Below are positions 1 to 64,000 of a DNA stretch of 64,000 bases, in pieces. Below the pieces are notes generated by a model. The model made no database searches, was not told the origin of the DNA, and saw nothing but the letters and a program-made list of their open reading frames with translations. Within the stretch, counting starts at the first letter, position 1; every line of letters begins with the position of its first letter. Source of the DNA: Octopus sinensis (lineage: Eukaryota); assembly GCF_006345805.1 (NCBI RefSeq), contig NC_043001.1:43648001-43712000 (forward strand). The letters are read 5' to 3'. The position numbers were made by a program, and so were the translations under genes.

Positions 1-490
1 AGAATATATTTGTAAATCTGAACCAACAGTGTTTGTAACAGACAAATATAAATTCTTGTTTTGAGGACAGAATAAGAGGGCTCAGCAAAATTAGTTTCAA
101 TCCTGTGTTAGTATTTCATTAGAGATTGGATATCCTCTTTAACAGTCAACAAAGGCACTGCTCAATCCACTGTTACTAGGAGCTCAACGTCATACCCAAC
201 ATCGCACCTGGTCCAACATCACCAGGTTTTATGATACAAATTCTCTGTTTTATATTTATCATAATGAAACCTTTCTGCCAAAATTCAACTGAGGGTTACA
301 GGAGATGAAAGTGAACTCCTTCACCATACACTTATGCCTACACCTTCTTCACTATGCAGTCATCATTTTAAATTTACACATACACATACAGGTGTGGTGT
401 GTGTTTATATATGTGGGTGTAAATATGATGTGTGTATGTGTATATACATATGTGCATGTATACGTATGTGTATGTATGAGTATATGTGTT

Positions 491-706
491 ATCATCATCA
501 GCATCATCATCGTTTAATTTCTGCTTTTCATGTTGGCATGTGTTGGATGGTTTGACTGAGAACTGGCAAGCCAGGAAGCTGCACAAAGCTCTAATCGGAT
601 CTGTCAAGATTTCTACAGCTGGATGCCCTTCCTAATGCCAACCACCCCGAGAGTGTAGTGTGTGCATTTTACATGCCACCAACACAGGAACCAGTCAGGC
701 AGCACT
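491..706 (-). mobile_element. 3' tail fragment of the RTE-type LINE family
   Basis: Reverse complement of the tail ...ttaggaagggcatccagctgtagaaa...ccaacatgaaaagcagaaattaaacgatgatg, shared with full copies at 7200-7394 and 29200-29366. Confidence 0.75.
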
Positions 707-789
707 ATGTATACACACACACACACATACACACGTATATATGTATATATTATACATGTGTGTGTGTGTTTGTGTGTATATATATGTGT

Positions 790-834
<45 letters not shown>

Positions 835-1297
835 ATGTAGGTGTATGTGTGCACATGCATGCATGCATGTATGAGTGTGTGCGCATACATTGAAATCTCA
901 CTTTATAGAATAAACTGACAGCACCCCATCTTTTATTTTGTGTTACTCCTTTGGGAATAAATTAAGGCATCCTGAGTAACTCTGAAAGCTCTGAGACAAT
1001 ATTAACTGTTCATAAAAAAAACACAAGAATTGGGATTTGCTGCCTCAAAACTATTAATAGTGAAGGTTATTTTTAGACAACATAAAGTGTCTTTCCAAGA
1101 CCCCACCCACTCTGTCCCCCACATTCAGCATCTTTATACCATATGGCAACACTCCCTAAATTGTTTCTAAGGGTTTGGTAAAAAAGTACCTTAATTAATG
1201 CTGTGATACAGAATTCAAGATTTTGGGTTGGTAAGGCTAATGTGTACATGTTTGTGTAAATAAATAAGCACCCATATATATGAATATACATAGACAA

Positions 1298-1355
<58 letters not shown>

Positions 1356-1370
1356 TTATACACACATTTA

Positions 1371-1591
1371 TACAAGGGGGTGCTGAAAAGTTCTTGGCTT
1401 TAAGGGTTTTGCAAAAGGCCTGGCTGGAGGCTCAACCTTCTGAGTTCTTTTACAGGGCTTAGGAAAACTGAAGGGCTACTGCAATAAGTGCATGAATCTG
1501 AGAGGAGAATACACTGAATTAAATTATAATTAACTGATCCTCCTGTATTTTCTTTTACCCAGAGCCAGAAACTTTACAGTACCCTCTCATA
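1371..1591. mobile_element. Mariner-derived MITE, copy 1
   Basis: TIRs tacaagggggtgctgaaaagttcttggcttt / agagccagaaactttacagtaccctctcata with TA ends; clearly homologous second copy at 25810-26030. Confidence 0.8.
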
Positions 1592-1676
1592 CCTATACAT
1601 TTATAAATATATATTCATTCATTCATTTGTTCATTCATCATTTCACCTGTTTTTCTATGCTAACCCCATAAAAATA

Positions 1677-1899
1677 TATTTATTTCTTTATTGCCCACAG
1701 CGGGCTAAACATAGAGGGGACAAACAAGGACAGACAAAGGGATTAAGTTGATTACATCAACCCTAGCATGTAACTGGTACTTATTTAATCGACCCCGAAA
1801 GGATGAAAGGCAAAGTCGACCTCAGTGGAATTTGAACTCAGACGAAATACTGCTTGGCATTTCACCTGGCATGCTAACGATTCTGCCAGCTCGCCGCCC
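1677..1899 (-). mobile_element. tRNA-derived SINE, family A (core gtcgactttgcctttcatcctttcggggtcgat...aagtaccag)
   Basis: Reverse complement of the copy at 35525-35760; core resembles the Deu/Nin-type SINE domain (recalled, not searched). Confidence 0.8.
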
Positions 1900-2756
1900 C
1901 ATAAAAGTATATTAAAGAGAAAACAAGTTATGCAGCTTTCAATAATTGCCAGTTGTAAATATATGTGTTTCAATTAGAAAGATACTTAAATGACAACTCA
2001 TCAATACAAGGCAAACAGAAAATCCAGTCTATAATTGTTTTGTATTTTAGTCGAACTTCTCTCCTAATTCATTTGATTCTTCATTGCTCATAATTAGTGC
2101 TTTATATTTTCCTATTATTGCTCTCTTTTAAAAAGAATTATTTCTGATAATATTAATTAGAAAATTAATTCTAAATAGGCAGATTTCATAATATTCAATG
2201 TAAAGAACATGCTATTCAATTTAGAATTTCTAACAAAAATGAATAGGCATCAATTATTGATCAATAAGAAATGAAATAATATGAAAAAAGTAAGCTAAAT
2301 TTATTGCATCACCTGTAAAAAAAAGTGAACTAGAATGAAAAATGTGAGCAAGGGATAACAATACTCTTAAGTATTTAATAAACCTGGAAAAATACATGAC
2401 AAGAAGTAAGCCTAAAATAAAAGAGCTTAAAAATATTGCAGCTAAAATAAAATTTGAATAGGTTGCCAATTAAATGAGATATTCAAATAAGCCAAGCTAT
2501 CCAATACTGATCAACTATCTTCACCCAAAATATTTCTCTATTGCTAAGCTTGACTGTAAATAAATTTTAAATTATTTCAATATATGAAAATAAAGTGATA
2601 ACTGCCATATTTTGTAACATGAGTAAAGATTTTTTTCATTTTCTAAAACTTTTTACAAATGTAAAGAAAGTAGGTAAATAAATTAAATGTTTGACTACAG
2701 TAAAATTTAAGCCTGTCTAAGTAATTAAATGTTTTCTTTGTTTTATTTTTGGTGCT

Positions 2757-2955
2757 CTTTTACTCTTTTACTTGTTTCAGTCATTTGACTGTGGCCATGC
2801 TGGAGCACCACCTTTAGTCAAGCAAATCCACTCCAGGACTTATTCTTTGTAAGCCTAGTACTTATTCTATCGGTCTCTTTTGCCGAACTGCTAAGTTAGG
2901 GGGACGTAAACACACCAGCATCGGTTGTCAAGTGATGTTGGGGAGACAGACACAA

Positions 2956-3013
<58 letters not shown>

Positions 3014-3158
3014 CTGGCTTCTTTCAGTTTCCGTCTACCAAATCCTCTCAAAGCTTTGGTCAGAAGATACTTACCCAAGGTGCCATACAGTGGGACTGAA
3101 CCCGGAACCATGTGGTTCGTAAGCAAGCTACTTACCACACAGCCACTCCTACGCCTAC
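2757..3158 (-). mobile_element. tRNA-derived SINE, family B (ggttcagtcccactg...ccttgggcaag core, internal TA/CA microsatellite)
   Basis: Matches plus-strand copies at 32625, 33250 and 48120; 3' end gactgaaacaagtaaaagagta. Confidence 0.8.
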
Positions 3159-3289
3159 AATTATTTTACTTTTAAAATTTGAATTATTTTACTGTTTGGT
3201 GAATCTAAGTTTTCCTCAAATAAATGCAGATGTCATAGAGTTAGTCATAATGAATGAAAATAAAGATCATCTTTATAACATTGTATTAA

Positions 3290-3925
3290 TAATCATCATC
3301 ATTATTATCGTTTAATGTCTGCTTTCCCTTCTAGCATAGGTTGGACGATTTGACTGAGGTCTGGTGAACCAGATGGCTGCACCAGACTCCAATCTGATCC
3401 TGCAGAGTTTCTACAGCTGGATGCCCATCCTAATGCCAACCACACTGAAAGTGTAGTGGGTGCTTTTACGTGCCTCTGGCATGAGGGCCAATTAGGCAGT
3501 ACTGGCAACAACCACGCTCAAATGATGCTTTTTATGTGCCACCTGCACAGAAGCCAATCCAGCGGCACTGACAACGACCTCGCTCGAATGTTTTTTCACG
3601 TGCCACCAGCACAAGTGGCAGTAAGGCGATGCACGTAACGATCATGCTCAAATGGTGCTTTTTACGTTCCACCAGCACGGAGGCAAGTTTGTTGCTCTGG
3701 CAATGATCACGCTCGGATGGTGCTCTTAGCGCTCCATTAGCACAGATGCCAGTTATCGAATTTGATTTCGATTTCAATTTTGATTTCACTTGCCTCAACA
3801 GGTCTTTGCAAGCAGAGTTTAGTGTCCAATGAAGGAAAGGTACACATAAGTAGGCTGGTTACACCCCTAGCAGAGGCGACAAGGTTATGGTCTCACTTGG
3901 GCTTGCTGAGTCTTCTCAAGCACAA
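3290..3925 (-). mobile_element. RTE-type LINE 3' fragment
   Basis: Reverse complement of the 6690-7394 segment (gagaagac...cataacc...gaggcaagtgaaatc... to the aaacgat tail). Confidence 0.8.
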
Positions 3926-4273
3926 ATGAACAAAAATGAATTTCTGTTTCAAAAATCTTAAAACAATTTTTATTTGGTAGATGGGAATTTATGATAAGGC
4001 ATCAGATTATTTTTATTGAATTTTATATCTATCTGCTGTATTTTAAGCACTTTTATTTTAGGTTTGCTTCTTGGGTAAAAGATGGTTGATCAGTATTGAA
4101 TGGCTTGGCTTATTTTGAATATTTTATTTAATTGGCCACCCATTCAAATTTTATTTGAGCTGCAATATTTTAAGCTCTTTTCTTTTATTTTGGGCTTTCT
4201 TCTTGTCCTGTATTTTTCTAGATTCATTAAATACTTAAGAGTATTGTTATATACCTTGCTCACATTTTTCATT

Positions 4274-4358
<85 letters not shown>

Positions 4359-4450
4359 TATTCTTTTATTTGTTCCAGTCATTTGATTGCAGCCATGCTG
4401 GAGCACTGCTTTTATTCAAACAAATCAACACTGGGACTTATATATATATG

Positions 4451-4482
<32 letters not shown>

Positions 4483-4524
4483 TACATACATATATAATTG
4501 GAATTTACAAAAAAAAAAACAGAA

Positions 4525-5464
4525 TAAAAGATGAAGACAGGTGTGTAAACAACAAAGAGATGTATTAGTTTAATGCTTGGGAAGTGGGAACGTCTTTTAC
4601 GTTTCTAGCCTATGCTCTTCAACAGAAAGGGACACAGAAATAAGCAGAGAGAGAAAATAAAAAAAGGTTTAGTGGCTTGCGATCAATCATGGTGAATGCC
4701 GGACAGAGGTAGCCAGGCAGGAGAGCTAGGAAGAAGGGGAGATAAAATAAGTAGTGGTGATCCCAAAACGAAAGTGCACATGCATGTGTATGTGAGAGCA
4801 TGTATGCGCATGTGGATAGGGGCTGGTTACCTTGATGTGTGGATGTGTAGGTTTGTGGATAACGGTGTAGGTGCTGGGAAGTGTCAGTGCTAGTGTATGG
4901 TGGTGTTGGGGTGTGTGGGAGGCGGGATGGGGGATACAAGGGTGTGGTGTGGGTGGGGTATGTGGGAGTGGAATGTGTGGGATAGGGTGGGGGTGGGATG
5001 GGATGTATAGGGATGGTGGGGTGAAAATGTGTAGGGTTGGGGCAACTATGGAGGGGGTGATGATGAAGGGAGAGGCTGGGAGGGAGAAGGTGAGTAGTAG
5101 TGAAGAAAGGAAGTAGGTGTCGGAGTGAGAGTGGAGAGGTGGATGGGAGTGAAGGGAGGAAATAGGTGTGAGAGGAAGAGAGGAGAGAAGAAGGGGTTAG
5201 ATGAAGAGGGGAGGAGAGTTGAGCCCATATGGTGCAAAGGAGTGAAAAGAGAAGATTAACTCCTTTTCATGGCGAAGACGGGTGTCTGGATGGCCCCTGT
5301 GCAAGGACAATCCAAACACAGACAGGTGTTGTAAAGAATGACTGGTAGAATGGAAATGGCGTGAGACCAGTTGCCGAGTCTGATGTCTCAGAGGTGCTCC
5401 ACAAACCTGTCAGCCAAGTGGCAACTCATTTGGCCAATGTACAGAGAACAGAGAGAGCAGGAGC

Positions 5465-5465
<1 letters not shown>
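4525..5465 (-). mobile_element. Penelope-like element 3' end: GIY-YIG endonuclease remnant plus 3' region
   Basis: Minus translation CSLCSLYIGQMSCHLADRFVEHL*DIRLGN.../HSLQHLSVFGLSLHRGHPDTRLRHEKELIFSFHSFAPYGLNSPPLFI* is a GIY-YIG C-terminal half; followed by a C-rich tract and a terminal repeat with a hammerhead-like motif. Confidence 0.8.
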
Positions 5466-5521
<56 letters not shown>

Positions 5522-5937
5522 TGCATGCTCACATGGTCGTGCTAGTTTCATCCTGTCTCTACCTCATGCACTTTGATTTTCTACACCTTCTGCACTTCAG
5601 ACTATTCTACCTGGATTATTTATTCTCCTTCACTTTGGACTTCCACCTGGTTTTTACATGCATTACACTGGACTCTTCCATTGATGAGAAATCGCTCCAA
5701 TACACCATGACATTTGAATCTTTTGAACTTCACTGAACATTTTTTGTACTTTCTGCTTTTTCCTATTGTCGTTTCTTCTTACTGTTTTCTCTCAATCTGC
5801 ACATTGTTACTTTACCTCTCTCTCCCTCCCTTTCTTTCTTTTTGTCTTCTCCCTTTCTTCTCCTTTCCCCTCTATTTCTTCCTCCTTCCTTCTCTCCTTG
5901 TTTTTATTTTTTTCTTATATATATATACATATATATA

Positions 5938-7391
5938 TGGCCAATCTGTAGTAGAGGTGTAGGTAGAAACTCTATAAGATGTACCCAGTGTAAGCTATGG
6001 ACACATAAGAGGTGCAGTAATATCAAAGGAAGGCTAACTGGGAGGATAGTTTTTGTACGTGGCAGATGCTCAGGAGCAATAAACAGTGAAAATGCGCAGA
6101 GAACAACTTCCGCCACATTCCAGGGAGAAAAACTAGAAGTGGTTGATAGCTTCCATTACCTAGGTGACCAAGTCAGTAGCGGGGGAGGGTGCGCTGAAAG
6201 TGTAGCTGCTAGAATAAGAATAGCTTGGGCAAAGTTCAGAGAGCTCTTACCTCTGCTGGTGACAAAGAGCCTCTCGCTCAGAGTAAAAGGTAGACTGTAT
6301 GATGCTTGTGTATGAACAGCTATGCTACATGGCAGTGAAACATGGGCTGTGACTGCTGAGAACATACGTAAGCTCAAGGAATGAAGCCAGTATGATCCGA
6401 TGGATGTGTAATGTAATTGTGCATACTCGACAGAGTGTAAGTACCTTGAGAGAAAAGTTGGACCTAAGAAGCATCAGATATGGTGTGCAAGAGAGATGAC
6501 TGTGCTGGTATGGTCATGTGGCGAGAATGGATGAGGGTAGCTGTGTGAAAAAGTGCCACACCCTAGCAGTTGAGGGAACCTGTGGAAGAGATAGACCCAG
6601 GAAGACCTGGGATGAAGTGGTGAAGCACGACCTTCGAACTTTCAGCCTCACTAAAGAAATGACTAGTGACCGAGACTTTTGGAAATATGCTGTGCTTGAG
6701 AAGACCCGGCAAGCCAAATGAGACCATAACCTCGTGGCCTATGCCAGGAGTGTAACCAGCCCACTTATGCATACCTTTTCCTTCTTTGGACACTATACTC
6801 TGCTTGCAAAGATCTGTTGAGGCAAGTGAAATCAAAATCAAAATCAAATTCGATGACTGGCATCCGTGCTGGCGGGGTGCAAAGAACACCATACGAGTAT
6901 GATCGTTGACATAGCGGCTAACCGGCTTCCATGCCAGGGGCACATAAAAGGTACTATTCAAGTGTGATCGTTACCAGCGTCATCTTACTGGCACTTGTGC
7001 CCGTGCTAGAAGGGTGCCAAGAGCACCATCCTAGTGTGATCGTTGCCAGAGTGGCTAACTGGCTTCTGTGCTGGTGGCGTGTAAAAGGGCACCATTCGAG
7101 TGTGATCGTTACCAGCGTCGCTTTACTGGCACCTGTGCCGGTGGCATGTGTAAAAAGATTCAAGCAAGGTCATTGCCAGTACTGCTTGACTGGCCCCCAT
7201 GCTGGTGGCACGTAAAAAGCACCCACTATACTCCCGGAGTGGTTGGCGTTAGGAAGGGCATCCAGCTGTAGAAACTCTGCCAGATCAAGATTGGAGCCTG
7301 GTGCAGCCATCTGGTTCGCCAGCCCTCAGTCAAAATCGTCCAACACATGCTAGCATGGAAAGCAGATGTTAAACGATGATGATGATGATGA

Positions 7392-7394
<3 letters not shown>
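5938..7394 (+). mobile_element. 5'-truncated RTE-type LINE (ORF2 C-terminus, 3'UTR, (GAT)n tail)
   Basis: ...KLEVVDSFHYLGDQVSSGGGC...RIRIAWAKFRELLPLL...KGRLYDACV...LLHGSETW...RWYGHV...GRDRPRKTW; stops and frameshifts; tail aaagcagatgttaaacgatgatgatg. Confidence 0.9.
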
Positions 7395-7426
<32 letters not shown>

Positions 7427-7469
7427 GTATTTATATATATATATGTATTTATATATATATGTGTATGTA

Positions 7470-7507
<38 letters not shown>

Positions 7508-7534
7508 CATATACATACATATATATATATTCAA

Positions 7535-7732
7535 AATGTGACCATGTGTGTACCGTTGGTGATTTTTTTCCCTCTGTCTTCCCTTCTCTGGATCTTTCCT
7601 TCTCCTATGTTTCCGATGAAAAGCTCCACTTGAAACGTTAAACCTTCCTTCTTTCCTGAGCGTCCAATAATACTATATTTGTTCCACGTCCTCGCGTTGT
7701 GTTTTTTTGTGCTTTCTTGTTTGGATTAACTA

Positions 7733-7735
<3 letters not shown>
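7535..7735 (+). mobile_element. Penelope-associated terminal-repeat-like segment with hammerhead-like motif
   Basis: gtttCCGATGAaaagctccacttGAAACGTtaaac at 7609-7643; no coding remnant adjacent, so the family assignment is inferred. Confidence 0.5.
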
Positions 7736-7774
<39 letters not shown>

Positions 7775-8169
7775 CTATATGTATATATATAGATATAACT
7801 ATATGTATATATGTGTGTATACACTCACACACTCATACATACATACATATATGTATAATAATAGTTTGACTCAGTTCCACATGACTTAATGTTTCATGGG
7901 TGTGTAGGACACACCCATCTCAGCAGATGTTCAGAAGTAGAGTGGAAGGTTTGAAAGAAATTCAAGATGGTTTTTAGGTGTTAATGGCGCTATTGATCAG
8001 CTCAGGTCACATTGGTATTAATGCTAATAAAGGAATGTTGGCTATTTTCATTTTTATGCTCATATGCTTGGACAGGATGTTGGTGCTACTTTGGAGGTAG
8101 GTTATTGCATAGTGACGTCAGTGATATCAGTTCCTTCTATAGAGTACTGCATATGGTGGTGGGGAGAAG

Positions 8170-8333
8170 ATATTGGCACAAGTCAGTAGCTCAGTTATCC
8201 TTCACTAGAGCATGAATACATTACTGGCATGGGTTAGTTATTATATCAAATATATTGGCACAAGTCAGTAGCTCAGTTATCCTTCACTAGATCATGAATA
8301 CATTACTGGCATGGGTTAGTTATTATATCAAAT
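8170..8333. repeat. 82-bp tandem duplication
   Basis: atattggcacaagtcagtagctcag...ttatatcaaat occurs at 8170-8251 and 8252-8333 with one substitution. Confidence 0.92.
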
Positions 8334-8574
8334 ATAATTGTTGTTGGGATGTTGGCTATCTAGAATTATCCTTATATCTCTTGAAGTCCCACTGTTTGCC
8401 ATTCAGTGAAGCATATATGGAATTACCTATTGGAAGAATTCATGGAGTGATTTGCAATAAATCGTTGTCACAGATGTTAAATACTGATCGAGGTGGTTAG
8501 CCATTACCTGGAAGTTAACTGAGAGCTAACAGAGTATTTGGCTGCCATGCTGGGCCACTGAACTCAACACATTT

Positions 8575-8735
8575 TTTTCATTCTCTCTCTATTTATTTCC
8601 TCTTATTCTTTTCTGTTGAAGAGTGTAGGCTCGAAATGTAAAAGACTTTTCCATTTTTTCCCAAGCATCAAACTAATACACTCGCTTGTTGTTCCTACAC
8701 CTGTCTTCATCTTTGTTTTTCTATAAATTTGAACT
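8575..8735 (+). mobile_element. Penelope terminal segment, same family as 4525-4640
   Basis: ttctgttgaagagtgtaggctcgaaatgtaaaagact...aaactaataca...cacctgtcttcatc matches the reverse complement of 4530-4630. Confidence 0.75.
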
Positions 8736-9494
8736 ACACGCACACACACACACACACATACGTGCATGTATATTAATTCATTCATATTCATCAACAAGGG
8801 AGAGTACTCTACATGTTTTATGGTTAGAATTTATTAAGTTATGTTGACTCAGGATGAAAATTGACAGCTGAAAATTCATTCAAAGTGGAGACATGAAAAA
8901 AATTTCTACAGAGACCAAGGAATAGTGGAGTAACATGATGTATGACTGAAGCAACCAATAATTCTTTAGGGAAAATCTTTGCTTGTGGTGACAGTTAAAT
9001 AACTCTGGATTTTCTATTGATGGTTATTGTAAGCTGTTTCAGTATCTGAGCCTTTCCAGATAGGCAAAATTTACAATTAAGTGATTCTTTAGACTATGGA
9101 GTGGTGTTGTCAACATCGTTCCAAGTTATAATAGAAGGATTGTGTCCTTGATTCCTAAGCTTCTAGGTAAATTGAGAGGAAAGTGGAATTTTCCTTACTC
9201 CCAGAGCTAAAGTAGTGCAGACGTTGATGGAATGTCCTCTAAGTCATTAGCAGTAATACATCAGAGGTGGAGTAACTATTACTTGGTAGAATTCCTTTTG
9301 GAGAGGCAAGATGCCCTGATTTCAACAATGGGAAGATAGCTGTAGAATGGGGTTGAGCAGCGGTGTGCTTCCAATTGTGGTATTTGTTGGTGGAAGCGAT
9401 GTTATCGAAGCATTGTGTGCATTAAAGAACTTAAGATGTGTGTATATTGGTTGGAAGTAGCTCTTTACAAATAAACAGGAAATTCCTACTTATA

Positions 9495-10377
9495 TAGAGG
9501 CCTGATCAATAAGTATCCGGACTGTTGCCATAGTAATAAAGCTAAAGCACGCAGAGTAAAGCTACTTGGCAAAGATTGACCTTGAACTCTGCTGTGCATG
9601 CACACTAAGTTTTAACATTCTAGCTCACTGTCACTGTTTACAGTAGTGCTTGGAAGGAAGGTGTGTAGCATGTGATTGTCACATTGATCATGACGGAGAA
9701 AGTTGCCATGGTGATACCTGCTCAGAGGCTTACACAAAGTTGCAGAAAGTGTATGGAGAGGATTGTATGAGCTGCACACAAGTGTACAAGTGGTTCAGAC
9801 GTTTCCAAGATGGCCAAAAAAATGTCGATATTGATGAACATTCTGGGAGACTCACAACCAGCAGAACTGAGAGAAACGTCACAGATATGCATGCAGCTGT
9901 GAGGGGAAATTATCAAATCATCATTTGTGAGTTATCAGAAGATGTGCAGATTAGTTATTATTCGGTTCTGTCCTTTATCACTGAAGATCTGGGTATGAGA
10001 CATGTGTCTGCCAAGTTTGTGCCAAAACTGTTTTCAGCTGACCACAAAGACACCCGGGTTTCAGTTCCACAAGAGCTCTTTGATTGTGTTGAGAATGATG
10101 AAAACTTTGTGTGGGCCTCTGAATAGGTATTGCCAAGCTTTTAGCAAAATTTGATGCAGATTCTCTGCTCAACTTTGTCATGGTCAATACAAAGATCACA
10201 TGCTACACACCTTCCTTCCAGGTACTGCTGTAAACAGTGGAAGTGAGCTAGAATGTTAAACCTTAGTGTGCACGCACAGCAGAGTTCAAGGTCAATCTAT
10301 GCCAAGTAGCTTTACTCTGTGTGCTTTAGCTTCATTACTATGGCAACAGCCTGGATACTTATTGATCAGACCATGTA
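9495..10377 (+). mobile_element. Mariner-derived foldback element with ~185-bp inverted ends and an N-terminal transposase fragment
   Basis: 9495-9676 is the reverse complement of 10196-10375; internal frame EAYTKLQKVYGEDCMSCTQVYKWFRRFQDG...LGMRHVSAKFVPKLFS (mariner HTH plus the FVP(K)L motif); TA flanks. Confidence 0.88.
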
Positions 10378-10636
10378 TATGGAGACATCAAATTCATGTG
10401 ATGAAGGTGGAGTAAACCAGATTACATTTCTTTTCCTAGCGTTTCTCTAAATGATAGGTTTATCCTCACTAAAACCACTCCTGCTAGTGCCATGTTATAG
10501 AACGGGAATACTTTGTCAATTTTCTTTTTGTCTGACGGTAAGTTGAACAGTCTCCTACACTAGCTGCTTAGTTTCTAATTGAAGTTTTGAGGATGTTTAC
10601 AGTCTTTACCTTGGCTTCTTATAGGGATAGTGTACT

Positions 10637-10870
10637 CAGAGCCAGTTTTAAGCCAATTCAAATTGGGCCCTGTGTGCCAAGAGAGGCCCCTCCCCTTTGC
10701 ACACATGCTTGAGGGTACTGTGAATTTTTAGTATATCAGGCCCTCAACACATTTTAGCTGGGTCTGGGGTACTACATGAAGCATAAAACACCAGTCTTCA
10801 GTTTTTGTAAAATTGAGAGCCCCACTGACATTTCTCTAATTGGGCTCCATACTTCCTAGCACTGGCCCTG
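10637..10870. mobile_element. hAT-type MITE
   Basis: Ends cagagccag / ctggccctg; perfect 8-bp TSD AGTGTACT at 10629-10636 and 10871-10878. Confidence 0.88.
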
Positions 10871-13800
10871 AGTGTACTAACCTGTTTAAGATCTAATGTA
10901 ATGTCTTCAAAGTTAGCTATTGTTAGGATGATACTCATAATCATATCTAAGTCAAATTCCTTGAATACATCCAGCAAGTCTTTTCTAAATCTGTCCAAAG
11001 TGGGGTTCTTCATATTATGTAAGTTTGCCAGGCTGTCATCTATGTACATATCATAGTTATGTGGGAAAGTTCAACTTCTAAGACTATCAAGGATGAAGAA
11101 ACCCACAATATTAGCCATCTCAGCACCATCATAGCTCTACAAGAAGTTATTGGACTGATTCAATAGTAGTTCATCCTTTTCTGTGAACCAATAAGGATTG
11201 TTACAGCATAACAATATCTTTCTGAAATACATCACTATCTTAATTGCTGTGAATTGTTTCCCAAAGTCCAGTACTTTCAAGAGGAGAGGTTTTGACAGAA
11301 GAATAAAATCCCATAATACTGAATCGAGTAGATCAGCAGGCTACTTTATTTTCCACGCTGTGGTACCATTATTTTACTACCAAACAACTAGAGAAAATAA
11401 TTCCCTGGACATTACTGCTTCAAAACCTAGAACTCATGGGGTCAGTTAATCAGTTTCCTTGAATCACAACATACTCCCCGAATGGGACACCAGTCTGTTG
11501 TAAGATTATTCATTTACAACTGAGTGTTAGTGCTATATCCTAACCACTGGTCTAATGCCTTCAACAACAACTAGAAGACATTCTTAAAACAATCTTCTGA
11601 TGTTCTTACACTTGCAGAAGCAATGAACTGTGTACTGCAACCTTTTAAGCCCTGCACAAACAATGTTGTCACAAATGTACAAAAACCTAGTCCTTTGGCA
11701 TACAATAGCATAAACACTGAAATGAATGTGTTAATTAACCTACAGAAAATAGGTTGTTATCTATATATGTTGTTGGTTTTTCTAAATTTCCGTTGCAGTT
11801 CTCTATCAGGTATGAAAATTTCTTTCAATAGTGATATACGATTTCCATTCATGCATCATATATAGTCAGTCCTTTTCCGGTTTGGATGTTTCTCCACTTA
11901 TTAAGGCTTTAGGTGCTTCTCTATTCTGACATTTAAGTGTTCCATTTCTCCTTTGAAATACTTTGAAATGCATTGGACAATACAGATGCCATTCTCGTGT
12001 TCCAGTCACTCTTAGATAAATATAACTTTGGTGAGAAAACTGAACAGTGTGATCTGAAGTCCTGATAATATGTGTTACATATAACTTTCTCAGAAGATAC
12101 TTGTAGTAAGGTAAAATAAGCAGACACAATAGAAGCTCTATTTTTGTGTTTGAGAGTGACAGTGACTTGTTATCTAAGAATGTGTTTTTCAGGTGACTTC
12201 TTCTGAAGCACCAAGTGTCTTGTCCTGAAACACAAATGCAATACTCACAACACATCAGTGATAGTGCAATATCATATCCATGCAGCATGTTTACCTCAAA
12301 TTAAATTTAAAATAAAATGAAAGCAAATTGAACAATTTATTTTATTACAGAATTTAATTAAAATACAGCTTCTGTATTGAGAAAAGATATATTCAATGGC
12401 AGAGTGTGTGAAGCAAACAATTGGGTAAGAGACTGGATATAACTTAAATCTAAGAAGATTCAAACAAGAGAGAGAAAGAGAGAGAGAGAGAGAGGGAGAA
12501 AGAGAGAATGAATAAAAAAAAAAGCTAGTAAAAACAACATTTGGCCAAAACAATTCACCCAAATTGTCTCTGGTTCTTTTGTCAGATACAGGTATATAAT
12601 ATTTACAAGATTTTAAATATAGAAAATAAAAGAAAGAAAAGTGTATGCATGTATGTGTGTGTGTGTGCACATGGTGTATATATTTATATATGTACAAACC
12701 TACTTCTATACATGTATAGCTTCTAAGAATAGTTTTGTTTTTTAAATATTCTTCCAGTTTCTTATGTGTGTGTGTATTCTATATACAAAGGGATTTACAA
12801 GAAGTGTATTCTTACAAGAGTTTCTTTTTTTTAAATTTCAGTACTTTTTGAGATCCTTATTATTTGGGATTTGGTCCAATCCAAAACACAATGTCTATTA
12901 GTTGTGTAAGCAGTTAGTCAGGGATAGAAGATAGAATATACACATATGTACACATAAAAAGGTTTCACTAATTTGAAAATGCTTAAAAAGTTTAATATTG
13001 AATTCTCTATAGCTATATAGATGGTAGTTGAAATTTGGTTAGGAGTATTACCAAGTGTCTCTGAAGTAAATCTATAAACAGTAGAGTGAAGAACTGGAAT
13101 CAAAATCTTAACAGATAACAGTTAGAAGAATTTTCAATCATAATCATCATCTTCCCCATCCTCCTCATCATCATCACTATCACCATCACCAACACTGTCA
13201 TATTGCCAAAGATGAGGTCTTTGGATATAAGCTTGTACTATATATTTCTGTCTTCCTTTATTACAACTAGATATTTTTGAGTAAAAATAGAAAAAAATTT
13301 CCTGCCAAAATATGAAAACATTGCAAAGGACAAGTGCCAACCTTCTCAACAAATAATTTAGGTTTGCAATTTTTAAGCATAAAGATTCAATAAATAACAT
13401 GGTATGTAAGTAGCAAGTAGGATTCTAGATAATGTTTCAAGTTTTGGTCATGTCAACAATAAATTTGCATTGAGGAATCATAGTAATATTTTACTCTCAA
13501 TACAGATATGCTGATTGTTGCAACTAGCATTATGTAGCACTTTTATATTAGCATAAATATTTTAACCCTTTAGCATTCAGATTACTGTCAAATGTAAAAT
13601 ATATTTATTCACATTGTTTTGAATTAGTCATACATTGTCTTATAACTGAGATTTCAATGATGCGATTGTTTATTTTTAGAGTGACAATGTAGGATAGGTG
13701 TGAGAGGCTGGATTTGACCTGTTTTATCATAAAACAAGTAGAATATTTGAGCTAGATATGTCTGGTTTAAATGCTAAAGGGGTTAAACATTTTCTGATAA

Positions 13801-14319
13801 AATATATTTAAAATTTCAGTTTCAATGTTAAATAATAATGGTATTTAACTTGAATAAAAAAAAAAGTCTTTCTATATCTAATGATCAAATTACTGTAATG
13901 ATGTAAGGATATTAAGGTGTCATAATACTTTTTATCAAAGATATGCATTACTATAATAAGATTCTAATTTCTTAGTTAACTTGAATTTTCCAACCAATAG
14001 TTGTTGTTTAAATATTAGTTCTTTCTGAAAAAAACATTTTACAATTAAATGTCTACAATGACAGTTACATAAAAGATTAAATAAGAAAATAAATGTATGT
14101 CATGTGGTTGTCAGTAACTTAAGTGTCATGACTTTAGTACAATGAGAATAGTCAACTCTGGTGCAAAGTACCAAGTATTAGTAATCACAGTCAGGGAAAA
14201 AAATGCAGTCATTTGTGGAAATGAGTACACATTCTAAGGAAATCAGACTTTAATGTCATGGCCATAGGCACAAATAACTCCATGGAAATTGTTTCAAAAT
14301 TTTGGCACAAGGTCAGCAA

Positions 14320-14510
14320 TTTTGCAGGGAGCAGGGATTTGTTGACAAAATAAGCTCCAATACTTTGCTGATAGTTTTTTTCTATTGACTCTGAAAGGTC
14401 TAAAGGTAAATTGACGGCAGGATCTGAACTCAGAATGTAAAGTGCCAGAAGATATGCCACTAAGCATTTTCCCAATGTTCTAACAATTCTCCCACCTTGC
14501 TGCCTTATAA
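14320..14510 (-). mobile_element. Degenerate family-A SINE
   Basis: Reverse complement of ...gaattgttagaacattgggaaaatgcttagtggc...ttctgagttcagatcc... head and core. Confidence 0.6.
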
Positions 14511-15230
14511 GGAAATTACTAATTTCAGCCGAAGCCTTCCCCCTAGCAACAAACGATTTAAAAACATTGTTGCTTTCTTAACTTCAAAATTTAGGAAGCT
14601 CTACTTATTAGAAACAACTTTCAATACAACTAATCTTATTAATTATTCTATTTATTCTTGACAATGAAAGGTTGTATAGAACACCCTTGATTATAATTGA
14701 GAAATAGGGTTTAGACTTAAAGTAGGCTGTGGCCAAGCTGGGGTACTGCCATTTGTTTACTTTAAAATGCTTCATTCAATACTTATACAACAGTTTTACT
14801 TAAAAGATAAAAAGATGAAAATACTTATTAATCCTACAGACAAATGCAATCACAGGCAATTGCTTGTCTTTTTTCCTGATTAGCCAAGCACATCAATAAG
14901 TAATTACTTTTATAGACAAAATTCGCAGTTTTGTGATAACAGTGTTCATGCTTTTCCAAAGAGAAGTGAAATTGCTACAGCTAAGAATTGAAACTGAATG
15001 CCAGACTTCATTCTGTAGCAATTTATATCTTACTTTACAACATTAATCATACAAGAACAAAAAATCCCCCCATCACTTTGAAAACGATGGTTGAAATTTT
15101 CTAGAGAACAATGAACTATATATATATTTATACACATATATATGCAGGTCTTAGCATTTGTGTAGTGAACTTTCAACCAATCACACAATTACTTATGCAC
15201 TAAAATAACCTTAAAAAATACATCAAATAA

Positions 15231-15233
<3 letters not shown>

Positions 15234-15310
<77 letters not shown>
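15234..15310. repeat. (AG)n microsatellite (one of many TA, CA, AG and ATC tracts in the window)
   Basis: Direct reading. Confidence 0.95.
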
Positions 15311-15313
<3 letters not shown>

Positions 15314-18300
15314 AGATAACTAAAGATGCAGTAATGTTACAAACTTTGCTGTTTTCCCCATCTATTTCCTGTATCACTTTAGCCCTCTCAATTTTCTGCT
15401 CTTTCTCTGGCATTTTTACTTTAACTCTTACTCAGCCACTCACTTCTTATAATCCTCTGTCTTACTCTCTCTCACTTGCTTCACCCCTATTTTCTAAAGT
15501 TTCAATATAAACCTCACTGCTACTGCTACTAGCATCATTTACCATTAGCAGATCTTATTTCCATTTTCTATAACTTTTACTCTCTCTTTTTCTTCTTTTG
15601 CTGTATATCTTTCTCAATTTAGCATCATCAGCACCAATATCATCATTACTGCCTCTGCCACCACCACTATCATAACAACCAAATAGTTTTTACTATTTGA
15701 GTTACTTCTCTTATAAATAAAATATTTCTATATTTTATTTATAAGATTTTTGTGTGGAGTGTTATTTTTTGGAGGTGGATTTTTGAGGATTTCTATGGGG
15801 TTATCAATATCATTAAATGTATTATTGTATTAATAGGTAAGTGAAGTAAGCAAATCAAGCCCTTTTCTAAAGTTTTTTTTAACAATCAAACACAAATGAA
15901 TAACAAAGCAGTTTATGTTTGGATTTCAACATATATAACTGTTTCTTTAAGAAAACCAAAATAGACAGTATTTAAGATTAGGCTATTAACACACATTTTC
16001 AATTAAGAAAATATGAATTAAAATCAAGAGAAATAACTTTTTTAACTCCTCGCAAAATATATTGTTCTAATTTCTAAAGATATCTAGTGGAAATTGATAC
16101 AAAATACTATTCATGCGGGAAGAATACATTTCTTTTTATCTTTAGAAACATAGATAATATTTTGTTTAATGTTTTATCTATATAATTCTTGAAAATGAAA
16201 GGTTGCATAGAACTCGTTTTGCTATAGTTCAAAAGAAAACAGGCTTAGACTTAAAGTACATAGTAGAGATGGTAGAATAAAGGTTCTAGATTGTTTTGTA
16301 AATATTTTACATCTTTATAGAGCAAACTCGAAGATTGCTCCTGTTTGTAGGTTTATTAGATAGATTGAATTTAATTTAACAAAAATATATCAAATCTAAA
16401 TATATGAAAGAAAAGGAGAAAATAGCCAAACATATACAAATAATTTTTATTCCTTTCCACTTTTCAGAAAAGCAAACATTTTATATATGGACAAAATAAT
16501 AAAATTACAAAACCAAGTATGGCCACAAGTTAAAAATAAGTAGTTTATGTATGCAGATGTATTCATATATATGAATGCACTTATGAATGGAGGAAAGGAC
16601 AAAATAAAATATTCAGTTTGCGAAGATATTTTGTTAATTACAATAAAATTGAAATTGAAAATTTCATTGTACTAATACTAAATTCAGTTAGATTTTTTGC
16701 TACATAGTTTTATTTAGGTTGAAAAAAATTTCTTGAATGAATTTATTAGAACAGGACATTATAATTCAAGGGAGGTAAATCTGATGAATAGATATCAAAT
16801 TGAAAACCGGTCTCTATTGCATAAAATTTTGATACAAAAGGATTGTTTAGTTGGAATTTATAATAGATTATCATTCAGAACTGTTTACATTACAACCATA
16901 GGCATACAATGTTGCATGATAAAAGATGCAAAATTATTATTATAATCATTATTATTAAAAGTACACACTTTCCTAGAGTATTTAATTTCAGAGAAAAATG
17001 AGAGGAAAAGGAAATGCAACATAAAATCCACAATCCAATCGTAGTAAGTGAAAGATTATTGGAATAACTTCACTGTATTCAGATTTGATTGCAGATTTGG
17101 CAACACAGTTACACATTTATAGGGGATGATGTAGAAGACTGCGTATAAGAGACATGCTTCAGGTTTATAACAAAACAAAAACTGCTAAATGTCTTAATGC
17201 AAAATTTACTTCAGTAAAACAGGGAAGGATATCAATGTTAGGTAGGAAAGTTCCCTTACTCTTCCCCTCAACAGTATGTAATGTTCTAGTGATACCTGCT
17301 ATCTCTACAGGTCAATAACAATATGTAAAATAAATCTATTTTGCTATACACTTGCTAAATGTGACATGCCTGGGAAGCTACTTAGTTTAGTATCATCAGA
17401 TCCATGAGTGCCTTGAGTGGAGTAAGGGGATGGGTACTTTTTCAATAAATACTTACAAATCTATTGTTTAAGGAAATATTTTGTGAATAGGAAATATCTG
17501 TTTCAAATGTCAGGAATGTTAAGAAAAGGTAGTCAAATATACAAGCTCCAAAATAAATCTCGAAGATGATGATGATGATGATGATGATAGTGATGATCAG
17601 ACAGTTGGATACACTTAAGATTCATCATGACCCTTGTTCTTCAGTAAAAAATGAAATTCACAAATTTAACATAGAAGACAAAATAGTATTATTAGCAATG
17701 GAAGGAATAATAAATGAATCCTAACAAATATTCTCAATTAAAATAGATACAGACATATACAAAGAAAATAAATCTAAATAAAAAGCATTTAAATGTATGG
17801 TGGTATGCGTAATACTAGATATATCTGAAAGCAATTGAATGCATGTGAGTTAATATATGATATATGTATGTATGTGTAAGTTTTGTTGATATAGATGACA
17901 ATGTATATTTGATTCTATTTTACCCTTTTCTTCCAAGTGTATAATGAAAGTTTATTATAAATGTATTTACTATAAATGCATGATTAACAAGTTTTTTTTC
18001 TTTATAAATGTCCTAAACAAAAAAATCAATAATTTTTACATTTGTTATATATCTCAGGAGCTAGGTTTGGAAGAGAATGTCTTGCAAGCCTTGATCCTGA
18101 AGAAAATGACAGATGTGCAAATTGAAAATATTATAAATACAATACAAAAATAATGCAAAAAGCAATTAAAATTATATTTTTAAAAAATTGTTTTCTAAAT
18201 AATGATCAATACACAATTAAATTTTTTCACTCATATTTCCCCAATAATGTAAGAATAAATATTTTCAAACTATTCCTTTAAAAAAAAATTAGACCCCTTT

Positions 18301-19690
18301 TACCACAGTGATATCGATTGGGCAGTATTTTATGATGAAGTGGCTAACTTAGGGAATGATGACAAAACTATTTTATAAACTGCAAAAATGAGGCTCATTT
18401 GTTTGCTCAGGAGAGCAAAAAAAATTCATAAAGATACAGAGTCTAAGACTTATAGAAATGGAATTATAAGACATAATGCTAGCATGGAAAGCGGACGTTA
18501 AACGATGATGAATGATGTTTATATCTATTGCAAGGGCACACAACAATGAAAAATCTGTCACAGACTTCTCTGGTTGAGAGCACATCAATATTGTATGGTA
18601 TTCAAGAGAGTGTAGGTATAAAGAACATTTGTGTGTGTAATTTTTCCGGTTTGGCATAAATTAAATGTCTTTGTTCTATAACCTGAAGCATTATAAAAAC
18701 AGACTCACCCACTTGTTAATTTAAGAGAAAAAATCTAATCACTTGATAAAATACTTTTAAAGAAATGTTAGTTGTACAGTAAGCAATTCTACTTGTTCAT
18801 TCATTGTAAATATATTTAATAGATGAGATTCACTTTCAAAAAGTGTGTATGTTACAATTTGTTTAGCTGAAAGAGATTCATTCTCATTTGAAAATGCTTG
18901 CGATAAAGGGAAATCTATTGATAGTATGTACACAGATATACACATGTACACACACAGTCCTGAACAAATTCTTACTATGAAGTAGTAATGTTTTATTTTA
19001 GTATTTCTTTTAATAGTAAAATGCATTTAAGACTTGAAATTTAAAAACCCTGGCAAGATAAAAGAACAGTGAGAAAAACTAATAGTAGCATTGTGTCTAT
19101 CTCCTGTTAAACTAGCTTCTGAAAAATGAGGAGTAATGAAAACAGGAATAGGAATTAATACATTTGGACCAAGCTAAGTCATCAGACACTAACATATGTA
19201 AATAGAAACAACTGTTGATTTCTTACATACATACTAATCACAGAATTATTTGTAAAACAGGGGAAACAAGGTTCTGAGAAGCTGATGCTTTTTCCCAAAG
19301 GCATTAACAACTAACAACAAAATGAAATAGCTACAACCGGGAATTAAAACTGGATGGCAAACTCAGCTCACCGAGAAATAATGTCTGATTTATAACAGTT
19401 TATGTTTGGCATTTGAAGAATTTTCATCAAGAACAGAACACTGGGAATGATACAACACTCCCAAGTATCGTAGGATATTAGATAAATTTTGGTAGGAATG
19501 GGTAGATGGATGAAATAAATCAGTATATTCACAACAGAAATATATTACTTCCATAAAATAAAGATCTTGTATGGAATATACTTACTTTAGAGAATTTTCA
19601 AAGAGAAAGTAAATTAAGTTTTTGTGTATGTAGCTTATGTGTTAATAATTATTTAGCTATAAATGTGTTTGTATGTATGTTGTTTTGTTT

Positions 19691-19735
<45 letters not shown>

Positions 19736-20273
19736 TATATTAAGTATGTACTGATATGTATTTATCTATGAGAGAGAGAAAGAGAGAGTGGTATGTATAT
19801 ACATGTGTGGTTTAAAGGTTCTCATTTCATTCCTCTCTCTTTTCGATATGTTAAAACAATCAATATTTTGACAAACTACAAAGTGAATATGGTGTCAAAC
19901 ATAAGCAGTTAAAACAAACGAACTAATATACAGTATAAATGAAAATAAAGATTAAAATATTAAAAAGTAATATATGCTAAATTGTAAAAAAAAAAACCTC
20001 ATTGTTTTTTTTAGGGCCATGGAGATTTTACTGAAGGGAAACAAAATGAAATATCTTTATGTAGAGTTAAAGCTAAATATATGAAAAGTCTTTTTTTAGA
20101 ATATTTATAATTTTTGTGTGAAGATTTCATCTCCATGCATAGGAGCCAAAAAAAAAAAAAATTTCAAGAACATGTTAAATTTTGTCACAAAATATACAAA
20201 TGGAAGGTAATTTTACATTGTTATTTTTTATTCTTTCATTTTTCTCCAGTTTCTATTCAGTTTGTTCCCCCAT

Positions 20274-20307
<34 letters not shown>

Positions 20308-20324
20308 TGATGATTTCTGATTTA

Positions 20325-20520
20325 GGCACAAGGCCACCAATTTTGAGGAATGGGGTTGTCGATTCCATCAATCCCAGTGCTTGACTAGTACTTTATTTTA
20401 CAACCCTAGAGAGGTGAAACGCAAGGTTGGCCTTAATGGGATTTGAACTCAGAATGTAGAGCTGGAAGAAATGCCAGAAGGCATTTCTTAACGATGCTTT
20501 AACATCTCTGCCAATCCAAA
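20325..20520 (-). mobile_element. Degenerate family-A SINE in the presumptive SORL1 3'UTR
   Basis: tcgattccatcaatcccagtgcttgactagtactttattttac...gatttgaactcagaatg is the reverse complement of the family-A core. Confidence 0.65.
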
Positions 20521-21058
20521 AATAAAAAGGAATGTGTAATAGGAATGTATAACAACAGTCAAATGATCTCAGTGAAGTTTAGCAGCATGTTAAATAGCTG
20601 TTAATTAAGAATTCTGATGTTTGTAGGATGGCATGTATAGATGTATGGTGAGTGTGTGTGCTTGTGTGTAAGGGAAAAGTGGAACTGATCTATTTAAAAG
20701 CCAGCCAACATATTGACCAAAAGGGAGTCTTTTTTAGCTGCAGGAAGGGAGCAAGCCCAAGTCAAGTGGACAACAATATCACATAGGAAATACACTCAGA
20801 ATTATGGCCAACTCCAATGAGTGTAAAATGTATATCAGTGTGAATACATATGTAAGAGTGTGTTTGTTTATGACTGATGGATGTATGTATGCCTGTTTGT
20901 AATTGCATATATATATGTGTGTGTGTTTGGTGTGTGGATAGCCAATTCTAATATACTGTTATTGTTGCTCAGTAAATGTGTTCTGCAGACATTCTAAGTA
21001 AGTCTGCCAGTGGCAGCAGATTGTTACCATGGCTATTCTGCTCCATTCTATAGCCATT

Positions 21059-21123
21059 CTATGCTATCACTAACGGTTCATCATCAGAAAATCCTGTTAT
21101 CATTGGAGAATCTTCGTCTTCTC
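21059..21123 (-). CDS. SORL1: SORL1 last coding exon (acidic cluster and C-terminal GGA-binding-type motif)
   Basis: ttcag|GA GAA GAC...GCA TAG; (G)EDEDSPMITGFSDDEPLVIA*. Confidence 0.96.
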
Positions 21124-21299
21124 CTGAAAAGAAAGAAAAAACAGTAATATTAAATGGTAATGAAATACAGGAATTAAATGAGAAGGATGTATAAAAGTTG
21201 GGAAGGAATGAGGTGAGCATGTTCCACAGGATGTTAGCAGTGCATGAACAATGGAATTCAAAAGAGAGAAGACTGAGCTGGTACAGACATATGATGTAT

Positions 21300-22070
21300 A
21301 TATGTGCCATTGAAAAAGTGAGCAAATTGGGTCAGTGGGTTCCTCACAAACTTTCCGAGTCTAATCACTTGCAGAGAGCGAATGTGTGCTCTTTTTAGCT
21401 GTCATGTCTCATGAATGAACCTCTTTTGAACTGAATAGTGACTGGTGACGATAAATGGGTTCTCTATAAAAATGTCAAGGTAGGGAAAGGAGAAACACCA
21501 GCACCTCAGGCTAACAAAGGTCTTCACCCATGTAAGGTGGGTTATATGTTTGGTGGGATATGAAAAGTTTAGTCCACTTTGAACTTTTAAACCCAAACCA
21601 AATGATAACAAAGGAGATTACTGCGAGCAGCTTAAGTCAGTGCTAGAAGAAAAACGACCATCTTTGGTTTCAAGACAAAAGATGTTCTTCCATCAGGATA
21701 ATGCTCGGTCACATACAGTGAGGATGATATTCCAAAGGCTGAAGCAGTTTGAATGGGAAACAATGCCCCATCCACCATATTTGCCAGACATTGCTCCATC
21801 TGATTATCATCTATTTTGAAGTCTTCAAAATCATTTGGACGGAGAAAATATGAATTCTGTAGACAAGGTTAGAACAGTACTGGAGGAGTATTTTTTGTAA
21901 TGGACAAGTGAATTTTGGAAGAGGGACCTTGTAAGTCTACCAGATAGATTGAAGAGCATTGTAGAAAATGAAGGAGAGTATATTTTAGATTAAAAAAGAA
22001 CTTTGTTTCTCTTAATTTTGAAAAATAAAAGAAGTATAAAAAACCGCATTAGTTATGGGATGACACAATA
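21300..22070 (+). mobile_element. 5'-truncated mariner (DD34D) transposon in the last SORL1 intron
   Basis: GQWVPHKL, VTGDDKW, HQDNARSH, PHPPYLPDIAPSDYHLF and VENEGEYILD* motifs; right TIR aaaccgcattagttatgggatgacacaata. Confidence 0.9.
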
Positions 22071-22159
22071 TTTTCTTTGCGCTTTTCTGGCTTTATCAAA
22101 AATGTATGACAAAGTAAAGCAAACATAAAATTTAAGGGAAGAAAAAAAAAGCAACTTAC

Positions 22160-22363
22160 CTAGATATTCTGCAGAATTAAAGGTCGTTCGTTCTGATCGA
22201 GGATCATAATGACTACTGGCATAGGCAAGGAAGCTGCGTTGGAGGCGTTTATGTCGCACAAAGAGAACAAGGAGGATACTGCCTAAGATGACTAAGATGA
22301 GAGTCACAACACTGATGGGTACAACGATGGCAACAAGATTGACACTTGAGGCCTTCACAGTCA
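22160..22363 (-). CDS. SORL1: SORL1 exon, transmembrane helix and proximal cytoplasmic tail
   Basis: tacag|TG ACT...CTA G|gtaagt; TVKASSVNLVAIVVPISVVTLILVILGSILLVLFVRHKRLQRSFLAYASSHYDPRSERTTFNSAEYL. Confidence 0.96.
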
Positions 22364-22866
22364 CTGTAAAAAAAAAAAAATAAAAGAAAGAAAGAGGTGT
22401 GTAATTTAGTTTCCTTTTCAATATAATTTTTCTTTAAATATATATGTTTTCTTTAAAATATATTAAGTCATTCTGAACAGAAAGGTAGTTTCTAAGAGAA
22501 GGATGCCGAAATTTGGAGCAGCAAGTTTTGGGGTTCAAAGGTTGTTGGAAACAGTAGAAGATTAAGGAAAAAAACAAAGAAACAAACATAATAATAAGCC
22601 TTAATTAAGAATGTGTCTTGAACTGAATTCAGCCCTCTGCAGGCACAACTAAACTTTATAGGTGCAGGCATGGCTATATGGTTAAAAAGCTTGCTTTGGA
22701 ACCATGTGGTTTCAGGTTCAGTTCCACTGCATGATAACTTGGGCAAGTGTCTTCTACTTGAAAAAAAAAGGGGGGGGGGCAGGGTTAGCAAAGCAACATA
22801 GATTAATAAACAAATATTTGTAATATTAATTTCTTAAACACAACAACATAACACAAAAATACTTAC

Positions 22867-23050
22867 AAGGAATGGCAAGGGAAGCTACACTACTAAATTT
22901 TCCATAGTAGCCTTCAATTTTATTCAGTCGCACTTTTAGTTGATACATGAATCCTTTAGCAAGTTTATTCAAACTGACTGATGTACTGTTGATAACACAG
23001 TACTGCTGAAAATCTTTCTCACCACCAACTTTGTAGACTACTTGATAGCC
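22867..23050 (-). CDS. SORL1: SORL1 exon, FN3-6 second half
   Basis: tacag|GGC TAT...CCT T|gtaagt; GYQVVYKVGGEKDFQQYCVINSTSVSLNKLAKGFMYQLKVRLNKIEGYYGKFSSVASLAIP. Confidence 0.91.
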
Positions 23051-23970
23051 CTGTATCAGAAATGAATACAATACTGATTAAATGAATTGAATATTTTGAA
23101 GATGCAACAGAAATTATAAAGTTATACATGAGACACAAACAGATGTGGGGTTAATGGACTGAACCACAAATCATATAGTCACAAGTTGAAGCCATTTGTT
23201 GTATTTGCTACAATTACAGTACAAGCTAGCTCTGCTACAAGTTACAGATACCCTTTTATCACTCTAGTTAGCAGAAATGTAGTGAATCAGTGACTGGCTC
23301 ACTAGAAATGTCTAACTAATTATTGTTCAGAAATTATTATATAAAATATATAAATAAAAGACTAATATTTACAGTAGCATTTCTAGAAGAAATGCAAAAC
23401 TGACTTCAGCACTTCAGCAGGATAAAATCAGAAAAGAGAGTTGTATCTTGACCAAAACTTCTTTTTGATATGCAAATGACAAGTTTATTTGAATTGTGAA
23501 AGCTGATGCATTATGAAAGATTTCTTTCCAACCTATTGACCAGTATATTGATAGACAGATAAGGTGGAAAATTGGCAGATTTGCCAGAATAGTGGATGAT
23601 AGAAAACCTTGTGGTATTTGTAGTGATTCTCTGTGCTCTGAGGTCTACATAGAGTTTTATTGTTTCTGGATCAATAAATAAAATACCAATCCAAAATTGC
23701 TTGAGGGTTGGAAAAGATGCCTTGTGAGATCTAATCTAGGTCTCTGTATTTTGACAGTAACACATGCAATGACACTGGCAAAAAAAGCCATATCATGCAA
23801 GAGTTGGTCACCTTTCCCTTGAATAAACATAAGTGGAAGAAAAGAGACTTGTATGCATGGATAACTGTCAGTTTTCTTGAAAAGAAAGCAAAAACAAAAC
23901 AAAAAACACACACTAGGCCTGCACATACATGTGCAGAAGAACAGACAACCTTGGTGGTTGGAGAGACTAG

Positions 23971-24001
<31 letters not shown>

Positions 24002-24010
24002 TATATATAT

Positions 24011-24286
24011 AACATTAAATAGTGGACTTAGTGATATTACTTTTAATACATTGTTTGCAACTGTTTCACTAATTCATACTTTGACCAATCTTGTGTCATG
24101 TTCATTGGCATGCTAGCAATTATTGATTTAGTTCTATACACTGTGTGAATGGTCATTTACACAGTGCATAGAAATAAATCAATAATAGCTGACATGTTAA
24201 TGAACATGACACAAGATTGGTCAAAGTGTGAATTGGTTGCAAACAATGTATTAAAAGTAATATCACAAACTCCATTCTTTGATGTT
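24011..24286. repeat. ~275-bp near-perfect palindrome (foldback MITE-like)
   Basis: Arms pair from the centre (gtgtgaatg-gt-catttacac, 24152-24153) out to aacattaaatagtggac / ctccattctttgatgtt, with one ~8-nt indel. Confidence 0.88.
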
Positions 24287-24453
24287 TTCATTGCATACAT
24301 ACGTACATACATAGCAGCTTCATTTCTGGGATTTCCAGTTTTTTTTTTTTTTGTTAAACAGTGTGTGTACATTTATAAGTATATCTGTATAAACTTGCCT
24401 GTACACACTTGTGTGTACATGCATGTTTTACTGCTTTGGGTGTATTGACTCAC

Positions 24454-24560
24454 CGTAAACAAATGTGATGGTATGTTGATTTTGTTCCATATCAATTTGT
24501 AATAATATTTATCCGGATCTTCATCGACCACCTTCACAGCATTGGGCTCAGGGTATCGTT
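24454..24560 (-). CDS. SORL1: SORL1 exon, FN3-6 first half
   Basis: tgcag|AA CGA...ACG|gtgagt; RYPEPNAVKVVDEDPDKYYYKLIWNKINIPSHLFT. Confidence 0.86.
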
Positions 24561-25809
24561 CTGCAACAGAATAATAACTATCAGAAACTGGTAGTGCAAA
24601 ATTAGCACAGAGAAACCTATTGAACTTGGTATTCTGGCAAAGTTACAGAATAGGACCCATTAGAAACAAACAATATCATCATAATAATCAATACTATTTG
24701 ACAAAACTAATATTCTTTAGAAAAGTGAAAGAAATAATGCTGGTTAGTGAATCATGTCAAGTTACACATGACTTGTAGCGTGCGAGAGAGAGAGAGAGTG
24801 TGTGTACATATTGTGTACATATGTGAATGGGATACGAGTAGTTGATGTGGTGCCTGAAGAATTTCAAGTTAGTGAATTGTGGCTATTTATTAGCGGATGT
24901 AAGTTCTACAAAGTAGTATTCCATGAAATGATCAACTATCTATAATGCTTGTTACAGGGTTTAGAGTTGGGAATGAGGTAAGCAAGCACAATCAAGGTTG
25001 GAATACATCTAAAAAGTTCCAAAGAGTAGAATCTATAACAGAGCCAGTAGAAATAGTAGTGAGATGTGCTTGGCTAAGAATAGATGACTTTCAGTATGGC
25101 AAAGTGTACCTGCCAGACATGCACATCTTCCATAGTTTCAAAATATCCTTCAATGATGGTATTATAACTTTCAGTACCAATCCACCTAACTCTATGATAC
25201 AAAACCAATTTTTAAAAATTATTCCTATTTAATTTAAAACCTCCCCTCATAATTTTAAAGTAGAGCCTTTGCTTATGCTATAAACACCAATTTGATAATA
25301 AATTACTTATTTTACTCTCCTCGTGCCCGATTACTTTCAAAATTAATTAAATATCATAGGCAACGTATTACATTAGGAATCTGGTCATGGAAATGTTTAT
25401 CTCACAAAACGGTTCTAAACATATGATTCAAGAATCAAACTTGCAATTCTCCATCTTCACTACACAAATAGCATACAACTAAAATCACAGCATACTCTAA
25501 AATTCAGTACTTTACAATACTTGATGATTTTCAATGTGTATTACACATATTTTACATAACACAGAGTGCATTTACAGTGACCACCAAAGCTTTGAGTGCT
25601 GCATATGTCTAAGGAGGTGTGGTGTCTTGGTGTTTTCTTGTTACAAGTGGCAATTGAGATATTCGTTTTTTGGCATAAAAAGAGACAAGATCTTTATGAG
25701 TTAAATGTTTCAGCTCTTAGCAAATACTGAATCTCTACAAAGTGCAGGTAAGGTCCACAATGGAGTATCACTCCCATATCTTGAATGGTGCTGCTGCTGT
25801 ACACACAAA

Positions 25810-26030
25810 TACAAGAGGGTACTGAAAAGTTCCGGGCTTTTAGGTTATCACAAAAGGCCAGGTTGGAAGCCCAACCTTCTGAGTTCTTTTACAGGTTTTA
25901 GAAAAACTGAAGGACCACTGCAATTAGTGTGTGAATCTGAGAGGGAAATATGTTGAATAAAATCATAATTAACTGATCCTCCTGTATTTTCTTTTACCCA
26001 AAGCCAGAAACTCTTCAGTATCCCCTTGTA
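25810..26030. mobile_element. Mariner-derived MITE, copy 2
   Basis: tacaagagggtactgaaaagttcc...gaaactcttcagtatccccttgta; homologous to 1371-1591. Confidence 0.82.
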
Positions 26031-26039
26031 ACTTAGATC

Positions 26040-26320
26040 ATGTTCAGAGAAAGTCACCCAACTGATGGACATAAAATCCCTCACAGACGTGCTTCAGATT
26101 CTGGTGCACAAATGCGATGTCTTCTCTCTCTGCCTTTTCTACCACTATTGTAATGATCTCTATTTGCTCATTTGTTGGCTGATCTTATGCCACCTCCTCT
26201 CAGACACTTCTAGCCCACTCATCTTTCTTCTGCTCATCATCCATGTTATGTCCAACCACCAGGCCCTGCACTAACCACTATACCCAATCCTTTCTCCCTA
26301 GAACATCATCTTACTGGAAT
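26040..26320 (+). mobile_element. CR1-type LINE ORF2 C-terminal remnant
   Basis: LVHKCDVFSLCLFYHYCND...HYTQSFLPRTSSYWNL resembles the CR1 motifs SL.LFYRYY.G and SFFPRT..LWN. Confidence 0.6.
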
Positions 26321-27011
26321 CTGGTCTATAACAAAACATCAAGATCATCAGTCTTGGAGAAGCTGCAAAGGTCATGAGCAGTGCCTTTTGTCTGGACTTA
26401 GCAAGTAAGGTAAAAATAAAAAAGAGAGGGCCTGAAAGGGCTAGGGTTGCTCCTTCTTCCTTATATATATATTTGTATTTGTGTAACATTCCCCGTTTTT
26501 TTCCATCCGTTTTCGTATACATTCACTGCTTTCTTCCAAGGAATCTAATGCTCTTAGCTTAGTTTTTCCTTGGGGCTGGCCAGATTGGAGCAATCTCGAG
26601 TATAACCAGCCAAAATTGCAAAGATAATCTGGAACTCGACTGAGGATAGAAAACTCCGAATGATCCGTCCTTGTTTTCTTTGTATCGTCTGACTGGATGT
26701 TTTGCATTCTTGTCCCATTTTTATATTTTCTATATATAAAAATATATAGCAGCATACGTACACTTTGGTCTCTCTCTCTCTATATATATAATACTGATGG
26801 TAAAGTATGATCATGTAGACATCATATATTTGTCATAGGTAATGGAATCAGAACTAAGAGATTGCCATAGTCATAGTTTGTAAAGGCTGGTCAATCAGTA
26901 AAGACACTTTTTAGTTTGGTGATGTGTATATGTAAAATGCATTATTTGAACAATTGAGTATACAAGGAAAATGAGATAAAGAAAACAGAACAGAAAAATA
27001 ATACAACTTAC

Positions 27012-27177
27012 CAACTTGCCATAAGACTGGTATTGAAAGACGAGACTGGCTAAGACCTATGGAAATATTGTAAGTGGCACCACGTCTGAAGTTACAGATC
27101 TCAGTTGAAAGATATTTCTTGTCTGTAGGTGGCAGTGGTGACACTGAGTTAGAGCCATTGATATAGATGATGTATAC
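27012..27177 (-). CDS. SORL1: SORL1 exon, FN3-5 second half
   Basis: tacag|GTA TAC...GTT G|gtaagt; VYIIYINGSNSVSPLPPTDKKYLSTEICNFRRGATYNISIGLSQSRLSIPVLWQV. Confidence 0.87.
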
Positions 27178-27805
27178 CTGTATATCAAGTAAGTGACAGT
27201 CAATAAACATATTTCTTTAACATGCAATAACAAAAAAATATTTTCATTGAAGAAAAAAATGAAAAAAAAATATAAAAGAAAAACAATGTGTTGAAAATAC
27301 CTGAAGATATTTGTATTATGATTTAGTTTTACTTAAACTCAGTTTCTGGTCATCATATTTTATTGTTGATAATGTAATTTATAAGAAAGACAGATACTCC
27401 CAAAACTCTTCTTTAATTAGTCATAAATCTTAGAGTAATGACTAGTTAATGTGCACAGGTCAAAGGAGATGTTGCCTCCAGCAGTCATTTGCATTTAGAA
27501 CCACTAAAACAATGTATAAAATATTCAGTTTTTACACTCTTAGTCTTTGAGCAAATTTTGGATCTCTTCTGTGGCCATTGTCACACATCTTGAAATTTTA
27601 AAATTAAGTGAAAATTTTCAAATTTGGTATATTGATGTAACTTTTCATGCTGAATCCAAATAGACATTGACTATATTCCCTGTCTAAGAGAAACTGTCTT
27701 TCCATCAGATAGTTTATAAAAAAAAAAAGTCTATAAATTTGCTACGACAGCACTACGTTAAATATTTTTACATTAGATTTAAGCTATTTCAGCAAAAAAA
27801 CTAAC

Positions 27806-27909
27806 CTGTTTAATTTTTTCTTCTGAGCATGGTGGCTGCCAGGTGATATTTATACAACTCTTATTGGTGCCTTCAGTCACATGCACTTCTTTAGGTGGTG
27901 CTCGAACAT
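27806..27909 (-). CDS. SORL1: SORL1 exon, FN3-5 first half
   Basis: tcaag|AT GTT...CAG|gttagt; VRAPPKEVHVTEGTNKSCINITWQPPCSEEKIKQ. Confidence 0.9.
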
Positions 27910-28094
27910 CTTGATTTTAAAAAAAAGCAACGAAACGTTTACAATTCAAGTCACGCAATCATAATGAACAGAGTTGAGAAACTGAGACATACACAACAGC
28001 CAGCCTCTAAAATGAGTTTTATTAAGAAACCTTTCAGTGACAAACTGCAGTCTTTAATAAACATTGAACTTTCTCTGTTATCATAATGGCCTTG

Positions 28095-29366
28095 AATCTA
28101 CCAGAACTAGAGAAGTTTCAGGTGTGGAAGCAATGTCTAAAATTGAAGGGCCTTAGAGTCAATCTAGCAAAAACCAAAGTCTTAGTAAATAGGAAGGCAG
28201 ACAAATCACAAATCCCTTCAGGTAGATGGCCCTGCTCGATCTGTAGAAAAGGTGTAGGTAGAAACTCCATAAGATGTACCTGGTATAAGCTATGGACATA
28301 TAAGAGATGCAGCAATATCAAAGGAAGTTTAACTGAGAAGATAGTCTTTTATGTGTGTCAGATGCACAGGGGCAATAAACACTTAAGATGTACAGAAAAC
28401 AGATTCCATCACATGCCAGGGGGAAAAACTAGAAGTAGTTGATAGCTTCCGTTACCTAGGTGACCAAGTCAGTTGTGGGGATGGATGCTCTGAGAGCGTA
28501 GCTACCAGAATAAGAATAGCCTGGGTAAAGTTCAGAGAGCTCCTACTTCTGCTGGTAACAAAGGGCTTCTCACTCAGAGTGAAAGGTAGACTATGATGTA
28601 TCTGTGCAAACAGCCATACTACACAGCAGTCATGGGCTGTGACTGCCGAGGACATGCTAGGCTTGAAAAAAAAATGAAGCTAGTGTGCTTCACTGGATGT
28701 AAGCACCCTGAGAGAAAAGTTGGACATAAGAAGCATCAGATGTGGTGTGCAAGAAAGATGACTGCACTGGTAAGGATGAGGACAACTGTGTGAAGAAGTG
28801 TCACACTCTTGGAGGGAACATGTGGAAGAGGTAGACCAAAGAAAACATGGGCTGAGGTAGTAAAGCACGACCATCAAACGTTGGGCCTCATAGAGGCAAT
28901 GACAAGCAACTGAGACCTTTGAGGATATGCTGTGCTTGAGAAGACACAGCAAGCCAAGTGGGATTGTAGCCCTGGCTGATGCCAGTGTTGCATAACTGAC
29001 CCTTTATAAATACTCTTCAATCGTCGGGCAATATTCTGTGCTTGAGAAGACCTGTTGAGTCAAGTGAAATGGTAGTCGTGTCTGATGCCAGTGCTGCCTA
29101 TCTGGCATGTAAAAAGCACCATTTGAACATGGCCAATGCCACATAAGCACCATTCAAGTGTGGTTGATGCCAGTGCCACCTGGTGGCACATAAAAAGCAC
29201 CCACTACACTCTCAGAGTGGTTGGCATAAGGAAGGGCATTGAGCTGTAGAAACCTTGCCAAATCAGATTGGAGCCTGGTGCAGCTTCCTGGCTTGCCAGT
29301 CCTCAGTCAAACTGTCCAACCCATGCCAGCATAGAAAGCGGACGTTAAACGATGATGATGATGATG
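28095..29366 (+). mobile_element. 5'-truncated RTE-type LINE
   Basis: LPELEKFQVWKQCLKLKGLRVNLAKTKVL...WPCSICRKGVGRNSIRC...; YLGDQV; tail ...atagaaagcggacgttaaacgatgatgatg. Confidence 0.9.
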
Positions 29367-29480
29367 ATTGTTAATCTCAACAAAATATCATAGTTGCTGT
29401 TGTTAGCTGATCTAACGCAACAGTAATGACTATTAAAGTTAATATTTTATGTGATATGATGGATATAAAACAGTATTTAC

Positions 29481-29691
29481 CTGATGAAGTTTGGAAGAGT
29501 ATTTCAGAACTGAGTTGGCTAAGAGGGATTGTCTTGGATCTTACCACTGCAACTTTTACAATATAAGCTTCACACGCCTGTAAGTTCTGTAAGACCATAA
29601 ACTGGGATGTTGTGTATTCTACCCATCTTGCATCTTTTATGTGAGAATTCTCTAAATGACGAGGAATTGTGTCATAGAAAATGGCAAACCG
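29481..29691 (-). CDS. SORL1: SORL1 exon, FN3-4 second half
   Basis: tgcag|CGG TTT...TCA G|gtaaat; RFAIFYDTIPRHLENSHIKDARWVEYTTSQFMVLQNLQACEAYIVKVAVVRSKTIPLSQLSSEILFQTSS. Confidence 0.9.
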
Positions 29692-30199
29692 CTGCAATCA
29701 GGTTGAAACAGAAAAGAGTTAGGAGTAGAAAATATATTTGAAATACAATTATCATCAGTTTTAATTTATTGATTCCAAGGTGATCACAAAGTTTCTTGCT
29801 AATTGTCTTTTAGATCTTACTTTCTTAATTGATGTGTATATTGATTTAAATTCAAACAAGCTGAATACAAAATGTATTATAGTGTTTCTGCCAAAGAGCA
29901 ATCTAAAAATATTTGCATTTTAGGATATGTATGTACATAACATACGGAGACCAACGAAAACATGCTGGACCGATATAGATGTGTTATAGTGGCTATAATA
30001 TTATCATTACAGGTTGGTGATCATTATATAGATTAAAAAGAAAACTGAAAGATAAGTGATCTTTGTGGATGTCACATTTAGCTGGAAGAGGGTAATCTAT
30101 AAAAGCTACACATAAATAAATAATGACACTGATGTGATTTCTCTTTTGCTCTGATACATTTAGTTTTATACATTTAGTTTATTCCATAATGCTATATGG

Positions 30200-30500
30200 T
30201 GTGGAGGCGCAATGGCCCAGTGGTTAGGGCAGCGGACTCGTGGTCGGAGGATTGTGGTTTTGAATCCCAGACCAGGTGTTGTGTGTGTTTATTGAGCTAA
30301 AACACCTAAAAGCTCCACGAGGCTCCAGCAGGGAGTAGTGGCAACCCCTGTTGTACTCTTTCGCCACAACTTTCACTCTCTCTTCCTGTTTCTTGAGTAA
30401 CACTGCGATGGACTGGTGTTCTGTCCAGCTGGCGGAACATATACGCCACGGAAACCGGGCCCATGAACCTGGCAAGGCTTGAAAAGGGTGACGTTTATTG
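30200..30500 (+). mobile_element. tRNA-derived SINE, family C
   Basis: tRNA-like head ggcccagtggttagggcagcggactc...ttgaatcccagacc (A and B boxes) and central gcgatggactgg...cggaaaccgg domain resembling MetaSINE (recalled, not searched). Confidence 0.75.
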
Positions 30501-31051
30501 TTATAATGCTATATAAGTTATCTGATGATCATTTTCAAGTGACTTCTATCTTTTATTTCTAGACGGCCCAGGTAAATGTTAATTAGCTAATATTATTTTT
30601 ACCCATGACCTGTCTTTTTAACACACAGTAAAAGCAACTAACAAGGTTGATGACTGAAAGGGCATCTGGCTGAAAATTACTGTCTCAAAAAAGGAACCAT
30701 GTGTATGAGTACTGTCATGGGGCCTGCAAAGCAAATTCCCGCTTTAGCAGGGAAAATGGCATTAAAATGTTTGCTGCTATATAATTCTTATCAACTAGGT
30801 TATTTCATCCGCATGATTTAGCTTCCTATATAACATATCTTCTACCTTAAGTACATTGTTGATAAAATTCATGTTTTCAGGATTGGAATGTATTATCTGT
30901 GAGATGAATGTACTCAATATACTCAAATTATTAATTCATCGCCAAAGAATCAACACATATTTTCACAGTAAGTTTCGTTATCATATAGCATTACATCAAT
31001 ATATCTATATCTAAAAAAATAAACAGAAAAAAACTGAAAAGATAATTTTAC

Positions 31052-31149
31052 CTGGTGATGACCAAGGCTTGGTCCAATCCATGTGATATTGAAAGAATTA
31101 TTTTTTACCAATATTGCTGCCAGAATATCGGGCATTGTAATTTCTTTAC
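31052..31149 (-). CDS. SORL1: SORL1 exon, FN3-4 first half
   Basis: attag|GT AAA...CAG|gtaaaa; KEITMPDILAAILVKNNSFNITWIGPSLGHHQ. Confidence 0.85.
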
Positions 31150-31720
31150 CTAATGGATGAAAAACAAAACTGAATAAATTATTCACATTCAAGAGGTTCA
31201 TCATTACAAGGAAATAACAATTACAATAACCAGTATCATATCTTCAAGACACAAACACCTAGTATCCCTGATGTCTTTCTTGGTATTAAAAAGGATAATT
31301 TATTTTTCATTCTCGTGTTACAAGCAAAATTTCCATTTTGGGTACTCTGTAACATAATCTGCCACTTAATGAAAATTTTGTGCTGCTTGCTTTGGCAACT
31401 CTGTTCTACAGTTGACAAATGATACATTAGGCATACTGTGAATCATAAAATTTATTTTGCTATAATTTCATTACAAAATGATATTAAGAAGAAGAGATGT
31501 TTACTACATGTTTATGTAAATAGAGCAGAGGAAAATTATGAAGTAAAACTCTTAAGTAATTAATACCATCACTGAATTAAACATGGTTTAGAATAACATG
31601 CTACAGAAAGGATGAGTTCATTAGAACACACAATACATAAAAGTTAGCATTTATTTATTTGTAATATGAGTCTCTAATCTCAAGAATATAATAAACTTTC
31701 CAGTCAGTCATAGCTTAGGC

Positions 31721-31865
31721 CACTAGCGTAGCTTGGGGGCAGTAGGGGCAGCCTGTCCCAGGTGGCACTTTTGGGTCTGCTGTAGGCGATATGTGTTTTT
31801 GTGGGGTCCAAGGACAGCAAATGGAAGGGCCGCCCTGGGTAGCACACACTCTAGCTATTCTAGTG
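31721..31865. mobile_element. hAT-type MITE, 145 bp
   Basis: Ends cactagcgtagct / agctattctagtg; 8-bp TSD gcttaggc (31713-31720) / gcttaggt (31866-31873). Confidence 0.82.
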
Positions 31866-32310
31866 GCTTAGGTAGTTCTGTCTATGTCTCTCTTCCTCTG
31901 TCCTTTAGGTATGGATGGAGTTCTTGTGATACTCTTCTCTCTCCTAAGAGTACAAGTATTGTAAATGAAGAAATATTTTTAACTAAGATTTGAACTTGAG
32001 TTAAACAATACTTGCACTGAAGCATAAAACTAAAATTAACCTAGCCAACAACAGAGCCATTTCATGGTCACTCAATCTGTTAGTAGCCAAATCTCTTTCA
32101 ACTAGTTTTTCAGAAAAGTACACATGCAGCAAAAAAAAAAAATGACAGGATGATCATTGTTTGGATACCTCTAACCAATGGTCTGGTTGACTGAGGCTAA
32201 CTTGGGGTTAAACAACAACAATAACAATAATACAAATAATGATTATAAAAAATGTAAATAAAGCAAATGAGAGAACAAAAAAAATAGTTCAAGTAACAAA
32301 GATCCTGTAC

Positions 32311-32409
32311 CTTTTGTGTGAACAGATATCTCTACAGGGGGACCAGCTGATATATCATTGTAACCCTGGACTCGGATTAAATAATTGCAGCCAGGAGCCA
32401 AGTTATTAA
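32311..32409 (-). CDS. SORL1: SORL1 exon, FN3-3 end
   Basis: ttcag|TT AAT...AAA G|gtacag; NNLAPGCNYLIRVQGYNDISAGPPVEISVHTK. Confidence 0.9.
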
Positions 32410-32624
32410 CTGAAACAAACAGGAAAGATCATTAGAAAACATAAGAATAAACAGATAAAATTGATATCCAGCAGAGCCAAGCGCTGAATCAAAAACATTC
32501 ATCAAGGGGTGACTAGAACAAGGGTTCCCAACCTTTTTTTAGATTTCATATAATAAAACAACTGATGAAGAGAAAATGAAAAATATCGTTTTAAAACATT
32601 AAATTTAAATAACAATAATAATGA

Positions 32625-33010
32625 AAAATAATATGTGGTTAAGAAGTTTGCATCCCAACCCAATGGTTTCAGGTTCAGCCCCACTGCATGGTACTTTGAG
32701 GAAGTATCTTCTACTATAGTTCCCAAGGTAACCAAAGCCTTGTGAGTGGATTTGGTAAACAGAAATTGAAGGGCACGTTTTATGTGTGAGTGTGTGTCTG
32801 CTGTATGTTTGTGTCTTCTGGTCTTGACAGCACATGATTGTAAATTAATGTCCTTTATTTCCAATATTCTGAGGAAATATCTTTGGTCATAGGAAAATAT
32901 TACCTTGCTTAGAAACAGGTAAGGGATGACAAAAGAAAGGGCATCTAGCCATTGAAAATCTACCTAAAAAAGAAAATTCCATCCGTCCCATGCAAGCATG
33001 GAAAAACAAT
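32625..33010 (+). mobile_element. Family-B-related SINE
   Basis: tgtggttaagaagtttgcatcccaacc...ggttcagcccc...accaaagccttgtgagtggatttggtaaacagaaa. Confidence 0.75.
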
Positions 33011-33249
33011 ATTTCAATTACTTATGAACTAAAGATGAACAGATACCAGAACCAAACACAGTATTTTACACTACTCTGTTAGCAACACAGTAATTAAGAG
33101 ATATATAATACAGATTGTTAAATCCAAAATGATAGAATGAAAAAGAAAATTTAGCATTTTTTCACAAAATAGGTCCACTTCACATTTTGTATTCATTTTT
33201 AAAAAAAAATCTATAACTGAAATTATAATGAAAAAAATATATATGTATA

Positions 33250-33680
33250 GGTGCAAGTGTGGATGTGTGGGAAGAACCATATAGTTCCAGGTTCAGTCCT
33301 ACTGTGTGGCACCTTGGGCAAGTATTTTCTACTATAGCCTTGGGCTGACCAAAGCCTTGTTAGTGGATTTGGTAGACAGAAACTGAAAATAAGCCTGTCG
33401 TATATATATGTATGTATGTGTTTGTCACCCCACAAAAACACTAACCGATGTTGGTGTGTTTACATCCCTGTAACTTAGCAATTCGGCATTGTATTGAAGA
33501 CTTTACTCAAACAATCAACCTCTGTACTCATGGGTTTTTTTTTTAAAGTCTGGTACATATTCTATCGGTCACTTTTCCTCAAACTGCTAAGTTATAGGGT
33601 TGTAAACAAGCCAACATCAGTTGTCAAGTGGTATGGGGTGGCAAACACAAACATAAAGACACAATGCAATGATAAATGAG
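33250..33680 (+). mobile_element. Family-B SINE
   Basis: ccaggttcagtcctactgtgtggcaccttgggcaagtattttctactatagcc...gtaaacaagccaacatcagttgtcaag. Confidence 0.75.
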
Positions 33681-34110
33681 AGCGAGATAAAAAAATATTT
33701 TCAAAAGACTTAAAAATAGGAGATATGTTATCCAAGATAGCTTAGTTCTAGATTTATTAAACATTAAAACATAATTTGATCAAGGTTTGAACACTTTCAC
33801 CATATGTCTGCTGAATCAAGGCTAGTCTGGCACTATACCATTAACAATACAAAAAAACACCTATTTTTAGATTTCAATCTAAAGACTGATACTTCAAAAT
33901 TTAAACCACTAAGTTACTTCGCTTCAGCTTAGTAGTATAAAAGGAGATGATGATGGTGGTGGTGGTAGTCATCGTCATCATCATCATCATCATCTTTTAA
34001 TGTCCATTTCCCATGCTGGCATGGGTTGGTTGTTTTGACTGAAAACTGGTAAGCTGGGGAGCTTTAGCAGTATAAGAGGTATTTAAAAAAAAAATTATTA
34101 TTTCACTTAC

Positions 34111-34336
34111 TAGTTACAGTTTCCTTCTGAACATCAATGCGGTGTTCAGCATTCCATATATCAAGATATATGACTTTGTAAGCTTTTGCCTTAGGTACCC
34201 GATTCCAAGAGAGAGTAACTTGATAATTTTCAGACTTCTTTGTAAGTCCTGTAACTGGACTAATCACTCCACCTCTGTCATAGGTTACATTATTTTCACA
34301 GGCTACACCATCACCTGAACTGGTTGCAGCAAGAAT
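34111..34336 (-). CDS. SORL1: SORL1 exon, FN3-2 end and FN3-3 start
   Basis: attag|ATT CTT...ACT A|gtaagt; ILAATSSGDGVACENNVTYDRGGVISPVTGLTKKSENYQVTLSWNRVPKAKAYKVIYLDIWNAEHRIDVQKETVT. Confidence 0.9.
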
Positions 34337-35524
34337 CTAATACAGAAATACAAAAATGTACATGCATATAAAGAGACAGAAGAGAATGAAATGTACAGAA
34401 AAAGAGACAAGAACAAAAAGGGATGAGAGAGAGAGAGAGAGAGAGAAAAACAAAGAGAGAAGAATTATGAGAGAGAGGAAAGAAATGAGATAGAAAAAGG
34501 TAAGGAAGTAATAGACTGAAGATGATATGGAGATTGAAGAAAACAAGAAGAGTGTGAAGTGATTGATACGTGTCCCATAAGACGGTGAGAATTAGAATAA
34601 GGGATTAAAGGTTGGCGCCATCAGGTTCATTTTGGGCAAGTTAACTATACAAACAATGATGGTGGGTAGCTATTGAGGAAGTAAATTAGAATTTTCCCTT
34701 TTAATTAAAGGTACTGACTACTGGATTGGCTTCTACACAATTTCTCTTATAAACCTGTCAGGTTGTCCAAATATAAATAATACTTAAGTGTTGCTTTTTT
34801 TTCTTTTTACTGAGTCTCAAGTTGAAGGAATGATAAGTTCATAAAAATGAAGAATGAAGTCAAAATGCAAGAAAGAAGTAGAAATTAGTAAGAGATAGGG
34901 TAAAATGAAAATTAAATGAAATAATCATCATCATTTAACGTCCGTTTTCCATGCTGGCATGGGTTGGACGGTTTGACTGAAGTCTGGAGAGCCCCATCCT
35001 CTTAGGTGAGAGTGCGTAGGGTGCTTTTTGTAAATTTTGATATTCCCATTTAAACTGATGGAAGAAATAGTCTTCCAGTAGGGAGAGGGGGAGAGAAAGG
35101 GGGCAGACAAAGATAGGCGAAGTTATAGTTACAACATAATGACCAAGTTTAAACAATGAAATTAGTTACGAAATTGATATATATTTAATACTAACCCATG
35201 CCAGCATAGAACATGGATTTATACTTTGTCAGAACAGTATTAGAGATGTTGCAGCATTATATACAAGCAAAAAAAGTTTTTTTAAAGTCTTTTAAGCCCT
35301 AATGGGGTTTAAAAGACCATTGTTTTGGATCAGGTGCTAATCTATCTAAGGCAACATTTCCAGAGAAATGTTTTATGCTTATTCTCCAGGGTTAGGTGAA
35401 CTAAGGCAATTTACTACCCAGATACATACATAATGGATTTGAGCACAGGTTTTTAGTTATCTATTCAATATCTTATTCAAACAGTGTTTTCACTTCTATG
35501 TTACACACATTATATTTTCTTTAA

Positions 35525-35760
35525 AAAGGGCGGCGAGCTGACAGAATCGTTAGTATGCCGGGTGAAATGCTTAGCGGTATTTCATCTGCCGTTATGTTCT
35601 GAGTTCAAATTCTGCCGAGGTCGACTTTGCCTTTTGTCCTTTCAGGGTCGATAAATTAAGTACCAGTTACGCACTGGGGTCGATGTAATCGACTTAATAC
35701 CTTTGTCTGTCCTTGTTTGTCCTCTCTATGTTTAGCCCCTTGTGGGTAATAAAGAAATAT
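35525..35760 (+). mobile_element. Family-A SINE, near full length
   Basis: gggcggcgagctgacagaatcgttag...ttctgagttcaaattctgccgaggtcgactttgcc...aataaagaaat. Confidence 0.85.
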
Positions 35761-35906
35761 ATATTATATTTTCTTTAAAAATTCAAAGTTCTTACACTTT
35801 GCAATGTTTAAACAATATTTAATGTAGTGAAATCACAAAGAGAGAGAAGAGATGGACAAGCTCACAGCTATTAGTAATGAAGGATGAATTAAAAAAGCAG
35901 GCTTAC

Positions 35907-36032
35907 CTTTATGATAAAAGTGTGATTCTTTATTAAGGGCTGAGAAGTCAGGGTTACTGAATAGTTTGATTGACTAGTGTCTTTGACACCAATTCTGTAT
36001 TGGTTCCCAATGCTTGTGTCTTCAATGGTAAC
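35907..36032 (-). CDS. SORL1: SORL1 exon, FN3-2 middle
   Basis: tgcag|GTT ACC...AAG|gtaagc; VTIEDTSIGNQYRIGVKDTSQSNYSVTLTSQPLIKNHTFIIK. Confidence 0.87.
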
Positions 36033-36304
36033 CTGCAAAAGAAAATGGCAAGATTGGAGGATAATGAAAAACTGATGCTGCAATTTTGAAGGAGTTTGCT
36101 AATGTGTGCAAAGAGTCAAGAACTTCAACATAGATATTTTATGCAAATGGATGATGAACACTGGATGTTAAATGTGCAGATATGAACCACCAAGTGAGCC
36201 TCTATGTTGTCACTCAACCTGCTAGAAATAGAGACGAAATATCTCTTACATCACACCTGATGGTTTTAAGAAAGGACATACTGAATAATGTTTTCCCAGG
36301 AACA

Positions 36305-36915
36305 CTCATCATCATCATCATTTAACATCTGTTGTCTATGCTGGCATGAGTTGGACAGTTTCACTGGGCTGGCATGCTGCACCAGGCTCCAGTCTGATTT
36401 GGCATAGTTTTCTACAGCTGGGTGCCCTTCCTAATACCAGTCACTCTGAGAGTGTAATAGGTGCGATTATGTGCCACTTGCACCACACCAGTATCTGCTA
36501 CAACCGTGATTTTGCTCGGCTTGATGGGTCTTCTTCTCAAGCATGACATAATGCCAAAGGTCTTGGTCACTGCCTCCATGAGGCCCAATACTAGAAAGAA
36601 ATTTGGCCACTTTGCCCTCATGGGACTCAACACCTGAAAGGGACTCTGCCACTTTGCCTCCATGAGGCCCAATGCTCATAAGGAACTCAACCACTTTGCC
36701 TCTGTCAGGCCCAACGTTCAAAAGTATTCTTTACGTGCCACCAGCATAGGTGCACTTGGCTTGACAGGTCCTCTTAAGCACAACACATCACCAAAGGTCT
36801 GATTACTAGTCATTGCCTCTGTGAAGTTTAAAGTTCGAAGATCATGCTTCCCCACCTCGTCCCATGTCTTCCCGGGTCTACCTCTACTACAGGTTCCCTC
36901 CACAGTTATCACACC
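36305..36915 (-). mobile_element. RTE-type LINE 3' fragment
   Basis: Minus translation VEGTCSRGRPGKTWDEVGKHDLRTL; tail gatgttaaatgatgatg; internal ~35-bp repeats ccactttgcctc...ggccc. Confidence 0.8.
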
Positions 36916-37092
36916 AATTTTACCCATCTCCCTCCTCCCTCTTAAAGTAGAGACAGTGGTTCTTTTCTTCAGATACAATGATAAAGTAGAAATTAATCAG
37001 TGAAATGCTTTTAACTATACACTCATGCTAATGTTATCGGTATTATTAGAGAAGAAAATTGCACCTCAATTACAAAGCAATTTCATACTCAC

Positions 37093-37199
37093 TAGATAGT
37101 AAATAAGCTTTCCTCTTGGATAATTTGGTTTCTTCCAACTGGCAATGAGACCTCCATTTCCATCTTGGTGGACAGAACAGTGCACAGGTTTGCTAGGAA
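37093..37199 (-). CDS. SORL1: SORL1 exon, FN3-2 start
   Basis: tgcag|TT CCT...CTA|gtgagt; PSKPVHCSVHQDGNGGLIASWKKPNYPRGKLIYYL. Confidence 0.9.
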
Positions 37200-38125
37200 C
37201 TGCAAAACATAAAGAAAAATATATTAGACATTCTAAGATAGAATCTTGTATTAATTAATTAATTTTCAGCCATAGAGTACAGGTTAAAATATATGAAGCT
37301 GATTCTATAGCTTAGTTTCAATTCCCATTTGAAATCAATTCACTTCTTATCATATAAATTCAGTTATGCTGCTTATGTCCACAAGAAAAAACCTCAATTT
37401 CCACTTTCCGTATGTCATAGGTCTTGTGCCTATGTCTAGAATATACTTTCTGCAGTCTGTGCATATATCATAGAGGTAATCTAAATGAGGATTTTAATAT
37501 TAGCCCTTGGCCAACACAACAGTCTTATTAAATATTAGCTCTCTAAGTACAAGGTAGCTTAAATAAGTGATAAAGAAATATCCAAGAGGATCTATGGTAT
37601 AGCTTAAGGAGTTTCATATTTCTTAACTAAAATCAAACTTTTCTTCTCTTCAGGAATAAAATATTGGGATCAAGTTAATTATATTTGACTAACAATGCCC
37701 CAAAATGCAGCAAAAATTCCTTGTGCACAGGAGAAAAAGTTAATAATATATTAGTATCATGTTCAATTAATATCAACAAATCATAGATTCCAGGCTTAAA
37801 AAAGAACACTTATGGTAATGTAGTTCTTGACATAATAAAACAATAACAACAAGAGCAGCAGCAACAATAATATCAACCAAAAGAGAGAGAGCCTTTATGA
37901 GGTTGCTCAACTTGCTGGAAATGGTGGTTGGGTCTCCCCCAAATTACATCTGACCATATTAAAAAGAAAATAAGGGATACTTTAGATAATGAAGTATTGG
38001 ATATAATATGTATGAAAAAAAGATGAGATGGGCTTAGCTGGAAAGCCTTTCATCATAGTTCTCCTCAATCAGGTCTAATTTGAAGCTAAACAACTACTAC
38101 AACAACAACATTGAAGAATGCTTAC

Positions 38126-38304
38126 AGCCATCATTTGTCTTCACTGAAACAAAATGCACAGGGCTGTAGATACGGCTACCGGTGGCATTGGCGACCTTCA
38201 CAGATACAAACAAATAGTAGATGGTTGCTGGTTTTAGGTTGGTAAAATTGTAGTTGGTTTTCTTGGTGATGCTGCGGTTCAGCCATGTATTTGATGGCAC
38301 ATCT
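38126..38304 (-). CDS. SORL1: SORL1 exon, FN3-1 second half
   Basis: tgcag|A GAT GTG...GGC T|gtaagc; DVPSNTWLNRSITKKTNYNFTNLKPATIYYLFVSVKVANATGSRIYSPVHFVSVKTNDG. Confidence 0.9.
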
Positions 38305-39229
38305 CTGCAGAAAGATACAATCATAGATGTAATTATACAACAAATATAACATTATGCTCATATTTACTCGCAAACACACACAAATTCCCAGCCATGCATT
38401 CATCTTATACATCTAGAGTTGAAGGCACATAAGCAAGTGATTAGGACGTTGGGTTCATTATAAGAAGACCGTGGATTTGATTCTTGTAAGGGGCAGCATA
38501 TTGTGTCCTTGAGCAAGACACTGCATTTTGCATTACTCTAATCTACTCAGCTGAAATGAGTGCCAGTTGAGTACTAGTGCAGCTCTCTTTCCCTTCTGGT
38601 TGTCACATCCAGGATGTCATGCTGGGTCAAGAATGGAAGTAGTGAGTGGGTGCCTATGTCTGCTTGTGACTACAGAGACGCCAAAAACAATTAGTGAAAT
38701 CATGGTATATAAAACCAATTCATACTTGCTAGATGTGTGTGTGTGTGTGAATGGACTGGTAGGTGTGTGGGTACATGATTTGTGCTGACAAAGGTAGAGC
38801 AGATATTATCAAATATTATTCTGTTGCACACTTTTTAAAAATCTTTTATAGGCTTCAATTTGTAGGCATTTCTACTGTTAATTATGCCAATCTGCAGCCC
38901 TTGTAATCTATTAGGACTGACTATTTTATCTGTGCATCCATTGCTCATATTGAATACATGGTACTCATCATCATCATTTAACATTTGTTTTCCATTCATC
39001 ATCATTTAACATTTGTTTTCCATTCTAACATGGGTTGGACAGTTTGACAGGAACTGGCAAGGCTGGGAGCTGTAGCAAAGTTCCATTATCTGTTTTGCCA
39101 TGGTTTCTACAGCTGGATGCCCTTCCTAATGCTAACCATTTTACAAAGTGTACTGGGTGCTTTTTAAGCGGCACCAACTCTGATGCTTTTTGATGCAGCA
39201 TCAGCAACAGCACTCAGTGTACACTTAAA

Positions 39230-39750
39230 TATGAGGGCTGTACCAGAAATAAATCAAAAGCAGGCATAACTTAAATTTTTAACCACAAAAATTGTTCAAA
39301 TTGCACATGTCAGCAAAGTAATTCATTTTCTTTCATGACTCTTCTTCCTGTTCTTCTTAATTGCAGGCAAATAATGGGTTCCAAGCAGAAGCAACATTCA
39401 CTTATTCAGTGTTTGTAAAAAGTGGCGTGCAGGCTGTCCAACATCCACAGAAGACTAAAGGTTGTGTATGGAGATTATACCACTGACATACACAGATTGA
39501 TGAAGTTTAAACAAGATGAAACCAGCAAGAAGACAAACCATGTAGTAGGAAACCATCATCTGTGACCCCTGACATGAATTTCCAGTGAGCAGACATATTT
39601 ATTGATGTGGACAAACGAGTTACAGTATGAGTTTGCTGCACAACTGACTGTGGTCACAATATATTACAGAAGATGGGAGAAGAATCTGGACATTGGAAAG
39701 TGTATGCACTGTGGATAACTTGGCAGCTGACACCCAATTTGAAGGAGAGA
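39230..39750 (+). mobile_element. Mariner 5' remnant
   Basis: Left end tatgagggctgtaccag; degenerate N-terminal transposase IHRRLKVVYGDYT...DKRVTV...KVYALWI..QLT. Confidence 0.6.
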
Positions 39751-40505
39751 AAGTGAAAGTGTGGCTCTGTGCAAGTATATCCTATTAAAGCATTGAACCA
39801 ACCAATACCTTGTGAGTGTGAATTTGGGAGACAAGAACTGTACAGAAGATTGTTGTATATATGTGTGTGAGGGGGGTATGGTTGTATGTGCATGTGTTTT
39901 TGTGAGTTTACATTCTGTGCTTCTCATGAAAAGTTGACAAATCAACCCCTCATTCTACACTTTCAAAGAGATTGGAACAAAAAAATCCCTTATTTGAAAA
40001 ACAGGTAAGGATGAGAAACAGGAAAGGCATTTGGATGTAAAACAGTTCTTCAATAATATGTATTCACCTAACTCATACTAGCATGAGGAAAAAGATAAGT
40101 ATAAAAACAAATGAACAGATGATATATACACATAAATGCACAAAAGAGAAAAAGAATGGGGAAGATGGAAGTTCATGATAATTCCATTACCCTCTTAACA
40201 TATCCTATATATTTTTGTTCAGAGATGTCTCGTAAATATATATTTGATCAAAAATATACTGAGATATCTGAGATATCTGTCACTTATTTCTAACCCAAAA
40301 TACTTTGTTCATAATGTTATTCCCATTTTCTATCATCAACTATCCTTTCTATCAGTAAGTTTATAATAAATCATAACTAATCCAAAATAATTTGTGTACT
40401 TATTGTTCCATATATATATACATTCAAAATATTAAAAAAAAAAAATTTTTGTATGGAAATTGAAAAAAAAAATGTGTATGTTAAGAAGGTTAAATTTCAA
40501 CTTAC

Positions 40506-40620
40506 ACAATACTTGGCATATAGGATATATTGCTGGAGAAATGTTTGGTTGCCTCCCATGAAAGTAAAACACTGTTGCTGGTCACTTTGGTATACCACAG
40601 ATTAGGCACACGCACTTCCT
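40506..40620 (-). CDS. SORL1: SORL1 exon, FN3-1 first half
   Basis: tcaag|AG GAA...ATT GT|gtaagt; EVRVPNLWYTKVTSNSVLLSWEATKHFSSNISYMPSI. Confidence 0.87.
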
Positions 40621-41702
40621 CTTGAAAAAGGAAAAATTTTCATATTAAACAAGAATTTCACATAAAAAGCAAATGAAGATGATATCTTTTTGCTCTAATA
40701 GGTCCTAAGGTCTAATTAGAAACTGAAAACACAAAATCCTTGAGCCATTTGACAAGGAACATAAATCAAATTGTAAGTGAAAGGCAGTGAGCAGGCAGAA
40801 TCTTTAGCACATTGGATAAAATGCTTAGTGGTATTTCTTCCAGCTCTTCATGTTCTGAGTTAAAATTCCACTGAAACTGACTTTGCTTTCATTCTTTCAA
40901 GGTTGATAAAATGAGTACAGGGGTCAATGTAATCAACTATCTCCCAACCCTAAAATTGCTAGCCTTGTGCCAAAATTTGAAGCCACTATGCAGATGAAAA
41001 CTGAATACTGTACATTCTATGTAGGCAATGGTTGCACAGAAAAGATGGCAGAGAACAAGGACTTCAGATAGGAATAATTAACTGTAGAATTGTCTATGAA
41101 ATTAAGCTAGTTAAAAGTTTAAAAATGCTGAGGTTGTGCACAGATTTCTTTCTCTACATAAGTTTTCAACAACTGAAAACCCATCTTGGGAAATCTAACA
41201 AAAGAGACTTTCTATGATTGTTCAACCTGCTAGAAATAGCAGCCAAATTTTCTTAAAATCATATCCTACGGATTTTTAAAGTTTTTTGAGAGGTGGGTGC
41301 ATTGGGAGCACATTGGAAAATGTAGTCCTAGATATGCAATGCTGAGGAGAGAACAGAGTGACCATGAATGAAATGCCTTTGACATAAGCCTGCTCAGTCA
41401 GGACTGACCAAGTGTTAAATAACAACAACTGCTCTAGAGATACTTTGACAGTCATAGCAATTTATGCTCAGAAATGGATGGGATTTTATAATAAGCTGTA
41501 GAGGAAATGCCTAGACAATTCACATTGTATAGAAACATTTGACTTCAAAAAAATTCTCCATGGCAGTGCCCCAGCATGGCTACAGTCTAATGACTGAAAC
41601 AAATGAAAAATAAAAGATCCATATTAACACTAGCTTCATTTACACAACTACCATATAATAATCATTGAAGTTTATGCATTCATCATATACAATGGCACTA
41701 AC

Positions 41703-41846
41703 CTTTACACATTCCAAATTCTTCATCCCGGCCATTAAGACAATCAATGTGACTGTCACATGCTTTCCAGTAAGGTAAACACCTGTCACTATCAGGTTCA
41801 CATAAGAACTCATAGTCAGCACATGACTTTGGAGGCCTGTTAAATC
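41703..41846 (-). CDS. SORL1: SORL1 exon, LDL-A repeat 10
   Basis: ttcag|GA TTT...AAA G|gttagt; FNRPPKSCADYEFLCEPDSDRCLPYWKACDSHIDCLNGRDEEFGMCK. Confidence 0.92.
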
Positions 41847-42957
41847 CTGAAAATCAAAACAAGAAATGTAGTAGTTTGGAGTTCATAGCTTAGGAGGACA
41901 AAGCTATTCAATAGACTGATTTTTCTTCAACATATTTAATAATACATTTTTATCTTAGTAAAATGAAATACATTTGATTTATTTTTTCTACTTTTTAAAC
42001 AAATTTTCACTTAACAACTAAGCGGCTTTGATATACAGAAATTATGAGAGAAAATAGAAGGAATCAACTCTGTATTTGTCCTTATAGTATTTATCTACAT
42101 GAACAATCTAGATGAAATTGTTCAAATAATAATTATAAAGGCAACTGTTGTTATATTACTAACATCACTGAAGGTGTCCTTAAATATAATCCATTCCAAC
42201 TCTGGCTTATGTTGGCATAAAAAAATAGTTCAAGTCTCTCTCTAAAACTAATCTTCTACCCCTTTTGTTACCATATTTCTACTGAAATACATTAACTTTG
42301 TTTCAATTAATTTTGAAAATAATGAAAAATTTAGTAAAATAATTTTGTCAGTACTAATTTTGTGTTTGGAACATAGATTAATAAGAAATCTTGATAGAAG
42401 GTTTTAATTTAGATTACTTTAAAGCAGGAAGTTTGAATAAGATCCAAGTGGCCTTGGGTAGTTTGGTATCAAAAGCATTAAAAAGATGTTAACTTCTCCG
42501 GGGGTGGGGGAGAGAAAAATGGAACTGTCAGCCACAACAAAATATTGTTGAATGTTGTGAATTTTAAGTTTCTGTTACTGTAACTAAACATGGCTTCTGC
42601 TTTCCAGAAATGTTCTCATTTTAACATATTTAGACAGGTCACAAATGGCTGACTCTTAAATAATAAAGAATGTTCCTATTCTTATTTCATTTCATTATCT
42701 TCCCCAAATCTGCCAATTTCTTTCTCAATATTCCAAGCAAATAATGATTACTTGTAATGTTGCTTCATATTAGGATATATTTTCCTTGATACCTGTGAAG
42801 CTAATCATCTTGTAACTTTTTCCCTTGCATTAAATCTAGAAGGACAGACAGACAAGACCATATCAAAATCTAGCTGTTCTCTATTAATATGACAATTTCT
42901 AGAAGTTCAGACAAATCAGTTGCTTCCCTCAAAATAGCCATGACGTAAAGTACTCAC

Positions 42958-43227
42958 CGTTACTCGAGTGGTTGTAGTAACAATCCCTTTCATCTGAATG
43001 ATCAATGCATTCATTGATACCATTGCAAATAGAGCTTTGTGGAATGCAGCCAGGGGATTGTACGCAGTGAAACATGCCTTCTCCACATTTTTCAATGGTT
43101 GGACAATTTTCTTCATCAGAATTATCATTGCAGTCGTTCTCACCATCACAAGTCCATGACATGTGAATACACATACCATTTGTACAGCGGAATGAAAATC
43201 CTTCACATTTATGTTCATTGCCTGATG
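42958..43227 (-). CDS. SORL1: SORL1 exon, LDL-A repeats 8 and 9
   Basis: actag|CA TCA...AAC G|gtgagt; [89 protein letters not shown]; alternative in-frame acceptor 6 nt downstream (exon start 43221). Confidence 0.93.
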
Positions 43228-44064
43228 CTAGTTAAAAAAATACATAAAAAGAACAAAAAACAGAAAGTGATATTGAAACTTTAACCAATTGTTAAAGAAA
43301 ATTTTAAAATGTTAAAATTTTAAAAATCAGATAAAAAATTATTTTCCAAATATATTTTCCCATTGTGATTTTTATACTTGTTTTTCTCTCATCCGCACCA
43401 ATTATCCCAAAATATTAATAGATACTTCCTATTTTATTTTAGTGCTTAAGGATTGGTGCAATTAATTTCATAGACGTCAAACTTCAACTCATGAAGTCAC
43501 AAATCTATATAATTGACTCACTGACCTATCCCAAGGCTTTAATAAAAATAAAAGCTTGATTTGGCTATTGTTTTTCAACCATAGACGACAGAATAATTAT
43601 TTCATTAAACAATGGAATCTATTTCTAAATATAATATATTTGAACTGCACACACCTATGTATTTGCTATACTTCCCTAATAGCTTACAGGAATGGTTACA
43701 AAAGGAAAGGATAGTGTAATAGGGTATGGAGGGGTTGCAGAATAAGGAAACATACATGAATTATGAAATAAGGAAAGGAACAAAGAGAGAAATTGTTTGG
43801 CTGTCTATATTCTTTCCCACCCACCCATCAAAAAAAAAAAAAAATCCAGTCTTGTATAGGATAAGCAGTTTGTATAGATTAACAATACATGACTTAAAAC
43901 AGATAGCAAAGACAAGCAAGATGGTAGCATTTTGGCTTGTTCCACTCATGTTGTCTGCTTTCCCTCGTCTGGAGAAGGTAAAATACATCTCCATAACACA
44001 CAAATATTAATTTAATCAATTGATCAACTTATGACAAAATTAGCAGTACATTTGGCATAGTAGC

Positions 44065-44628
44065 ACCATAGTCAACTGTTACAAAGATAAAAGTGATGCT
44101 TTAGATAGAGATAATTACAGGGGTATCAAACTGCTGGATCAGGTGATAAAGGTCACAGAGAAGGTCATAGCCCAACTAATTAGGGAGAGAGTCTGCTTAG
44201 ATGAGATGCAGTTCAGTTTTGCGCCAGGTAGAAGCACCACTGATGCTATATTCTTGGTATAGCAACTGTAGGAGAAATACCAAGCCAAAGTTAAACCCCT
44301 ATACTTGGCTTTTGTAGACTTGGAGAAAGCCTTTGATAGGGTCCCCCGATCACCTTGTCTGGTGGGTGATGCGGAAACTGGGGATTGACAAGTGGTTAAT
44401 AAGAGCTGTACAGGCCTTGTACAGGGATGCTGTAAGTAAGGTAAGGGTCGGCAATGAGTATAGTGAGAAATTCCGGGTAGAAGTAGGGGTTCACCAAGGA
44501 TCAGACCTCAGCCCCCTCTTATTCATCATAGTCCTCCAGGTATTAACAGAGGAATTCAAGACAGGCTGCCCCTGGGAGCTACTCTATGCTGATGACCTTG
44601 CTCACATAGCAGAATCACTACTAGAACT
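44065..44628 (+). mobile_element. RTE-type LINE internal RT fragment
   Basis: NYRGIKLLDQVIKV...QF.FAPGRSTTDAIF...LAFVDLEKAFDRVP...GVHQGSDLSPLLFIIV...ELLYADDLA. Confidence 0.9.
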
Positions 44629-44827
44629 TGTTAATTTTTACCTTCTGTATTATTAAATCATCATCATTACCATTTAACATCCTTTTCCCCTGTAATTTTG
44701 CTATTGTTTATAATGTATATCTTTTCTTTATACACATATACAATATCAACCCATATCATCACAATCAGTGAAAATGGACAACCCACTCTCGTATTAGTTT
44801 GGTATAATAAGGGTTCTCTTTACTTAC

Positions 44828-44962
44828 GACAATATTCTTCATCACTTCGATCAGAGCAGTCTACATGGCCATCACATTGCATCCTTGTTAGGATGCACTT
44901 TCTATCAGCAGTGCACTGAAATTCATCTGCTTTACAGCTTGGTGGTGGAGGAGAAAGGAAAC
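44828..44962 (-). CDS. SORL1: SORL1 exon, LDL-A repeat 7
   Basis: tcaag|GT TTC...TGT C|gtaagt; (C)FLSPPPPSCKADEFQCTADRKCILTRMQCDGHVDCSDRSDEEYC. Confidence 0.93.
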
Positions 44963-46270
44963 CTTGAAAAGGTAAAAATAACAGTTATAGTAGCAATAAT
45001 ACCAAAAAATATATAACCAAAGATAAGTGAAAACTATAATACTGATTTCCAATAATGGCAAAAAGCCACACATTTAAGCGAGAGAGTAGAATTGATTAAA
45101 TCACTCCCCAGTAGTTGACTGGTGCTATATAGATTCTAAGGACATCCAGCTGTAAAAATCTTGCCAAAACAGTTGGAGAAGTCTGGTGCAGGCTTCTGCC
45201 TCACCGGCTCCTGTCCCACCCATGCCAGTATGGAAGGTGGATGATAAGCAATGATGACGCTGATGAAAAACAAAGCTGACCTTATCAAAGTTTGAACTCA
45301 GGATTATAGCTAAACACTGCAAAATATTTTGTCTGATGCTCCACTAATCATGCCCATTAGCAAATTCGACAACGATTTTTAACATTGGTCTAAGCCACAA
45401 ATTTCATTTCTTGGTCCTGCTGGTTTACCTTTGACAAATAACATCAAGCAACTCAATGAAATGCTGAAGACTATGAGGAATATATATGAATGACAAAAAG
45501 AAATCCAGATCATTGCTATTGTCATCATTGTTTCAACACAGATGCAGATCTTCTATGCGTTCAGACGCATATTTTCTAAGGGCCAGAACCCTTCCAGTTG
45601 TCAACCTTAGCTGTTTCCAAGCAAGGTAATAATTTCCCTAGACATGTTTTCTTAAAACATTGGAAATGATTTTCATTTTTAAAAAATCATGCGATGTCAA
45701 GACAAGGAGATGCAAACATACACACATACACATATATATATACAGGTGTATTATAAATGTATATATGTGACAGACTTCTTTCAGTTTCCATCTGTCAAAT
45801 CCACTCACAAGACTCATGATAGAAATATACAGGAAAATATATGGTAAAAATTCATCAGAGTATTTCAGAAATTCAGAGCTTAGTGAGTAGTAGTGAAGCT
45901 ATATCTAGTCTATTTATACTGACCGTCACCTTGCAAAATTAATTTTGAATAAATTATGAAACTATTTGTTACTGTTTTGAATTTTGAAGTATTATAATCT
46001 TCTATAATATATACAATTCTGAACAAGACTTTAATAGCAAATATTGTCTTTAAGAAGACAAGAGGACCAGTGTCCTAAAATAGTTATGGAATTACTGGTC
46101 TAAAGCTGCTATATTTTGTATTTTATTTTTTTTTACTTCAGTATTTGGAAATCACGTTTTTCTTGTATCTCACCTGAATTAACTTGGAAAATCTTGAGTA
46201 TTTTTATTTTCTTTTTAACATTCTTAGAACTATAACAATTATACTTTGTAATATACAATTTGTTACTTAC

Positions 46271-46429
46271 AGTTTTCTTCATCTGAGTTATCATCACAGT
46301 CATTGATGCCATCACAACGTTCACTGGCAAAAATACAAAAGCCATTGTCACACTGGAATTCTACACCATTACATCTGGGCAAGGAACTTGACTTAGTTGT
46401 AGTTGGAACAGGTTGTGTAGTTTTGTAAA
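46271..46429 (-). CDS. SORL1: SORL1 exon, Ser/Thr linker plus LDL-A repeat 6
   Basis: tatag|TT TAC...AAC T|gtaagt; [52 protein letters not shown]; the final Cys codon is split (T|GT) with the next exon. Confidence 0.93.
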
Positions 46430-46986
46430 CTATATGGAATGAAAAAAATACCAAAAAAGAAAAACCACATGTATAAATAAAATTCTTGCTGCAAATAAAT
46501 AAGTAAAACATACTACAAAAAATTTCTTTGTTAACTAAAACTTGAATGAAATGTACTAACTGATATTAAAAAGTACTATCCCTCTTCCATCACTCCACAT
46601 AACTAATGTTATTAATTAGTTTTCCTTTACTTCTTCACTGATGGTTTTTATCAACGATTTCATCAAAGCACAACCAATCATGATAAAACATGTTTACTTT
46701 CATACATTTAAAGCACATATATAAATAAACACAGATGTGCATTTGATACACATAAAGTCATTGGTAGTAAGCTGGCAGAATCATTAGCACGGTAGGCTGC
46801 GTGCATGTAACAAGAGATGTAATAATAAATCGTAAAGTATTTTGCTTGCCAGTATGCTGATTCAGTCAACCCACTGTCCTTAGGAAATAAAATAAATATG
46901 GTTTGGGTTTTAAAATATATATACACACATTTTTGTGTGGCTCCTGACATTACACTATACTCCTAAATTTATACTTATTTATATGT

Positions 46987-47506
46987 AACTAGCAGAGATA
47001 CCTGGCGTTGCTTGGGATTAAAATGGCATAGCTTGTATATATATTACAGTTATGTTAAAACAGGTGATATGAGAAAGTGCAGCATTGATGACAAAACATT
47101 TGTGAAGTAATTGATGAGCTAATACAACTAAGTGTCATAGCATGCATCCATTTGGAGTATGCAGGTCCTAACCTGTCATGGAAAATTGGGGGTGGGGGTT
47201 ATGTGATTTTTGAACACACCGAAAAGCTGTCAGTGGATAGACTCTTTGCGGCAGTTGGCGCTGCATCTAACACGACCCATCGTCTGAAGTTTTGACACCT
47301 TCTTCAGGTTTGTTGCCCTACATCACTCATAATTTGGAGGAACTGTGCTTGTTCATTTGTGGGTAACAGCGAACCAATGAGGTGATAAACTCAATTAGAT
47401 GTTTACACTCATACTTATTACCTTGTAAAATTTGATTTGATTTGGTTGAGCCATTTGAGAATGCATAGAGAACAGACAGACAAAGAATTTTATATACAAA
47501 AAATAG
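46987..47506 (+). mobile_element. Non-autonomous Helentron (HINE/DINE-1-like) element
   Basis: 5' actagcagagatacctggcgttgcttggg and 3' ttggttgagccatttgagaatgcatagagaacagacagacaaagaattttatata ends have the HINE-type layout (recognised by pattern, not searched). Confidence 0.62.
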
Positions 47507-47780
47507 TGGGTCAACCAATAACTAAATCCATCATCCTCATGAGGATTGATTTAAAATAATTAAGCAAAGAAATCTCTGCTATCAACAGATGGAAGATAAA
47601 TTCCATTGTTCTAACATATAGTGCACCATCCATATCAAACGCTAATATTTTAATCAGGCAATATATGAAAATAAAAAAATGAGGGGAAATACGAGCTCAA
47701 ACTGAAAATATCAATGTTCTATATAAATGATGTCATAGTTGATTTAGCAGTTGGATAGGGTGATTTTCAAATTGGCTTAC

Positions 47781-47903
47781 CATCTGTACAGTTAGCTTCA
47801 TCAGAGTAATCACGGCAATCGTCATCAAAATCACATGTCCAATTCAAAAGAATACAACGGCCATTCTTACATGTGAATTCATTAGGAGAACATGATGGGT
47901 AAG
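47781..47903 (-). CDS. SORL1: SORL1 exon, LDL-A repeat 5 (paralog of repeat 3)
   Basis: tctag|CT TAC...GAT G|gtaagc; [40 protein letters not shown]. Confidence 0.94.
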
Positions 47904-48119
47904 CTAGAAGAAGGAAATGAAAATAGTGCATGAAACTTTAGATAGTGAAAAGGATTAGTATATTCTTGGTCTGATATCATAATGAGAAAATAGCATAACA
48001 ATATTCACTTTTAAATCAAACTGTATAATTATAATACTGTGTGTATGCATGCATACTTGTATACCTGTATGGTAGTGAGATACAATTTATTTTACACAAA
48101 TCATTTTAAAAAATTAACA

Positions 48120-48430
48120 TTGTAATGGCTGTGTGGTTTAGAAGCTTGCTTTGCAACCATGTGGTTTTGGGTTCAGTTCCACCACATGACACCTTACGTG
48201 TGCATGTGTGTGAGAGATACCCCCCTCCACATACACCACCACCACTTGACGACTGGTGTTGGTTTGTTTATCTCCTCATACCACAGCAGTTAGGCAAAAG
48301 AGACTTATAGAATAAGTACCAGACTTAAAACTCAGTCCTGGAGTTGATTTGTTTGAGCAGACCCTTCTGGGTGGTGCCCCAACAGGTAGGTTCACAGTCC
48401 AATGATTGACTCAAGTAAAAGATAAAAGGT
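48120..48430 (+). mobile_element. Family-B SINE
   Basis: atggctgtgtggtttagaagcttgc...ggttcagttccacc...gactcaagtaaaagataaaag. Confidence 0.75.
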
Positions 48431-48511
48431 AAACAAAAAGAATATGAAAAACATTTTGAAGAAAAGGAATCTGTTATGAATATTTGAGGAAGATGAGACA
48501 GAAATACTCAC

Positions 48512-48628
48512 TGCAATTTTTCTCATCAGAACCATCACTGCAGTCATTTTCATGATCACAGATCCAATGTCTTGGAATACACTGCATGTTAGGGCAATGG
48601 AAATTACCTTCAGAACACTGGTTAAATT
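48512..48628 (-). CDS. SORL1: SORL1 exon, LDL-A repeat 4 (paralog of repeat 2)
   Basis: tacag|AA TTT...TGC A|gtgagt; [38 protein letters not shown]. Confidence 0.94.
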
Positions 48629-49110
48629 CTGTAGAGAAATAAAACAAACATAAAGCAGCTGCTAATAATTTGGTAAAAAGAATATGGCTTTGATGAAATT
48701 TATAGTCTTATGCATTTAAAAAAATGTCATTAGAAAAGACGGGCAGAAATAGAGACCTGCCTGCATCAAATATTGACATATTTATATCACATTAAAAGCA
48801 ATTAGATGGGTTATAAACATGTAGTGTGCATTACTTTTTTATCAAGTTCGTATTAAGATGATTTAGAAGTAGAGACTTTTAGACTACCATAAAACCCATG
48901 TAATTTACGCACTTTTTTGAAAAAATGAAAATAAACTTTAGATTGTTTCTAGAACTTTTTTAGAAATTAATTTTCTTGAAAAATGATGTACAAATCTAAA
49001 CATTTGTACAGGAAGTTGACTCATTTAATGTCAGAATACATTTTTACAGAAAAAATATAATGAAGCTGACTTTTATTTATGCTGGACGGTATAATGCTTA
49101 CTTTTTCTGT

Positions 49111-49196
49111 ATAAATTTACTAAAACCATTAACTTTTTGAAGTTTGATGTTCATAAATTTACTAAAACCATTAACTTTTTGAAGTTTGATGTTCAT
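49111..49196. repeat. Perfect 42-bp tandem duplication
   Basis: ataaatttactaaaaccattaactttttgaagtttgatgttc x2. Confidence 0.95.
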
Positions 49197-50243
49197 GCTG
49201 GTAATCATGGTCCAGGCCAAATTTTACATAGCTTGGAGTTTCTACCTATTGCAATGGAGCCCAGCAATTTCCTTAAATAGTTTTTCCCCATTTAAGAAGT
49301 TTAGCTTACATTTGCCTCCAGGAAGCTATTACTTGCTTTCTCTGCATTAGGACAATGAAATTCATTGCCACCACCTCTCTTGTTCAATAAACACTGAGTT
49401 AAACTTGCAGAGCTGTTTATTTTCTCCTTTCGATTTTTAATGTTTATTTTAGTGGGTTACCAAACTATCAGTTTGGTCTTCCAGCTAAATTGGTAATGAC
49501 AAATTTTAAAGTTTGCTTGACATTTTATAAGTGCGAAAGGGATTAAAATTTCGATATTCCATATCAAAGGTTCCAACAAGAATAGGCAGAAAATCAGAGC
49601 TTGAGACAAGAGGACACTTTCGACCAACCAGAATTCTGTTTACATAATCAGTTTGATCAGTCACCTTCCTCTGTCGGTTGAGTAAAGTGTCATCCAAGTT
49701 GATGTTTATTGGTAATTAAACTTATTTTGCAACACTGGTGCGTATTACACAGCTGGGTGTCCCTACATTCTTGATATTCCTACTTTTAATTTAACATACT
49801 TTGAGATCTTTTCTAGTTCTTTGTTTGCAATGTTTTTTCTGAAAGAATTGTAGTTTCTATTATGAAGCATTCTCTTCTTTCCAAGTCACATACAATAATA
49901 CCTGGTAAGCTAGTAGAATTGTTAGCACGCTGAGCAAAATGCTAAGAGGCATTTCATCTACCTTTATGGTTGGTCTGAGTTCAAATTCTGCCATGGTCGA
50001 CTTTAATTTTTTTTGTTTCAGGGTCAATAAAAATAAGCACCAGTTGAGAAACAGGGTTGATGTAATCAACTTACCCACTTCCTCAAACTTGCTGACCTTG
50101 TGCTAAAATTTGTAGTCAATAATATCTGGTCTACAGTACTAGATTATTCTGTTTGGATTTTTAAAAACCCATAGAAATCTTACTTCATAAGTAATTTAGC
50201 AAACAGATAAAGTCAGGAAAAAAATTATTCCAAAACAACTTAC

Positions 50244-50366
50244 CATCTTCACAGTTAGCTTCATCAGAATAATCATGGCAGTCATCATCAAAGTCACACG
50301 TCCAATTCAAAGGAATGCAGCGGCCATTATTGCAAGTGAATTCAGCAGAAGAACAAGGTGGATAGG
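50244..50366 (-). CDS. SORL1: SORL1 exon, LDL-A repeat 3
   Basis: tccag|CC TAT...GAT G|gtaagt; [40 protein letters not shown]. Confidence 0.95.
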
Positions 50367-51651
50367 CTGGAAAATGGAAGGGGAAACAGACCAACATTAT
50401 TAGAGATGAGTTATTTTTAATGTCAAAGAAGAAAAAAATATCAAGAAAATTAACAGACTAGAAGGAAGTTAACATTACATAAGTTGGTACATGTAATCAT
50501 GAATTAGCTAAAATGTCAGAAAAGAAAAGTGAAAACAGCTCTTAAATGATACATTATCAGTATCTAGGCAAATTGATTCAATTATGTCTTCACTAAGAGT
50601 AGAGTTTCATTTCAGATAGATTACAATAATTCATCTTACTAAATTCATTTATTACCTTAATTGAAAAGAAAGATTTTCTTTACTAGTTTTAATTATTACA
50701 TGATGAAATAAAGCTTGATATCTATAGGTGAGAAAAGCAGCACATAGGGGACAACAAATATAACTAATGTTTTAAATCAACAATTTGAAAGAAATCACTT
50801 GAAATGTTTGAAAGCAGGAGTGTCAAACAAATGAGCAGTGAACTGGATCTGGCTCATGATAATGTTTAGTCTAACCTCACCTCCAAGTTCAATTTTATAG
50901 TAAAGTATTAAATTATTCTTTAACTTTTAAAATATTCCATAAAATATATATATTGTTAGCATACATTCAGTGTTGGAATCCAAATGAGAGTTGAGTCAAA
51001 TTAGTGCATCTTAGAGAATCTTATGTCTATACATTGCAAATGGAAGTGAAAGTTTCTTTTTCAAATTTAGGTATGAGCTCATTTGAATAGATTCAACTGA
51101 TACATGGATGATGTTGAAAGGGCTTGAAAATGAAATAGTGCAAGCTTTCTACCAAAAAAAAAACTGCCTGCATTCATTTAAGCAATTTCTATCTCTGTTC
51201 TCACACTAAAGACTCTTATTTAATAGGATTGTATGTATACCATATGAATGAGCTTTTCTCATACATCGCTGCAAACAACATTGCTTACACCTCATTGTTT
51301 CTTTATTGTTAATAAAGTTGTTATGATTATATTGACCACTTTATCCATTTATTTTGGTTTAGTTATCAATAGGGAATTTATGAATAATTGTCCCTATCTG
51401 GTGCTTTAATCTGACCCGCAGAAATAAGTGTTTTAGAGCTTCATTTGAAAAATCAAAAATTAATCCTATCAATATTTTTAATGAGATTAACTTCATCCTT
51501 TTAGTGTGGAAATCAGATATATCCACTCAAAATTTTATTACCCTTAACAGTAGAAAGCAGTTTTATATACCAATCTATCTTCTATTGAGGAATGATATTG
51601 TATTTAAAACTATTTTTTGTTGAGATGTATCAAGTTTATTGAGGCAACATC

Positions 51652-52020
51652 ATCAACATTATCATTTAACATCCGTTTTCCAAGCTGGCATGGGTTGGAC
51701 AGTTTGATAGGTAAGCCGGGGAGCTGTACCAGGTTCTGATCTGATTTGGCAAGGTTTCTTTGGCTGGATGCTCTTCCTAATGCCAGCCATTCCAAGATTG
51801 TAGTGGGTGTCTTTTTACATGCCACTGGCATGGGTGCCATTGACTTGACACTGGCAATGACCACAACTACAGTCTCACCTGGCTTGACAGGTCTACACAA
51901 GCATGGTATATTGCCAAAGATCTTGGTCACCTGTCACTGCCTTCGTGAGGCCCAACACTCGAATAGTGCTTTTTATATGCTACCAGCACATGTGCCAGTC
52001 AAACAGCACTGGGGAGCATG
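51652..52020 (-). mobile_element. RTE-type LINE 3' tail fragment
   Basis: atcatttaacatccgttttccaagctggcatgggttggac...ctggatgctcttcctaatgcc. Confidence 0.75.
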
Positions 52021-52319
52021 ACTTGCAAAAAATACCAATACTATTTTTTGGTAGATATTTAATACCATTACTGGAATAACCATGAAATTTAATTTTGCAG
52101 CTAAAGAGTGAAACACCAAAAGAACCGTTATAATTTTTTGGACTATTAATTCCATCATTAGATATATATGATCTTCATACTATATATTTACATATATAGT
52201 ATTGAATTAGATTCAAACTAGAAACCTTTAATTCTACACTAAAGGGGTAATAACATTCTTATCCACAACATAATAGGTTCTTAGTTTTAATCAAATCTGG
52301 TGTTACAGCCCCAGCTCAT

Positions 52320-52660
52320 TCAAAAGTATCTTGGATCGTAGGGCAACATGCTGTGCTTGGGGAGACCTATTGAGTCAAGTACATCAAAATCAAAATGAAA
52401 ATCAAATGGAAATTGTAGTTGTGATCCCCGTGCCAGTGGCATGTAAAAAAGCGCTGCCTTGACTGGCTTCCATGCCAGTGGCACATAAAAAGCACCCACT
52501 ACACTCACAGAGTGGTTGGCATTAGGAAGGGCATCCAGCTGTAGAAACACTGCCAGATCAGACTGGAGCCTGGTGCAGCCTCCTGGGTTCCCAGACCCCA
52601 GCCGAACTGCCCAACCCATGCTATCATTGAAAACAGATGTTAAACGATAATGATGATATA
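52320..52660 (+). mobile_element. RTE-type LINE 3' fragment
   Basis: gagacctattgagtcaagt...aaaagcacccactacactc...ttaggaagggcatccagctgtagaaac...gatgttaaacgataatgatg. Confidence 0.8.
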
Positions 52661-53927
52661 TGTATATCTATCTATCTATATATATATATCATCATCATCA
52701 TTGTTTAAAGCGGACGTTAAACGGATGATGATATATATATATGTGTGTGTGTGTGCATATATATATATAGGAACTAGATACTTAATGATAAGTGGGTTAA
52801 TAGCCTAAAAAAAATTATAATCTTAGCAATTTATCTCAAATATTTAGACATCTAATTTCTATTAGTTATGATTATAATAGAATAAAATGTATTAAGAATC
52901 ATGTCAATACTAACCATATCTTTAACTAATTGTTATTATTTGGCTGTCAAGCAATTTATCAGACAGTGTGATTTCAAACACCTACCCGGTTTAATATCTT
53001 TGGTTTACAACTAAATATTGAAGGATTGAGAAAATATTAACTTTTATATGTTACGAATGGAAGAACACTCCTGCTAGCAGCAAATAATTTTGCTTCAGTT
53101 GAAGCATTTCTATTCCTACATAATTATGCATAAATTTCATTATTACTGTTCTCATTATTTTAAAAATTATTATTATTATTATAGTTCAAATTCCATTGAG
53201 GTTGACTTTGCCTTTCATCCTTTCGGGGTTGATAAATTAAGTACCAGTGAAATACTGGGGTTGATGTAATTAACTCATCACCTCCCCAAAAATGGTTGCC
53301 CTTGTGGCAAAACTTGAAATTATTATTATTATTATTATAATAAAGGGCAGGGACTGGTAGAATCGTTAGAGCGTTAGAGCCGTGCTTTTGCAGTATTTAG
53401 TTTTAGTCATATAAATTCTGAGTTTGAATTCCAGTTGAGAAAATAAACTACCAAACAAATACTTGGGTTGATATAATCAACTGCTTTCTTTCCTTCAAAA
53501 CTGCTGGCTATATGACTAAATCATTCAACTTCACTTTTCATCCCTTAGCAGTCAATAAAATAGTGCTTGTTGAGCACTGGTGTTGATGTAATTGACTGGC
53601 TTCAACCCCTAAAGTTCAGGCCTTCTGCCTCTATAGTAGAACAGATTATTACTATTATTTCAAGTTGATTTCCAAAATTTTTCTAATACAAATTTATCCA
53701 ACATTTTTGTCCTTGTTATTATTCCCATGCCACAATGGAATGTTAATGCAAAAATAAGAGTTGTAAATAATGCATACTGTATGTGTTTCTATTTTTTTTA
53801 TGCTAATCAATTCAGAAAAAATAACAACAAACAAATAAAATAGTAACAAAAATATTTAAATATCAAAAAATAAAATAAAAAATAAAATCGCAGGAATATT
53901 TAAGGAAGATGAGACAGAAATACTCAC

Positions 53928-54044
53928 TGCAATTTTTCTCATCAGAGCCATCACTGCAGTCATTTTCATGGTTACAGAGCCAGTGGTGTGGGATGCATTG
54001 CATGTTAGGACAACGGAAGTTACCTTCAGAACATGGATGATATT
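53928..54044 (-). CDS. SORL1: SORL1 exon, LDL-A repeat 2
   Basis: tgcag|AA TAT...TGC A|gtgagt; [38 protein letters not shown]. Confidence 0.94.
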
Positions 54045-55559
54045 CTGCAGGGAAACAAAACTAACATAGAGCAGCTGATAGGAGCTGGTATGATGTAAAA
54101 TCTCAGTGAAATGAGAATGTGATAGCTACACTGGGTGATAACAAACCATTCAGTTGCAGTCAAGTGCGATTAATTATTTCTGAGGAGCTTTGCAGTTCAT
54201 GCAATCTAAATACGCTGATCAGAAACAGGAGGGGAAAAAAAAAACAAAGTACAAAACAGAAAAGAAAAAGGAAAGGTTTGTTTGTATAAGGGAACTGAAT
54301 GTTCATTATGAAATTTAAAAAAAGTCTAAGAAACAAAGAAATATAATTTTACTTACATTATGGAACATATCCATTTTAATTAGATATTATCTACAAGCTT
54401 TCTGTTCCATATATGATTACAAAGTAAATGATTATAACCTATTCCCCTCTTCTTTGATTGGTTAGAAGAGATCAATAATAAAAACTATCATCACCTAATA
54501 TCATCTCCAGTTTATTTGCATCATGAAATCTCTTTTTTTTTTTGTGCTAGTGTCATTTAAGAGACTAACTGGATCTATCTTTTGTAATAGTAATATCTAT
54601 GATTAGAGCTACAACAAAGCTGACTTATTCAGTTTCTTTACAGTCTATTTTTTTTAATTAAAATTTTTTTTTTTTGAGTATTCTCAATAAGCAGTAGTAT
54701 TTGTCTTGCAAATGGAATACACAAATTATTAGAATAAGTTGGAAACCTTATCTAATATTAATCACAGAAACTGTGAGATAGAAGTAGCAAATATTTTCAT
54801 TCTGAGACAAAAAAAAAATTAATGTGTAACAGTAATAAGGTGCACCAAGATGTTATGTTATTTCATTTAATGTATGATAATTACCATCTTAATATTTTTA
54901 CAACATTCACTAAAATATTTTCTTTTGCAAATCCAAGACAGATTTTAATTGATTTTGAGATAAATGTAATACAGTTGAAAAAAAATTGTCAACTATTAGT
55001 CAAATTGAAACTATATCTTAGATACATTACAACATAAACCTCAAACAAAAACTTAAATGTATTTAGAGTATTTTAAATACACCATATGTGAAAGAAACAA
55101 AAACTTAGCTTTTAAGTGAACACCCAGCAATTAAATCATACTAACATATTTACAAGAAATGGCAATGTAGATGTCTGAGAGGAATGTGCTTTTAGGTTTG
55201 GAATTCTTAATTTAAAGTTTCAGGATGTAAAATGAGTAATGGCATAATACTAGAGGTTGAATCATTTGATTATATCCACATCACTTATAAAACTGGTCTC
55301 ATGCTAAAGAAAAAAAGATAATGTGTAATATCAGAAAAATAATAAATTGCTTTCCTGAAGATTCTATAGTTTGCAGGACAAAAGAAAGCTAGAAATGATT
55401 GAATGGAGTGTGAGTTCTGGTTCAGAAAACTTTAAACAAGGCAAGGAAGTTACATGGATATCTTCCAAGATTCCAGTATTAACTTGCTTGTCTTTTCATG
55501 AGTCCTGAAGCCAATAAAATGTTAATCTGAAGTATGGTAAGCTTTTTTTGTTTTTAATT

Positions 55560-56110
55560 GGTTTAGTCTGGATGAAGAGGTTGCATCTGAGATTGGTGGG
55601 ATTGATGCCGTTAATGTTGCTCTTGGAAGAGTTGCCAACTACAAAGAAGATATGCAGGTAGAGAATTCCAGATGTTTTGAGAAGGAAGGACAGAACAAAG
55701 TAGTTACTGTTGGGCCAATGGGAGATGAATACACAATACAAGTAAAGAGAAAAAGAGTCATAAGCAAGATGGGAGTGTCTGACTGAAAATGTTATGGAAC
55801 AAGGCAGGTCCAAGGTGCAGAGGCCACAGCAGTAGTGGTAGGCAAGACAGAGTGAAGAGACAGCATATTTGTGGGTCGGTGGTTGGAGTGTGTTGGCAAG
55901 TTTGAAAGTTGAAAGACAAGATTAATGGAGTAGTTATTTGAAAGAGTTTTCTTAGTTCAATAGTTTCAGGAAAATTGCTATACTCAGTCTGCAACATTGG
56001 TATGTGTATAAACTCAACACTGGGCAGTATGTATAAGAATGGATGCAGTGAAATATTAGCCTGAATGGCAAAGGAACAATAGTTTAAATGCATGATGTGG
56101 AGTAGTGTGG
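55560..56110 (-). mobile_element. Degenerate CR1-type LINE remnant
   Basis: Minus reading LCLAYHYCCGLCTLDLA and ...ccttctcaaaacatctggaattctctacct (RTS.LWNSLP-like), as at 26040. Confidence 0.45.
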
Positions 56111-56409
56111 GTGACAAAGTGAAAAATAGTTATATCCTGTAATTTCATTTACTTAATTAGTAATGACATGAAGCTAAGTAAATAGTAAAGTATCAAGAAT
56201 TTCTATTCCAAGAAAAAAAAAAAGGGTGAATCAGATGATAGTGATGCTGTTGGTGATGAAAATATAGCCAAGACAAAAAGTAAATGATATTAGTAATAGA
56301 ATGTTGCTCTTAAGGAAACACCCTGTTTACAAATGGTGTGAATAAACATTGTATATATATAAACACTACATGATCAATTAAATAATGCTAGTATATTGGT
56401 AATACTAAC

Positions 56410-56520
56410 CACAGTTAAGTTCATCACTGCCATCAACACAATCAGGATCGTGGTCACATTTCACAGCAGCTGCGACACATTGGCTGTTGTGACACTGAAA
56501 CTGATGCGGTTCGCAAGTAT
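56410..56520 (-). CDS. SORL1: SORL1 exon, LDL-A repeat 1
   Basis: gtcag|AT ACT TGC...TGT G|gttagt; [36 protein letters not shown]. Confidence 0.94.
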
Positions 56521-57094
56521 CTGACAAATAGGAAGATAAGTATTAACAAAACTATGTATGAATTCATTCAGTGAATACTCAGAAAAATATATGGTGATTA
56601 AAAAATAAGCTAACATAAGGATAATCCTTCATGGAAACCACGAATATTTAAAAAAATCTTACTATTGTTTTGAAGCTGCCAGTAGAGTTATATCCAAAAA
56701 TTTTGACAATTTTGTTGTCAACACTAAAGTACAAGTTTTTCAGTATGAACCACTGTTACTCTATTCACAACTCTTATCAATTTCACAGTCTATCAGAATG
56801 AGCTCTAAAAGTTTTGAAAAGTTACCATGTAATTTAATCTACAATTTGTTTTAATTTCATTCCTTTTCCTTCATTGAGAGGGTGTTCTTATTATCTCATC
56901 GCGTTGAGGTAAGTGGGAATACATAGAAAACAAGGAAGAAGGATTTTACAGAAGTAAAACTAAAATGGTCAATCCAAGGTGATTTAACATTAGTATTTTG
57001 TAAACATGGTGAAAGCTATAAGAATAACAATGAATAATGAATGAAAAATAAAGCTGAAGAGAAGAGATTGGATAAGGGGGAATATCATATTTAC

Positions 57095-57295
57095 TGTTGT
57101 TTGGTTTGCAAATTCCATTTTGGTAAGTTTCCCCTGGAGGACAATAACAGTCTTCATCTCCAGAAGGCTTTAGAATATGTCCAATGTGGTTTTGACAGAG
57201 ACAAGTTCGATTGTTGTGTCCAATATGCAAATGATGAGGTCGAGGTACACAGAGCTGTGAGCACATCCCATTCTTGAAAGAACAAGCACTTGAAG
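57095..57295 (-). CDS. SORL1: SORL1 exon, EGF-like domain
   Basis: tacag|CT TCA...AAC A|gtaaat; SSACSFKNGMCSQLCVPRPHHLHIGHNNRTCLCQNHIGHILKPSGDEDCYCPPGETYQNGICKPNN. Confidence 0.93.
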
Positions 57296-57642
57296 CTGTA
57301 AAAGTAATAATAAAAAATATACATAATATTAGTTAAAAAAAAATATTTTTCAGGGTTAAGTTTTAATTTCCTCTATTTCATAATGCAAAATGTGTTTCAA
57401 GTTCTTCATTCAATGTTGCTTCTAAAAAAACTCCCAAAATTAATTTTCACCACCACATAGTCATGAGTGAAATTAGAGGTGATAGTAAATGGGTCATTAA
57501 TGTAAAGAAAAGACATACAGTAAGCAAACCTTTGGGGAAGGAGGAGAGGCAGTCACCAAAGTTGACAGAATGTGGGTAGGAGAAGCCACAAAAAACACTA
57601 TTGAAATAGAAATGTTAGAGAAAAATAGAAAACAATACTTAC

Positions 57643-57781
57643 TACTTTGAGCCAATTGATGGACAACCTTCAAATCAGTTATACCAGTCACATTGGTTAG
57701 TATTGTAGTTACACCATAACCATTATTTTTGTTAGCAGTCAATAAAGCTTGTTTGCTGAGATCAGTCCAGTAAATATTTTC
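57643..57781 (-). CDS. SORL1: SORL1 exon, end of YWTD propeller
   Basis: tttag|GAA AAT ATT TAC TGG...AGT A|gtaagt; ENIYWTDLSKQALLTANKNNGYGVTTILTNVTGITDLKVVHQLAQS. Confidence 0.93.
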
Positions 57782-58221
57782 CTAAAAACAATTAATTAAA
57801 TGATAATGTACAAAGAATCTGACATGAAAGCAAATTCTGGAATCTTTATAATTTCAGAAACATTACTCTATTTACAAGGAGATGGGGATAAAAATGTGTT
57901 TGTGAAGTGAACTTCTTAAACCCACAACCATGTCTGTATATATATATATATGTATCAAATGAAATAAAATGTGCATATATATATATACATACACATGCAT
58001 ATGTATACACATATATTGTGTACACACCTACATATACATACCCACATATGGATATACTTATATATACCTACACATACACATATCTATACACGTATGTGTA
58101 CACCCCCATACACTCATACAAAAAATACATAAAGGTAAATGTATATACACATGCACGTATATACATATACGTACACATGCACATATGTGTGAATGCATAT
58201 GTATGTATGTGTGTATGTACC

Positions 58222-58731
58222 TATGTGTGCACATGTGTGTGTGTGTATAATCTTAATCCTGAGCAACGCCGGGTATCTCTACTAGTGAATTAATATAGAT
58301 TTATGAATACAACCATGAAATTGTGAGTAATTCTATTTGTGTGCTTGATTGAACAAGCAGTTAAAAAACAATAAGAATAGAAATGACAACAATATGTGTG
58401 CACATGTGTGTGTGTATAATCTTAATCCCAAGCAATGCCGGGTATCTTTACTAGTGAATTAATATAGATTTATGAATACAACCATGAAATTGTGAGTAAT
58501 TCTATTTGTGTGCTTGATTGAACAAGCAGTTAAAAAACAAAAAGAATAGAAATGACAACACTATGTGTGCACGTGTGTGTGTATAATCTTAATCCCGAGC
58601 AACGCCGGGTATCTCTACTAGTGAATTAATATAGATTTATGAATACAACCATGAAGTTGTGAGTAATTCTACTTGTGTGCTTGATTGAACAAGCAGTTGA
58701 AAAACAAAAAGAATAGAAATGACAACACTAT
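58222..58731. repeat. Three tandem ~170-bp units (171, 169 and 167 bp) containing a Helentron-type terminus
   Basis: Units start at 58222, 58393 and 58562; length differs by the (TG)n tract; each holds ttaatcc(c/t)gagcaacgccgggtatctctactagt. Confidence 0.93.
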
Positions 58732-58741
58732 GGTGACATAC

Positions 58742-59006
58742 CTTATACACCACAATAGCATAGGGGTGTGGGATTTCATTGCCTTTTACTATGGCCTTTC
58801 GGTCATTGCCATCTAAATCTGAAGAGACAATTTGATCCAGAAAGGCATCTGTCCAGTACAATCGTCCCATCTGGTGATCAATAGTAATGCCATTGGGCCA
58901 AACCAAATTATCTTTGCCCTCAACTATATTGGTGATGTTGCGGCAGTCCATACTGGCTTTGACTATACGTGGGTTAGTTGATGACCAGTCTGTCCAATAG
59001 AGGTAG
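58742..59006 (-). CDS. SORL1: SORL1 exon, YWTD propeller
   Basis: aacag|C TAC CTC TAT TGG...AAG|gtatgt; YLYWTDWSSTNPRIVKASMDCRNITNIVEGKDNLVWPNGITIDHQMGRLYWTDAFLD...PHPYAIVVYK. Confidence 0.95.
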
Positions 59007-59625
59007 CTGTTAGAAAAATCAAATAAAAGAAATCATTTGTTAGATCAACAAAGATTTATTTTCAGGGTTCAAACCTGGCCAGTAACAGTAGGAGAGAGAG
59101 ACAGCAGTTATGGGATGTACCTAATATTAGGATTTCTCTTATGCTTACAGTTTTGATCTAAGTATAACATAAATACAAGGAGCATAGGAAAGACATTTTT
59201 AGGAATGCATTTTACCATTCATTTATGTACAGTATCAATGGGTGGGACAGTTTTCTAAATATGTATACTGCTCGAGCATTTGTATTCTTTACAGCTTGAT
59301 GTTCTTGCTGCTACTAATTATTCAACTGTAAAGTTGGACAGGAACCTGACTATTAAGAAAGTATGCTGACCAGATTTATATGACTTAATGAGAGGTAAAA
59401 CAACTTAGCAAAACTAACATTACAATTTCCTTTTTGTTTTAATACAAAGTTTTCTTATGGTAATAATTATGTCTTTTTATCCTGGTAAACACAGTTATCA
59501 CTACTCTCACATGGCCCATATCCAATGACCACATTGATCTTTGAGATATCTGAAATCTACTAATTATTGATTTCAGGTAAGTTATTCACACAAGCATTTG
59601 CTAAAATAATAATAAATATATGTAC

Positions 59626-59852
59626 CCATAGTGTGGTTTAAGAGCAATTGATCGAGGTTTATCCAGGTTTTCACTTCCACTAAGAAGTGTTCTCCTGAAA
59701 CGGCCAGTTTTATGCACCACTTCGAGCTTGCGAGCCCCAGAATCAATCCAATAGATATTGCCAGAACTCCAGTCAAAGGCCATTCCTTCAATGCCAGAAA
59801 CATCTTTTTCAATAAGAACCTCAAGGCTATGGTTTCCATCTAAACAGAGTCT
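59626..59852 (-). CDS. SORL1: SORL1 exon, YWTD propeller
   Basis: ttcag|AGA CTC TGT...TAT GG|gtacat; RLCLDGNHSLEVLIEKDVSGIEGMAFDWSSGNIYWIDSGARKLEV...LDKPRSIALKPHY(G). Confidence 0.94.
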
Positions 59853-60190
59853 CTGAAAGTAGAGTATGTTGAAAGTTAGTGGGTTTTGTGAGTATGAAAA
59901 TAAAGACAAGTGAAGAAAAGAGATGAGAGAAGAAGAAAAAAAAAAAATGGAAGAATCGAGACTACTAAATAATATCTTAGCAAGAGTAAAAGCAATTGGA
60001 ACAGACCATGAATGTGAGGAAATGAATGGACTGTAAAGGATAATAGAAATTATTATAAAGGAAAAAGAAAAGACAGCATAAGAGAAAAACAAAAGCACAT
60101 GAAAGTTAGTTAATAAAGAGAGAGGATAACTAAAAGCATAGCTATACTGAGAGGAAGAAACACAATGTTATTAAGGCAATTTAAACCAAC

Positions 60191-60363
60191 CGTTATAGTG
60201 TTCAGAGCCAAGTCTCCCCAGTAGATACAGTTGTCTTCTTTGTCAAAATCAAAAACTACAGCATCAAGGATGCCTCTTTGTACAAGGATGTCATTTTTCT
60301 GGGAGCCAAATTCATATCGATGAATCATTTTGCGTTGAGCATACAAAAGGAATTCAGGAATTT
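60191..60363 (-). CDS. SORL1: SORL1 exon, start of YWTD propeller
   Basis: ttcag|AA ATT CCT...ACG|gttggt; IPEFLLYAQRKMIHRYEFGSQKNDILVQRGILDAVVFDFDKEDNCIYWGDLALNTIT. Confidence 0.92.
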
Positions 60364-61482
60364 CTGAAATAAAAATATTTAATGCTTGTATATATAAATG
60401 TATATGTGTGTGTGTGTATGTGTGTGCATGTATATCCTATACAACAAAAATGTCCTTCCTAATGCCAACCACTTTACAGCATGGACTGGTAATATTAGAA
60501 AAAATTACAGCCTGAAGCTGTAATTAATGTTTACTTGAAGTATAACAGTCTAAAACACTATATTATACAACATTACTAACATCTCACTACATAACTCTAT
60601 AAATATTTCAAAACTGCCAGGCCTCAATATTTCAGCTAGATCTATGTCCATATAAATTATGTATAAGAAACACAACAACCATCACCATCATTTTAAAGCC
60701 CACTTTACCATGCTCATATGGGTCAAATGGAATTTGTTGGAGTGGATTTTCTATGGCCAGATGCCTTCACTGATCATGGAGAAATATTTCCTCACCTGCT
60801 TCCAAGTAAAGCAATATTTCTCCATGACCAAGGAAAGATCAGAAACAAAGGACACTATTTGGATGATAGTGATACTCATTTACAACTATCATGTGATATC
60901 ATGGCAGGGAGACAGTAGCACACACACACACACACATACGCATACACACACACACACATATATATATACATACACACATGCACAGACACACATACATGCA
61001 TACATACATACATACGTACATAACATGCTTCTTTCAGTTTCCTTCAATCAAATCCACTCACAAGGATTTGGTTGACCTGCTTATAGCAGTGAATGTACCT
61101 CCAATTGGTTTTTATTTACAGTTAGATATTTAGGAGTTTTCAAGACAAATACTGTTTAGTCTTTGAATAATAGTCCAGCACTCCACAAACAGCCCACGAC
61201 CAAAAATGGTAATCATCATCATGATCATCATTTTAACATCCACTTTTCCATGTTTGCAAGGTTGGACAGAATTTACTAAGGCAGATTTTTCACAGGCTGA
61301 TGCTCTTCCTATTGCCAATTCTCACCCCAATTCCAAGCAAGGTAGAATATTTTTTTGTAGACTATTGAAATGAATAACACTGCTTGTATGAGAGTGACAA
61401 TCATTTACAACTATCATGCAAGGTCAAGACACAGAGACACAAACATACTCCACTACCCATCATCATCATTTAAAGCCTAGGA

Positions 61483-61566
<84 letters not shown>

Positions 61567-61990
61567 GCACAAATATATATGTAGATGCATGGGGGCTGAA
61601 TGTTTATGTCTCTTTGTCTTGACATTGAATGATAGTTGTAAATGACTGTCACTGTCATACAAGTAGTGTCATTCATCACGGGCTTCTTTCATTTACTATC
61701 AACCAAATCCTCTCACAAACCTTTGGTCAGCTTGCGCAAAGTACCATGTGTTGGGACTGAACCCAGAACTATGAGGTTGGGAAGCAGGCTTTTCAAACAT
61801 ATACAGTCATAGCTATGTCATTAAGAAAAAATTTGAGATTTACTTTATTATACTTTACATGATTTATTACTATGGTGTCACCAGTCTATTTAGACAAGGC
61901 TAGCTGAAGTCATGTGGGATGATTAAAAACAGTAACCCAAATGCTTCTTAGCACTTGAAGTTTATTTCATACAAAGAAAAGTTGTATTAC

Positions 61991-62073
61991 CTTTGACTGG
62001 ACAAGAATTCATTTGTGGGGCATATATTGCCTCCATTCCACCTTTGCAGCTATCACCAGCAATACGACGGTAA
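61991..62073 (-). CDS. SORL1: SORL1 exon, end of 10CC-b
   Basis: gccag|T TAC CGT...AAA G|gtaata; YRRIAGDSCKGGMEAIYAPQMNSCPVK, matching the GYRKISGDTC motif. Confidence 0.92.
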
Positions 62074-62217
62074 CTGGCAAAACACAAATAAAATAGTTAT
62101 GCACACATCTTAGTTGATAAGGGAAAGCAAGGGGGAATGAAATAACATAAATGTATTTAGTAGAGTTAGGAGTGAATTTGTAAATAGACATCAATGTATA
62201 AGGTGTTTGTGTGTATG

Positions 62218-62253
<36 letters not shown>

Positions 62254-62399
62254 TATTGGGAATGGGGATGGCACATACAATCTAATAATTTCTGAGTAAT
62301 TAAATACATAAGACCACTGTTTAATCTCAATTTTTCAAAAATAAAACAGATGAGAAAATATTTCCCAGTGGACAGAATGTAAAAAAGCGAAACAAAATG

Positions 62400-62785
62400 C
62401 AGTGATACCTCACAGTACGAGTTTAGTTTGTTCCATGACCAAGCTTGTCTTATGATTTACTCATTTTACAAACCAATTTTCCTCATTGAAATTAATCAAA
62501 ATATAATTAAGCGTTTCCAGCCCCACAAAACCACTCAAAAATAATTTTTTATGGGTTTTGAAATAAAAGGTGTAGTTACAAGTGAAATGGCAATTATAAA
62601 AAAAGAGAATGCAAAAGAAATATGCAAACTGGTTTTATTAACTGAATTACCTTAAAGATGGGATGATTTGTGTGCTTGTATTGTGGATTCCCACTCGTAC
62701 TTCAAGACAAAAATTTGCACAAGTCTTGGCTCGTACAGCAAATTACTTGTACAATGGAGCACTGGTACTGCGAGGTTCTATTGTA
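62400..62785. mobile_element. Tigger/pogo-like MITE ending ~45 nt from a SORL1 donor site
   Basis: Ends cagtgatacctcacagtacgagt / actggtactgcgaggttctattg followed by TA. Confidence 0.65.
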
Positions 62786-62829
62786 TATTGTGTATGCTTA
62801 AATTTCAATTTAAAAATATAAGTACAAAC

Positions 62830-62955
62830 CCTTTGGTGTAAGAATAGTAGGTTCCAGGATAGCAAGGACTTGGTATTTTATGTATATCAAGGTCTGAATT
62901 GGGATCAGTTTCACAGGTCAGGCTGTGTCGAGATCTTAATTTAAAGCCATAATCA
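62830..62955 (-). CDS. SORL1: SORL1 exon, 10CC-b
   Basis: ttcag|T GAT TAT GGC...AAA GG|gtttgt; DYGFKLRSRHSLTCETDPNSDLDIHKIPSPCYPGTYYSYTK(G); below the ORF-track cutoff. Confidence 0.9.
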
Positions 62956-63041
62956 CTGAAAGTGGAAATAAAAATAACATACATGTAGCATCATCACTAT
63001 CATCACCATATATATATATATATATCATCATCATCATCATC

Positions 63042-63116
<75 letters not shown>

Positions 63117-63763
63117 TATAGATTTAGTTATATGCATGAAAAATGAAGATAGAGAAGAGAGCCAGAGACACACTGACGGGTGGTGGGGCAATGTATGAAT
63201 ATTGAGTGAGACACAAGAACACTTAAAGTGAAAGATATTTTTCCTCTCAAATGTAAGAAAAAAATAATATTTACAGTTGTGTAGTGAACTTATTTTGATT
63301 ACAATCAAAATTTGAGGTTTAAGGTGTACAGTCAACTTAATTGATTCTAGTTTGATATTTTAAATTATTGATGGAAAAGAAAAAGTAATGTCAGGCTCAT
63401 AAAGACAAAACTAAAACACTCTATGACATTCAGTACAGCTCCTACTGTTTCTGCCACCTGAATGATAAAAGAAACAAAGATGTGTGCCAATGGTAGGTTC
63501 ACACTGGAACATTGTAAGTGAGGAAGAATTTATTAAACAAGCAAGTTATTTCCCACTCCACACTTTCTTGTTGCCAGTCTTGAAATGCACAATATAGTAC
63601 ACATGGAATGATACTGTATCCCAAATAAGAAATAATGAAATAAAACAACTAATAATGTAATAGATTTAACAACTCATTTAATACATGCTGCATCTTGTAT
63701 TAAATAAGTTGAATACAAAATGTATTTTTGAATGAAATACTGAATACCAAATTGCATACAAAC

Positions 63764-63965
63764 CATTCAAAATCTTCCCTTGTACAAGTGCAATTCTTTG
63801 TAATTATTGGACGTATGTATTCTTCTCCATTGTAACATTTTGCATGTGGGACACGTTTTTCAATGATATCTTTCCTTCCTAATAGACACCCCCTGATTCC
63901 TTCAGTTTCTTTCAGAGTATCAGACAAAGACCACTGTTTGTAATCTTCCTTGCTGCAAACAGACT
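63764..63965 (-). CDS. SORL1: SORL1 exon, VPS10 10CC region
   Basis: ctcag|AG...GAATG|gtttgt; SVCSKEDYKQWSLSDTLKETEGIRGCLLGRKDIIEKRVPHAKCYNGEEYIRPIITKNCTCTREDFE(C); phases 1 to 2. Confidence 0.93.
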
Positions 63966-64000
63966 CTGAGGATGAAATTAAAAAAGAAATTACAGTTTGA

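Follow-up and report, generated by a model that had tools for sequence, protein, structure and literature searches.

The LDL-A cluster is the main ligand-binding region of SorLA. In the related case of human LDLR, LDL-A exons undergo Alu-mediated rearrangement, with intragenic duplications and deletions arising by unequal recombination between interspersed repeats. Tandem domain arrays such as zinc-finger, nebulin and spectrin-type repeats show birth-and-death turnover together with concerted evolution. The LDL-A cluster of human SorLA contains the APP binding site (PMC5073117). In human SORL1 the boundaries of the CR domains had been set by genomic exons.

Here, a stretch of 64,000 nt from Octopus sinensis was analysed (the whole of it is referred to as the window), in which a first-pass annotation had proposed the tandem duplication of a pair of LDL-A exons within SORL1. 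The reading we favour, with a probability of about 0.85, is that the exons of repeats 2 and 3 (A and B) were copied long ago in the octopod lineage, that ancestral repeats 4 and 5 were replaced by the copies (A' and B'), and that conversion between copies followed later.

The window SORL1 gene

The window holds the 3′ two-thirds of a SORL1 (SorLA) orthologue on the minus strand. The 10CC match, Pfam domains, tail and named sortilin-related receptor relatives all agree with this identity, which had been assigned from the sequence at first reading. Only the last 10CC exon of Vps10p falls inside the window (63999-63764, minus strand), and it matches the human SorLA Vps10p chains 7vt0/3wsy with E = 7e-17, compared with 5e-4 for sortilin. 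The Vps10p/10CC portion is of the SorLA type, and the complete Vps10p domain occurs in the closest relative, 'sortilin-related receptor-like [Argonauta hians]' (GAB1604830.1, 80.6% identity over 1441 aa). Other named SORL1 or sortilin-related receptor matches came from Patella (36.7%), Lingula (35.1%), Pecten (34.8%) and Branchiostoma (34.5%). Pfam matches in the window gene were Ldl_recept_b, Ldl_recept_a (9 stretches) and fn3, with fn3_SORL1 scoring 24.9 bits, slightly below the 27-bit cutoff. The domain order is a YWTD propeller and EGF, the LDL-A cluster, an FN3 cassette, a TM and a tail ending in ...DSPMITGFSDDEPLVIA. The conserved acidic C-terminus of this tail (...GEDEDSPMITGFSDDEPLVIA) is identical in the SORL1 of Argonauta and of L001, a single transcript contig with a frameshift outside the LDL-A region, whose placement among the cephalopods is based on distances.

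PDB sequence searches for the SorLA CR cluster and FN3 cassette returned LRP/LDLR family or generic FN3 matches only, and in these searches no SorLA chain outside the Vps10p domain was matched. A protein homology search with the A-B-A'-B' peptide and the FN3-tail region gave few animal matches and missed the Argonauta protein, although the latter is in the collection searched.

The LDL-A cluster of the window comprises 10 repeats (R1 to R10), with R8 and R9 encoded by one exon in the window and Argonauta alike; no further LDL-A exons of window SORL1 were found beyond the EGF-to-FN3 stretch. The exons are as follows.

56410..56520, minus strand: exon of LDL-A repeat 1, upstream neighbour of A; orthologue of L001 R1
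53928..54044, minus strand: exon A, LDL-A repeat 2; 117 nt, phase 1-1; orthologue of L001 R2 (71% core identity)
50244..50366, minus strand: exon B, LDL-A repeat 3; 123 nt, phase 1-1; 80% core identity to L001 R3
48512..48628, minus strand: exon A', copy of A, in the ancestral repeat 4 slot; 117 nt, phase 1-1
47781..47903, minus strand: exon B', copy of B, in the ancestral repeat 5 slot; 123 nt, phase 1-1
46271..46429, minus strand: exon of LDL-A repeat 6, downstream neighbour of B'; 74% core identity to L001 R6
41703..44962, minus strand: remaining LDL-A exons (R7 44962-44828; R8 and R9 in one exon 43227-42958; R10 41846-41703)

Copy relation of the four exons

The difference counts first reported were reproduced exactly: exons A and A' differ at 19 of 117 nt (83.8% identity), and B and B' at 21 of 123 nt (82.9% identity). 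As had also been stated, all four exons are of phase 1-1, with two codon-completing bases at the start and one extra base at the end. Each has an AG acceptor and a GT donor, and no stop interrupts the frame that leads from R1 to R6 by way of A, B, A' and B'. Standard Cys spacing, the hydrophobic Phe and Ile, and a D/D/D/E calcium cage with DxSDE identify all four as LDL-A exons. The motifs had been described as intact, which holds for the six Cys and the D-x-S-D-E motif in four out of four exons, but not for the first calcium-cage residue of repeat A, where Asn replaces Asp (CNHENDC) in both the window and Argonauta. Exon B has the 'CDFDDDCHD' R3 type conserved from amphioxus to molluscs. Many of the differences between copies are synonymous, as was first noticed; Nei-Gojobori counting assigns 21.5 differences to 39.7 synonymous sites and 17.5 to 194.3 non-synonymous sites, and pS and pN between A-B and A'-B' are 0.54 and 0.09.

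The copies are mutually closer than any other repeats. Protein identity of the Cys1-Cys6 core is 89% for A/A' and 86% for B/B', and does not exceed 66% for any other pair among the ten repeats; A/A' and B/B' were the sole LDL-A exon pairs detected by self-blastn of 40-60 kb. Bootstrap values in the repeat tree were 99% for A with A', 93% for A and A' with L001 R2, and 88% for B and B' with L001 R3. Moreover, the two pairs agree in order, orientation, lengths, phases and intron position (117, 123, 117 and 123 nt in both octopods), and the copies are missing from outgroups. These findings uphold the proposal of a two-exon block duplication, with A'-B' being a DNA-level copy of A-B that retained its intron position and phases.

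When the A-B and A'-B' introns were compared, no homologous duplicated introns or identifiable junctions were found. Intron similarity of A and A' is confined to the 36 nt before the exon and the 34 nt after it, and the other intron matches are SINE copies. Loss of intron homology is expected at a dS of about 1 or more, and this result was therefore not counted against a DNA-level origin.

Replacement of ancestral repeats 4 and 5

Ten LDL-A repeats were also counted in L001, Argonauta, Solemya, Patella, Lingula, amphioxus and three further orthologues. The first-pass annotation had taken the 11 repeats of vertebrate SORL1 as its reference, with an addition implied. This does not stand, as the relevant baseline is 10 and the octopod gene still has 10, with ancestral repeats 4 and 5 gone. 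The octopod event is a replacement without net gain, in which A'-B' fills the slots of repeats 4 and 5.

In all non-octopod ten-repeat sequences compared (the cephalopod L001, bivalve, gastropod, brachiopod and amphioxus), repeats 4 and 5 are distinct types. One of the ancestral pair has a long Cys2-Cys3 loop and the other is of the form 'W/Y-x-F ... CI[FY]..W', and the pair is still found in L001, bivalves, gastropod and brachiopod; L001 R4 clusters with R4 of other molluscs. Core identities for R2-R4/R3-R5 reach 89/86% (window) and 77/77% (Argonauta) in the octopods, whereas L001, Solemya and Patella show 46/54%, 35/49% and 43/44%, respectively. A tblastn search with ancestral R4 and R5 found no relic exon in the window or the Argonauta SORL1 locus. 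Otherwise the SorLA cluster is conserved by position, with the R3, R4, R6, R9 and R10 types recognisable from amphioxus to molluscs. For deep orthology of single repeats, human CR1-11 sequences were taken from PMC12667055; identities of 40-60% were not discriminating, with the exception of L001 R4 and human CR4 (57%).

Window R8 was also considered as a relocated ancestral R5, given its 63% identity to L001 R5. This was rejected, since for Argonauta R8 the identity to L001 R5 falls to 54%. Octopod R8 carries 'SWVCDG.DDC', the R8 signature of other phyla, and its likeness to L001 R5 was treated as likeness to a general consensus.

Age and similarity of the copies

The Argonauta hians genomic locus, annotated SORL1, has A-B-A'-B' with the same exon order, lengths and phases. 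The arrangement is lacking in the other cephalopod (L001), bivalves, gastropod, brachiopod, amphioxus and vertebrates, in keeping with the lineage-specific copy first suggested. Nucleotide identity to the Argonauta counterpart is 92.3% for exon A and 80.5% for exon B'. Site patterns favour orthology of copies over within-species grouping, by 12:1 for A (12/14 informative sites) and by 6:3 for B, where the topology is poorly supported (protein bootstrap of 58% for B/B'). At the sequence level, the orthologue of exon A' is Argonauta A'. Since each copy, A or A', groups with its counterpart in the other of the two octopod species sampled, the copying is placed before the split between Argonauta and the window species and after the separation from the L001 lineage. 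L001 is equidistant from both octopods (58%), and gene-wide pS between the window and Argonauta is 0.61. A divergence of about 16% between the copies had been given; the value is correct, but it understates their age and is not a clean clock, because A/A' is partly re-homogenised. The Argonauta paralogue pairs are 72-76% identical.

Three features around A and A' bear on this re-homogenisation.

53894..53970, minus strand: gene-conversion tract at A (the final 43 nt of exon A and first 34 nt of the intron)
48478..48554, minus strand: gene-conversion tract at A', counterpart of the tract at A
54045..54080, minus strand: intron flank upstream of A, sharing 83% identity with the A' flank 48629-48664

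Differences between A and A' are clustered (permutation P about 0.001), with 2 in the 77 nt of the tract versus 18 within the exon's first 74 nt, and the local alignment of the tract has z = 17. Over intron positions +1 to +34, identity is 97% for A/A' in the window, compared with 41% for A/A' in Argonauta and 44% between species. Upstream flanks align with z = 10.6 for the paralogues, and with 3.3 and 1.1 for the orthologous flanks. Likeness of paralogues within the species is thus far above that of orthologues and the tract ends are sharp, as in gene conversion. Judged on these alignments, the 77-nt A/A' tract indicates a later gene conversion in the window lineage, and such conversion explains the flank similarity better than homology of duplicated introns does.

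With two octopod species available, conversion on the window side and accelerated change of A' on the Argonauta side are partly confounded within the exon; the intron evidence is unaffected. RNA secondary structure was rejected as the cause of the conserved exon-intron tract, as the folds at A and A' are unremarkable (z = -1.2 and -0.3).

Route of the replacement

Introns are SINE-rich in the window species and in Argonauta, and 12 copies of a SINE-like element were found in the window, two of which lie within the A-B intron.

51613..52657, unstranded: two inverted copies of the SINE-like dispersed element in the A-B intron, which explain intron-to-intron similarities

Unequal recombination between such introns was probably the first step, giving a 12-repeat intermediate from which a deletion would then have removed repeats 4-5. 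Later, in the window lineage, a short conversion re-homogenised the 3′ end of A/A' and the first 34 nt of the next intron, with the consequence that the copies appear younger than they are. Residual intron homology, either between A-B and A'-B' or between species, was considered and rejected, each match being a copy of the one SINE-like element. Two steps and one are not distinguishable from the present sequence, in which neutral intron similarity has decayed and SINE copies may postdate the event.

It is possible, though doubtful, that exons 4-5 were overwritten with 2-3 in one step, be it ectopic gene conversion or repair by template switching, without a 12-repeat stage. Conversion is demonstrably active at the SORL1 locus, but where it depends on homology it requires similar donor and acceptor sequences, and ancestral R2/R4 and R3/R5 have only about 46-54% protein identity. 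The repeat number staying at exactly 10 and the like divergence of the two pairs (83.8% and 82.9% identity) fit a single event; however, its tract must cover two exons and an intron, and no junction signature survives. Copying followed by deletion is retained as the likelier route.

Selection and use of the copies

Both copies were proposed to have been kept, and indeed both are retained under purifying selection, with dN/dS about 0.1 for all copies. Between paralogues dN is 0.096 and dS about 0.96; between window and Argonauta orthologues dN is 0.02-0.12, against the gene-wide pS of 0.61. A relative-rate test with L001 as outgroup gave no significant asymmetry in the evolution of the copies. 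Copy-specific residues are common to both octopod species; the fixed changes in A'/B' include a lost 'CIP' proline and an exchange of His for Arg/Lys beside the calcium site. Purifying selection, taken together with copy-specific residues fixed in both octopods, makes it likely that all four exons are working modules. Most likely, A, B, A' and B' all encode predicted working calcium-binding ligand modules of one protein. It would be a further and rather unlikely step that the constant ten modules reflect selection on cluster length or geometry and that A'/B' gained a ligand specificity of their own; in a stronger form of this reading, the two pairs would serve as alternative cassettes.

From the symmetric phases it had been concluded that the pairs could be skipped or used alternatively. 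The phases are symmetric in A, B, A' and B', but every LDL-A exon of the gene is of phase 1-1, and the property is hence unspecific. Transcripts with either A-B or A'-B' (or with one pair skipped), yielding isoforms that differ in their ligand-binding modules, are very improbable. The label 'isoform X2' on the Argonauta record implies that further products are predicted, yet the sole annotated Argonauta product seen includes all four exons. Equal lengths in multiples of three, the symmetric phases and the retention of copy-specific residues between species would suit cassettes of this kind; however, long introns separate the pairs and are unconserved between species except for SINE copies, and RNA structure at the conserved tract is not unusual (z = -1.2, -0.3).

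The order A-B-A'-B' resembles a plain tandem duplication, but an octopod cluster two repeats larger than that of its ancestor is extremely unlikely, given that the window count of 10 equals that of nine non-octopod sequences (L001, Solemya, Patella, Lingula and amphioxus among them) and that the ancestral R4 and R5 types are absent. The chance of an assembly artefact or collapsed haplotypes, considered unlikely from the start, is negligible, as the copies are 16-17% diverged with different introns, there are no N runs, and the identical arrangement recurs in the independent chromosome-level assembly of another genus (Argonauta hians).

Comparison with known systems

The octopod SORL1 case is real, yet it is fairly ordinary intragenic repeat turnover. 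It offers a natural experiment on whether module number or the identity of each module is required in the cluster, and on how conversion obscures the time at which internal duplicates arose. For annotation and dating it serves as a warning: a within-species divergence of 16% would greatly underestimate an event that precedes the Argonauta split.

The gene resembles human and other vertebrate SORL1 (SorLA, LR11) in its order of Vps10p/10CC, YWTD propeller, EGF, LDL-A cluster, FN3 cassette, TM and conserved tail. However, vertebrate SORL1 has 11 repeats, whereas octopods and the other non-vertebrates examined have 10, and octopod positions 4-5 are copies of 2-3. As in the Alu rearrangements of LDLR, the event was an in-frame tandem copying of several phase 1-1 LDL-A exons, and the octopod introns are rich in SINE-like elements, although a repeat-mediated mechanism is only inferred for the octopod event. 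Unlike those rearrangements, the octopod case is fixed and ancient, has been kept by purifying selection in two genera or more, and went together with the loss of the two neighbouring modules. The turnover of tandem domain arrays is similar in that one octopod repeat type expanded at the cost of another while array length stayed constant, with conversion between copies. The difference is that the SorLA cluster is otherwise conserved by position, and turnover within it is the exception.

Gene model and identity of the locus

A gene model was assembled by joining open segments on the basis of splice signals and continuous phase. Its parts, in which A and B denote the exons of LDL-A repeats 2 and 3 (R2, R3) and A' and B' their copies in the repeat 4 and 5 slots, are as follows.

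Edge of the window, minus strand, 10CC exon
After the 10CC exon, minus strand, YWTD and EGF exons
Minus strand, ten LDL-A repeats in nine exons, all phase 1-1, namely:
56520-56410, minus strand, R1 exon
54044-53928, minus strand, exon A, 117 nt
50366-50244, minus strand, exon B, 123 nt
48628-48512, minus strand, exon A', 117 nt
47903-47781, minus strand, exon B', 123 nt
46429-46271, minus strand, R6 exon
44962-44828, minus strand, R7 exon
43227-42958, minus strand, R8+R9 exon
41846-41703, minus strand, R10 exon
Minus strand, FN3 exons, transmembrane exon and last exon, with the end ...GEDEDSPMITGFSDDEPLVIA*

The 10CC exon matched human SorLA Vps10p structures at E = 7e-17, compared with 5e-4 for sortilin. 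Pfam matches in the model were Ldl_recept_a, Ldl_recept_b and fn3, with fn3_SORL1 falling slightly under the cutoff. Across 1441 residues the model shares 80.6% identity with GAB1604830.1, annotated as 'sortilin-related receptor-like isoform X2 [Argonauta hians]'. On the strength of these three lines of similarity the gene is assigned to SORL1. The window has a G+C content of 34.5%. R8 and R9 share a single 270-nt exon (42958-43227), the remaining repeats having one exon each, and Argonauta R8-R9 (about 73200-73465 in the genomic locus L003) are also uninterrupted by an intron. A tandem repeat (169-nt unit, 3.1 copies, 94% matches) occupies 58221-58739, within an intron that separates YWTD exons.

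Relatives compared

The FN3-tail region, used as query, returned one Logan fragment, P0014. Its parent, L001, is a 4335-nt transcript contig from run SRR27666075 that spans the YWTD region to the tail. Used in turn for a full HMMER scan, P0014 yielded full-length SORL1 orthologues, those named being from Argonauta hians, Solemya velum, Patella caerulea, Tegillarca granosa, Pecten maximus, Lingula anatina, Tubulanus polymorphus and Branchiostoma belcheri; L003 was used for Argonauta comparisons at the genomic level. L001 was 58% identical to the window model and to Argonauta alike but only 37-43% identical to other molluscs, which points to a cephalopod outside the window-Argonauta pair, probably a decapodiform. 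The reading frame of L001 shifts at nt 3071-3108 (two overlapping gene calls). This is probably an assembly error, since L002, a contig from a sister run, has an unbroken 660-aa C-terminus.

Duplicated exons in the LDL-A cluster

Exons A and A' differ at 19 positions over their equal length of 117 nt, and B and B' at 21 over 123 nt, exactly as counted in the first-pass annotation. Its assignment of phase 1-1 to all four is borne out by the splice signals (a pyrimidine tract and AG ahead of each exon, GTRAG behind), with two codon-completing bases at the start and one spare base at the end, and by the spliced R1-A-B-A'-B'-R6, which is open throughout without a stop. A/A' and B/B' were the only LDL-A exon pairs detected by self-blastn (40-60 kb). 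Protein identity over the Cys1-Cys6 core was 89% and 86% respectively, compared with at most 66% for all other pairs among the ten repeats. The B-A' intron also holds a perfect tandem duplication at 49111-49196 (42-nt unit, 2.0 copies, 100% identical), which is evidently very recent.

Replacement of repeats 4 and 5

L001, too, carries ten LDL-A repeats, of which R2 and R3 are orthologous to A and B, whereas R4 (37 residues) and R5 (35 residues) are different modules. Solemya, Patella, Lingula and amphioxus, together with four further orthologues, share this ten-repeat layout, in which R4 has a long loop and R5 is distinct.

Core identity of R2-R4 and of R3-R5 in each species or sequence
Window: 89%, 86%
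Argonauta: 77%, 77%
L001: 46%, 54%
Solemya: 35%, 49%
Patella: 43%, 44%
P0039 (vertebrate-type orthologue): 49%, 49%

In repeat trees the octopod A copies grouped with L001 R2 (93% bootstrap) and the B copies with L001 R3 (88%), while R4 of L001 clustered with R4 of other molluscs. Searching the window and the Argonauta locus by tblastn with ancestral R4 and R5, the types kept outside octopods, recovered the ten known repeats only and no decayed exon. Because outgroups have ten repeats with distinct R4 and R5, and given the trees and the lack of a relic, the octopod cluster is read as having lost ancestral repeats 4 and 5, with a copy of 2 and 3 filling their place. The tandem duplication of an exon pair proposed in the first-pass annotation is real, lineage-specific and retained, but it is a count-preserving replacement common to at least two octopod genera. 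Vertebrate SORL1 has eleven LDL-A repeats, and using that number as the yardstick had concealed the replacement, ten being the count in the non-vertebrates compared.

R8 of the window (43103-43210) is 63% identical to L001 R5 but only 54% to L001 R8, its counterpart by position, which bears an unusual 'ESEDE' motif. Argonauta R8 lacks this excess likeness (54% to L001 R5). A second rearrangement was considered and rejected, the likeness of window R8 probably being a general-consensus resemblance.

Age of the copy

All four exons are present in Argonauta, with lengths and phases as in the window.

L003 67577-67693, exon A
L003 68055-68177, exon B
L003 68844-68960, exon A'
L003 69593-69715, exon B'

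Argonauta introns here are much shorter. Of the five window introns lying between the R1 and R6 exons, four exceed their Argonauta counterparts in length by 1.3- to 10-fold (A-B, 3561 against 361 nt), A'-B' being about equal (608 in the window, 632 nt in Argonauta). This agrees with the report that the Octopus-type genome is about twice as large (PMC12682272).

Nucleotide identity of the exons
Upstream copy, window vs Argonauta: A 92.3%, B 81.3%
Downstream copy, window vs Argonauta: A' 82.9%, B' 80.5%
Paralogues inside window: A/A' 83.8%, B/B' 82.9%
Paralogues inside Argonauta: A/A' 71.8%, B/B' 75.6%

For A, 12 parsimony-informative sites supported ((A_w,A_g),(A'_w,A'_g)) against 1 (w, window; g, Argonauta), and for B 6 sites against 3 supported the same species-crossing grouping. 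These sites indicate that the copying predates the split between the two species. The split itself is deep, as the gene-wide pS is 0.61 (dS about 1.3; dN 0.10). Fossil calibrations quoted in PMC12682272 give minimum ages of 29 Ma for the Argonauta-Octopus split, 162 Ma for Vampyromorpha-Octopoda and 240 Ma for Decapodiformes-Octopodiformes. If L001 is decapodiform, the event would lie after the oldest of these splits and before the youngest.

Gene conversion at A/A'

Differences between A and A' in the window are clustered (permutation test, P about 0.001), with 18 in exon positions 1-74 and 2 in the next 77 nt (exon 75-117 plus intron +1 to +34), past which the likeness ends abruptly; B/B' differences are uniform. 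The intron stretch +1 to +34 is 97% identical between window paralogues, compared with 41% between Argonauta paralogues and 44% between orthologues, the latter two values ruling out a conserved element. Its local alignment gave z = 17 for the window paralogues and z of at most 4.4 for each other pair. The upstream 36 nt are also alike (83%; z = 10.6 vs 3.3 and 1.1). All 12 orthology-supporting sites of A lie within exon positions 4-74. RNA folding of the tract revealed nothing unusual. From the clustered differences and the intron likeness confined to window paralogues, we conclude that at least one short conversion event took place in the window lineage after the Argonauta split. Conversion also accounts for a window paralogue pS (0.54; 0.83 in Argonauta) that does not exceed the orthologue value (0.61). 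The divergence of ~16% noted at first pass is consequently a poor guide to age, the event being much older and blurred by conversion.

Selection and differentiation of the copies

Between paralogues dN/dS is about 0.10. Orthologue dN is 0.021 for A, 0.099 for A', 0.110 for B and 0.121 for B', the value for the whole gene being 0.10, and a relative-rate test found no significant asymmetry between copies. Copy-specific residues fixed in both octopods are Y/F, H/N, R/H and N/D in A/A' and, in B/B', a change of the 'CIP' Pro to Leu/Met and, following Cys5, of His to Arg/Lys. The first calcium-cage position is Asn in repeat A of both octopods (CNHEND, window 53959-53976; same Asn in L003 exon A) and Asp in A', in L001 R2 and in nearly all other repeats; despite this Asn, A shows the strongest conservation among the four exons. 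The low dN/dS and the fixed copy-specific residues suggest that all four modules are most likely functional parts of one receptor, and they may bind different ligands. Symmetric phases had been taken to allow alternative use of the exon pairs. The phases are as described, but generic, since every LDL-A exon of the gene is phase 1-1. The sole octopod product at hand (Argonauta) includes all four exons, and alternative use is unlikely.

Proposed mechanism of the exchange

We favour a route in which unequal recombination would have produced a tandem duplication of A-B, R4-R5 then being deleted. The main alternative, one-step ectopic replacement of R4-R5, is judged less probable, since ancestral R2/R4 and R3/R5 share too little similarity for homology-driven conversion. 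A cDNA-mediated copy is ruled out because A'-B' keeps an intron of matching position and phase.

No neutral similarity is left between the introns; each intron-intron match within or between species is a copy of one SINE-like element.

525-52632, 12 sites in the window, SINE-like dispersed element, core CAACCCATGCCAGCATGGAAA
51613-51933 and 52464-52657, inverted pair of copies in the A-B intron
45216, 39017, 36333 and 34946, further example sites

The 12 occurrences compare with 0 expected by chance, and open segments of the element read ...WLALGRASS... or ...LSNPCQHGK.MLNDDDD. Argonauta introns flanking LDL-A exons also hold copies.

No paper connecting SORL1 to octopus or cephalopods emerged from the literature search. 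The octopod cluster illustrates a familiar class of event, namely exon-block duplication within a gene and repeat turnover.
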